Assembly: GCA_964304625.1 (NCBI GenBank)
Contig: OZ199840.1
Span: forward strand, 8,191,744-8,255,743
DNA from: Kudoa neothunni
Lineage: Eukaryota; Animalia; Cnidaria
Direction of reading: 5' to 3'
DNA length: 64,000 nt
The first letter of the stretch is position 1. Each line of letters starts with the position of its first letter. The position numbers were made by a program, and so were the translations under genes. This document shows positions 1 through 64,000 of this stretch, in pieces. A model generated the notes under the pieces. The model saw nothing but the letters and a program-made list of their open reading frames with translations. It did not search any database and was not told the origin of the DNA.

Positions 1-486
1 TGTAAGCGAATATGAATATTATAAAAAATACTAAAAACACTTATTAATTTATATAGAAATAAATACAAAAAACATTTAACGTGATTTTTATCCAATAGAA
101 TCGGAATGGTTATAATTCCAATTCTATTGGCGCGTTTATAATCGTATGTCCCTTTTTTTAAAAAAACCTAATATAATATTGATTAATGTTGTACTTATAT
201 TATTTTCCGTTCATTCGCCCGTATACACAAAAATCTTTCCTAATGAAGGTTGGATTATCAAAAGTTTCATTTGAAACTGTTTTTGACGGAATGAATAATT
301 AAAAATGTTAATTTTTAAGTCCCATCGATAAATTAAATTAGATCTGACCGAACATATTTTAATTTTAACGAGGAAAGAAATATATTAACTTCTTTCAAAT
401 TTTAATGTGATAAGGAGGTTGTTTTAAATATTATAAGCAGTTTCCATTAAAAAATCAAAACATCTGAAAAAGGTTGGGAAACATTG
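1..486 (-). mobile_element. Non-autonomous hAT-type (Buster/Charlie-like) element, truncated by the window edge; diverged copy of the element at 34745
   Basis: The reverse complement begins CAATGTTTCCCAACCTTTTT (hAT-type terminus) and aligns by eye over ~450 nt with 34745-35290, with shared blocks such as aaagattttcgtgtatac and ttaaaaattaacat. Confidence 0.75.
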
Positions 487-546
487 CAATAAGGGTTCAT
501 ACTCGCCCTTCTTCGTCATTCCGAAGAGACTGTGAAAAGTTGGTTA

Positions 547-669
547 CCTAGTAGATCCCAGTACCCACATTCTTCCCTTTGAACAAGGATAATGGCTAAA
601 ACAGAAAAAAATGATAGATATAGCAAATAATAGATTTTTGAAATATCTCAATGCTCCACATAGCGTCAT
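547..669 (-). CDS. Possible first exon of a signal-peptide/anchor protein gene running off the left edge
   Basis: ATG at 669 reads MTLCGALRYFKNLLFAISIIFFCFSHYPCSKGRMWVLGST, followed by a plausible donor AG|gtaacc. It is divergent from NSE4. No homology recognised. Confidence 0.3.
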
Positions 670-958
670 TAAAATTAGAAAGAACAACTACTCTACCAAC
701 TCTTCAAATACTACATCAAATAATTTAAAATGTTGGTTTTAAGAATTACATATTTCATCGCGTAAAAATATAGAAATTCAGGTCACTAGTATTTTTTTAC
801 GCAAGCGCAAAACGTGCTAAATTAGAGTTGCCGGTGCTTATAACCCGTGTAAAGTATTTTGTATTGCTCGATTGTTAGCTCGAGGGTAGCACTATTTGGG
901 GATTAAACGATATATATAAGAAAAAAAATAAATACCAAACTCTAAAAATTTACCCAAT

Positions 959-2232
959 ATGAATCGCCAATCTATCCGAGAAACATATAAACAGTTGGTT
1001 AACGATGCCAAAAGTATTTTATAATGAAACCACTAATTTTCGAACGTTATCAATTACGTTTAGAATATGTGGAAGAAAATGATATGGATGGTGTGGTACA
1101 GATTTGTAACAAAATGAAGAAAATCTACAATGAAGGTATTTTGTTATTCATTAGATTATCTAGCATATAATCATTAGTCAAATACACACGAGAAGCTATT
1201 TTGGATATTACATTGATGAATCATTTGGCCAATTTCAGCTACAAAAAAATACAAACCATCGAAACCAACTTTATATATTTTGACCCTAAGGTTTTCGTTC
1301 AGAAATTGGTAATCACAATGGATGATTTTATGTTATATGTTATTACTGAAATAGTTGGAATGTGACAGAGAGGCAATACGAGCGGATTTCTGTAAGGTGG
1401 CGTATGTTCCTCCAATTCCTTTTATGTAAATCGCTGTGTGGTTCTTTTTAAAGTGAATGAACACTCGATTAGTCATGTCGATAATAGTATAATTGGTGAG
1501 AACGAAAAACCTATGAGAAAAAGGAGAAGCATTCACCTAGATTCGAGTGGAGTCACTAACGAATTGATTAAAGTTTCCAAAGTACATGGCCACGAAGTGG
1601 ATAGCAACGTGACAGACGAAAATAATTTTTCACTTAATATTATTCGGATATACGATATGATTAAAAATTATGTAAAAGGTAGTGAATATGAGTTGTGTGT
1701 AGTTTGTTGATTTATGGCTACACTGTGCCACACATAGAAGGACACATTCCTGTGTATTTATCAGATGTGCTGGCAAGAGCGAAAGATTTTTCCCAAGCTG
1801 TGGATTTTAATTTTTGTATTGCGTTTTTAGTCAGAGTATTAAATTTTTTAGCTGTTTTGAAAACAACTAAATTTTTGCATTAAGGATGGTCGAATCAAAA
1901 TGAAAGCCCAATCAAACGATGCGTCAAATATCACTTTGGGTAAGATTTTGATAATAAGTTATTAACTGTTCAACTTGCGAATGGATTAACGAACTTTACT
2001 GTTTAAAGAACCATTGGAGGAAGAGCCGAGTTCAGCCCAGACAAAATCCACCATCTCCTCTGGTAATGAAGACCTCAAAAAGTCACAATACCAACAATTG
2101 GTGCTGCCATTGTGCTATGACACATGGAAAGTAATTATTTTCTCTTAAAATTGTAACATAACTTTTCTACCTCTACTAATTCTATTATTAATTATTTTTA
2201 TATAGGAACAGAAAAGGGACGGGAAGTCTTAG
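959..2232 (+). CDS. NSMCE4: Non-SMC element 4 (kleisin) of the SMC5/6 complex, multi-exon
   Basis: The spliced N-terminus MNRQSIRETYKQL...VKYTREAILD...FDPKVFVQKL and the C-terminal FSQAVDFNFCIAFLVR/DGRIKM...QLVLPLCYDTWK match Nse4/EID motifs (REAxLD, FSQxVENxFxxSFLxxDG). Short GT-AG introns; ends EQKRDGKS-TAG. Confidence 0.8.
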
Positions 2233-2382
2233 TAATATGTAAATATAAATATAGCATGACTAATTTTAAAAAGTTTTCAGTAATAAAGTCTTCGAATTCT
2301 AATAAAATTTATAATGATAAAAATTTTTTCGAAGGATCTTGTAATTATTAAGACAACAGCAGTGTTTTTTTCGCATTCATAT

Positions 2383-3214
2383 TCAAGCTTTAGCGTCCTT
2401 TTGCTTTTGCTGACGACGTCTGCGACCCCTTGAGCTCTAAACAACAATGCGTCGCGATTACCAACCATTGTAACTTAATAAAAGGCGATACCTGCAAGAT
2501 AGTTGAATAACTGCTACTGACTAATGAATAAGGCACAATTTCGGTGGGATTGAACGAAGGTTTAGTAGATTTGGAAGATTCACTTTGAGTGGTTGTAGAA
2601 TCGTGCACTCGGAATCCTTTAAGGTCGATCTGATTGTAATAAATAAGATCAGTTAAAAATACACACGGCACCCAACTAGACACTCACTTTATCATAGAGT
2701 ATAATGACTGCTTCTTTACATTTGACGGGAGCATTGAATAGAGTTCCATTGGAAATACGTAACATAGTCAAACCAACATTCTAAATAATGTTTTGTTTAA
2801 AGATAATTGCTTGACTTGATAATGTATAAAACTATTAAAATTACATCGTAGAATCCTTGCAAAGTAACGACCACATCTCTACTGCGAGTGTTTGTCTCAT
2901 ACAACTTGATCAAAGAGAAAACAACGTTGTTTATTGTTGTGACAACAAGATGAATATTGCTTGTGTGAGCATCCAGCAAAGGAAGATATAGGATACCTTC
3001 TTTGGTGGAGAAGTAAGGCAGAATTAGTGCGAGCGAATTTAGGAAAGTGTTCATCCAAAAATCTTTTTCCATTGATACAAAAGCTACAACAACATTAATT
3101 CACTTCAACATGCGAATGTGTATATGTAAATTTACTATCTGTTCCTTTTAAGTAAGAAAGCAAACTGTCTCCACCATGCACAGACCCTGCGGTGAGTTCA
3201 ACAAATAAAGGCAT
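2383..3214 (-). CDS. Hypothetical ~200 aa protein, 5 exons, convergent with NSE4
   Basis: The ORF stays open across four GT-AG micro-introns: MPLFVELTAGSVHGG...TFVSMEKDFWMNTF...KCKEAVIILYDK/IDLKGF...SSRGRRRRQQKQKDAKA*. Basic NLS-like C-terminus. Family not recognised. Confidence 0.6.
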
Positions 3215-3282
3215 AGTCTATTAAAATGCATATTTTAGAGTGATTTTGGGTACGAAAATAACCAATATATTTTATGGCTACT

Positions 3283-3295
3283 GGCGCGGGAAAAT
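3283..3295 (-). promoter_or_regulatory. E2F-type site ~70 nt upstream of the 3214 ATG
   Basis: GGCGCGGGAAAA (reverse complement TTTTCCCGCGCC) matches the E2F consensus TTTSSCGC and is an isolated GC-rich word in AT-rich DNA. Confidence 0.4.
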
Positions 3296-4316
3296 TTAAT
3301 GTCCAATTATATGCAATTTTTTTGCTTCATTTCTAACTTAGCTACTCTCGCTTTAATGTCGCTTTAATATCGCATTTAGGTGATAATTTGTTAATAATTG
3401 TTTTATTATATTTAGAATTTTTCAATTAATGCAAAGAATTATCCGTTTTAACCCCTACTGTGATCCACTTTGAAAAATTTATATTAATAAATTTTAAATT
3501 CTCCCAAATCCGAATAAATTAATTCAAAGTTAAACATGTAAACTCACATTAAATTTCGGAACATTTTTTAGTTTTTTATGTGTAAAGATGTACACTATTG
3601 TTTAGGGAATAAAAGTAGGAAAATGTTTTGAATTTTATTGTTCATATATGTGTGTAGGATTATATGAACGTATACACTTCCTGGATACTCTCTTAACAAA
3701 TGGATTATATCAAGAAAGTAACAATAATTCCGCATTTGTTATAATAATATTTCTTCTTGAACTAATTATAATTAATTGTTTTAAGAACAAAATATAGGAG
3801 ATAAATTTATATTTAGATTGGTAAAAATGTAAAATATAACATTATTTAAACATTACTTCAGCACCTTTTTAACTTTGACCAGCTGGAACTAATTTTGAAG
3901 CACTAACGATACAGGTCACATGGGTCTTCATCATATTTCAAGGTCTAGATTTAATTTTTTAATAGAAATTAATGATTTTAATATCTAACCGGCTTGTGTA
4001 AGATTTCTCAAAGGTTTTTATCGCTTATTATTATAATAATTTTTTATTTTTTTGGAGGTAAATATGTAAATCTTGAATAACATTTAACACCTTCAATACA
4101 CGATAAACTACAATTGATCAACACTGCGTAATGTATCGGATCAATTTTCGTCAACGTCAAATCAATTTATTGAAATAAAATATTATTTCTTTCTTTGTAA
4201 AGTAATTATTTCAACTAATATTTATGGAAAAATATATCGAGAGAATATATTAATAATCGGATATTAGTTGAAAAATTAAAACTGTTATTTTATAATTATG
4301 TTAAAAGAGTATTAAA

Positions 4317-7300
4317 TTATAAATGATGTGTTTCATTTTGATAAATGGAACAAAGCGATATTTGATATTTGTTTGAATTAGGAGAAAACGGCATTATGAT
4401 TATGAGGTAGGGGAGATACCCCCATTGGGATCCGGGATCGGGGACAGGAAGGGTTGATATCCTTCGAGAGTAAATTAGATTAATTTCATGTCAATTTGTT
4501 ATTTTTTTAACTGCTATATATGAACGAATTTAAACAAATCTATAATCCAAATGAAAAATTTCTTTAACATATATCGAGATATATTAATATCATTCCTTTG
4601 AAAAGGTTAAATTCTAGTGAAAAATTTATTAATTTTACAAATTTCATAATTATCTAGTAAAGCTTTTCTTTTCACATAATTGATAATTCGTAAAGAACGT
4701 AAGGAGAATTATCTGGTGATTAAAGGCCTCATTAATTAAATATTTTAAACGATGACATTTAGTAAGGTTGAAAATTACTTGGAGAATAAAATTGAATACC
4801 AAAATATAAAAAATCGTTATCACGCGTGCGTTAAATAAAAACCTATCAGACTTAAACGCCCTTATCTGATCATCAATAACCGCGCCAGTGTGGCCAAGCT
4901 AAACCTAGCAGATATTATACTCTCAAAGCATCAGTTCCACCATATTTTATATTTATAGCCTCTTGCAATATGGAAGACGAAGTGGAATTTTGAGAGCGTC
5001 GTAAACCATCCAGCAAGATTCCTTTGAATTCAAATATCATTCCAATCTGAACCAACAGCAGTATGACTTCATCAATACACTTCCATCGTTTATAAAATTC
5101 ATCAAATTGGAAATTGGGATCAGACAGACCTCTGATTCCCGCGGCAATGTGAGATTCTAGTGGAATCATGAGTTTCTATGGGGATAAGGGTAAAGAATAT
5201 GTAAAGAAAAATGAATTGTTACTTTAATTTCATCCATGGTTTCAACCACCATTTTCATCAATCTATCGCATGTAGCACTTACTCCAAAAACACCCATGAT
5301 AGACGCAAGTGCGATCATCTCTACAAAAAAATAAAAGTGAAAAATAAACCAAGTTCCATACGAGCATGGCTGAACACTCTCATATAAAATAACCACATGG
5401 TTTACTTTTAATGGTCTTAATTAAGAGAAATTAAGATTAAAATTTGTGTAATTTAAACGCTGCTAACTAATATAATTTAGAAAAATATGATATTGAATTT
5501 TTAAGGTTAGATTTCTTGGAGATCATTTTTATTCAACATTAATGACAACAAATATAAGTGTCTTTATAATCTAAGTCAATAGTTAAAATTTATAGATGAC
5601 AGGGGAATATAAATAATATTGTTGGACAGTTCATTTGAGCTAATCGATAGAATTATTCATACGCATGTGATTTTATTTTACATTGGCATAAGATTCCAAT
5701 GTATATAATGAAAAAATAATTTCATCGATATAATTAGATTTGAATTGGTTATCATGAAACTCAAAAGTATTTATTTAGGTCTATATTCACTGAGCACACA
5801 TGCTCAATTAAATTGAATTTTAATAAGAAAATACACGCAGCGCACATATTCAGAAAAGTTGTTAATCTACAACTTTGATAGCCTTTCTCAAGTCAAATAA
5901 TCGAATAAGAAAACAAGGGAGTGAGCGAAATAAAAAATGATGACGTACCTTGAACATCAGTATACTCTTCGATGGGTAAAGGACTGGACACTTTGACTAC
6001 AAAACATTTTCTCACGGGCGAAAACAACATTCCTTCGCTACGGCTTTTTTTACTCAGAATATTCTCTATATACCAATCGGAATAGATAGCGGTGAGAGTG
6101 ATATTTTCATCGGAAATTTCAGTCATCAAACTTTCCGCCAAAAGGATACCAGCAAAAATACGATTGAAATCACATTGAACTATTAATTTTACAATAAGAA
6201 GAGTGATAATTTTTGTTTCGGGCAGATAAAAATGACGACTTACGTAGATCACTCATCAGAGTTAAACCTTCATAGATAGATTTGAGCAACATAAGCACTG
6301 TACTGGGTTTTCGTATCTCATGCACACTTTCCAATCCATCCGGTGCTGGAAGATGAATTTGTTTTACAGTCTTTATAAGACTTTCTTCAACATTAGGAGC
6401 CATCCACATAGCTACATTAAACACCAATCCACCCAAGGTAATCTGAGGGAAACATCCAACCGAATTAGCCATATTCAAAAACATGTCCAATTCAAATAGA
6501 TCCTCTTCACTAATGAGAAAAAGATTCATAGCTCGGTTTTTGTGGCATTAACAACTGCACAATGACAAATTACCTTTGTGTTCCAAAATTGGTGATACGT
6601 TGAAGCAACTCATCCGAATAGCTGTGTGGCAATGGAAATACAAATCTCGCATTCTCCTGCACAGCAGGTGAATTGTTGATCCATATGAGTGACGTGGTGT
6701 AATCTCCCAAATTCATATATTGATACATCAGTGTTTGTAAAAGTGTGGAGAATGTGACAAACAATTTTGTCGATATCGATTCCATATAGTTGGATACCAT
6801 GGCAATGTGAAGTTCGTAAAACATTTGAATTTCTTGTGAGCCCACATAAGTGGACATGGGATCAAAGTGTTGAAGAGAGGTGGGAATCGATAACAAATAA
6901 TAAGACAACCCTGGTTCTACGTAAGCTTCACGAAAAACGGCTTCGATCAATTTATGGTGGAAACTACGAGTATCAAAAAATAAGATTATAATCTTGTATT
7001 TCACAGTTATATATTAATCAATAATTTGATTGTTTATTTAAAAATATAATTAACTGGATAAATTGTAAATTAAGAGGGGATCATGTTTGATTACTCTTAT
7101 TATTTTAAACAAAATTCAATAAGTTATGATATAAATTTGAAAATTTACAACACAACAGAGTCATGTGAGTTAAATCTATTTAATATAGGAATGATATATT
7201 AATTTGGAAAAAACACCCGTCCAATAAATGATTGATTATTTATTTAATTAATTAATTAATTAATTACACGATGGGGGTAATATCAAGATGACGTTGAAGA

Positions 7301-10300
7301 AAGCCGGTCACATCGTCAACAACAAGAGCGTGGAAAGCAAGGTTATTGAGAGTGGCAAGAGAATGGGTATATTTTGGAAGTGAGGAAACCGAGTTTTTGT
7401 CAATAACCTTTGCTTGAACACGAAGCCAGTCCACATACAATTTGAATACGCTCATGTCCTCTTTGATGCTTCCATACTCTAAAAATACAGTCAGCATCAT
7501 CGATGTATAACGCCAATCAAGTAGACGCAACAATGCAAATATTAACATACCAACTGGTGGAAGATTTTCTAAAAATTTAATATTTTCTTCGAAGCACACT
7601 TTTTCATAAGTAGAAAATTTGCCATTCTAAATCAAGATTTATTGTTGATATTGACGATGGAAATGGAAACTACTTCTGCAATATATTTCAATGCGTCTTT
7701 ATCGTGCCCGACCAAAAATTGATGGAAATAATTATGTACAATAAATTTATAGTTGGTAAACAGGTCTAAAGTTTAATAACAATTTTTTCAACAAATGTAC
7801 GTATCATATATTTACTTTTCAGTATGATAAGATAATGCAGGACTACACACAAATCTCTAAATAACAATAGTTCGAAATTAATAAAAGAATGAATGATGAT
7901 ACGGGTCGATAGGGACTTCCAGTTCCTTTTTTTTATTAACTCTGAAATTTTCCGGTAGCATCTGGACGGCGTAGAAGTTGAGTTCTGCCACTGCAGCCTT
8001 GTACAATGTCATCAGTTGGATAAACTAAAATCTCATTTCAAGAAGAGCAATCCAATTTTTGGAAATTGAAATTTTAAATAATTCGTCTACCCATTCTAAA
8101 ATTTGAATTTCGTTCGAAATACTATTTTTTAAAATAATTTCTAAAAGTATGGCGAAATTTCGTCGGCGCAAGCGGGGATATGGAAACATTTGAAAAATGA
8201 GCAATAGCGGGAATAAAAACTTTGTTATATTGAAAACAAAAGGATTATTCAACAAAAACATAATATTGGAAGTGGTAAAGTAGGAAGTGCTACGGAAGAT
8301 TAAGAACCCATCCCTCTGAAATTCGTAATATTGATAAAATCGGTTTCCATAACCATATTATATCCTCTGATAAAAGTATTGAACTGAAATTAGAAAATTT
8401 ATGTTTTTATTAAAATTTTTAAATGAGACAAATATTATTACTACGCTAACTTATTTTGATTTATAATTTTTTTAATTAAATACGTTACGCAAAGTCAAAA
8501 ATATGTTTAAAATATGCGGAGAAAAATTTATGTGAAATTCCATGTTATGTTGTGTAAAATTATTCATTGACAACTTTTTTTAATTAAAAATAATGTATAT
8601 TTTATTACTTTATTAGATTTTGATGTCAATAAAGTGTCTTTTTGATTAAATTTATATCTATATTAATTTTATTTTTGTTAAATAAACTATCTAACAAATT
8701 TATTTCGTCGATTATAAACAATATGACTGGTATATAGGGATAGTAAAAAAATATAGTTAGGATGTGCGAACTAGATTTAAATCGAAAATTGCATGCCCTA
8801 TTTATATTTAAATGAAACTCCTAATATTGTTCGAAATCCCGTTATTTAATAAAATTACTGAGACGTCGAAAGTTTACGACATACAAAAGTTTATCCCAAT
8901 TAAAACGAATTTCAATCCAACATCCATATCGACTTCATTGATATAAATATCAATTTTGTTTCGCAGGTGCGGATTTTGAGAAATAAATTTTACGATTTCA
9001 CCCCTCTCAATACATACAAAGTTTATTAAATGACATTTAATCGCTAATCTCTAATATTTAAGGCAGAATATAACTGAATAGACGTGGGGAGACAATGTTA
9101 CAAAACAATAATAAGGACTTAAAATTAAATACTTTAGGCCCAAGAAGACCAGGTTGATCTTGTATTAGAGGAACTGTTTCCATGAGGATATTTTTTATGT
9201 GTTGTCTTTTGTTACGATGGTTGATCATGCTAAATTATTGTTTTCATGCCCACTCTAGAACATAAAAAACTTACGTATTTCCAGGGCTGTTTTGATTATC
9301 ATTCACAAATTTGATCAATTTAGATGTGCTAAATTGATAACAAACAATTAGAAACAAATCAAATAAATTCAATGCAGAAATGGCGCAGTAATACGCATAT
9401 TCAAATGGTCCAATTACCCTTTTACACTTTCCAACCAATTCACAAGATCACGCTTAGCTTCAACAAATTCATCTTTGTGCACTTGAACCACCTCGAAGCT
9501 GGTAAGAATAAGTGATAGAATTCGTTCTAACGAGCTTCCAATTGTCACAGCGCTCGGGCAAATAACGATACAAACTAACCACCAATTACCACAAACCAAT
9601 CAATAAAACCTCGTACAATAAAACCATCTCAACAGTTCAAACCCAGAAACTAATTGAAGCATCGGCTACAATTAGCACATCAAATATCAAATAATCGATA
9701 ACAATTTTAACAATAGTTAAATAGTTACATAGTTGCATAATGGAGGAATGGCCAATTCATGTGAATTGGAAAGGATACTATAAGTGAACCCAGCTTTCAT
9801 CTAAATATCATTTGTCACAATGTTATGAGTGTGTGTATTCGCGTTATGTAGAATTACCTGTTCAGCATCAATACATTTGAGTTGTAATTCGGATAGTATT
9901 GATTCACCAATGGCTTGTAGTTTCTACAAAAATGGATATATACATTCGAGTTGATTTTAAAACACGCAATCGAATAAACAAAATTCAAATACAGGAACAA
10001 AATTTTCAAAATCCTCAACCAATCTTCGGAATGGCTTATTGGAGTAATCAGTAATAAATTGAGCAACTCCAAGGAAACTTGGTTCACTAAACACAATAAA
10101 AAAATACTACCGAATCAATTCGATAATTACGGTCTCTTATTGACCTCTTCGAAAGCAGCAGCATACAAACCAACAACTGATTTCACATCTTCAATTTTCG
10201 TGAAGAAAAAAAACGAACACACATAATTGGACACAAGTTCCAATATCATAAGCAAAATATCATTGGATAATTTCTATTTGATAAGAATAAAAATAAGCAT

Positions 10301-10872
10301 ATGCAAAATATGTATTTAGAGATAAATATCTAAAAAAGCTACCAGCGTTATTGTATTTATTATTTGTCCAAGAGCTAACATAAGTGTGTTGATTAGCAAC
10401 TAAAATTTAAATATAATCAAGAATTCGAATTCATCAACAACAACAACAACAACAATATCTACCCTAAATTTACCCAAATACACAAAACCATTGTAATAGA
10501 TATCCAATGATTGTAGTATTTCGGTAGGTTTTGGATCTACATCTTTATTTTTCATCTACAAAAATTTTCGATGAACGTGGTTATTTTTCTGTTATAAATG
10601 TGGTATCAATCAAATACAGCAGAGTTTTGCAAAACCGGAAATTTTCTGCACACACTTTTGCATAATGCGTCCACTCCTTTATGCTTCATTATAGCTGGCC
10701 GGATCTATAAATGTACACATGTGTGTGTGAGAATGTTGACAAATTATCTGCCATAACGATTGATTACTTTCTTGCACAGGTACATATCGTTTATGAGGGT
10801 TCTAGATGCCTGCACCATAACATACAATGTCTCACCAAATCTAGGTGATACATATTCCAGATTTAGAGACAT
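4317..10872 (-). CDS. NCKAP1: Nck-associated protein 1 (Nap1/Hem/Kette; WAVE regulatory complex), >20 exons; 3' end uncertain
   Basis: The manual splice product is colinear with NCKAP1: VCRKFP, EILQSLDIYY, KIEDVKSVVGLY, QDQPGLLGPK (diagnostic), VDWLRVQA, YSDWYIENIL, IEEYTDVQ/EMIALASIMG, IDEVILLLVQIGMIFEF. A ~1.1 kb phase-0 intron lies at about 8025-9132. Confidence 0.88.
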
Positions 10873-10902
10873 GTTTATTGTGCGAGAGAATAGATTTTTT
10901 CA

Positions 10903-13900
10903 CTAGCGATTGACTTAGTTGAAAATTAGTATTAGAATCTAATACGACCAACCTGATAATTCTTTAAGTGCTTGCGCATATGCTACTTAAAGATTAACGT
11001 TGTTTGGTTGATGAGATGGGTTTGTGTGTGAGTACCCTCATCCCTTAGCGAGTCACCTGCCCTACTGTATACACCGCTTTTCCATATATCAGCCTCTGTG
11101 ATGGTTGGGAACTGTTGTAAAATGTTTTACACGCGGTTATCAATCAATTTATTGCATTCAATCAATTATTATATTATGTACTGGTAATAACCATAATCAC
11201 CACTATCAATAGCTGTCGTTGGTCAACTGAAATAATTTTAATCCATATTATCACGTCAATAATAATCCATTATATTTTAAATTGATATTTTGTACTAAAA
11301 AAATGTGTTACCATGCTATAGACAAGCATGAGAAATGAAAAGACGATCGTAAGTTTAACCTCATAATTAACACAATTGGATTCTACAAGTTCAATAATGT
11401 AATCGAAATCTGATTAGTCCACTATGTAAATAACAAACGGGGCCCTATTCTTAGTAACCAATAGGATTAATCCTTCGAGTGGATAGATCCAAGAGGATTA
11501 TCAATATCGGATTAATGTTTACGTTGATTTCTATCAAATTGTAAATAATTGTTTTCAACTATCTTAGGGTTTTTTGCGATAATTTTTTTGCGTTTTAAAA
11601 TTTGAATCCCCGAATTGTAATCAATTCAAACAAACATTGCACTTTCGTGTATTCGCTCGGGTTCGTGTTTTCACGAATTAAATACCATGCCCAAGTTTTG
11701 GCACAAAACACAACGAAATTTATTTTAAATACAAATTTCAGGCACGAATCGCTAATGAAATCATATCCATGGGTTTCGTAGGGGAGGTTTAATTTTTGAG
11801 ATATATCGAAATTGTGTCTCCGTAAATTTTATTTTTATATTAGTAATAAACTGATCCTTAAGAAAACAATAACATAGATTTTACGCTATTTACACTACGA
11901 AATTGTATTTTTAATAATTTTTCTCAATCAGAATTATATATTATGCTCAAATCGATCCAGTTGATTCTAGAACGTATAAATTTATTATCACCATTTCTAA
12001 AAATCGTGAACGTGATGAAAAATGTAATGCGTGATGTCGACAGATTTAAACCTCAAAATAATGGGATTTCCTATGAATAGAAACTTCTAATGCTGGTTAC
12101 TACATAATTAATTTTATAATTTGATGGGAGCATGATTATTATGAGTTCGTCTTTCAAAAAATGTTTTTAATATGTGTTTATTTTATTTAAAACCACAAAA
12201 ATATAGCTTAACGATCTATTGCATTTCATACAAATAATAAAGTTGAATTGGGAGAGTTTTCCTCCATCTTTGGTAAATATGGATTGAAAATTCTCTCATA
12301 ATTTGATCTTACTGCTAGACATCTTCCACAAGTAGAGAGCACCATTATCTAAACTTTTTTCACATCGTTAATATTCGAGGAATTCATCTCGAATATAGGT
12401 TTAAAAATAGGAGTGTCGAGACTATTGAATATTCGAAATCGAAAATACTTACATTGAGAAATCTCTTAAAACAACTCCAAAAATACGCTAATCCATTAAA
12501 TTAACCTATTTAAGTTTATATACGTATTTTTTACTTACGCAATAAAATAGTTTTTTGTAAAAATATTAAATCAGATCAAATATAAATTTCTACAATCCAT
12601 AAGTATCCCAAAAAATTAGGACAACTATATGAAGTTTACCATGCAACATTGTAGTTTAATGCCAGTTTTATTCCACTTTTTTTTTCTTTAATTCAGCTTT
12701 TTATAAAAGAAGAATTGAAAAATTAATTGATAATAAATTTTTTTACATATTTGCATTGAAGCGAGATTAAAAAGCTGATCATTTGGTTACTATAAAAATT
12801 TGATGATAAAAGGATTTTAATTCCTTTTAATGCAAATAAATTGTCACCTAAAAAATATATAAACTAAAAAATGAATGGATTGATTAATTAATTAATTAAT
12901 TGGAATTGTTTTGTAAAGAGTTGATAGTAGATATATAAGTAATGACATAGAAGATAATTTTTTATTATTAAATGTGTGAAAAGCTTACTTAAATGGCCGA
13001 ATCATATAATTTTGAAAACTAAACATTATTAAAAAATTTATTAAGACATATAATTAATTTAGAAGTTAATGGAGGAATAATAGAGTGAGTTTTCATTGGT
13101 TTTCCGAAACTTAACGAAGATTTTACTAGTGCCGATGATGTATTCGGGATTTGGCGGCAAAATTCTAAGTTATAACAATTAGTCGAATCCTTGCTTTAGT
13201 TATTCATCTATTTAATTATGAGCAATCGCTTATGACTAGGTAAAAATAACGTTCAAAAGGCCGTTTTTATATTCTCAATCCAACTTTATTACTTGATCAA
13301 GAACGCAATTACTTCAATTTTAACAAACACCTACTAACTAAATTAACTAACTTAAATGGTTATCATATATTTTTAAGAAATCTAATTAAAATATTTACTA
13401 TAAACAAAGTACAGTTATAGCAAATGAAATTCCAAGCGTTAGTTCAACTCTGTAAATTCATACATATACCCTCAATAGAGCAACCAAAAAGTCCCATTTT
13501 AAGGAAAAAGTATCTCGATACCCCATTTTTTAAAGGATTAATTTCAAACTGTCATGGTGGCACAAACACGAACGAAAGTACATTGTCTGAATTCAAGTAG
13601 TCTAATTCTTAATTAATTCCGAAGATGTGCGAAATCTTGTAATTTCCAATTTAATGTAATATATTACAACTGACATTTTTTTAATCTATAAAAAACATGT
13701 AAATAATTTATGGCTTGTTAAGCTTGCTGTAGCAGACTTAAATGAGGATAACTTCCAATATTTATGTCCGCGCTCGGGGCGAAAGAACACAATCAATGAA
13801 AGTCGATGATAAATTTAAAAACAGTTGTAACCTCGTTATTAATTTAAATAATCTGATTAATTCAATTTCAAAATATTTTTCTGAAAATGATATTAGAAAC

Positions 13901-16345
13901 GTACTCTGATGTTTCATTTGTGACATTTCTGTATTGTCCTTTGAAAGCCCCATGCATTGCCTCAATTTGGTTAAGGTGGATACTTTCGCTTAAGACAATT
14001 TTGTGGTTGAAAGTCAGATTTTAATGGATTAACCCCAAATCCTTCAGACAGCTATATCTAAGCAAAAAAATCATCCCAGATTATCTTCATCTCCCCAACA
14101 TGCTCTAGTATAATTTTCTTGAGAACATCCCTGTTGCTGTATTAGAATATTTTAACGAGGAAATCCTCATCTATGTCAATCCAATAAATGATCTAATATT
14201 GTTGATTTTTAATATATGCCCAACTTTGTATTTTCTATTGTTGATCGCGATCTCATCAATTTAGGTTATTTTTCGGGGTTCTCCAATTTTTTTGAAACCC
14301 TCGTCCAATTTCAAGACCATCAAATCATACAAGATTTTGTTCCACCCATCAATAATAGATGGGGACGAAAATGAAATTTTTCTTTTGATAGAGTCGAGTT
14401 GATATTTATTATTTTACGTTGAAAATCATAAATAGAAATAATTTCCATATGGGAAATTTTGACAATTCGAAAACGATTCTAATTATAATTGAAATGTGTT
14501 TTTTATACACTATACACTTATTTCGGTATCCATCATTGATGCCACCTTTTAATAATAGTGCGGAATTTCCCCACAAGGACATAAGGGCTTTTGGAAAACT
14601 TATTTAATCCTCATACGAACTTGGGTTTTTTGGATCCCAAGTTTTCATGTTACGTGAGTTGAAAAATAAATCTTACAAAATGTCATAGAAATTGTAAGAA
14701 ACTTCTACCCACAGAATTTCGAGGAAAAGGTGATTCAATGGGCAACTTAATCTTCCGAAAGTCAATTCGGCGGGCTAATATAACACGTCGTACAAGTTCG
14801 TTGGATGTTAACGTCAATCGTGATGGTTGTTGTATGTTTATTATGCAAATTATCAGGTCTTTAATCGACTTTAAGCGTTAAAAATCAAATAACGCAATAT
14901 TCATTTTGTTTCTATCGAACCATTATTAGTTGACGTTCAAAGGAAAAGAGAGTAATAAGACACCTGATTCATATTGTTCCTAAGAAACCGAAATAATTGA
15001 ATCAAACTTGAAGAAAATATTCTGTAAATTTTTCCCCCATGCCAAAACGACAAAAATCGAACACTCGATGACTCGAAGCATAAGTTGTGAAAGCTATCCT
15101 GGTCGATTTCATTCTACGAATAAGTATAACCCTCCCGAGACTCCATTTTTTCGTAAATCTGTGCTTCTTCCTATCAGAACTCTAAATTCTGATTTACAAG
15201 TTAGTGTAATCTCCTATAATTGTGCGAATTTTGTTTATGTGAATTTTTGTAAAAACGAAACGGTATATATTCTGGTAAAAAATGTGTTCAATGGGTCGTC
15301 GCTTTATTAACTCGCCAAAAAAGTCATTTTTAAGCGTAATGTCAAATATTATCTTATTATACAGCAATAAAGTAATTATAATGGTACGAATAAATAAAAA
15401 ATATAAGGATAACGTTGCTTTTATTTTCCTCATGTTGTGTAAAAGGATTCCGATGGTGTCAAAGGATAGTTTCGGGGATTCACATTAATACTTACCAAAA
15501 CGTTCTAATTTTTAATAATAAATGACGATATCATATTATTGATATATTTTATAATATTCGTTTATTAAAATATGTCGCTTCAATGTGTCCTAGAACGCCT
15601 ATACATATTTTCTTTCTACATGCAGTATAATCGTAATGGATTAAAAGATGCAATTTCAATTAGGATTTTGAAGTATTAATTCATCCAATGAATCATTTTT
15701 TTCTGGAAATTCTGTCGATAAAAGCTTCTTCAAATTTTTATGACATTTTAAATATTTTTTTATTAACCATTGAAAAATAAAAGTTTGAGGCCAAAAAAAG
15801 CGCCTGGTTCGTTAAAGTGTAATCGTTCTTTTGTACCTTAGAGGGTTAAATAAAAAAGTATTAACAAGTAAATTATATTTCTCCTGTGAGTGGGCTTATT
15901 TATCACCGAAAAATCTCTCAAAACCTTAAAAATATACTAATACCCCATTTAAGCATGATTTGGAAGGTTTAGCTAGTAAATATTATTTATTAAATTCATT
16001 TTATTTACATATTAATATAATATTAACAAGATGTGTCTTTTTGAATCATACAAATTTAATCTACCGCCTGTAGTTTTTAAAATCGTTGATTACATCTGTC
16101 CCCTATGAAAAGAGAACTCCTACAACAATTAAATATAGCATATCTAGAAAGATTATTTTAATTTATACTCCATAAATGGTGTTTTTTTTTAATTAAAGTG
16201 TTCATGGCGCAGGCGTATATAATATTTAAGTTTACATCAGTAAGAACAAAAAACAACAGCTTTCCGTAAATCACAACTACTACAACCTAATGATATATGA
16301 AAGAGGAATGAAATTATGCATTCTATATCTCAAGAGTTTACCATG
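10903..16345 (-). CDS. Orphan multi-exon gene, probably a type-I membrane protein; boundaries tentative
   Basis: Exons between 12490 and 10903 splice in frame: RIFGVVLRDFSILDTPIFK...LKTIIYNLIE...TIVFSFLMLVYSM/LLIVVIMVIT (TM-like) KADIWKSG...KELSVNR*. A possible signal-like start M/VVVVIYGKLLFFVLTD lies near 16345. The middle exons are unresolved, and an alternative acceptor would stop at 11089. Confidence 0.4.
13760..14420 (-). mobile_element. Merlin (IS1595/ISXO2-like) transposase pseudogene
   Basis: The minus strand reads KKIGEPRKIT*IDEIAINNRKYKVG (Merlin motif KIGGPGKIVEIDESKFGKRKYNRG), IILEHVGEMKIIWDD and HLNQIEAMHG, with stops and frameshifts. Confidence 0.7.
14600..15845 (-). mobile_element. 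Highly decayed piggyBac-like remnant
   Basis: The terminus ...cttagaGGG|TTAA at 15845 resembles the other piggyBac ends in the window. Only weak transposase-like fragments remain, and the left end was not found. Confidence 0.4.
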
Positions 16346-16724
16346 GTAGCTCCATATTTGTTGAAGTTTCCTAGGATTCCCTTTGGTTAGGTTGAAACGC
16401 CACGAGTCACAAGCCTACGATAAGATCAGCGTAATTTATGAGTAGATTTTGTGTAATTTGGATTTACTCTGGCAGTTTATTAATAATAAAATTTTAAATG
16501 TCATGTTTAAATTTTAATAATCGTGATTTTTATTTAATGGATAAATATAATTTCAATCCGCATCCACTCTCATTTAGTTAAGGTATTATTATTTAAAAAA
16601 GTAAAATTAATTTGCTCGAAATATAAAATAATATTTAGTTTAAAATTAAAAATCATATATTATTGCCTTTTGCGATATAAAATCATCATTCAAAAGTTTC
16701 TAACGCCTCTTAGACATAAAAAAA

Positions 16725-17562
16725 CTATTTAAGCTCTTCGATAAGTTTTTCCCCTTGTATAACTTTATCGTCGAAAACAATTTTGAAAGTAGTTCCTTCA
16801 TGGTGATGAGCTGTCACGTGGCACGCCTAATATGGTAAAATTCAAAATTAGCCATCACACATGTCAGTTGAATAAGAATTACAAAGCCAGACAACGAGAT
16901 AAAGGATTCCAAAAATCCAGCCATAAAATACGCATTGTTAAACCCTATAGATAAGAAGCTAATCGAAAATTTTTGAAACAGGGAGGTGAAAATTCAGGAT
17001 GACAAACCTTCGCTCTCCGAAATATAGCTATTGTAGAAATTGTTGTCGTCTCTAATGTAGTCTAAATTTAATTTAAAATTTTCTCGTTGTATTTTACAAA
17101 CTGCATACATGTAACTTCATCATCCTCTGCTCGTTCTAGTCTGTCAACTTCAGCACCAAACAAAAACTATTCTCAATCTAGTTATTTTGAAAACTCCACC
17201 AAAATCACTTTCCACAGAGTCTGTTTTACGTAGATTAACATATTAAGAAATTTAGTTTCCCGTTTATTGGCCCTGGTTTGAGTTTGTATATGATCACATA
17301 AATGTCCCCCAGTAGTTTTACCAAGATCGTGCAAGCTATACAAATAATCAATCAAATATGAGTTTCTATCGTGTGGAACTACGTCCAATGTAGCTCATCC
17401 AAATTGTTCACTTTAGTATGTAAACATCGAACTATCTCACCAAGTGTCAACAAATACAAATCACCGTCGATCTATATTAATTATTCAAAAATAAAATAAC
17501 TATTAGATTACACTGTATTTGTTTTTTTTGGAAGATTTGTCAAAAAGTTTCGATCGCTGCAT
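16725..17562 (-). CDS. TRAPPC5: Trafficking protein particle complex subunit 5 (Trs31), 7 exons
   Basis: Spliced: MQRSKLFDKSSKKNKYSIDGDLYLLTLGEIV...KRETKFLNMLIYVKQTLWKFLFGAEVDRLERAEDD...FMAGFLESFISLSGFACHVTAHHHEGTTFKIVFDDKVI. This matches the TRAPPC5 RETK, WKxLFG and GFPAKVTAHWHKGTT motifs. Confidence 0.9.
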
Positions 17563-17619
17563 GAATTATCTGCCGACTTGTTACGACTGTCCAAGGTTAG
17601 TTGTTCAACGGTGGTCATA

Positions 17620-18417
17620 ATGAGGTGGCTTTTTATTGTGTCATTGTTGGGTTGGTCTTGTGTGAACTGTTTGGATTTCATATTGGAACGGTTCATGACT
17701 GAAGAGTGTTTCTTCGAAGATATCACTGAAGAAACCGAATTCAATATCCAATATTATGTGCTTGAAGGAGGATTCAATGATGTGGACTTCAAGGTGGGCT
17801 TCTTTTGAATTATTCTCTAGGTGAGGTGTGTTCATAATATAGATTTTAAACACCAACAATGAAGCTATTGTCGTTCACAACAGCAAAAATAGTGACGAAT
17901 TCAAAATCACCCAAACTGTCCCTGGCCGATATTTATTCTGTTTTTCCAATGAGAATTCGTCAAAATCCTCAAAGCGTATCATTTTTTCTATTTCCCCTTT
18001 TCGAAAGTATCAGCAAAGAACCAAACCAAACACCAACCCAAAGAACTATACAGCCCATGATCATCAAGTCGAAGGTTTGCTAATTAAGTTAATTATTTGC
18101 AACAAATTATATCCATTTAGCTGGTGTTACTTTCGATCGAATTATGAAAGGCATTATCGAGCTTAGTATGGATCTCTCAAAGGTGAAACGCGAACAACAA
18201 ATAATTGAATTCCAGGATATGGTTGTTATTAGTGGTATTGATTTAAATAATTTGCTCGATTTTACACATCTTTTGAACTCTCCATTGTGTAGATTACAAC
18301 AAAGTCGGAAGTTATTTCCTGTATTGGACCATATTTGAAGTGGTTGTGGTAATTATAGTTGCTCTATATCAGATTTTCTATTTTACCCGAATTTTCGAAG
18401 TTCGACGAATGATATGA
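17620..18417 (+). CDS. TMED2: p24/TMED cargo receptor, beta subfamily (TMED2-like), 4 exons
   Basis: Signal peptide MRWLFIVSLLGWSCVNC, GOLD domain (EECFFE, VLEGGFNDVDF, GRYLFCFSNE), coiled coil, TM segment YWTIFEVVVVIIVALYQIFY and tail IFEVRRMI*. Confidence 0.9.
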
Positions 18418-19325
18418 ACTATTTTTTTCTCTCATATGTTGTTTATACTGCTTAATTTGTCCTTTTTCTGAAAAAAGTCAATCATGTGTTAGATAGAAAA
18501 TTTTATAATTGAAATGACAGATTTTTTTAATGTAAGCTCGTGGCTAATGTTAAAATAAAAATTTTGGAGCTTGGGAGTTTATTATGACTAATTTTTCTTC
18601 GATTTGTTAACGTTGACAATTAAATGAGATATCGGACTAAGCGGAAGAAATGCTTCCTATGGCATATCATTTCGCTATACGATGATCTGATTAATGAATT
18701 CAAATTTTTCATTTTACCTCTATATCCAGAGAATCTTTTCTTCTTTTCAATGGATTATATCCCTTGTAATCTCATAGGTTGACTGTGGGGTTCTGATTGG
18801 TTTAATCTCTCAAACTAACATATTGTAATACGTGGCCGTTAGTATTACCTTCCTGTGAAAAATTTAACCCAATAAACATGCTTGTTTTAGGTCAGTCATC
18901 ACACTTACAAACTTCAAAGGTTAATTCTGTCGACTCAGGTAAAACTCCTGATGCAACTAGTTAAGTTATCAGTTAGTTATCAGTTATAGCTGGTTAGACC
19001 ATCCTTGTTAACGCTGTAGGCATCGTAAGACGAGTAGCATCTACCCTCTCGCCCTTATCTTTCTGCAGTAATGCGGGAGTGAACCTACTAAACATCCTCG
19101 TTTGTGGGACAACCACCACCCCAAACCCTATCCATCAATAGGGATTTTGGCTCTACAAAGATTTAAAGCCTATTAGTTCATCCCTACGACTCGAACGTCT
19201 AATTCAGACCCATCTATTAGACGGAATTATAACTGAAGGTGAAATTACACTTTCAATATAATCTCACTCTAACAATAGCTCCCATTACGAGATAAAGACA
19301 CTCGTACGGAAACAATAGATTGATC

Positions 19326-19385
19326 AGTAGCGAGAATCGAATTTAGTATCTCCGGTTATTGAGTCCAGCCACCACACCACTGGAC
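19326..19385 (-). pseudogene. Degenerate tRNA-like or SINE-head fragment
   Basis: The reverse complement has an A-box-like TCCAGTGGTGTGGT and a B-box-like AATTCGATTCT about 35 nt apart. No intact cloverleaf. Confidence 0.3.
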
Positions 19386-20227
19386 AATTTGTCCTCGGCG
19401 CTTCAGTGGACGTGATTCGGTAGAGCATGAAATTCTTTCATTATCTAACACAAGAATTCGTAACTGAGGTTGCCCTAAGTTCCAAAGGATCAAAGAAATT
19501 GTATTTAGGATGCGAAAGTCCGCTTTGGGTTTATATATAGAATAACCTCAAAATTATTCTGACGTTATTTGATTGACTCTATTACAAAATTAACTTGAGC
19601 GTTATTTTCATCGGTTTTGAACCTTATCGAATAATTCTCAATAAAATAAAATTTTCAACAGAATTTTTTAAATTATACAAATTAAAAGTTAAGCATGAAA
19701 ACATCCTCTATTCCAGTACTTCCGAACTAGAGGTCCCCCCTAGATGGCGCGAACTAAAGGTTAAAAATGAGAGTTTAGGTCATAATTGCAAGCAATTTAT
19801 AGGCATTTTTAAGTGAATTTACGATTTTCCAATATTTTAATAATAACTTGACGAATATAACATTATTTTTCTTAATTTAATCATTATTAATTTTTTATTT
19901 TGATACAATGCAGAAATAGCCTATAAATCGCATTAAATTCACAAACTTAATGAATAATACGTTAAAATTATTTAATTGACTCAGAAATTAGCCTGACTAT
20001 TAATAAATTAATAAAAAGTGAAAAAATAAGATAATATTTTTTTATCGACAAATTCGAAAATATTAAAATTACACAGGAACAATCAAACAAAATTATGTTT
20101 AATTCATTCTTGTAGCTAATTCTATATTTTACGTACGACTAAGTATCCCCAAATCTTAGGTGAGCTACGCTTTATCGTAACAGAAAAGGCGCGAGCCCGA
20201 TCTAGGTTGGGAATCATTGGTCAAGTC

Positions 20228-20296
20228 TAGGGATCAGCAACGGCCTACCTACAAACCAAATTTGGCCCAGGAGCTCTCTTCATCCGGCCCGCGAGG
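20228..20296 (+). mobile_element. hAT MITE terminal remnant
   Basis: tagggatcagcaac...tttggccc...atccggcccgcg resembles hAT ends (CAGGGGTCAGCAAC) with GGCCCGC subterminal repeats. Confidence 0.35.
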
Positions 20297-21232
20297 AAGG
20301 TCATAATAAATTTAAATTGCTTTTTTTGACAAATTTAATAATTGGTAAAATTTTTAAAATCGATCTTTTTAGGACAAGTAAGTTTAATAGCGATGGAAAC
20401 GAAGTTAATTAAAAATTAATTAAATTTTCTTGATATAAATGTGTAATAAACAATATGGAGATTAAAATATTTCTCACTTATTTTTACTGATTGTATAATG
20501 TTAGTCTTATTGTAACGAAAGAAGACGTGTAATTATTGTTCTTTACCATTTTGAGCCGTCATGTAGGTATACGAAATGTTAAATTCAATATAAATAAAAC
20601 CAGGTAAATTATAAATAAAAAATTTTATAAAATCTGCCATATCCTCATAATAAATGTGGAGTGATCGTTATTTTTTTCTCACGCAGCAAAGGAAATATAT
20701 TCTTTTAAATATCAAAATAAAAATTTACTTCTGAATTTTAATTCTAACATAGAAAATATACAAAAAATACCAATAAAAATAAATAAGTTTCATTCCCAAT
20801 ATAATAATGCGTATAATAAAACTTCCCCATGAGAAATAAATCATTTTTAGTAAATTTTAAGCATCTAACTTTCTTCAAATATTCAAAATGATATGTAAAA
20901 CTCAATTTATCATGTACGGACGATGGTGGTCCAATTTTGAGTTAGGAAGCGCCTTTCTTAAACTCCACACACGCATTTAAACATCCTACTTAAATATTAT
21001 ATGTAAATTTGTTTGTTTGTTTGTTTATTTATTTATTCATATTTATTATTATTGATCACGTTTAAAATTTCTATGTCCTTAGAGGCTAGAAATGATTAAT
21101 TTTTGCAAAAAGACGATTAAATTTTTAGACATGTATATGTACACACCTTAGTAATTAGAAAGTAGCAGACGAGAAATGAAAATGGCGCAGGAGAAAAAGT
21201 AAATATAACCTTCTTATCACTAAACAACTAGT

Positions 21233-24200
21233 TCATTTGTATATGGAGATACTAACAGTGCTGTTATTGATCTAAACATAATGTCACAATATGTGACCAA
21301 GTTAATAAAAAATAGCATACCATTTCGGAGCAGTCGATAATCTTGGTGGGTAGTTGATTATAATCGGCATCAACCAACACTGGCATCTTTACCTGTTCAT
21401 TAACGTAGGCAAGATGCTGATTTAGCATACTGACACATTCAGAATCTCCCCAACACACAATAACAATATCATCAGTTGGTTGAACATTAGCCTAATGCAA
21501 CAATAACATAGTCAAATAAAATAGAAATGAACTTGTTCAAGAAAAATTATTACCTTTTTTCGAAGTTTCTGTATACGATTAACAATTTCACGAGCAATTG
21601 ACTGATCCAATAATTCTTGATTTTGTGTGATATCCAACAGCACAACTACTTCACCATCCGAGTGGGCAGAATATTTTTGGTCTCCTTTTTTTACCGAGAA
21701 TATCAACTTCACATCATCACGTTGTAAATTCTGTCCAGACACATTGATAACGGAGTTTGGGTTTTGTATGGTTTCAATGTCGTCGATAGTGAGTTTTGAA
21801 AGAGCAACTTTGATATCATTAATTTGGCCGCGTAAACGATCTCCCAATTGTTGGAAGTTGGGTACCACTCTACATTCTACTCCGTAATTTTTCATATCGC
21901 AGGACAATGTGAGTTTCATTATATTTAAGTCTTCTAGAATGTAGGTTTCCATGGTTTTAATGTTATCTAAGAATTTAGGGTTGGAATGGAGTACAACAAG
22001 CTCGTTCAATGGCATCTACCACCAATCAATCATAATTCAACAAAGCAGTATTAGATTTACTTTCAAAGGAAGAGTGTTTCGTTCACGCACAACTCGAGCT
22101 AAATTAACCACAGCTTGCATATTTTCGACAGTGACCTCTACCGACTTGTCAATAAAGTCTAACCTAGGTTGAGGTAGCATTTGGAAGTGCACGCTAGCAT
22201 TGTAGTGGCATTGTTGGTTGGTTGCATTGCCATTAATGATTGAATTTTCACGTTTCTCGTCGAATTGAACAAGATTTTGGTATATGTATTCAGTGAAAAA
22301 TGGCACAAAAGGAGAAAACATTTTCACCATGCTATATTGGACATTGAATAGTGTTGCCAAGGCGATCTCTTGTTCTGCTAGTCCTTTATCACCCTACACG
22401 TCAATTAGAATAAATTTTTATCTCATACGACTTCACAGACTGATTCGATTCACTCATAAAATCATATACCTTGAGACGCTTACGATTGAATCGTATGTAC
22501 CATTTGGTGAGATTATCGAGGAATTCTATAATCTTTGGAACCACAGTGTACAATCGATAGCATTTCATCTCCTGGTGAATAAACCCAATCAACGATTGTG
22601 TGTAGGAGATGATCCATTGATCCATGAAATTGGTTAAATTTTGAATATGTTTATCTTGGTAGGCGTAGCTGTTGATGTCGATATCATTCTGGAAAACAGA
22701 ATTTTAGAGTTAATCTTTTTAACTAAACGAAAAAACAAATGGACGAATAATACCTGCTTACAGTAGAGTGCAGTACTTTGCATGAGATATCGAAAAGAGT
22801 TGTACCACGGAAGAAGCATTTCTTTGACCAAATTTCGAACACCACTCTCTTGGAATTTAAGCGATTCCCCTCTGACAACTGGCGAATTGATCAGATAAAT
22901 TCTTAGCACATCTGAGCCGTATTTGTTGATCACTTCAAGTGGATCGGGATAGTTTTGCTTGCGTTTACTCATTTTTTGGCCATCACTAAAGCAAAAAATC
23001 AAAGTTACATATTGATATGTAACCAAATAATATTGGATACCTAGCAAGCACCAACCCATTAGCAATAAGATTTTTGAATGGTGGCTTGTCGAAAAGTGAT
23101 GTCGACAGCACCAGAAGTGTGTAAAACCAACCACGAGTTTGATCGATACCTTCTGCAATAAAATCGGCGGGAAATCCCTCATCAAATACATCTTTATTCT
23201 CGAATGGATAATGTATTTGAGCGTAGGGCATACTGCCACTCTCGAACCAGCAATCAAACACTTCCGGAACACGTCTTAAAAACGAGCCGGGTTTGGTGGT
23301 GGACGGAATGAGTATATCGTCGACAGATTCACGATGCAAATCAGTCACTTTGACTCCACTTAGTTGCTCCAATTCTTCGACGGAACCAACACAAATAATC
23401 TCAGTGAAATCTTCATTGGTCCATAGTGGAATGGGAGTACCCCAATAACGATTTCTAGAAATGTTCCAGTCACGGGCATTTTCGAGCCAATTATGAAAGC
23501 GTTTAGTTTTTACAAATTCAGGCACCCTACACAACATTTTCAGAGTTGGAGATAGATATTCATATAATGAAGTTGGGAATCAATTTACCAATTGGTTTCA
23601 CTGTTATTGGCCAACAATCGTGGAATCAAATCTGTCACCTTGACAAACCAACTAGGAACAATACGATACATGAGAGGTGTATCGGATCGCCAGCAAAATG
23701 GATAGTTATGACTAATCGTACCATCACTGAAAATTCGACCATTATTTTTTAGAGTTTTTATAATGAGTTTATCAGTATCCTATATAAATAAACATATACA
23801 ACTCAATATTTTCCATAGTCAAACAGCTCCCCACCTTGAAATACATGCCTGCAAATTCAGGAATTTCTGTAGTGAAATGACCTGTCACATCAATAGGACA
23901 AGGCACCACATTTGTATTTTGATAAATGCCATTCGCAATACACACCCTGTAATCATCCTCTCCAAATGCGGGAGCAGATTGAACTACACCAGTACCATCG
24001 TCCTCGGAAACATAAGAGTCACCTAGAACCTTAAAAGCGCCATTTTCTCTCCACTACAATCAATTTTAATATTTGGTGAAATTTTAGGTATAAAGCGGTA
24101 CTGTGGAGAAATATTCAAAACATGGAATATATGCCTTGCCCAAAAGTTGATCTCCGGTAAACCTTTAACCACTAGTAACAACAATAACATCAAAAAATTA

Positions 24201-25217
24201 GAGAATGACTTTTCGAGAACAACACAAGGTTTCTTCTTTCCAAAGTATGCAGCCATTCGAGCTTCCATAAGAATGTATTTCTTTTTGGTTTTAGTTTCTT
24301 CAATTTTAACGTAGGTGGATTTGGGATTGACTACAAGTGAAAGGTTGCTAACCAATGTCCATGGAGTAGTGGTCCATGCTAAAAATGAAACACTCGGATC
24401 TTCTTCCAAAGGAAAGCACACAGTGATAGAAGGGTCAGCAACTTCTTTATAATTTTGATTGGCTTCAAAATTTGAAAGCGGAGTGTTGCATGCAGTCGAA
24501 TAGGGCATAACACGATAACCGTAATAGATTCGATCTTTCATGTACAACTGCTTACACACCCACCACACTGATTCCATAAATGTGGGATACATAGTTTTGT
24601 AATCCCTATCGAAATCTATCCAGCGTCCCAAACGCGTTACAATATTCTAAATTTGAGGTTGTTTATTTTACAAACTAGACACATCTAGTTGAAAAAACAA
24701 AAATCTACTCTCCATTCGGATGAATATCGATTCACTATTGCACGACATTCATTGTTGTAACCAATAATACCAATTTTTTTTATATCGTCTGGACCTTTGA
24801 TACCTAATTTCTTGTCAATTTCGTGCTCCACTGGTAACCCATGACAATCCCAACCAAAACGACGCTCAACATAATGCCCCGTTTGGTGTGCATATCGAGT
24901 CACAGTATCCTTATTGATTCAAATGGTAATCCAACATTAACTCACCGTAACAACTAAATTACTTTGATTGTTCCAGCCAATATGTGTCCATAATGAGGAA
25001 GTCCTGTAGCGAATGGAGGTCCATCATAAAAAGTAAATCTAATATTGAAATTTTAAGATCTAAAGGTTATCAACTGTTACCTTTTTTTGCCTTCTGATTG
25101 TTTTAATGATGTTCGAAATGCATCAATCTCCTCCCAATACTTGAGCACTATCTGCTCGTTATCAGGAAAATCAAACATGTCGGGAAGGTTGTTGAAATTT
25201 TTCAAATTCGTCGACAT
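21233..25217 (-). CDS. IARS1: Isoleucyl-tRNA synthetase, cytosolic, about 15 exons
   Basis: [16 protein letters not shown] (HIGH motif), [73 protein letters not shown] (KMSKS). All introns are ~40-65 nt GT-AG; ends SISIYK*. Confidence 0.97.
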
Positions 25218-25567
25218 TGTTCTTATCCTACTCAAATATAACCTTATTCTGACACTTCAACAACTGTATAAGCCGTAGATTTCCGAAGTGATTATTTGTG
25301 TTACTCATCAAACCATATTCATCATAGTTGGTGCATTTAATTGTTTGAAAAAAATTGTTACGTGACTATTTTTTCAATAAAATTAACAGAGAGAAATATT
25401 TTCATTTAGAATTAGTGTATTTTCTTCACAAACAAATAACATGTGATAACTTCGAGTATGATCGCTCAGCTGCCCCTCTATCAAATTTTATCCTACTTTA
25501 TTAGTAATATTCAATTTATATTATTTTGGAAAATTATATTTTCATCAAAATTTCATAAGTTTATTAA

Positions 25568-26726
25568 CTTTCTAACGAGCATAAAAACGATTTACCTCCA
25601 ACCAATCATTTGGGGGTCGAATCGACCCCACATTTTTATTTTATTTTTCTTTACTAAAAAATATTTTTGTTTTGGTTTATAAAATATGTAAGAAATCTAT
25701 CGAGGAAGTTTTGAGTAAATTAAAGTTTACTAACCCATTAATCTTCGATAATCCGCTAATGTAATAATTCAGAAAAATTCGCTACATACCGTTAATTACA
25801 TATTGAGGAAACGGCGGCTACATTGTGGAATGAGATTCATCTGTATAAATTAATTTAATGATGTTAGTTATTACAATTTTAGCGAAATTTTTATGAAATT
25901 AAAATAAACATAAAAGGTAGCTTCATGACTTTGTGCACTTAAAAATATAACTCATTCGAACGTTCATCCGTAACTTAAGACTACCTGCATAATATATTAT
26001 TCACCACGGTTTAAATTCTTTTCAAATTTGAAACACTTACTTAAACGTCTGGCTAAGTGTTCAATGCAAACATGACGATTGCATAATCCGTAATAACAAC
26101 AGTCAAGCATTGATTTCACTCTCAACGTCGTATAGATTGTTGAGCGCGGCGGAGAGTTAAATAATAATTTTTTTGTGCGTGTTCCTGACTTAGATTCATT
26201 TGTAAGACTCTAAGCTAACCCATATTTGCTAATCAATGAAATATAGTATATACCCAGATCGTCATCATCAGTTTCTTGAGAGGCATCCTCATATTCGATA
26301 CTAGAAGATTCATCGTTATGGAATAAAAAATTAAATTTAGAATCCATAGACATTCACCTTATACCAAATTCCTACTGAAGGAGAGAATATTTTATATTAC
26401 CTAGTGCAACCGACCAATCGATCACGTAAATTGTGAGCAAGTAATGTTCAATCAGGTTGCGTAAGATTAATTTTGTTTTTCCTTAGAATTCTGTTTGTAA
26501 AACTTTTTAAAATCTCACATACAAAATTTAATGAAATTTATGGACAAAATGATGAAATAAAAAAACCAAATTATACAGTTTTCTTAAGGTGCATAGACGA
26601 ATACATTTATGAAGAATAGCTTGAATTTAAGAACATTAGAATTAAGGGAGAAAAAGTTAAACGTTATTCAATTTGACTTTGGGGTCGATTCAACCCTAAT
26701 ATCATTTATCATTTCTCATTAGAGGG
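25568..26726 (-). mobile_element. Non-autonomous piggyBac derivative
   Basis: TTAA on both flanks; degenerate TIRs CTTTCTAACGAG and CCCTCTAATGAG; subterminal palindromes GGGGTCGAATCGACCCC (~25614) and GGGGTCGATTCAACCC (~26681); internal Cys-rich remnant CCYYGLCNRHVCIEHL. Confidence 0.7.
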
Positions 26727-28003
26727 TTAATGGGTAAATTAATAAAAGTGTTATTTTAACTTTTTTAATGTATTTGATCAATTTTAGATACGGATTTTAA
26801 CTCTCGCCCCAATAAACCAACAAAAATTTTAATTCGAATAGGATTAAGGTCAAATCTTTATAAGTACTATTCAATAAACAGGTACACCACAACTATTTTA
26901 TCTTCAAAAATATGAAAAATAACATCGCTAATTCCTTTTTACCTAATTACCGTTCTTAGTGTTGATGTAAAGAGTAATTCTATTCATAAAATTTAGCGTT
27001 AAGGAGACTTTAATATTATTGAAATGATTTAAAGGTTAAAGTAAAGAAATATATCAGCATGTTATGATAGATAATACAGATAAACGTCCAAAAATTTCAC
27101 ATCACATAATCAATTACCATTCATCATTAAACAGAGCAATATGTATCTATAAACTATTTTTGATAATTATCGACCAAATGAAACACTTAATGATATCACA
27201 ATAAAATTCTAAGGAGGTAAAACAGATTTAAGAATAATTAGTTTTTTTCATTTATTCTTTAATTTTTCGATATTAAAGTTGCTAGTAGGGAGAAAGGCGG
27301 ATTATTTCATTAACCATTTATTTCGTCCATATAAATTTCTTTTAGAAATAAACAAATTCTATATAGATTGGTTAAATTTTCCTTATAAAAATGTGCGAAC
27401 GTTCAGTTGCAAAATGGATAATTTTTTTACAATATAACAACAATAATAATAATTATTATTATTAGTTGTGCGTTTATCCAAAAATAAACAAATATATTGA
27501 TTTGTTTTTTCTGTATTTATAATAGGGATCAGAAAAGTTAAACGTTAATTATGGTTTATTAATGATCATCGTGAAACGCTCCACTTCGCCCGATATTAGA
27601 AATATATTGGATTGGGAAATATGTTAAATTTCATTAAAAAATACATAATACTATCAGTTATCCCATAGAAAATATTAAAAGAAGAATTTTCTAAAGCATT
27701 ATAATTTTAATGAATGTGAGTAAACTGCAGAATAATGACCGTAATCCCAATAAGCGACTACGAAAATCCGACTTTATTGATTATTTTATTTTTGTGTATT
27801 CATTAGTGTTAATAAAACGAGATTCTAAATTCAGCATTTTGTTTATTATCAATATTAGTCATTACAATATTATATTGAGCTTACATCCTATTGTAATGGT
27901 TGGTTATATAGGGAATGTGACCAAAATTAATGTACGCCCAATCCGCAATCTGCATAAGAGCGGTACGGCACCCCACCCTTTTAAGCTACTTAAGCTACGG
28001 CTC

Positions 28004-28029
28004 GCGGGTTCGAATCCTGCCCGCGACCA
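28004..28029 (+). pseudogene. tRNA 3'-half fragment (T arm plus acceptor strand)
   Basis: GCGGG-TTCGAAT-CCTGC is a T-arm/B-box followed by CCGCGAC-CA. No complementary 5' acceptor strand is visible upstream. Confidence 0.45.
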
Positions 28030-28171
28030 TTCATTACACACCTATCATAACATTCTTTCGTTCCAATACGTTCGCTCGATTTATGTAATACATACATCCT
28101 AAGACTTGAGCGTGACAAATAAGATTCTGATGGATTATCACGATTTCACCTTAGCGAATACGTATTATTAA

Positions 28172-28973
28172 CCCTTAATAGGTGGTGACCTTGAGCTCGA
28201 CGAGACCAGCCGGATTAATTTCTATCCTTTATTGGATTTTATTTTAAGCTGTATTTGCTAACTTTAATACATTATTGCGTGATAAAAAATGTGATATACA
28301 ATAAATAATTTATTTTGTGGGACACTCAAACAATTAAAAAATTGTTTTATTGAATGCTCGTTACATATACTGTTGTTACACACACCGCGTACTTGTTTGT
28401 CCCGCCTTATGATACGTGTCGAACATAAACTAAATTGTTTGCGATCATTTGTATTTTTATTTTCCATAAATGACGAATTATTCTCATTGAATTGGAACCT
28501 AACTGCTTCAAGAGAAAGCTTAAAGGCCGGTTAACTTACAGTTTTTTGGGTCTTCAGCTCTTCATTTCTGGTAGCTGCTTACAAGCAAAAAAAGCGGATA
28601 AATCCACTCAAAATTATTGTCGGCGATTAAGTTTGTCTTTCAATGTTCCAAAATTCTTTGAAAAAACACGGTAAATAAATTAAAACCAGCAAAATCAATA
28701 ATTTTTCAGTAGATAATTGATTTGAGAAATTCAAACATTACACTGATACACCCATTGCGCAATTGTACAATTACCTTTAAATAAAATAAAGCATATTGTT
28801 ATTGTCATAATCCTTTTTTGGTGAATATCGGCTTAACCTAAAAAAGTTCGAATTCATTTAAAATTTACAACTAGATATAAAATAAAATAATAAAAAACAT
28901 TTTTTGAATTAATTATGCTCAATTTACTACTCAGATGAGCTCGTGGAGCCTAAGGTCACCTACCCATTAAGGG
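28172..28973 (-). mobile_element. piggyBac internal-deletion derivative (~800 bp)
   Basis: TTAA target duplications; ~35-bp TIRs CCCTTAATAGGTGGTGACCTTGAGCTCGACGAG and CCCTTAATGGGTAGGTGACCTTAGGCTCCACGAG; internal RKQFSLCS...VCNNSICNEHS resembles the piggyBac C-terminal Cys-rich domain. Confidence 0.85.
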
Positions 28974-30517
28974 TTAATACTAGAAAATGATTATCAATAT
29001 AGTGAATACCATTAATGTATCATTAGTTTTTACTATATTTAATTATTCTTGGCCCTATGTGCGAAGCGGTGGGCAGGAATAATTAAATCCGTATGCAGTT
29101 TGCGAGTAAGAGTCTTTAGAATTAAAAATTGTAATTACGAAAATGTACATGCCTTTTAAGGTTAAAATATATCATGAAAATAGTCTCTATTCTAATTTTA
29201 TTTAAAAATGTAGGATTAATGTTCAGGCGGACCATGATCATTAGTCGGTAAACGTGATTACTGTTTTGCAGTTTTATAAAATTTTGATTAATGGACTTAT
29301 AATTAATTCATTTGAAGGAGTTTATAAAAACAGAAACAACCACCTAGTTAGAAGGAACTTAAGAAAATCACTTTTAATTAATCAAATTATTACCCCTCTA
29401 ACCTGTACAAACTAGGTACCCTTTATATTAGAGAAAAATTAAGCAACCCATAAATGTCGATCAAAATAACTTGAATAATTAGATTAAATAAAAGCACAAC
29501 ATCTCTATCGAATTTAATTGTTATGATTGCATCTTAACGTCGACCTAATTAAATTTAAGATCACAGTTCTAATATTATAAAGCTTCAATCTACTTGAATA
29601 TAACATACATTATCAATTTATCATTAATTAAGCAGATTTAAATCTTTTTATTGCATTAAAACCGTTAATAGAAAGTTCAAAATGTCCTATCAAAATGAAT
29701 ATACTAATAAGTCCCTGTATAAGGAGTGTATTTGTGCACATCATAAAAAGATATACATAATTTATATATACAGATGGACGATAATATTCAATTAATTTTC
29801 GTATGTAAACAGAATTTTAACTTCAACTCTTTATCACCTTCAAATAAGCGACCTTAGTTTTGTTGTATGAATGCTAATCCCATAGTAAAGTTTAAAACCT
29901 GTTGCTTTAATTTTAATCCCACAGCTGAATCCTATAATCCGTTTAGACAAATTTATACCCTATAAATTCAATATTTTCTAAATAATTCCGGCGCCATTTA
30001 TAATACGATGACAAAAGAAAGATTTATTTTCAATATTTTTAGCCATTAAAAGTTACACAAATATCTATCTATAAGGGAAAAAATTTGTCGCACATGAGTA
30101 GGTGTGGACACACACACGGCCTCTAATATTTTATATATGTAGTAGGTAGATAATGGTAACAAAGAGAGTTAGACCATTCATTAGAGATATAATTCCAAAC
30201 AAATTAGCTGTCTTGTAATGACGCAACACTGTCACCGCTGACTTCGTAATATTACACCGGAGATTTGCATAATTTACTTATCAGTTTTTTGTTTCTTCGG
30301 AAAAATATTAATCACGAACATAGCTGAGCGAAAAGAAACATTAGCTTATTGGATGAAAAGCTTACAATAGAATATCCACACAAAGTAGATTATATTACAA
30401 AAATCGTAATTCTATTTAAAAACAGCAGAACAAAAGTTCCGAATTATCCTTTTTAATTTAAAACTGACCAAACTGAATCTCCTAGCATATCTAATCTACA
30501 CAACAATAAGACGTATT

Positions 30518-31548
30518 ATGTCTATTCATTGTAGATTTGTACTTGGTGACATCATGAGCAATCCAAATCGCATTATCAAACTATTAGTTTTCTGCAAGAA
30601 ATATTTTAAAAATAAGGTCATTTTCCTTCATTCCTACGTTACACTAAAAGCATTTATCGCTCTGTTACCTATGTTGTTATTTTACGCCGGATACGGTCTT
30701 TACAAGCCCATATATTGCAGTATGTTTCATTTTCCTGATGCGACCTTCAATGACACAGGTGTATACGACCATTATCCATTTTTGGATATGTCTGAAAGAT
30801 TCGACCGTTTGTTTTTTGAGAAAGCATTCCATCGGATTCTACAAAGCCCGAAATGTTTGGTGCTTGATTTTCTAGCGATGATTCCTTATTTGCTGCATGG
30901 TTTTGTTTTTGTTATATGCTCATTGAGGTATGCCTGCTGTCGGAAAACAAATCCATATTTTTTTGCTTTTGTCAATATTTGTGGATATTCCACGTTGGTA
31001 ATGCTGATTTTCCAATACTTTGTGCCTGTGGCTCCCCCTTGGTTTGTAGAAAACTATTACGAGAAATTCAATTCATCCATGGTATACAAACTACAGTGTA
31101 GTTCACCCAACCAATATTCATCGTGTAAGTGAAATTTTGTTTCATCGATATTCAAATGCTACAAGTAGACATGGATACGAGAATAATGGCCGGAAATTTT
31201 TACAACATTGATAAATTAACCGGTTTCTGGGTTTTTCAATATATTTACACCCATTCGGTTATATTGTTTGGTGCTCTGCCTTCGATGCACGTTGGTTTGG
31301 CATTATCCGTATTGGAGACCGAACATCTTAGCTCACAACCAAACCAATTCGCCTCCATATATTCCATTTGGATGATATGGGCCGCAATCTATTCCAATCA
31401 TCATTACGTTCTGGATGTTATGTTAGCGGCTATTATTGTACGTGCTACATCTTTATTATTTTGTTATTTTAATGGATGGGATATTAAACCAAATGTAAAA
31501 TCTCATTCAAATGAAAGTTCTATATCAAATAATGTAGCTACTGTTTAG
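30518..31548 (+). CDS. AUR1-like inositol phosphorylceramide synthase (PAP2_3 family membrane phosphotransferase); start uncertain (30518, 30553 or an upstream exon)
   Basis: Two ORFs are joined by a 44-nt intron at 31125-31168 (gtaagt...gtag). Motifs VLDFLAMIPY, FVPVAPPWF, NIDKLTG, VILFGALPSMHVG and YSNHHYVLD parallel yeast Aur1 FLDILAWLPY, PAAPPWY, RIDKLLG, VIFGAFPSLHSG and YLTHHYFVD. Confidence 0.85.
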
Positions 31549-32228
31549 TTGGACGTTTTTATTTTAGATTCGTTTAATTTCTCTAGCTGTACGCATAAAC
31601 GATACAATTAAAAAATGTCAAATTTTCTGACCTTATAAATCTAAATTTATGGCATGTTAAAATGAGATTATTATTAAACAAGGTTAATTTGAATTAATTA
31701 AAATTGATGGCTGGATTTGATAAGACCTATCTCTACCTAATTTAGTCGAACCGGCCTCCTGCTTATGCACCCAAAAATATATACAGTTAGTTTACGTCGA
31801 TGACTATTAATTCTTCCGGTTAAAACGCAGGACGGTGTTATATTTATGCTGTAATTTTTGCGAGTGATGACTTATTTTCATTCAATATATCATTCTTGAT
31901 ATTATGGTTGTGCATTTGCTAAAATTGAACACCTGATGCTTACACAGAATACGATTCTTTTTTTTATACACAGATTTAACAATAGGCAATCGCTAAGGAT
32001 GAAATATGGCAATCCAATAGGATTAGAGTCGCCCGACTTAAATTGTACAACACATAAAACACGCTTTACTTGAGCCAACTTAATCGGTGGTATAGCCTGT
32101 CGAAATAATCGCGAAGGACTAGGAGTTCTCTATATTAATAGATTAGTACAAATGCTACTGTGATGACAAATAGCGGTTGCTGAAAGTACCCTACTGATGA
32201 TGCAACGCGGATCAGTACTCATTATTAA

Positions 32229-34552
32229 CTCATTCAGGTTCCATATAATAGAAGTTGACTATTTCTCAACATAAAAATTATGTTGTTATAATAAAAACAT
32301 AATTAAAATATTTTTTCAAAAAAATTATTATATGAGCGAAAAACCAAGTTTTAAGGTTGTGTCGTAAGTGACACGCAAAACCCCCCAGCTATCGCATGTG
32401 CAAAAATAAATTATTATATTTTAATTATAACATTTTATATATTATTTGTAATGTTAACAAACATTTTGGATGTAATCGGGTAGAACATCCACTACAATAA
32501 TATATAGTCAAGTTATGATATACCGCACACCTCAATCTTTTACGTGTTGGGTCATCTGTAATAATGGAATTTTGGCATATATCTTTCATTATTTTATTTG
32601 CCAAAGATGGTTTTCTAACACCTAATGTAGATTTACGTACCGTAATTAGACATGAGGTTATTTCTCGTGTGTGTTGTAATAAATCTATGGAGCTTTCGTC
32701 ATAAGTGGTAATAATTCTCCACGAGTTGACGACGCTCATAAATATTAAATTGGTAAATAATGCTCAATACCATTTTTTACCCCTAATAGAAATGTGATAG
32801 TTAGCAATGTTATTGCCTGCTAGATCTACACCACCCATGCATTTGTTGTAGGCATAAATCATATGTGGCTAGAATATAGAAATTTGTTTTTTTTTCTATT
32901 TTCGAAACTCTCTTAATTGTCATTAATGGTTGGCACGAAAGATAATTGCTAATAACGGTGACTGGTTTGGTGTCATTCCACTGAACATAAACAATTCCGT
33001 TTCCATCAGTAAATTCTTCATATTCGCCTCTTTTATTTGTAGAAAAAATGTTTGATTGGTGTACGTGGACATTTTTCAGTTCTATTAATACGAATTGTAT
33101 CAGCCGCCCTTAAGTTTTTGTCTATCAGCGCTTTCGGTAGTTTGAAGGACGAAAAAAAATTGTCGAAATATAATTCAATTCCAGAAGAATCACTAATTAC
33201 ATCAACGAATTTCATGACTACATTGGCGCCAAGTCCCAACGAATTATCCACGATTTCACCTTTTCCAGTGTATACCTTAAAACTGTAAATATATCCACCT
33301 GAACTGGTCATTACCCAAATTTTAAAGCCAAATCGAATTGGCTTCATTTTTTATAAACATTTATGAAGAATGTAAACAAAAATATGGAACCATTTTCCCG
33401 TCAATAGAAATAGCTTCATTAAATTCCAAATTTTTTAAAATTTTACATTTAATTTGTCGATGAGAAGCCTTAATTTAGCCATTTTATCGCTTCTACCTAA
33501 AACATCGTTATCAGAAAAATGGATATATTTTTTTATCTAGTTGAAACGTTTTATAGGCATTGCTCTTTTCACGATTTCAACGCCAGAATAAATCGAAGTC
33601 TTCCAATACATTTTTTGTCTTGGTAACTCTTGATATCCAAATAGGATAAATATGCCAATAAATGTTCTCATTTCCACAGCCGTTGTGTGGGAATTATGGT
33701 TGTTGTTCTGCCGCGCGTAGAGATCGTTAGACGCACGTGTGTTCTTATATTATCAACCAGGAAGCACCCAAAAGTCTCGTATTAACCTAAACTGAATAAA
33801 AATTAAGTGGTTATATGGTTTAAGGTGGAACCTTTATAGAGATCATCCATTACGAGAGCCTTGCAACTATTATGACTAGAAAACGTTTCTTTTGAAACAT
33901 TTTTTCCTCCCATGTCATTTTTGTTGATGTTAATTCCTTTATATTGTGTAAGGAATCTGGTCTAAAGATCTCGACTTGGCCCGCACTGTCCACCTCATTT
34001 AAAACTTCGCAGTTGTCATAGTTGAAGTCATGGATGTTATCTTCTACAGCAGTGACTTCGTCAACATTTTCTGTTGGTAAAATGACAATATCGGTACATT
34101 CATCAGGGCCATATTCATCAATTGGATCGATAGCATCGCTTAGTCTAACAAATATCTCGATACTCATGGTAGAGGATTAGGGATCCTTGTGGGTTTTGCG
34201 TGTCGTTTACGACACGCAACCAATTAATAATTTTCTCAGAGTTTGCACGTTTAAAACTTTTCTTAATAATTTCTCATACTTCTGTTATCAATAGTAATTT
34301 AAAAATAGAATTAAATTAAAGTTTGCCGAATTTGTGTATACTTATTGCTGGTGTAACTGGTTGGTAGTGCGCATTTCCTTAACACCATCTTATTTCAAAA
34401 ATTTAAGTATAAGTAAAAATTTAATTTTTTGGAATTGATAATAATAAATGAATGATAATCAGTATAAACAAATAATAATTATAGAATTAAAGTTGAACGC
34501 TACATGACTGAAATAGTGACGTGTGGTTTACGACACGCAAAACCCGAATGGG
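32229..34552 (-). mobile_element. Full-length piggyBac transposon with pseudogenised PGBD3-like transposase
   Basis: TTAA flanks at 32225 and 34553; TIRs CTCATTCAGGTT and CCCATTCGGGTT; repeated GTGTCGT(T/A)..CGACACGC palindromes; transposase motifs KPIRFGFKIW, LYFDNFFSS, YNKCMGGVDL and a C-terminal Cys-rich domain, interrupted by frameshifts. Confidence 0.92.
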
Positions 34553-34744
34553 TTAAAATACTCAACGGGCTCGTTTTTGTACGTTGTCGTTGATTCGGAT
34601 TACGACCAATATGATACATTTTTACTATTCCTACAGCTTATTATCTAATATTTTCTGTATAATTAACGATAAAAAGTTTCTTACCTCCAAGCGTGTTGAT
34701 AACATTATACAGTGGATGACTGGTGGTTTGTAATCCCACTAGGG

Positions 34745-35290
34745 CAGTGTTTCCCAACCTTTTTTCTATAGCGCCCCACGTGTTCTTGAAAAAAAGTTCC
34801 GTTCCCCACTTCTTTCGAAAGAATTAAATGTTTTACTTAAACTGTTGATAATATTGAATAAAACTCCCTTCACATTAAAACTTTAAAGAAATTAATATAT
34901 ATTTCTTTTCTCATTAAAATTAAAATGCGTTCGATCAGGTCTAACCTAATTTATCGATGAACCTTAAAAATTAACATCTTTAATTCATCAGTTCGTCAAA
35001 AATAGCATCAAATGAAATTAGTGGTAATCCAAACTTAATTAGGAAAGATTTTCGTGTATACAGAAGTAATGAACCGAAAATAAATAATATAGATAAAAAA
35101 TTAATCAATGTTATATTAGTTTTTTTAAAAAAAGGATATATGATTCTAAATGAGACAAGAATGAGATTCAAATCATCCTGATTCTATTCGGTTGAATGAC
35201 ACGTTAAATATTATTAATTTTTTATATAATTAATCATTGCTTTTTGGATTTTTAATGATATTAATCGCCACTTAAAAATAGGCGATATCG
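34745..35290 (+). mobile_element. hAT-type non-autonomous element, same family as 1-486
   Basis: Starts CAGTGTTTCCCAACCTTTTTT and is colinear with the reverse complement of 1-486. The right end is not clear. Confidence 0.75.
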
Positions 35291-35638
35291 AAAATCGCGA
35301 TATTCACTTCGAAGTATTTTATACCGCCCAATTATCTTATCAGTATCCGTGTCACCTCAATACTCAGGATTTTCCGCGCCCGACCATCCCACCATCCGAC
35401 CATCCCACCAGAGCGGTTCATTAAACGTTCAAAAATGTGTATGCCCACCAAAGTTTATTCACACCGACTAGTGGGACGTGGGATCTATGTTGGGACATAG
35501 CTCCAGTTGATTGATGGCATTCACGTTGACAACGTATAAGAGAAAAATTTGTATTATTAGTTTCTCTTTTTTTAAATAATGTTTTAGTATGACATATATT
35601 TTCTAGTAAAATTAAAATATTTATTTTATTTTCATTAA

Positions 35639-37400
35639 CCTCCTAATGTTTTTGGGTGTAATACACCCCAAGGCGAATTTAAAACAAGCATACCATTCGC
35701 TGTAAATAATCGACCAACTTGTAACTCATGTTATTCCTATAAAAACATTATTAATACATAATAATACTTGAAATATAAAAATTTACTTGGAGTATATATT
35801 TTTTATCGGAAGATTATCTTCTAAGGTTTTTGGAGTGTATTTCACCCCAGATTTTTATTCTTTCGAAAATACAAGTATATTGTTTTAAACATAAATAAAA
35901 TGTTTCGGTGGTTTTAAACGAGCATATGACTAAAAAAGTCATGCTTGAAATCATAGTTTTTTGATTACGCGGTTTGGTTGTTGAATACATGGTATGAGCG
36001 GTTTTCGCTATTTTAATGACGAATGCTGCTTATATGGTAATGAACAAAACTATTTTTGTCAATGAAGACTTTTAAGTCAATGAAAATAGCATCGAATAAT
36101 GTTTAATTCACAGTGATACATTAGCAAGTATGTGGTATCTCATATAGCAATATAAGATCATCTGCAACAAAAACCATTACCGCAGGCGTTATGAAATCTA
36201 CTCTTTTCCTTAATTAATACGCTCGATTGAAAATAAAAACATATGTCGATTGTTTTATGCTTTTTCAGTGAATAATTATGTGCAACAATCATAATGTACA
36301 TTAACATGTTTTGCCGAAAACATTTTAAATATGAATGGTTTGATATGGACAGCGTTAAATTCATGAGTTACTTTGGACTTATTATACCTATGAGAACGCA
36401 TAAGGATCGGCAAGAGCTTTTATGTGCACTTTTCAGTGTCAAAATAGGCGAAAAATATACAGAAGACATTTTTTTACTTCGTCGGTTCAGACAGATTAAT
36501 CGATAAATCCATTTCGATGATTTTGAAACCAGGGTTAAGCTACCGGAAACAAATAAATTATTTTAGCGATGTGAGCTATGGAATACGTGGATAAATATAC
36601 TTCACAGATTTATTCTTCCCAGTCGAGATGTTACGATAGATGAATATCTTGTGTTATTTTGGGGAAGATATCCGTTTAGACAATATATGTCAATGACACT
36701 GACGAAATATTGTCTGAAATTTTTCTTGTTTATTGACAAGGAATCTAACTATGGCTCGAACATCAATATCTATATGAGGGGGAATAATTCTGAGAGCACG
36801 AGACAATTTAAGGTTGACGAAAAAATAGTTCTCTCCTTATCGGCCCCGCTTTTTATTCTGACCGAAAACATGGTAGCTGGTAGCTGTTGATTTTTGTCTT
36901 CATCTTAGTTAGTCGAAAAATGGATAGATAAAAAGCTCGCTTTCTTAGGAACAATGAGGAAAAAGGGGAAATTCCGAGCTGCTTTCTTTCTTCTCAGAGA
37001 AGACATATTTATGACAACAATTTTGTATTTTATAAAAACCATGCGATGGTTTCGTCTGTGTACAAAAAATCGAGGGATGTCATTCATTTGACAAATGGAA
37101 TCGCAAACTACTCTGTATCTGATGAAAAATAAAAATTTAAGCCAACGTATATCTTGAACTATAACCGAACTCCAGACGGGATTGATAACAGATCGATTGC
37201 TTGAATCTGTTTCAGCGCGCTGGCTTACGATGGGATGCCCATGATGTTTTTTTTAATATTATTAACCTATCCTTAATTAATGATTTTGCGTTATATAAGA
37301 ATATTCACGGCGATATGGAAAAAAACATGCGTACAACATCCCCACACAATAGACAACTATTCAGTTGTTTAATTATAGATTGGAACGAGTTCAAAAATTC
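35639..37400 (+). mobile_element. Decayed piggyBac (PGBD4-like) element
   Basis: TTAA|CCTCCTAATG start, GGGTGTAATACACCC palindrome, and fragments VTIDEYLVLFWGRYPFRQYM, FLGTMRK and YNRTPDGID with many stops. Right end not found. Confidence 0.7.
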
Positions 37401-38081
37401 CAACTCGTCCCAAATCCATACAACAACGAACAGCGAGGTGTATACTACGCGAAATAAAAATATACAACTACGAGGTATTAGCCACCGTATTAGATCGGTA
37501 TCCTGTGATCGTTAGGCGTGTCGTGTAAAATCAACTTAATCTTCAAATTAACCGAGATCCTTTGAAATTTTAAGGTATTTCACATTGATTTCCACCACAG
37601 TGGTCCTATTCGGTTGTAACTAATTGTCTGCTGTAATGTCGTGTCGAGTTTGAGGCTGGTGTGTTGATTACTAGCATTCACCTATCTAATGGCCACAGAT
37701 TGTAGCTTACTCGATGTTGAGTGTGTGGTTGTTTATGAGTGGGTGTTAGTAGGATCCACCACACTTTCACATTTATAATATATCAACCGATTGGGTGGAT
37801 ATTTTGATTGTTAACCCTTGATTGTGTGATGATGGTTTCGTTGTGAGTGAGATCCAGTCAATACAACAACAGATGGATCATTCGTCGATAGGTGTGTAGT
37901 TTGATCAACTCTCTCTCACACACAACTCCCCATCATTACACCCAAATTTCGAATGTATTAACTAACAATTATCGAATTTATACACTCCTCTCGAATAATT
38001 ATATCTATCCACTTTTGATCAGTTGTTGTTGTTGTTGCTGCATCACTTGGATTGACATGATCAAATTTAGACAACAATCAA

Positions 38082-38717
38082 ATGACTACACACAGAAAGA
38101 AATTGGTTATTGTTGGAGATGGTGCTTGTGGTAAAACTTGCCTGTTGATCAAATACAGTAAAAAAGAATTTCCTGGAGTGTATGTGCCCACAGTTTTCGA
38201 AAATTACGTATGTGATGTTGATCTTGGATATGCACAAGTTGAGCTCGCCCTTTGGGATACTGCTGGACAGGAAGATTACGATCGTTTGAGGCCACTCTCC
38301 TATCCTGACACAGATGTGATTTTCATGTGTTATGCGGTGGATGATTTCGATTCTTTTCATAATGTAATGGAGAAATGGATGCCCGAAGTGAGACATTTCT
38401 GCCCCAATGTACCCTTGGTTCTTATTGGAACCAAAGTGGATCTGAGACCGGATGACTATGTGTCTCCTCCCGATGGCACTAAAGAAAAAACTATGGTGAC
38501 CTATCAAGAAGGTTCAATGCAGGCTCAAAAGTGTGAAGCGGCCCAATTCTTTGAGGTTTCCGCCCTCAAAGATATTAATGTGAAGGAGGTTTTTGAATTT
38601 GCAACCGAAATAGCTCTCGCAGTAAATACCCATTTCCAGTGTTGAGGTTGTTTTGTAACTGTTCTTTGCTAGCCCAACTCAAAACAAGATCGTAAAAGAA
38701 AGTGCAATCTTATTTGA
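38082..38717 (+). CDS. RHO1: Rho-subfamily (RhoA/Rho1-like) small GTPase, 2 coding exons
   Basis: [63 protein letters not shown]. Splicing the intron at 38622-38672 gives the polybasic CAAX tail [14 protein letters not shown]. Confidence 0.95.
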
Positions 38718-41700
38718 TGGTGATCATCATGATGTATCTCGTTAGATTTGGTGTGGATTTTATTGTTGGTCTTTTTTGATTTTGCACTACTATGATTCAT
38801 ACACGAGCATTATATTACATAAACCTTTTGTTCTCTATTTCTTAAACTATATCTATAATTGTTTTTTTACGATTTATTTTGCGTATTTGTGCGTGATTCG
38901 TTCATTCATTCATTCATTGTACGTTATCTTTTCCTATCGTGGGGATTTCATATGTTGTATATGCCAGTTGTAAGCCTTCAATGCTGCCCTGCCTACTGCA
39001 TCTATTCTGTTTCTCTATTTATTGTTGTTACGTGAGGTCAGATATAGATTTTAAAATCGGTGATGAGAGATGAGATGGCAGACTTTTCTGGTTAGAGAAA
39101 TAGAGAAGCGGTTCTTAACTTGGTAACCTGATGAGGTTCGTGAGTAATTCCAATAAAATCTGTATCTAATTTTATCATCGTACGTTCGTTGTAATTAGGC
39201 ATTTTTTAACTTGAGCGTAATTATTAAAAACTTCGAATATACTCCTGCGTTATTGTTTCCGATAAATATCATATATTTACTACAAAATTTCCATGTTTTA
39301 TTATTTATTTTGAACAAATACGGGAAAAAACGTTATTGAGTAGTCAGTAGGTTATTTGAGAAAAACTAAAAATGGTCAAAAACAATTTCTACTGTTGCAG
39401 ACTATGCATTTTGAATGATTAACCGTTTACAACGGTGTATTATCGAGGATTTAGATTTCTACGCTGATTACCATAGAAACAAAGTCACGAAATCAATTAT
39501 GTGTGTTGCTCCTTCAATTGCTTTGTCAGTATTCTATGAATTTATTGTTAAGAAGAAAATACAAAATCCTGCTGATTATTCGTTTAATATTTATTGTTTG
39601 TAGAGGGGATAGGTTTTTGTATTAAATTCGTGGTCTATTGTATAATAATCCCTTTAACTCGTTGTTCTAATAAACATAATAATCAACAAAAATAAATAGA
39701 GGTTATATATAGAAAAAATATTTGGATTATTATAGGAGCTTTTTTTAAGAATAAATTTTTGTGTAGGTTCTATTTTTAAACAATCACAAATGTATATATA
39801 ATTATTGAACAAATTCCATTAATTTTTTGATTTTAAAATATTACACGTCGTTGTTTATACTTTGGTAGAATTTTAATAATTTCTCAAAATATATACTGAG
39901 AAGGATTTCATAGTTGTCAATTATGTGTTCTAATATCGAAAATAACTCATAATTAATCCACATAACAAATATTTTTATAAATATGGAGATATTAGATGAA
40001 TAATTTAAATGACTTTTTGGTATCTAAATTTCTCTTTTGCGTCGTGAATTTTTTAAATTTAATTTATTTTTGAATAAATAATTTTAAATTTTTCTAATTT
40101 GTCCATTAAAGTGAACAATAGAAACTAAATGGTTTGAATATCAATGTGTATGTTTGGATTATGCCATTAAAACAAAACAAAGTCCATGTTAAGTTCATCG
40201 AAAATATTTGGGGCTTGTAAGAGAGAAGAATTTAGGAACATTGATTTACTTTTTAATAAAAATGAACGAAACTTATCGAGTACTCAAAGATTGAAACTAT
40301 CGTGATTTTATTAAAAGTAATTTTCAGTCATTAGGTTATTTATTTAATTGTTTTTAAAATTCGTTTGAAAATAATTCATTATTTTTGACAGATTTCTTAA
40401 AAACGCGTATAAAAGGAAAAACTGCCTAGTTTGATTGTCAAATGTCCGTGCTTAAGCTCTCACTACGGTAATGTTTGTCCTCAGATAGTTATTGCGGCAA
40501 AACGCAAGAATTAGATAAAATATTTGAATAATGGAGATTTTTTTAAAAATTCATGTATCTAGTGGGTATGGATAAAATTCACCAATTATATTCAGAAAAA
40601 TTTATTTTATATCAGTTGGACTTTATATTTATTAGAGATGGATAATTTGAAAGTAACCAGTACCATTCGAGAGATATCACTGAAAAATGTCTTAGAAACT
40701 ATGTAGAACTTGGAAATAAGAATTGCTTTCATCTTGAGAACTAAGTTGAAAATAGATGACGATTGTACACAGACTATACGCAATAATGTGTTTGGTCATC
40801 GGATCGAGAATTGTGAGGTAGCGAGACCCTATCACACCACTACCTCACTACTCCGTAAAGAGAACTATGATTAGAATGTACGCTCAATATTGTGTATATA
40901 GAATCTGTAATGAAGTTTCATCTGATTTGAAGGATTAAAATTGAACGTATAAATCATCAGATATCTATTAGAGGTGATGAAAAATATTTATGAACACCCA
41001 TAGCCAATTCCCTTGAAAAAATAGGTTTGGGATAATGGTCACTATGACAGTCAGTTGTTTAATGAATCAAGTTCTCACAATAACGTGGAAAGGTCCTGAC
41101 CAACTAGAACTCCACAGCACAGTAAGCTGCGCCATGTGTTTTAATTTGTGAACAAAAAAGATCAAACACTTTTTCTCGTGTTTTTTAAAGGGATTAACTA
41201 ATAGAAAAAATGCTCTGTAATCTCGTTCCACCATTTAATATCTAATTAAAATAAATTATATTATAATTAACGTAATATAGGTGCAAGCAAAATTTTTAAA
41301 AATTCCGATGTATTTCGGCAATAAATCCTGAATTCAAAAGAATAAAAATATTATTCATTATTCTATAAATATTTTTTATTAAGCTAGACAGAAACAGTTA
41401 AATAAAAAAATAATAACTTAAACTTTTTTATTTAGATGCTAAAAATCAAAATTCAATTAAATCAAAATTATAATAAAAAAATTAGTTCAGAAATGCTTTT
41501 TAACTTTTATTTAGATTACGTGTGTCGAGAAATTAGGAGAAAATTAATTGTTTAATAACATATTCACACAAATTATATATTCGAATTAGTGAATCCAAAA
41601 CAATAAAAAATAACAGACAAGAGGTTCTAATAGCTTTGTGTTCGTGTCGAGAGTCGCAAAGTTGAAGATACTTCTACAGCAAAACAATTTTATAATGAAA

Positions 41701-42067
41701 ACTAGAATCAGATTATTAAAATTTAAGGTTAGATGAAAGAAAATAATAAATGTGGGTTGATTTAAAAAAATTTAGGCTAAGCACCAACAAATGAACTATC
41801 ATTACAAAATTAATTTCAACCCAACATTAGTTGTAAAAAAAGAAATTAATAATTCCAAAATAATGCACTAGAGAGATTCTAACAGAAAATTTTTCGAAAT
41901 TTCACAAATACATTAATATGAGTTTATTCTATGGAATTATGCTGAGAATAAACCGCGTTGGGAATGTTCGAATCAGATGTAAGTGTCAAACGCCTCAAAT
42001 CTACCGAAAGGAAGTTATCGTCAGTAATGTTATTTTCACTGTTCTAAATGTAAATGATACCAAATAC

Positions 42068-42795
42068 CTAACAAGTAGAATAATCTACTATTTCAGATGT
42101 TGCTTCATTCTGAGGGGTGGGTGGTGGAGTAGGTGGTGTAGTGGTCAAATCTTTATTTAGCAATTGCTCACATAGCTGCTCTCTCATGGTGCTACTCTGA
42201 ATAGTGGTAATATTGATACGGGTTTTTGTAAGCGTTTTCTGTTTTGTGGAATTGTCATTGGAACAAATGCAAGATTTTAAATCTTGCGATGGATTACAAA
42301 CAAGGAGTTCGCAAGCACAATTATATGAGATTTGATGACTTTCACACTCTAACATGACATGTTTAGTTATTGCAGGATTGAGTGAAGGTTGGCTGGGCTT
42401 TTGAACCACTTTGTAAGTGTTTTCCGGTGGCATAAATTTTGTAGGAATAGTGAGTTGTTTGGATTCATCGCTAGGCACACCAATTTCTCCACACAACGAA
42501 GTGAATGACGGTGCGCACCTGTTTATTTTGTTATTTATCAAGGAATCATTTTCAGTGAGAGCAATTTTATTTTTACAAATTTCTTTCCTTCAATAACCAG
42601 TATTTACCAACGATTGACAACACAGTTTATGACCAAATTTGAAGTACCTTGTCGTACGGGGTAGTAGACGATCCCATTCTGAATCGCTTGAACTTGTGCT
42701 GCGATCACTACACAGTATAATCAGAATTTTCTACTATTCCACAGTTCAACAACAAATTTATACCATCGGCAGCAGATTGTTTTCCAAGTTGGCAT
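42068..42795 (-). CDS. Hypothetical protein with an N-terminal Cys cluster and acidic dileucine; 3 or more exons
   Basis: Spliced MPTWKTICCRC/DRSTSSSDSEWDRLLPRTTR/KEICKNK... runs into the 157-aa ORF with phases consistent across two micro-introns. The 3' end may extend by splicing. Confidence 0.5.
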
Positions 42796-43734
42796 CAATC
42801 ACTTGACCAGTGGTTTGATTATTTTGCACTCAAGTGTTACTATTGTTTGGTATGAGGTCGTTTGATTAACACCTAACTATTGTTGTGTGAAGTTCGACTT
42901 CGGCGAGAAATTTAAATTACCTGGGCATCAACAAATATTCAAAATCCGAATTCGATTCAAATACTAATTCTTTCGTGTTTTATGTTAACAAAACTCTTTG
43001 TGCATCTCGACGGAAATTACATACACATTGGAATAATAAGAGTTGGGAAGTTTATTATGAGTACTCTATTTTCAACTGATTAAAATATTATAATTGATTA
43101 AGCGAAAATTATCAACCAAACTCGCTTAAATCACTGAGTTAATACGAAAATGACTCCCCAATTTATCCAAATAATGTCTCACATTAACAAATTCAATAAT
43201 ATAATTATTTGTGAATTAATTTAAAATAATTATAATATTGCAATAATTTTAACATTTAATTTAGAATTTTTATAAATACTTTGTTACATCAAAATATAAT
43301 ATTTCCTTTGAACTTAAAATATACTATAGCACAGTCATTTTATGAAAAACAACAGATAATTAAAACATTATTCAAAAAATCTCGATAACATAAACCACTT
43401 ATATTTTTTATATTATTAAAACACAAAAGTGTGACGAAATAATAATAAAAATGAAATGGATATAGAATTGTCTTTGTGAAATATGGATCTCATTGTCTCA
43501 AGCTTTCATCATAACTAATTATTTAGACAACATTCAATGACTATTATATATATAAATTTTCAAAATTAATTATATTCTGGATTTTAAAATTTATTAATCT
43601 TAATCCATAGGGACAACTGGGAAATTTTCAATAAGTAATAAACAACAAACAGCAATGTCTCATTACGTGTAAACATTCGTATGCAGTATATCTGATTATG
43701 ATAATTGGACCTCCAAAAAATTAATTTGTGTATA

Positions 43735-45097
43735 TAAGGTTTCCCGATCTAACTCGGTATTTTTGCAACCAAACGCGACAATTTGCAATTAAGTCAAACA
43801 CATTCTTTTAATAACACGCAAAAATGTAAGCTTAAACATTCAAAATCATAATTACTATCATCATTGTTATTTATTCTAATATTACCTCTCTTCGAGAAGA
43901 CCTCGTGATATAGCCAAGCATTTTTCGTTAGAACCCATCACAATGTGTGTGCTATTTCGTCGAAACACTTAGCAATACAATAGCTAATTTCAGCTCTTTC
44001 TTGTCTTTACACTGCTTCCTTATTACTAAGTTTTTTCCAGGCAGAAAAAACGATATCAATAGGGTTGAGAAAGGCTGAATATGGAGGCAAATATTTTATG
44101 ACTAAATTTTCCGCATCAATTATGTCCTGAAGACCTCTGTAGTGATGGATTTTTGCGTTATCCATGATAAATATTGAATCCAGGATCCAATTATTAAGAC
44201 AGCTAATTTTCAACTCCAGCATTAAAGCAAGCAAACTTTAAAGTCTTCGCCGGTTACAATCTTATCATGTATTTTATTATAACTTACGTGATTTTTATTG
44301 ACTGCAGCAACCACAGAAATATTCCTACTTCTAGCGGCCGGCACAAAACAATAAGCTGACTTGCCTCTTAATGAGCGTCCTCTTTTGGGTCGGGTAACCA
44401 CAGAAAATCCCACTTCGTCCAAAAATATGAGGCTTCCATGCATTGAAATGACTTCTAGTTCCTAAACATTTCCTCATATCGGAACCGCTTTTCTATTGTT
44501 GTATAACAATTCCTCCTTTCAGGAACCCTTACCACAGACTTGAGAGTGTAATGGAACTCTCCGATTACCCTATCGACTGTAGTAAGGATATGGTAACTCC
44601 AAATTCGTCCTGAAGCTTTTGTTTTAGTTCTTTTGAAGAGATTAATGAGTTTTTCTCAATCAAACTGATCATTTTTTCTTTCTGATCCATTGAAAGAAGT
44701 GATAGTCTGTCTCCCCTCTAGGTTTTGGAGCAAGAATGTCGGCGCTTCTAAATTTGGACAATATCGGCAAAACCATGGATGTCGGTAACCTCATTTCCGA
44801 AGCAATATAACTATCAGTTTTTCCATCCAAGCTAAAATTGCACATTTTCTCTCTTAAATTGACAGAGATGATTTTTCTTTGTTTATTTTGGGTTGCATAT
44901 TTGATGCCGATCTAACCCAATCGAATTGCTCTGAAAACCGTACACTCTGAGTCTGAGTCACTTGAAACTTCGTACATATTTAAATTCAATTAGATTAACA
45001 AAAATTTATTTAAAATCAATGCGTAGCGTTAACTGAGAATGTGCGTGGAAACCTAGATCTTGATTGCGTAAGTGCCGAGTTAGATCGGGGAACCTTA
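43735..45097 (-). mobile_element. IS630-Tc1-mariner superfamily transposon, DD34D/E transposase pseudogene
   Basis: TA target duplications; ~38-bp TIRs TAAGGTT(T/C)CCCGATCTAACTCGG...GCAA(C/T)CAA; motifs IFLDEVGF, FIMDNAKIHH and YLPPYSAFLNPID, with 34 residues between the second and third acidic residues. Confidence 0.9.
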
Positions 45098-45242
45098 TAA
45101 ACACAAATAAACTCATCGAAGAATATTCAGATTTATTCTCATTAACTAAAAAAGGAATCTGTCACCATAGTAAATCGACAACGCTTTCAATTGATAGGCA
45201 ACCTTCGGTTCAATAGTTAAATGAAGCGCTTTCCTACTAGGA

Positions 45243-47530
45243 CAATGTTTCTCAACGTGAGGCGTAGACTCTCCAGCAAGCAAGGTGGAGCGCAAAAATT
45301 TTTGGAGCAGAATGGACGCCACTAGTGAAATGCAAGTATCAATGAGGAATAAGTGTTTGTAGAATATTTATCATTTGTTGTTATACTATTTTTTTTTGGA
45401 AATTAACAAGATAGATATTTAAAGGATTATCAGCATTTTTAATTCATAATTCAAATAAAATATTAAGACTAAAAGTATCATCAAAAATTTAGTCCGAAAT
45501 AATTTCATATTACAACTGCTTACAGCCCCTCTTTGATTAAAGATAAATCTAATTTTAAAATTTTAAACCTCAAAAATATAAAAATCGACTGAATTTGCAC
45601 CACGTCGGTATTACTCAGATGTTCACCGACTACCGACTATCGCAGTCGTACATCATGGATCTGTGAATATTTGTCTTGTTTTCTTTTTATTCGCAAAGTC
45701 CAGATCTGTTTTTGTTACGATGAAAAACGACAGAAAGAGAAAAAAGGCCATTATTCTCCAGAATTGTTGAGTTTTCGCATTATAACGATAATCTTGACAC
45801 AAAATTTGTTGTTTGATATGCCATCATGGCTTGAGTAATAGTTCCATGAAGTTTGACATAATGTTTGCTCAATAATGAAATATTTTGTTTCGCGTAAAGA
45901 GTAATTTTAAAATCGACAAAAAGTTTTATCCATGTTTGGTCCTTAATTTTCACTTAATTATACTTTGGAGGCAAGGGGCGAAATTTCTCCGCTTATTGTA
46001 AAAAACGGAAAGAATCAAACAGTTAGAGAGAATTCGATAAAACCGGCCATCTCAATTTTCATAAAGACCGTTTAACAAACCACTGACACTGAAATTAAGG
46101 CCATGCCACTTAACAATAATACTGTCTTTGATCGAACCGATTAGACGTCTAATAATTTCAAAATTCAACTCATTGAAAAATTACAACAAGGAAGTTTTCA
46201 TTGCGACTGACTGAATCCCAAATTCGAGACAGCGAAACTCTTCTTCGGTCTTATATAAGATACATTGACAAAGAACAATTTTATGCAGAGATGTTATTTT
46301 ACGCATCTTTGGAAACAACGACAACAGAAAAAGATATCTACACTACAGTGAAGAATTGTTTTGTGTCAAATAAGATAATGATCGCCAAGTTGTTGTCATG
46401 TGCCGCTCCTGTTTATGATGATGCTATGATGCTATGACGTTATGATGGGAAAAAATTTATAAATGTTTTGAAAATCCAAAGTTCATAATAATCCTTAGTG
46501 TCATACATCGAGAAAATCTAATGACAACAAATTTATCTCCTTTTCTTAATGGAATATTACAGAATGTGGTCAAGTGTTTTATAATGTATTTAAACAAATC
46601 CCAAGGCCGAAAAATTATTCAAGCAATTTTGCAAAGATCAAAATTCCGATCGTATTCATTTGTTGTTCTATAATGAAGTTAGATGAATATCAAACAGAAA
46701 TTGCCTAAGGAGGTTTATGGAGTTGTTTGATCAAGTGAGTGAATTCTTTGACGACAAACCTGAGAGGGATTATATGACCATAAAAGACGGGAAGCCTTTG
46801 TGAGTTAACTAGCAGGCAACATTAAGAGACGTTTCACTTTAAAATCCAAACTTCAAGGAACAAGTATAACTTTTGCTAATGCATAAATGCAGATTTTTGG
46901 ATTCATTGCGTCGATCAAATTTTCCACGAAAATTCATCTTGATATCCTTCTGTTCATTTTTATATGTGAAATATCTTGTTATGTTCTATAAATAATTACA
47001 AACCATTTAAACATGGTGCTAATAGACTTTAATAACAGATTGTTCGATTCAAAAGAGATGATTATTCCTACGTGGCTAACTCAACCGCCACTAACCGATG
47101 TTTCCGAAACCGAATTTCAGTATCAACAAGAATTGATAGAAATATAACATGATGAATGCACAAATGCGTGACATAACATCAAAGGAATAGATATGTGACA
47201 CTCAGATGATGTTTGAAGAGAAATACTCAATTACCTCCACTACAACTAAAGAAATGTTAATCCCTTTTCCTTTATCATACTTTTGGTAGCAGGGGTGGTC
47301 AAAAATTAATTTTTATTCTATAAATCAATTAATCTTTGACCACCCCTGCTTAATAGCATATGGATTCAGCGCAATTGGAAATTTTCCAAATGCCGGGGGA
47401 AACCGCCCTAACATCAATAAATTACAATAAATTACAATAAGAAGAGATTTACGTCTTGCGCTAACAAAATCTTTCCCACCAATAATGATCTAATATCGTC
47501 AACGTCAAGGACAGATATCTCATCGCAAAA
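45243..47530 (+). mobile_element. Decayed hAT (Buster/ZBED5-like) transposon
   Basis: Terminus CAATGTTTCTCAAC; remnants C-VIHREN, HLLFYNEVR*I, LIPFPLSY...GFS and DLRLAL; many stops. Confidence 0.75.
47290..47348. mobile_element. 59-bp hAT micro-MITE nested in the hAT transposase remnant
   Basis: Perfect 14-bp TIR CAGGGGTGGTCAAA ... TTTGACCACCCCTG. The flanking 8-mers tttggtag and cttaatag match only partly. Confidence 0.7.
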
Positions 47531-47864
47531 GTACATGTTAATTTTTGTTTGGATATTATTCAATGAAATATTTTAGTTTCGCCAGACAGTTCGTGATAGC
47601 ACAACTTATTGATTTTTTATGGTGATTGTGATACCTTTCATTTATGCGCATTTTGGAATTTATGACGATAAATACACATTGTTTAAGTTTATTAAAAATC
47701 ACGTTTAATATTTAGAAAAAAATCTATTTACATATTATAAAATGATCTAACAGTAATATAAAGAAATAAAGAAAACCTCATTAAATCTTGGATGAAAATA
47801 ATTATTATACTGATGTTTGTCAAAAATAATATATTATTCAACTTTATTAGTTTTTTTAAGGAAA

Positions 47865-49300
47865 TGGCTATATCTCTATATTTACTGCATATATTTTATT
47901 CATATTTTACATACTACTTGATGATTACTTAATTTTTTGTAAGTTTTGGAAAAATTTGAAGAAGAATAAATTTTCAGTAATGCAACCATCCCAAGTCCAT
48001 CAATATTCAAGTTTAATTATCATATAATTTTAAATATTTCAATAAAAAATCAGTATTCCCCATTTTAAACTAGTCTTTATAACAAATTTTTTTCCTAGAA
48101 GTTATTTCATCTTCCATTGTATTCTTTCGGGTTTAAATAATAAAATATGAGTTTTAGCATGTTTATGTATAGAATGCAGTTTATGTCCTTTAAAGACCTT
48201 AATGTAGCCATAATAAAATATGAATAATTAAAATTTAGAATATCACAAAAGTTACTATTCTTCCCTAAAAAATTGTGTATTCATCGGTGGAATAAGTCAT
48301 CTTTTTAGGGAAATTTTTTAATGTAGATCCTACAATAGGAAACAATAAGTAAAGTGCTCCAATAATTAATAATTATAGGCAGGAAAAACAATTTTAAATA
48401 AAAACATTCGAACAGACGTTAAAATGACAAACAAATTTTCCGTCGATATTGGCTAATAAAACTTCTGAATTCTTTGGGGAACTCTTTAATAAGTCTATAA
48501 GGTCTATTGGGAAAAATAACTCAGAATCATGATGACGTTTTTATTGTTCGTTTCCTCAATAAATTTGATTATTTGTTGGCGAATATAATATTTACAATTT
48601 AATATGGTTGAAGATATGTGTGGCAGTAAAGAAAAGGAAATATTGTACGATTTAATTTCTGATAGTGAGAATTGAGTGCCTTCAGGTGATTAAATAGGGA
48701 TTTCACCTACCCAAAAGACAAAACTTGACGCGAAAAAATGAATTAAAACCCCATAAGGAACAATTAAATAATAACGACAAAGCTGAAAATAGCATAAAAC
48801 AACCTTCATTAAAAGTTAACATTAAAATATTACTATTGTTGAATTTTTCAACCTCAAAATTCCATCGATAATAGAGTCAGTTGTAAGGCCAGGAGGAGTC
48901 ATTTATCAACAGTTGTGGATATAAAGATGTATGCAAATAATTTATTACATCCATAAACCGAAAAATTCAATATTTCATGTTAAATTTATTTCTACATGTG
49001 ATAATTTATATTTTATGATTTCTAACCCACATGATCAAGTCATCATATATTCCATTTCTTGTAGAAATACAAAATAATGCAAACTTTTATATTACTTTAT
49101 ATCTATTAAATTATAAAATGTTTAAAGATATAAGATAATTACATTTGAATATTGATGAACTCGGGATGGTTGTACTACTGAAAATTTAACCTCCTTCAAA
49201 TTTTTCTAAAACACGAAAAATTAAGTTAAGTAAATATTAGATAATACGAGCAAAATATATGCAATAGTTTTAGAGATATTCATTCCCTGAGATATAGCCA
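47865..49300. mobile_element. Long-TIR (foldback/Mutator-like) non-autonomous element
   Basis: About 47865-48050 is an imperfect inverted repeat of about 49110-49300, with shared blocks tggctatatctc, tgcatatatttt, aaatttgaag, aattttcagta, caaccatccc and catcaatattcaa. Confidence 0.7.
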
Positions 49301-50505
49301 CTACCGTTTTTAATAGGAAGTGCCCAATGACACGGATCATAATATCTAGGTAAATACAACAGATTCTAAAAAAATTAATTCTGTAGATAAACTATAAATA
49401 GGCGTTAACGGGATTAAAAAATAAACACGCGCACGCGTACTTACCACATCGGATTAAAAACTTCCGTGTCAATAGCCAGTGTCTTTTCAATATAGTTGAA
49501 CCAAAACAATAACGCGCTCGCATATTTGAAATTTATACTCAAAATATTGTAGATTATATTTATAACAGATTCTTATTCTTTATTAAATAAAATATTTTAA
49601 CTTCTATAATTTGAATTTAAAATGTTGACATATCTATTATCTGAGAATATTGAGACTTAAAAGGAAAAACAGTGATAATTAATAGAAAAAACACCTCTAC
49701 AGAAGAGTAATCTACTTTTTTAAACGATCGATAATTAATGGTTATTTCAAATACATACAGACATATATTCAGATATAGCACAAATTTATATAAGAACTTT
49801 AAAACTTAACTGAATTTTTAAAAGAAAAATGTATAAGTAATGAATCCAGAAATATTTTTGTTTACCATATTGCATTGGTATATATGCTACATTGCCAATG
49901 TCGTATATAATCTGGAATTATGATTAGATAGTTGTTACGGATAAACGAACATATATCTATATCGACACGTAATTTCAATAAAACACGAATAAAATCTAAA
50001 ATATCTCACGGATGATAATCGAGGCTCGACTGTATTTTAAGTGTACTCGCCAAAAATAACTAATTTGAATTATATTTCAAAAAACGTTAAAAATACATAC
50101 TCCCATTATTATTGTTTTATTATTGATTATTACTATTAGTATTTTAATGTGGTAGAGCACCCCGATTTTTCTTATCAAAAAGTGGGTGAGACAAAAAAAG
50201 CTTGGAAAACACTGCCTCAAGCAGCTAAGAGATTAGAGATGATGCAAGTACTACCAGACAGACACCCATTGTAAAACATGTTTTTATATGCTGAGACGAA
50301 TTAATGTATCTGAGAGAGCAAGAACATATAATCTCATTGAAAAGAGTTAAATTAATAGATTTCTCAGTGGAAACAAACGATAAAAACGCCAGCTATAAAA
50401 CTCACATCAATCGCAAAAATATCAATGCAGACATAAAGCTCTGTAGAAATGGTTATACACGTGTTTGTGTGGGGTGTTTACAATATTCAATCGGAGAGCG
50501 ATAGA

Positions 50506-51409
50506 TCACTCATTGAAGTCAAGCTTCATATTACGAACCGTCAGCAAATACTGTACGAATGTGCCGACAATAGTCAACACGACCCAGATTGAAGCCAATG
50601 CCCAATGTTGCCAGCATGGAACTACGGTAATAGGTTCCAGCGAAGTCAAGGTGATCAACACAATACGTGTTATAGCGCGTTGGCCAAAAATATAATCCAG
50701 CATAACAACAAACAATGTGGAAGCCATCCCAGCCATTGGTAATCCAAACATACACTCTTGCACCATTGAAAGAGGTATGGTAATAATTAGTGCACATGTT
50801 TCGATAATAATAGGTGCTATGAACAACTAAAAAGCGAGTTATTACTTATTACATGTGGAGAACAGAAGCGACAAATTTACTCGTGAGAATATAACAAAAT
50901 ATCTTATCAACACCACAACCATTATTCCAATTATTGATCCAAAATAGAACGATATAAAAATTCGGGACACAATCCTCGCCAGAGAAACCAATGTGATAAT
51001 TACCAGGGTGCATGCCACCACAATCAATATTTGATAGATCCATTTTAACGAATTCAAATGATAATACACACATGTCGAAATCACTATCGATACTACCATT
51101 GCATGCAACAAACTTGAGCTGACCAAATAGAAACGAACTCCTACACAAATAAAGTGTGGTTACAAAAATCAACTGATTTATGTCATTTGTGCGCTTACCA
51201 ATAAAAATAATAACTAGAGCCAACAATCCGTATATAATTTCTAGGGCGAAATACGGATCTTTAATTTGAGACTGAATTACAAATGGCGAGGAACAATTGT
51301 AAGCAGCGGTAGTTAACAACCACCAATATTGGAAAGGTGCTGCTACGGGATATGCAGCAGTAGTAGTAGCAACAGCAACAGCAGCAGCAGTAGTAGTGAC
51401 GTTCTCCAT
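50506..51409 (-). CDS. TMEM198: TMEM198 (TM7S3/TM198 family) multipass membrane protein, 3 or more exons
   Basis: IIFI/GVRFY (cf. FGYRCF), MLDYIF and VVPCWQHWALASIWVVLTIVGTFVQYLLT (cf. TMEM198 [28 protein letters not shown]). Introns at about 51140-51198 and 50827-50861. The C-terminus may extend. Confidence 0.75.
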
Positions 51410-52832
51410 TCTTAAAAATACACGACCAGCCGATTCTTTGTAGATATTTGTACCAGTAAATATACTGTAAAATTAAAATCCAATTTTCAGCGCAATTTAA
51501 CAATATATGTATGACACCTACCGTCACCTGGTTATACTGCAAAAGATTATACTTTTTATGTGACTCATTCTCAGTCTAATCCCTTCGATATGGGAATCAT
51601 TATGTTAGGGAGTATTTTTCATTGCATAATTGACTATTAATTACAGCGAAAAATAGTTGATAAATTTGAAGTAACATTAATTGATTAAATGTCACTATTT
51701 CAGGATCAACATAGTTTACTCAATTAATCCGACCATTACACAAATATTATTAGGATCGAAAAATTAAACTTTAGTGACAGTTAATGAACTTTGAATACTG
51801 TCCAGAAGTCATATATTCACCGCTCAGTGTCAATTTGTTTAAATATTTGATATTTCACCGTTTGTTTTTAAAGAAAAAAATTGCCGGCAAGTAGCGCACT
51901 TGTGCGACTATATTTTTCTATTGTTATAGCAAGCCTAGCCTGGACACATTTTCTCTGGTCTAATTCTAGATCTCCTTTGAGATTGACTATTTATTATGTG
52001 GAAAAGCTTCAACTAATGTGGTGTGAGTTTATTCGATGAAAGATTAGAATCCAACTCTATTATATAATGAGAGTCCTAGGCGTTATTTTTAAGTAGATTA
52101 TTGTTGTTTTGGTTGAAAACCAATAGTAGAAGAACTCCTCTATTCATAATAGACAAAAATCTGTTGCAAATATTAATTCCCCGCGTAAATCGATAGCAAA
52201 ATTATTCAGCAGTTCAAGTAAACGATTTTAATTTAATCCGCCACCAGCTTAGCACAGTTTTAATCCTATAGTAGGTTATTAACTTGTTATTGGACTTATT
52301 CTGGTGATATACACCGGTAAAGTTGATTTTAATAAAATTTCCGCAATGCCAAATGACATTTTATTAGTTTCATCGTGTGTGTATATTATATGATGACAGG
52401 CCTTTGGGGAATTTGTCTTAAAATTTCTCATGGGATAGGGAACAGTTCGGCTAGATTATGGTAGAAAAAATGATTCCTGTAATCGCGTATTTGTTCGTTG
52501 AATGAATTTAAATTTATTATTTCCCAACTAAATATAGATTCGATTTATTCATTGAAAACTTGTAAGCTCGAAAATTAATATAAAAATTTTCAGGACGCCT
52601 CACAATATTTAAGTTCACTTCCAAAATAGAGATTGTTTAAGGGTCAAAGTACAGTTCCACCACCCACTCAGCTTGACTCGTATCCAGTATTACACGATAA
52701 AATGTAATCTTTATTATGTAACAAAAACAGCGTTTGTAATATTAAAATTCTTAAATTTTTGAAATGCAATCGACTATTATATCCTAATACGTGGTTTTTC
52801 TATTTTGTTTCAAATATCCATTCAGATATATA

Positions 52833-53950
52833 CAGTAGTGTATGGATACAACGCAGAAATTGGGAAGATAAAAACCACTGCGTTGCATCCATTTTCGCGC
52901 TAGACACATTCGAATAGCACATGCGATCGGGAAAAATAGCAGTTTTCAATCGGTAATATAATCAATAATAATTTAATGGGAAGAAAAAATTAACTTGTAT
53001 ACCTTTCATTAATAAAATACCGTTCTATATTTTTTGTTCTGCAAAAATTGTTCAAATATTGAGTCAGAGTCAGCCATTTTAAGTTGGGTTTATATTGTTA
53101 AGCATTGACAAAATTTTAGTTAGAAAGGGTTCTTTAACTTTTTCCCATTAATATAGTTACTCATGGTTTGATATAATAACTTTTTCAATATAATCAGAGT
53201 CGAAATCGGGAAAATCTGGTGTTATCCAAATTTCAGAGGTGTCGACTATGTTGTATTCAAGAGTTTCATCAATAATATTTGTTAAGTCTAATGGTTTCTC
53301 CTCTTCAATCAGCTCATTTAGATCATGTTTAAATTGATCATCATCATCATCATCATCAAGAACACCTTAGCAATCATAATTTAGTGGATTTTCAGGGAAG
53401 AAAATGATTTCCTAAAGCAGTTAACTATGGTTTCCGTTTGAATGTATTCCCATAATTTTATTATCGAATGAATAACGTCATTAGATTTCTTTTGTGCATC
53501 ATTTTAAAACTTTAACAATTCCATGATCCAATGGCTGTAATTGTAACTGTAACTGTAGCTGTAGCTGTAGCTGTAGCTTTAGCACAGTGGTTGTGTTCGA
53601 AGAAAAGTAGCAGTCTTACATTAGACAAATATTTTTGTTGTGGGCTAAGCAATATCCGAGAAACAATAAAAAAAATTTTCCTCTTAAAAATAGTGAGTTG
53701 TTTATTCTATTTTTCAAGAAAAGACAAAAATGGAGCTGGTCATGTAGACCTTTTATTATCGTGCTATTTTATTGAGAAATTTTCCATCGCTTGGAACTTA
53801 GCATCTTTATTATATGATATAAACTCATAAAACCTTATAATTTCGAGTTTTTAGGTAGTGTAAAGTGTTTTTGTTTCGCTAAAATTGACGCTCCATCCAT
53901 TATTTTCTGCCAAGTTCAGATTAAGCGCTGCGTTCGATCCATACAGTAAG
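52833..53950 (-). mobile_element. pogo/Tigger-type transposon, deleted and decayed
   Basis: TA|CAGTAGTGTATGGATACAACGCAG versus the right-end reverse complement TACTGTATGGATCGAACGCAG; remnants RKIFFIV, LSNVRLL, LQPLDHGIVK and WEYIQTETIVNCFRKS, plus an acidic tail. Confidence 0.7.
53534..53577 (+). repeat. (GCTGTA/ACTGTA)n hexamer microsatellite
   Basis: About 7 tandem hexamers, encoding (LQ)7 on the transposase strand. Confidence 0.9.
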
Positions 53951-55759
53951 TTTTCAACACTATTATTTTGTTGAAAACCAATTATTTGGTAACAAATGAT
54001 CTATTTTGTATTGAAATATCAATTTAAATTTGAATTAAACTAAAATTAATTTTTAAAAATTGCGTACGAACACAACACTTCAATATGTGATTGAGAGGTA
54101 TGTTTAGCGTTGCCTAAAAAAGTGTATTTAGAAATGAAGAGGAGGAAGAAGTAACTATAGCAGTGGCTATTAATGACATCAAGATTAAACTTAATGTGCG
54201 GAGAACAGGATTTATGCAAAGCGATCCAGCTGGTTTATTTTATTTATATCCAATAACGGACTGAAGCTTACATTTGGCAAAAAAAACGTTTTACTCAAAC
54301 ATACATTACAAATAATTTTAAAAATGATAAAAATTAATATATATTTCTCATCATAAATTTATTTGTTTCATAGTTAATTTATCATTTTTGTGTAGTTTAA
54401 TTACGCAGTTGATCTAATACACACATTTGTCCACCTGAATTAATACTTTGAAGAATAAATTTCGAGAGAGTACGTTATTTTTGATGGAAATGGTTAACAC
54501 CAATGTAAAATGATATGGCTTTTTATTAAAACCATCTATAAAAGTGAGCATTAATGTATTTTGCGTACAATTAATCCTTGTAAATAGAAATTAATTTTTT
54601 TTCGAGTTTTTAACCACCATTTGAAAACATTTTTAAAATTTGTACCATCCCTTTAGAAATTATAAAAAATGAACAGAAAAAATTGTCTTAAAAGCGAGTA
54701 GATCATATTTGATTTTTAAAGTATATCTTTACGTTCATAGATCAAATTCAATTTTGAAATAGAAATATTGATATTTCTGGTTTACTACAAGAAGTGTTAA
54801 TGGTTATAGTCGATTTGGATTGGTTGTCAATGATTTCGTTTAGACAAATTGTTCGCGTATATATATCACAATATTGAAGCGTTATTTGTTAAAGTCAAAT
54901 CATAAAGTTTAATTTTATTATTAGTAAACAAATGAACGAATAAAACGTAACTTTCTTTCATAACGCCCGCCCAAGTGGGGGGTATTGTGAGGTTTTTTGT
55001 CGGTCCCATAAAACCTCGCTATATCCAGGTTCGAATGTATTAAACTTATTGTATAATCAAAATATTTCCTAAATTCGGATTAACCGGTTTCGTTAGATTT
55101 TAAAGATAAAATATTACAATGCGCAAGGGAAAAATAATTTGACTGTATTTTTACATCGAATCGAACTATTTCAAATATATGTATGAATTAAAATTGTGTG
55201 TTTGAAATTTTTTAAGGTTCAGATAAAGCAGATTTGAGGGATTAAAATTGGTAGCTTATATTAAGGGACTCAAATCATTTCCATCAGAATCAGGGCTCCC
55301 CAAATAAATGTTAACATTTATATTTGATTTACTTTATTTTCAAATATAATCCTAATTATATAATAGGAGATTAAATCAATGTTTGTGATTATATTGTATC
55401 ATAGTTTCACTAAAATATTTGATATAATTTCTCGATTGAATTATGATTACATTTAATTAGATTTAAAATTAAAAATTTAATTAAATCTTGATATTAATAA
55501 CATCTAAATAAATTTAAAAGTCGATTTAAATGTATTAAACTTTAGCCTAAAATAGATCTTAAAATTTCTTAATTATAAAATTAGCTATAGTTTTAAGTAT
55601 ATATCAAATATTTGTTGTTTACAGAATTTTTGGACTTGAAATGATTCTCATTTAAAGAAAATATAATACGTTTCGTTTTAAACAACCTAGCGAAAAAAAT
55701 ATAATTTAATTTCTCAAAAGTATTGTTGATCTTATTTAAATTCAACCAAAATCTATTTA

Positions 55760-55843
55760 CAGTAAACTCTCGATATTTCGTAATTTCTGGGACCAAAAGA
55801 AAAACCGCATTAGCAAGAAATTACGCAATACCGAGACATGTAC
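55760..55843. mobile_element. ~84-bp pogo-type mini-MITE, related to 61495-62208
   Basis: TA|CAGTAAACTCTCGATATTTCGTAATTTC is inverted with GAAATTACGCAATACCGAGACATG, and it shares TTACGCAATA and GGGACC words with the 62170-62208 end. Confidence 0.55.
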
Positions 55844-56084
55844 AGGAGCAAACAATACAAATAATTATTTTATAAAAAATATTCATTGATTATGTGTGGT
55901 TTCCTATTTTTTTGACTATTAGATGTGAATATTGATTACACTAAAATATTTGTTTATTTTTATTTCATCTTTAGTATTTCTTTGAAAACAAATGAATAAT
56001 TTTCGGTTTTTATTGTAAAGCATTTTGAAGATTAAAGGGGTTAAAATCAATTATTAAGTTACACAGTATTGTGAGTTCATTGTA

Positions 56085-56354
56085 TCTATGTATATAAAAC
56101 CTTCCGTCGGTCTGTTAGTATCCGTGGTGTACAAAGCTTGGGTTTAATCTACCAAACTTGGGTTCTTGGTATTTTTTTTCATTTACATAAAAAACTAAGG
56201 CTGTATTGAAAAATTAGGTTATATTAGGAATTGATAAAATGTAAAATTAAAAGACGTACGATATATTCATGTTTTTATTATTACGCCGAATTATGAAGTG
56301 TATAATTCTTTGAATTCGTCTCACATTCGTGGACGCAGCAGGTTTTCTCCCTAG
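56085..56354 (+). mobile_element. Helitron-like non-autonomous element
   Basis: Inserted between A and T, starts TC (TCTATGTATATAAAA), ends CTAG after a GC-rich 3' segment, and has no target duplication. Confidence 0.45.
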
Positions 56355-56994
56355 TGATGCCCCTCTACAGCACTTCCAGTATTAGTTATTGACTTCTTTT
56401 GGATGTATTTAATATTTTATCTGAATTAATTATTAACTTAACTATTATACCGCATTAGTCTGCACTTTCTCTCTAATAAGCGTCATAAATATAAGGTATA
56501 CCAACTCATTAAAAGTGGAACCAATGAAATGCATATAACTTTTAGCTTACAGCTTACAGAGCGGTTAATTAGACTAAATAATAATAATAATATGTGAATT
56601 ACATGAAAATAATACAAAGAATATTCAAAGTGGGCGATGATTAATATATTATGTAAAGTATAAAAAATTTTATAATATTTGTTGATTATTGATTTTTTCA
56701 AAAAATCTCATTAAAGAGTGGGATTCAATTTTATTTTCGCGAGCGCATCTAAATATTGCAAAAATAAAATCTGCATGTAATAAAATCACGTGACAGGTTG
56801 ATTTAATTTTATCTCGCGGAGATTTTATAGAAAATTGTAATATTTCAAGAACGAATCAAAGACGTAAAATCTGAGCAGAAATTCATTTAGTCAATTATTG
56901 CAAAAAAGAAAAAAAGTCAATATAATAAAAATAAAATGCTCTACTAATATGATACATTTTTAATATTCACAAATAAAGTGTCTAGACCTATTTT

Positions 56995-57657
56995 CTACTT
57001 GTTGGGTTTGCGTTTGCGTTGTTTTTTGGCATTATCAATCTTTTTAACATTCTTTCTCGCTTGTTTTAATATCTCTTGTTTCGCCTATATTCCAACACAT
57101 TAAAAACTATTACCAACAACTTTTTTTACTACCTTGAAAAATTGTTGTTGATAATTGTCCAGATATTCTTCATCTGGCGCTTGGCATTCGCTAATTTTGC
57201 CCTCAAGTATCTTTTTTAGGTTGTTTTGGCTCCCTAAAAGATTCACAAAGATTCACAAAGATTCACAAAGATCCACAAAGATCCACAAAAATTCACAATA
57301 ACATTAAAAATATATTAGTTATGAGTAAACTTTAAATGCTACCCTTTAAACCATATTTTATTCGTTCTATGTTGCATTCTTCATTACTACATGCAACTAA
57401 TGGAAACATATGATTCTTTTTATCCGAGTTAATTTCAATATCGACATAATTCAACCCTAACAGTTTATTAAGTTCCTCAATATTGAGGTTTAATTGGAGT
57501 GGTAGTTTTGGCCCCTCTGTTTCGACACCCTTCTCATTTTCTTGGATGAAACGAAACTAATCAATTTTATTCCATTAATGAATACATAAAATACAGTGGA
57601 TTCAGTAGAGAATAAATTTTTTAAATTATCAGAGTTATTGTTAGCCCCACTCTCCAT
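56995..57657 (-). CDS. Hypothetical ~150 aa protein with a Lys/Arg-rich C-terminus, 5 exons
   Basis: Spliced MESGANNNSDNLKNLFSTEST/FRFIQENEKG...KKNHI/NEECNIERIKYGLKG/SQNNLKK...FFK/AKQEILKQARKNVKKIDNAKKQRKRKPNK*, with phases consistent across four introns. Confidence 0.6.
57237..57298 (+). repeat. Intronic 10-bp minisatellite (AAAGATTCAC) x ~6
   Basis: Direct tandem repeats with two ATCC variants. Confidence 0.9.
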
Positions 57658-58962
57658 TACCCCTTATGTACGCATGCGCACACAAACACAGAAGTGAGAG
57701 GGGTAGTACGTACTTTTGCTTGTTCATATAGAATTTACTACTTGTTGAACACATTACTTAGGTTGACGTTTATAAACTTAATTTGGTTTTTACATTTGAA
57801 AAATAATTTCCAGATAAAAAATCAATAAAATATTGTAATTTAAACGCATTGTTGGGTAATACACACCATTTTCCCTGAAATCAACTTTAAAATTGCGCAC
57901 AGATACAATTAGATTTTTATAATAAAAAAATATAATAAAATATTTGAAGTTAATATAAAAAATTGTTGTTATATTCATATTAATTTTAAATAATAACCCA
58001 TCCACGAAATTACATATTATATAATTATATGAAAATGGAACTGTAAATATTAAACAACTGAACAAACGATGAATCCGACCAAAAATCTGCGAACGGATTA
58101 CTTGCTTGAATAAGGTCAAATATTTCAGAGTTATTCCTCATAGGAAATTATTTTTAAACGTAATAAAATTGTGTAGAAAATTATGTAAAACGTCATGATG
58201 TTAGTTATGATTGGTTTTAAGGTTGTAAGGAACAGTTTAATGTGCGTAGGTTAAACCTTTATAGTGATTCGATAATCGGTGGTGAATGTAGCCCTAAAAA
58301 TAACTCTGAAAATTTAAACTCGACACAATATTGAAATTTAACTAAGACAAATCATGATTCAATTTTGTTGCAATTTTCTATACAGGAAATATTAAAAGTA
58401 GAGAATGAAATCTTTTTGGCTGAGCAGGACGATTTTCACCCACCTAAAAAAATATTACATATCGAAAAAAGAGGATGAACAAATAACTAAATTTTCCAGT
58501 TATACAAAAGACATTAGTACATCCTATTTACAAAATGTCGATTAATAAATATCTCAATTGTATAGAAGGATTTAAAACAAAAAATGGTTCTATTTATTTC
58601 TAAAAGTACACTTAGAACTCAAATGAAGATTTGTATTACGTCTACATTGAGAGTAACACACCAGTTAAATTAATAGATCTTCTCTAAAGTAAATTATTAC
58701 AATAATAATAAAAAATTAATTGAATTTTGAATATACACATGCGTTCCAAAAATGCATATTACCCTTCACCTATTGTATAATTAACTTTATTTTATTAACA
58801 TGCCTTTGTTGGCAACTAAAATTATAGTATTTATTTTTTTAAAAATCACTCCTGCCAAACAATAAAAATATGTGAATAATGCGCACGCAGATACAATTAC
58901 ATTAAAGGTACCTGCATTTTTGCATTCGAGGAAATTTAAACGTTGTATTCATACCTGGAATA

Positions 58963-61333
58963 ATGTTCACAAATATCAAAGAATCAACGAGAGACGACTC
59001 GACCGGAGAGCTGTTGAAAAAACCTGCATTTTTAAATAAAACTGCTCGAAAATGGGTTCATGCTCCGATATATCAACAATGTCCTGAAAAGGCCCCGAAT
59101 TTAAATCACTGGATCCCATTAAATCGATTGAATGAGAATCATTACCCCTTTTCAAAGCTTGATAAAGTAATCCATAATTTTCACCGTTGTTGTGTAATGT
59201 GGATGATTTCAGCATGTTGAAATAGTGGAGTTTGATAGAAAACAGTACGATGTAAATTATATTAATTTTTCAATTTGAAATCATTTAAATATTGTAAAAT
59301 AATCTCATAATAGGAGTTTAACTTGGGCGTTCATGACTGGACTTATTACGAAACTGAATTACTAATGAAAATGTGCAAGTATACCACATAATTAATTATA
59401 ATTATTTAATTAATTAATTAACTAATACTGTATTATTATGTATATTTTTGTTAGGAAATATGAGCTTAAATTTTTTTGTCGTTCAAGATCGATACAATGA
59501 AGCAATTGCTCAAAATGGGGAATACAAAGTTTATTGGCTCATTTTTACTATTGTATTTATCCAGTCAACTAAAAAATAGCTGAGAAATGTCGAAGAATTA
59601 AAACACAGGTTTTATTATGTGGATAGAATTGTTAGAAAGGTAGTATTCTATTGCGCCAATTAGCCTTGATAATGGTGTGACTAATCCGGATTAGGAAATC
59701 AAAATGGAACCAGAAGACCAGCTTCCTCCAGCATACGATATTCATCACGAAACACAACGAAAACTTCTACTCCAACAATACTACTATAGAACTGTGGAAG
59801 AAGTAAGTGTGATTGATGTGTATTACGTTTGTTTTTTTAATCTCTTAATTGGCCAATCATAAAATACTATTGTTTTATTGTAAATATTCAATTACTTAAT
59901 TATTATAATAATATAAAATATTTAATTATAATATAAAATATTATTTTATTTAATAAATTTTTTAGATTGCCGAAGAAGCTTTTCTAACGAATGAACTTAA
60001 AAAAATCCAATCCAAACAAAAAGAAATGGATAAAGTTAGATTCGATACAAACGATTTGCTACTCTTGGCGGATGAATATATTCGAAATAAATCTCTAGGT
60101 ATGTTGGAATAAAAAAATATCCTGATTCACGTTGATTTAACAAAATGTTAATAATGTTAAATTAGAAAAAGACAAACCCATTTCGAAATCAACCAAAGCT
60201 AGTACTTCAGCTTCTGCACAGAAATCGTCTGGATCAACAACAGCTGGTCGTGAAGGATACAATGATGATAAACATTATGGTGATAATTTCAACCCACGCT
60301 CAAGCGCATCCGGTACTAGCAGAAAAAGAATATCTGCTGGTTCGTCGTCGATAAGAAAGTTGTTTGGTTGAAATGTTGTTTTTGTTGGATAAACAATTTT
60401 GGTAGGAAAAAACAAAAATCAACACCAACGTCGACCAATCAACCCCCTCCCCAAGTCTAACGTCACTGTGCCAAGTCAACCCGCTCCAACCAACACCACC
60501 AATACTGCTTCCAATGCTAATACTAAATCCGGTGGCATTGGTAGCAGGACTCGTATTGTTGAACCCTTCAGAAACGCCGGTGTTCATATGCGTAGTCAAA
60601 AAGTAGTTTTATTTGGTGTGCGAAATTTTTATTTCTATCAATCGACTCATCGTAGATGATTGTCACCCATAATATCGGTATGAAACGAGTTAAAATGCTC
60701 GAACAAGTGTGTATCGACCTTGGATTGGGTAAATAGATAATTGATTGGGCGGTTTTCGAATTCTTTGTTAAAACTGAGTTCACTTCTTATTCAGAGAATT
60801 ATCCACCTCCCACAGAAGAAATTTATGGAATGCTTGTCGAATTGAGATCTCTTATTCTGACATTATTCGACCTCAAACATGTTCTTGGAGTTACTCTCTA
60901 TGACAATCATATGCTTCGGTATATATACTGCTTTTTGCTGTTGAATCAATGACAAACAACTATTATTTTAGCAACAAACACCATCCAGATGGGAACAAAG
61001 AGATCAGTGATCCATCTATAACTGCGGCTGATTTGTCCTCCCCCGCCGTCCCTGCTGGAGGTATTTATCTTAATAGTTGAAAAGTAATATGCACCATTTT
61101 TCAATGTGTCCTCTATTAGAAAACAACGAAATCCCTTTACCAGAAACTGATGTATGTTTTGTAGTTTATTACGCGTTTGGTTAGTTACGATAATTTAGAA
61201 ATCATTTTCAAATATTCTCGATTCTATGGTAGCCACAGCAGTAAACTACCAAGTGAGTTTGGTGTAATGTTGCGATAAATCTGATTTCTGTTGATAGAGA
61301 AAACGAAAAAGCTCGTCCAACAAATGGGTGTAG
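58963..61333 (+). CDS. DMAP1: DNA methyltransferase 1-associated protein 1 (Eaf2/Swc4; NuA4/SWR1 subunit), multi-exon
   Basis: RKWVHAP...NHW...HYPFSKLDK; SANT domain DWTYYETELLMKMCK/KYELKFFVVQDRY, RNVEELKHRFY; YDIHHETQRK; RTVEE/IAEEAFL; AGVHMRSQK; PPTEEIYGMLVELRS; terminal RKRKSSSNKWV*. Start uncertain. Confidence 0.88.
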
Positions 61334-61494
61334 TTTCTTTATGTTTATTGATTGATTCATTCGTTTATAATAATCATATTGTATAATTCATTTTCATATT
61401 CGTTGTTATTATTAATAATAATTATTATTATTATTATTATTCCTATAAGTTAAGTTAAGTTAGTTAGTTGCGTTTTTCCTTTTTTCGGAGGGGT

Positions 61495-62208
61495 TGTGAC
61501 TCGATACTGCGTAATTTAGTTTTATTTGCATTATGTGCGTTAATTCACTAAATAAAACATAAACATCATATTCAGTATAATTGAATGGATAATTATATGA
61601 AAAAACAAAAATTTTGAACAAGCAGATATAAAGCAAATTAGGAAAAACCTTGCGTAACTCATTTTTTTTGATTGTAATCCCTTTAATCTGATGTATGCAC
61701 TATAAAAAGTCGTTGCAAATTTTCAAATAACTAATGAAGATATAATAAAAATAATTGATTTTTATTGTAAAATTATCGAGGTAAAACTTTAAAGTAATTA
61801 ATAGAAAATTTTAATATTCATATGTGTAGATAATAATGTGTAATGATGTTATTTTGCTGGAAGAAAATGAAATTATACATTTAAATTGAGATAATCAAGG
61901 TAAATTTACTGTTTGAAGTGAAGATCCTGATCTCATACACAACGATGAAATCGTTACAACGTTTCAAGTATAAAATCTTATAAATCCGCGAATAAACGTG
62001 TCATTGAGAATCCTATTGAATTTTTGTCTGTACACCAATTTATGGATGCCTTACGCGAAATTATCAATAAATGAATAAAAAATTATAAAGTAGATGAGTT
62101 ATTTTGTAAGAAATGTTAAATTAGATATTATCGTGTGTGTGTAGATGATTCAATATTACGTGATTACTCTCTGGTCCCAAAATGTTACGCAATATCAAGA
62201 CATGACTG
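61495..62208. mobile_element. pogo/Tigger-type MITE
   Basis: Left TGACTCGATACTGCGTAA versus the right-end reverse complement CAGTCATGTCTTGATATTGCGTAA; ends ...ACTG|TA. Confidence 0.5.
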
Positions 62209-63199
62209 TATTTCCAACCTATCTACTTTTTTTTAAGTCTAGAATCAACATTTATTTTAAAGATATTAGTTGCATTAAAAGTATGAGCGAAATTTTTTAA
62301 AGTGTTTTCAATATAAAAGTTAATTTTTTCGAGCATTTTTGGGGTTCATCGGAACCGCACACGAATACCAAGAATATTTTGCAGATTGTCTATTGTTTAG
62401 AATAGTAATTCTACTAAGACATTTAATGAATTTTATAATTATTTTGTAATAATTTGGAATTTCATTGTATACGTGATTCTATCTCAATTTTATACACTTA
62501 GAATTTTAGGTGGTATAATTGAGCCGTGAGTTTTTTCTCATAAAATAAGTTATAAATTCGTGAAAATAAAAATACAGAATTTTTTAGACTTTTTTTATCG
62601 TTGGAATGTTTTAGAAAATTACATTTTGTATGTTTCCGCGAGTGTACGATTTCATCCGATTGTATCTTCCTTGAGAAATGGATGAGTTTATTATTACAAA
62701 TTAATTTAACTTTAGACGAATTTCAGATGAATATTTATCTACCACTTAATTTTATGAGGATTTTTATTAAAATGATGTCCAAAAAAACCACAAAATATAA
62801 AATAGAAATATTGACAAACAGCCGGACGTAACTGCACATAAAAAATTCTTGACTTTGTAATATTGGTTATTTTTTATTTTATTTTTCAATGATGAATTTT
62901 ATCAAAACGTCATTATAGTTTATAAATACTAAAAAATATGGGGCTTTCCATTATGATGAAAAATACCAAGATATTTGAATTTAAAGAGTATATTTTTATT
63001 TGAATTTATATGTATATATTAAAATGTGAACTGGAATCGCTCAAAAAATTATGGAGTGTTGATAAAATTTTGGTAGAATGTATGAGATTTTCCGAAGAAA
63101 TATGCCATTAATTGTTTCGTGTTTAATTTTCATGTAAATATTAAATGAACACGAAAAATTTTGTAAATCCATGACGTTCTATTTTTAATATTTTATTCA

Positions 63200-64000
63200 A
63201 GATAGTTTTAAAATGTTAATAATCTTCATCTAATTACAAAAATTTTAATGAGAGCAATTTTTATTAAAAAAAGAATTTATTTTTATGATTATGAGACCAG
63301 AGAAATGCGTAATGATAGAGACAAGTTCTGTTACATTAGGGTTGCTCTTTAAAAATGGATAAATAATTGACCTATGTGCCTAATGCCCCATTATGAATTC
63401 AGTGTTGATGAGCAACTAATTGCATTTTGAGGTAGACGTTCATTTAAACAGTATTTGCCCTCGAAACCAACTGATTAAGACATATAATTTTTTAACATAT
63501 AAACTTATGAGCTCTACGCATAATAACCTGTTTACATTATGCTAAACCAAAAAGCCTTAAAAGCAAAAAATTATCGAAGAAAATGTTGTTTCAAAGTTAT
63601 GCTCTTATTCAAGAGAAAGCTGAAAATATTGTCTATAGAGTTATTTTACAACAATTTCATCGAAGCAAAAGTTCTTGGTCCTAGTTGAACATTATTAGGA
63701 GCACTTCGACATACTAAAATGGACATCCCGCTCATATTAAATCCCAGAAAATCAGGAATGGGGGTTTCCTCTCTTTGTATTCAACTGCAAAAATGTGTTA
63801 TCATATGTAATGTAAAAGAATAAAGCTATTATTTTATTGGCTGCTCCTTAAAAAACACAAATATTACGGATGACAAAACAAACAAACAAACAAACCTGAG
63901 GTTGTAGTGAACTATAGTAAATTCAAAGGTGGGGGGGAGACGATATATCGTATATTGTACTGACAAGTGTGAAGAGATATACTAAAAGATGACCAACGGT
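63200..64000 (+). mobile_element. Decayed piggyBac (PGBD4-like) transposase, running off the right edge
   Basis: Fragments SVDEQLIAF*GRRSFKQYLPSKP, LLGALRH and KPEVVVNYSKFKGG with multiple stops. Confidence 0.75.

Follow-up and report, generated by a model that had tools for sequence, protein, structure and literature searches.

In the literature on inositol phosphorylceramide (IPC) synthases, the Aur1 type of enzyme is called fungal-specific or absent from mammals. An AUR1-like gene in the genome of Kudoa neothunni raises the question of whether it is an intact member of this family, how it came to reside in an animal genome and what its product does. The initial annotation of the 64,000-nt stretch of DNA analysed here (the window) described the gene as fungal-type and offered two explanations of its origin, i.e., an ancient gene retained in an early-branching animal lineage or a domesticated horizontal transfer.

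Gene structure, family membership and genomic neighbourhood

The AUR1-like gene is localized on the plus strand and consists of two exons, giving 328 codons in frame with zero internal stops. The ORF starts with the ATG at 30518 (a further in-frame ATG of exon 1 is found at 30554), and its TAG stop codon ends at 31548. The particular features are as follows (D117 and APPW were located by a motif check):

30518..31124, plus strand: exon 1, 607 nt; residues 1-202 and the first base of a split codon
30866, plus strand: D117 (in LDFLAMIPY)
30896..30901, plus strand: His127-Gly128, equivalent to Aur1 H157-F158 (aureobasidin contacts), with F158 replaced by Gly
31031, plus strand: APPW
31125..31168, plus strand: intron, 44 nt, GT...AG, phase 1
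31169..31548, plus strand: exon 2, 380 nt; residues 203-328 and the stop; catalytic half with FGALPSMH and NHHYVLD
31204..31206, plus strand: Asn215, replacing the Arg of the IPCS2 R-x-D motif
31288..31290, plus strand: His243 (in FGALPSMH), equivalent to yeast Aur1 H255, the C2 catalytic His
31402..31416, plus strand: His281-x3-Asp285 (in NHHYVLD; H281 at 31402, D285 at 31414), equivalent to Aur1 H294/D298, the C3 motif

The uninterrupted two-exon ORF with a 44-nt intron, as first described, was confirmed, and the blocks named at that time (LDFLAMIPY, APPW, IDKLTG, FGALPSMH, and NHHYVLD) were all found in the translated exons. Exon 1, which corresponds approximately to TM3-TM5 of Aur1, carries IPCS1-like D117/Y124/H127 as well as APPW. 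Splicing of the 31125-31168 intron is predicted on the basis of the reading frame and of two other species that have an intron at this position; searches, alignments and trees were all made with the two exons taken separately. Positions 29736-31999 are covered by an independent contig from short reads (2266 nt), which showed zero substitutions and zero coding-region indels versus the assembly. Moreover, the gene is present at single-copy depth in the short reads, and its GC and GC3 are like those of the neighbour genes. Upstream of the coding region, short-read contigs differ from the assembly by single-base insertions at 29543 and 30300, which suggests small assembly errors.

The gene belongs to the Aur1/Ipt1 family (PAP2_3). 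In the search with the Pfam PAP2_3 model (PF14378), exon 2 scored 31 bits (curated cut-off 27), while exon 1 scored 19 bits against an earlier part of the profile, the order of the exons being correct. The sole matches of exon 2 in the PDB were yeast AUR1 (E 1.5e-8). Residues H243, H281, and D285 align with yeast H255, H294, and D298, each of which is essential in Aur1 (PMC13133130), so both the family assignment and the intact His-His-Asp triad proposed at the outset were upheld. Beyond the triad, equivalents of S253, H293, H157, and Y153 of Saccharomyces cerevisiae Aur1 (PDB 9vj3, 9ivc), also a PAP2_3 protein, are present in the window protein, and a holozoan profile matches the yeast enzyme at E 9e-35. 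The latter differs, however, in its longer N-terminus, in its need for Kei1 (not found here), and in having W-x2-Y-x3-H-x3-P, R-x-D and F158. The fungal IPCS1 motif, D-h-h-n-W-x2-Y-x3-H-x3-P, is only partly recognizable in the window protein, with D, Y, and H kept, W replaced by M, P replaced by F and the spacing reading Y-x2-H; the IPCS2 motif, Y-x3-G-x3-G-L-x-R-x-D, reads AGNFYNID, its Arg corresponding to Asn215. The holozoan profile recovered one locus only in the genome.

Two other candidates were considered and rejected. Assignment to the sphingomyelin synthase (SMS) family (PAP2_C) gave only 15 bits, and the PLPD and CGD-x3-SGH combination was not found in the window protein. A second PAP2_3 match in the genome turned out to be a PAP2 phosphatase and not an AUR1-like paralogue.

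The host genome (40.3 Mb in 4 contigs) is compact and AT-rich, and the gene is localized on an 11-Mb contig. Approximately 230 kb upstream, the same contig bears minicollagens with Cys-rich domains, polyproline and Gly-X-Y repeats, which identify the host as a cnidarian, in agreement with the animal host assumed earlier. The compactness and AT-richness of the genome, the shortness of the intron and its recurrence at the same place in Thelohanellus kitauei suggest that this cnidarian is most likely a myxozoan. As for the metazoan neighbours that had been named, the Rho GTPase and (weakly) NCKAP1 were recovered with Pfam, while TMEM198 and DMAP1 were not confirmed. An extra neighbour, a multi-exon isoleucyl-tRNA synthetase gene (IleRS; Pfam), was found at 21512-24631 (minus strand). 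At 32359-34545 (minus strand), 0.8 kb downstream of the AUR1-like gene, there is a decayed piggyBac transposon (DDE_Tnp_1_7) with frameshifts and stops and with inverted repeats at 32359-32388, 34186-34225, and 34511-34545; it showed no sign of having carried the AUR1-like gene. Paired inverted repeats at 28163-28204 and 28940-28982, with read depth raised over 28667-29000, probably delimit a short non-autonomous DNA transposon.

Relatives and origin of the gene

A first search for homologous proteins with exon 1 alone gave none; relatives were found with the full HMMER search and with profile searches. When 1.84 billion proteins were searched with exon 1 by phmmer, four matches were obtained, i.e., an orthologue from SRR33849685 (48% identity), Syssomonas multiformis, the annelid Dimorphilus gyrociliatus, and Thelohanellus kitauei, and no fungal protein was among them. 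Profile searches extended this set to more than 100 close relatives, including those of cnidarians (Hydra, Hydractinia, Nematostella, Acropora, and Porites), the sponge Sycon, two crinoids (Anneissia and Antedon) and, among unicellular holozoans, Chromosphaera and three species of Salpingoeca. Conservation of the family across cnidarians is good, and in Hydra, Nematostella, and Dimorphilus the genes are intron-containing loci on large contigs.

The proteins of Hydra (XP_002157325.2), Nematostella (XP_001631068.1), an Acropora digitifera-type coral (XP_015773967.1), Anneissia (XP_033126660.1), Sycon (XP_065188127.1), and Dimorphilus (CAD5117266.1) fall in the same clade as the window gene. Animal and holozoan members share with it the Y-x2-H spacing, the WAAxYSNHHY motif and a size of about 310-350 residues. 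Among themselves they are 40-50% alike, and they differ from the window gene in their introns and in keeping the loop Glu/Arg, H-F and H-x3-P. The Dimorphilus protein has a natural Tyr at the F158 position, and its gene lies about 3 kb from that of ORMDL, a sphingolipid regulator (locus positions 6601-7171 and 10001-11522), possibly by chance.

Several of the animal relatives are already annotated in RefSeq/UniProt as IPC synthase AUR1-like. Broad presence across animals (Porifera, Cnidaria, Annelida, and Echinodermata), named beforehand as one circumstance that would refute the initial interpretation, was indeed found; the accompanying one, prior characterisation, was not, as our literature search yielded no biochemical or functional study of any animal member and no paper on the phylogeny of the animal AUR1-like clade or on its presence across early-branching animals.

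The closest counterparts of the window gene are two other myxozoan-type loci, in which exon 1 is followed, at the same place, by a phase-1 intron and then by a second exon with the catalytic motifs. Both the SRR33849685 gene and T. kitauei KII63129.1 (RF11_09530; intron of 21 nt) also share with the window gene the triad and the loss of the loop Arg/Glu. The T. kitauei protein, which is far more divergent, retains H-x3-P, and a Tyr stands at its F158 position. The public model of KII63129.1 is annotated as 160 aa, i.e., exon 1 only, and looks truncated, judging from the 21-nt intron and the second exon with the catalytic triad that follow in JWZT01004771.1 (10001-10849 of the locus). The window-gene intron position is absent from Hydra, Nematostella, and Dimorphilus, and the window gene lacks two N-terminal introns common to Hydra and Nematostella; intron position thus ties the myxozoans together and not to free-living cnidarians.

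At equal search size, exon 2 scored 54 bits against Hydra versus 38 bits against yeast Aur1, and exon 1 scored 45 bits against Hydra, with no yeast match at E<1. The Y-x2-H spacing was present in all 164 proteins of the holozoan set, myxozoan ones included, versus Y-x3-H in fungi. At diagnostic columns, where holozoans and one fungal sequence differ, the window gene is holozoan-type in 17 and fungal-type in five. In maximum-likelihood trees (IQ-TREE), which included one fungal sequence only, fragmentary exon rows and very long myxozoan branches, all myxozoan exon rows were placed within the holozoan clade (99/99 and 92/99), apart from the fungus and bacteria. In a larger tree exon 1 was nested in Medusozoa (95/98), a nesting that was gone with fewer taxa.

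Taken together, the window gene in all likelihood descends vertically from a holozoan ancestor, and this is the simplest reading because free-living cnidarians carry the gene. The suggestion of an ancient gene retained in early-branching animals therefore holds, with relatives in four animal phyla, while the label "fungal-type" has to be abandoned, the closest relatives being animal and holozoan. Transfer from a fungus to the myxozoan lineage, with the intron gained later, would account for the missing N-terminal introns, and the AU tests, the power of which is low because only one row was fungal, rows were fragmentary and branches were long, did not reject a grouping of myxozoa with the fungus (p 0.096 and 0.139). 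Such a transfer is nevertheless very improbable: best matches, scores, the indel, diagnostic sites and both trees point to Holozoa, and it is unnecessary given the free-living cnidarian genes, so the domesticated-transfer explanation was not supported. Even less probable, and largely refuted, is that the locus is a contaminant or a misassembly. Repeats and the decayed piggyBac flank the gene, yet the contig bears minicollagens, an independent contig covers the gene with its flanks, and same-intron orthologues occur in two other species.

Under vertical descent, an Aur1/Ipt1-family gene of the holozoan ancestor would have been kept in sponges, cnidarians, and some bilaterians; vertebrates and the standard model animals, by established knowledge, have lost it. 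The window gene is most likely a divergent addition to a known family, inherited rather than transferred.

Predicted activity and the remodelled loop

On balance, we consider the gene a single-copy myxozoan orthologue of the holozoan Aur1/Ipt1-family gene, the product of which would most likely be a phosphatidylinositol (PI):ceramide phosphoinositol transferase. By the chemistry of the family, the protein would be a multi-pass membrane lipid phosphotransferase, and it is very probably active. His281, activated by Asp285, would attack the phosphate of a donor phospholipid, with release of diacylglycerol and formation of a phospho-His intermediate, and His243 would then activate the 1-OH of ceramide, the head-group acceptor. 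The likeliest donor is PI and the likeliest product IPC, a specificity that we regard as probable with less assurance than activity itself; IPC would be made without a Kei1 subunit and beside two SMS-family enzymes.

The genome contains a PI-synthase-like gene and a strong match to INO1, i.e., myo-inositol-1-phosphate synthase (E 6e-56, contig C1, 13.912 Mb), which suggests that the parasite keeps de novo inositol synthesis. The search for KEI1 and SMS homologues proposed in the initial annotation revealed two SMS-family genes (contig C1, about 9.418 Mb, and contig C3, about 7.822 Mb), both with intact CGD-x3-SGH and H-x3-D, the C3 copy being more divergent; KEI1 (PF08552) had no match in the genome in an exon-wise search of limited sensitivity, run with no positive control. 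The genome search for ceramide synthase was blank, and its control was likewise blank. Furthermore, two equal-scoring copies of a CDP-alcohol phosphotransferase (cardiolipin-synthase-like) were found 16 kb apart on contig C2 (5.640 and 5.656 Mb), representing either a recent tandem duplication or an assembly duplicate; the 5.640 Mb copy adjoins an inositol-monophosphatase-family gene.

Two known examples bear on this prediction. Dictyostelium CSS2 has been described as closer to fungal Aur1 than to SMS and is active as an IPC synthase by cell-free expression alone (PMC11402645). Like the window gene, with which it was compared by description only, DdCSS2 is non-fungal and Aur1-related, and it is a biochemically shown IPC synthase; it differs in being amoebozoan and is resistant to 500 uM aureobasidin A. 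The second example comes from crinoids. The feather star Comanthus japonica is presumably the species now called Anneissia japonica, which has an AUR1-like gene; a taxonomy look-up gave no confirmation of this synonymy. Glycosyl-IPC gangliosides have been published from feather stars, including C. japonica, according to references listed in PMC4393008. These lipids are counted in favour of IPC synthesis because crinoids carry an AUR1-like gene.

A putative head-group-binding luminal loop, located downstream of APPW and before the C2 His, comprises 59 residues in the window protein versus 44 in most of its kin. It lacks the near-invariant Glu and Arg of E-AGF-x-R-x-D, found in 166 and 165 of 168 holozoan-type proteins, respectively, and both residues were lost in all three myxozoan-type copies. 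In addition, the window gene and its closest relative no longer have the H-x3-P kink. According to docking, the inositol pocket lies in the TM5-TM6/EL3 region, where the loop is found (PMC12122681, PMC13133130). These changes favour a reading in which the gene is of vertical origin and the myxozoan enzyme has changed its donor or acceptor specificity, for instance to the transfer of phosphoethanolamine or phosphocholine, to an acceptor of the Ipt1 kind or to the activity of a lipid phosphatase. We consider such a change rather unlikely, since SM/CPE-type synthesis is already provided for by the two SMS-family genes, whose triads are intact, the myxozoan proteins are very divergent in general, and no published mutation of the loop Arg was found in the literature. 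More remote still is the idea that the product of the Aur1-like family in animals is ceramide aminoethylphosphonate (CAEP), the main cnidarian phosphonosphingolipid. CAEP is abundant in cnidarians (PMC8708635), across which the family is well conserved, and no named CAEP synthase was found in the literature. However, PEP mutase, with which aminoethylphosphonate synthesis begins, had no match in the genome with two models (exon-wise blanks being suggestive only), while INO1 is kept; molluscs are CAEP-rich, yet no named mollusc was among the matches, the sampling of which is incomplete. The CAEP product suggested initially is thus disfavoured in this host. It is worth mentioning that free-living cnidarians are phosphonolipid-rich, and the blank result for PEP mutase may point to a loss of phosphonate synthesis in the parasite.

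Implications for the parasite and for the enzyme family

Selective inhibition of the enzyme, put forward at the start for a parasite of vertebrates, has a precedent: mras18 of Myxobolus sp., which matches IPC synthase (CHEMBL1641343) and has no fish homologue, is among three drug-target candidates (bioRxiv 10.1101/2024.02.09.579586). The preprint mentions it in a single line, as a BLAST match and with neither phylogeny nor function, and orthology of mras18 with the window gene is presumed. Of the two contacts that anchor aureobasidin, the H157 equivalent is kept (His127), while the F158 equivalent is Gly128, so that sensitivity to aureobasidin A should not be assumed and appears doubtful for the predicted enzyme.

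These results reduce the surprise of the locus, since fungal transfer is unneeded and a myxozoan match to IPC synthase is already in a preprint. Interest remains moderate, as the predicted function of the animal branch is easy to assay. A broader proposal, which we advance as speculative, is that an unrecognised IPC synthase, independent of Kei1, is present in animals from sponges to crinoids and explains the crinoid IPC lipids, and that the myxozoan copy, with its remodelled loop, is essential, absent from fish and a selective target. For the synthesis of IPC-core lipids in some invertebrates the gene is a concrete, testable candidate, and in fish pathogens of this group, against which few treatments exist, its product is plausibly a parasite-specific enzyme.
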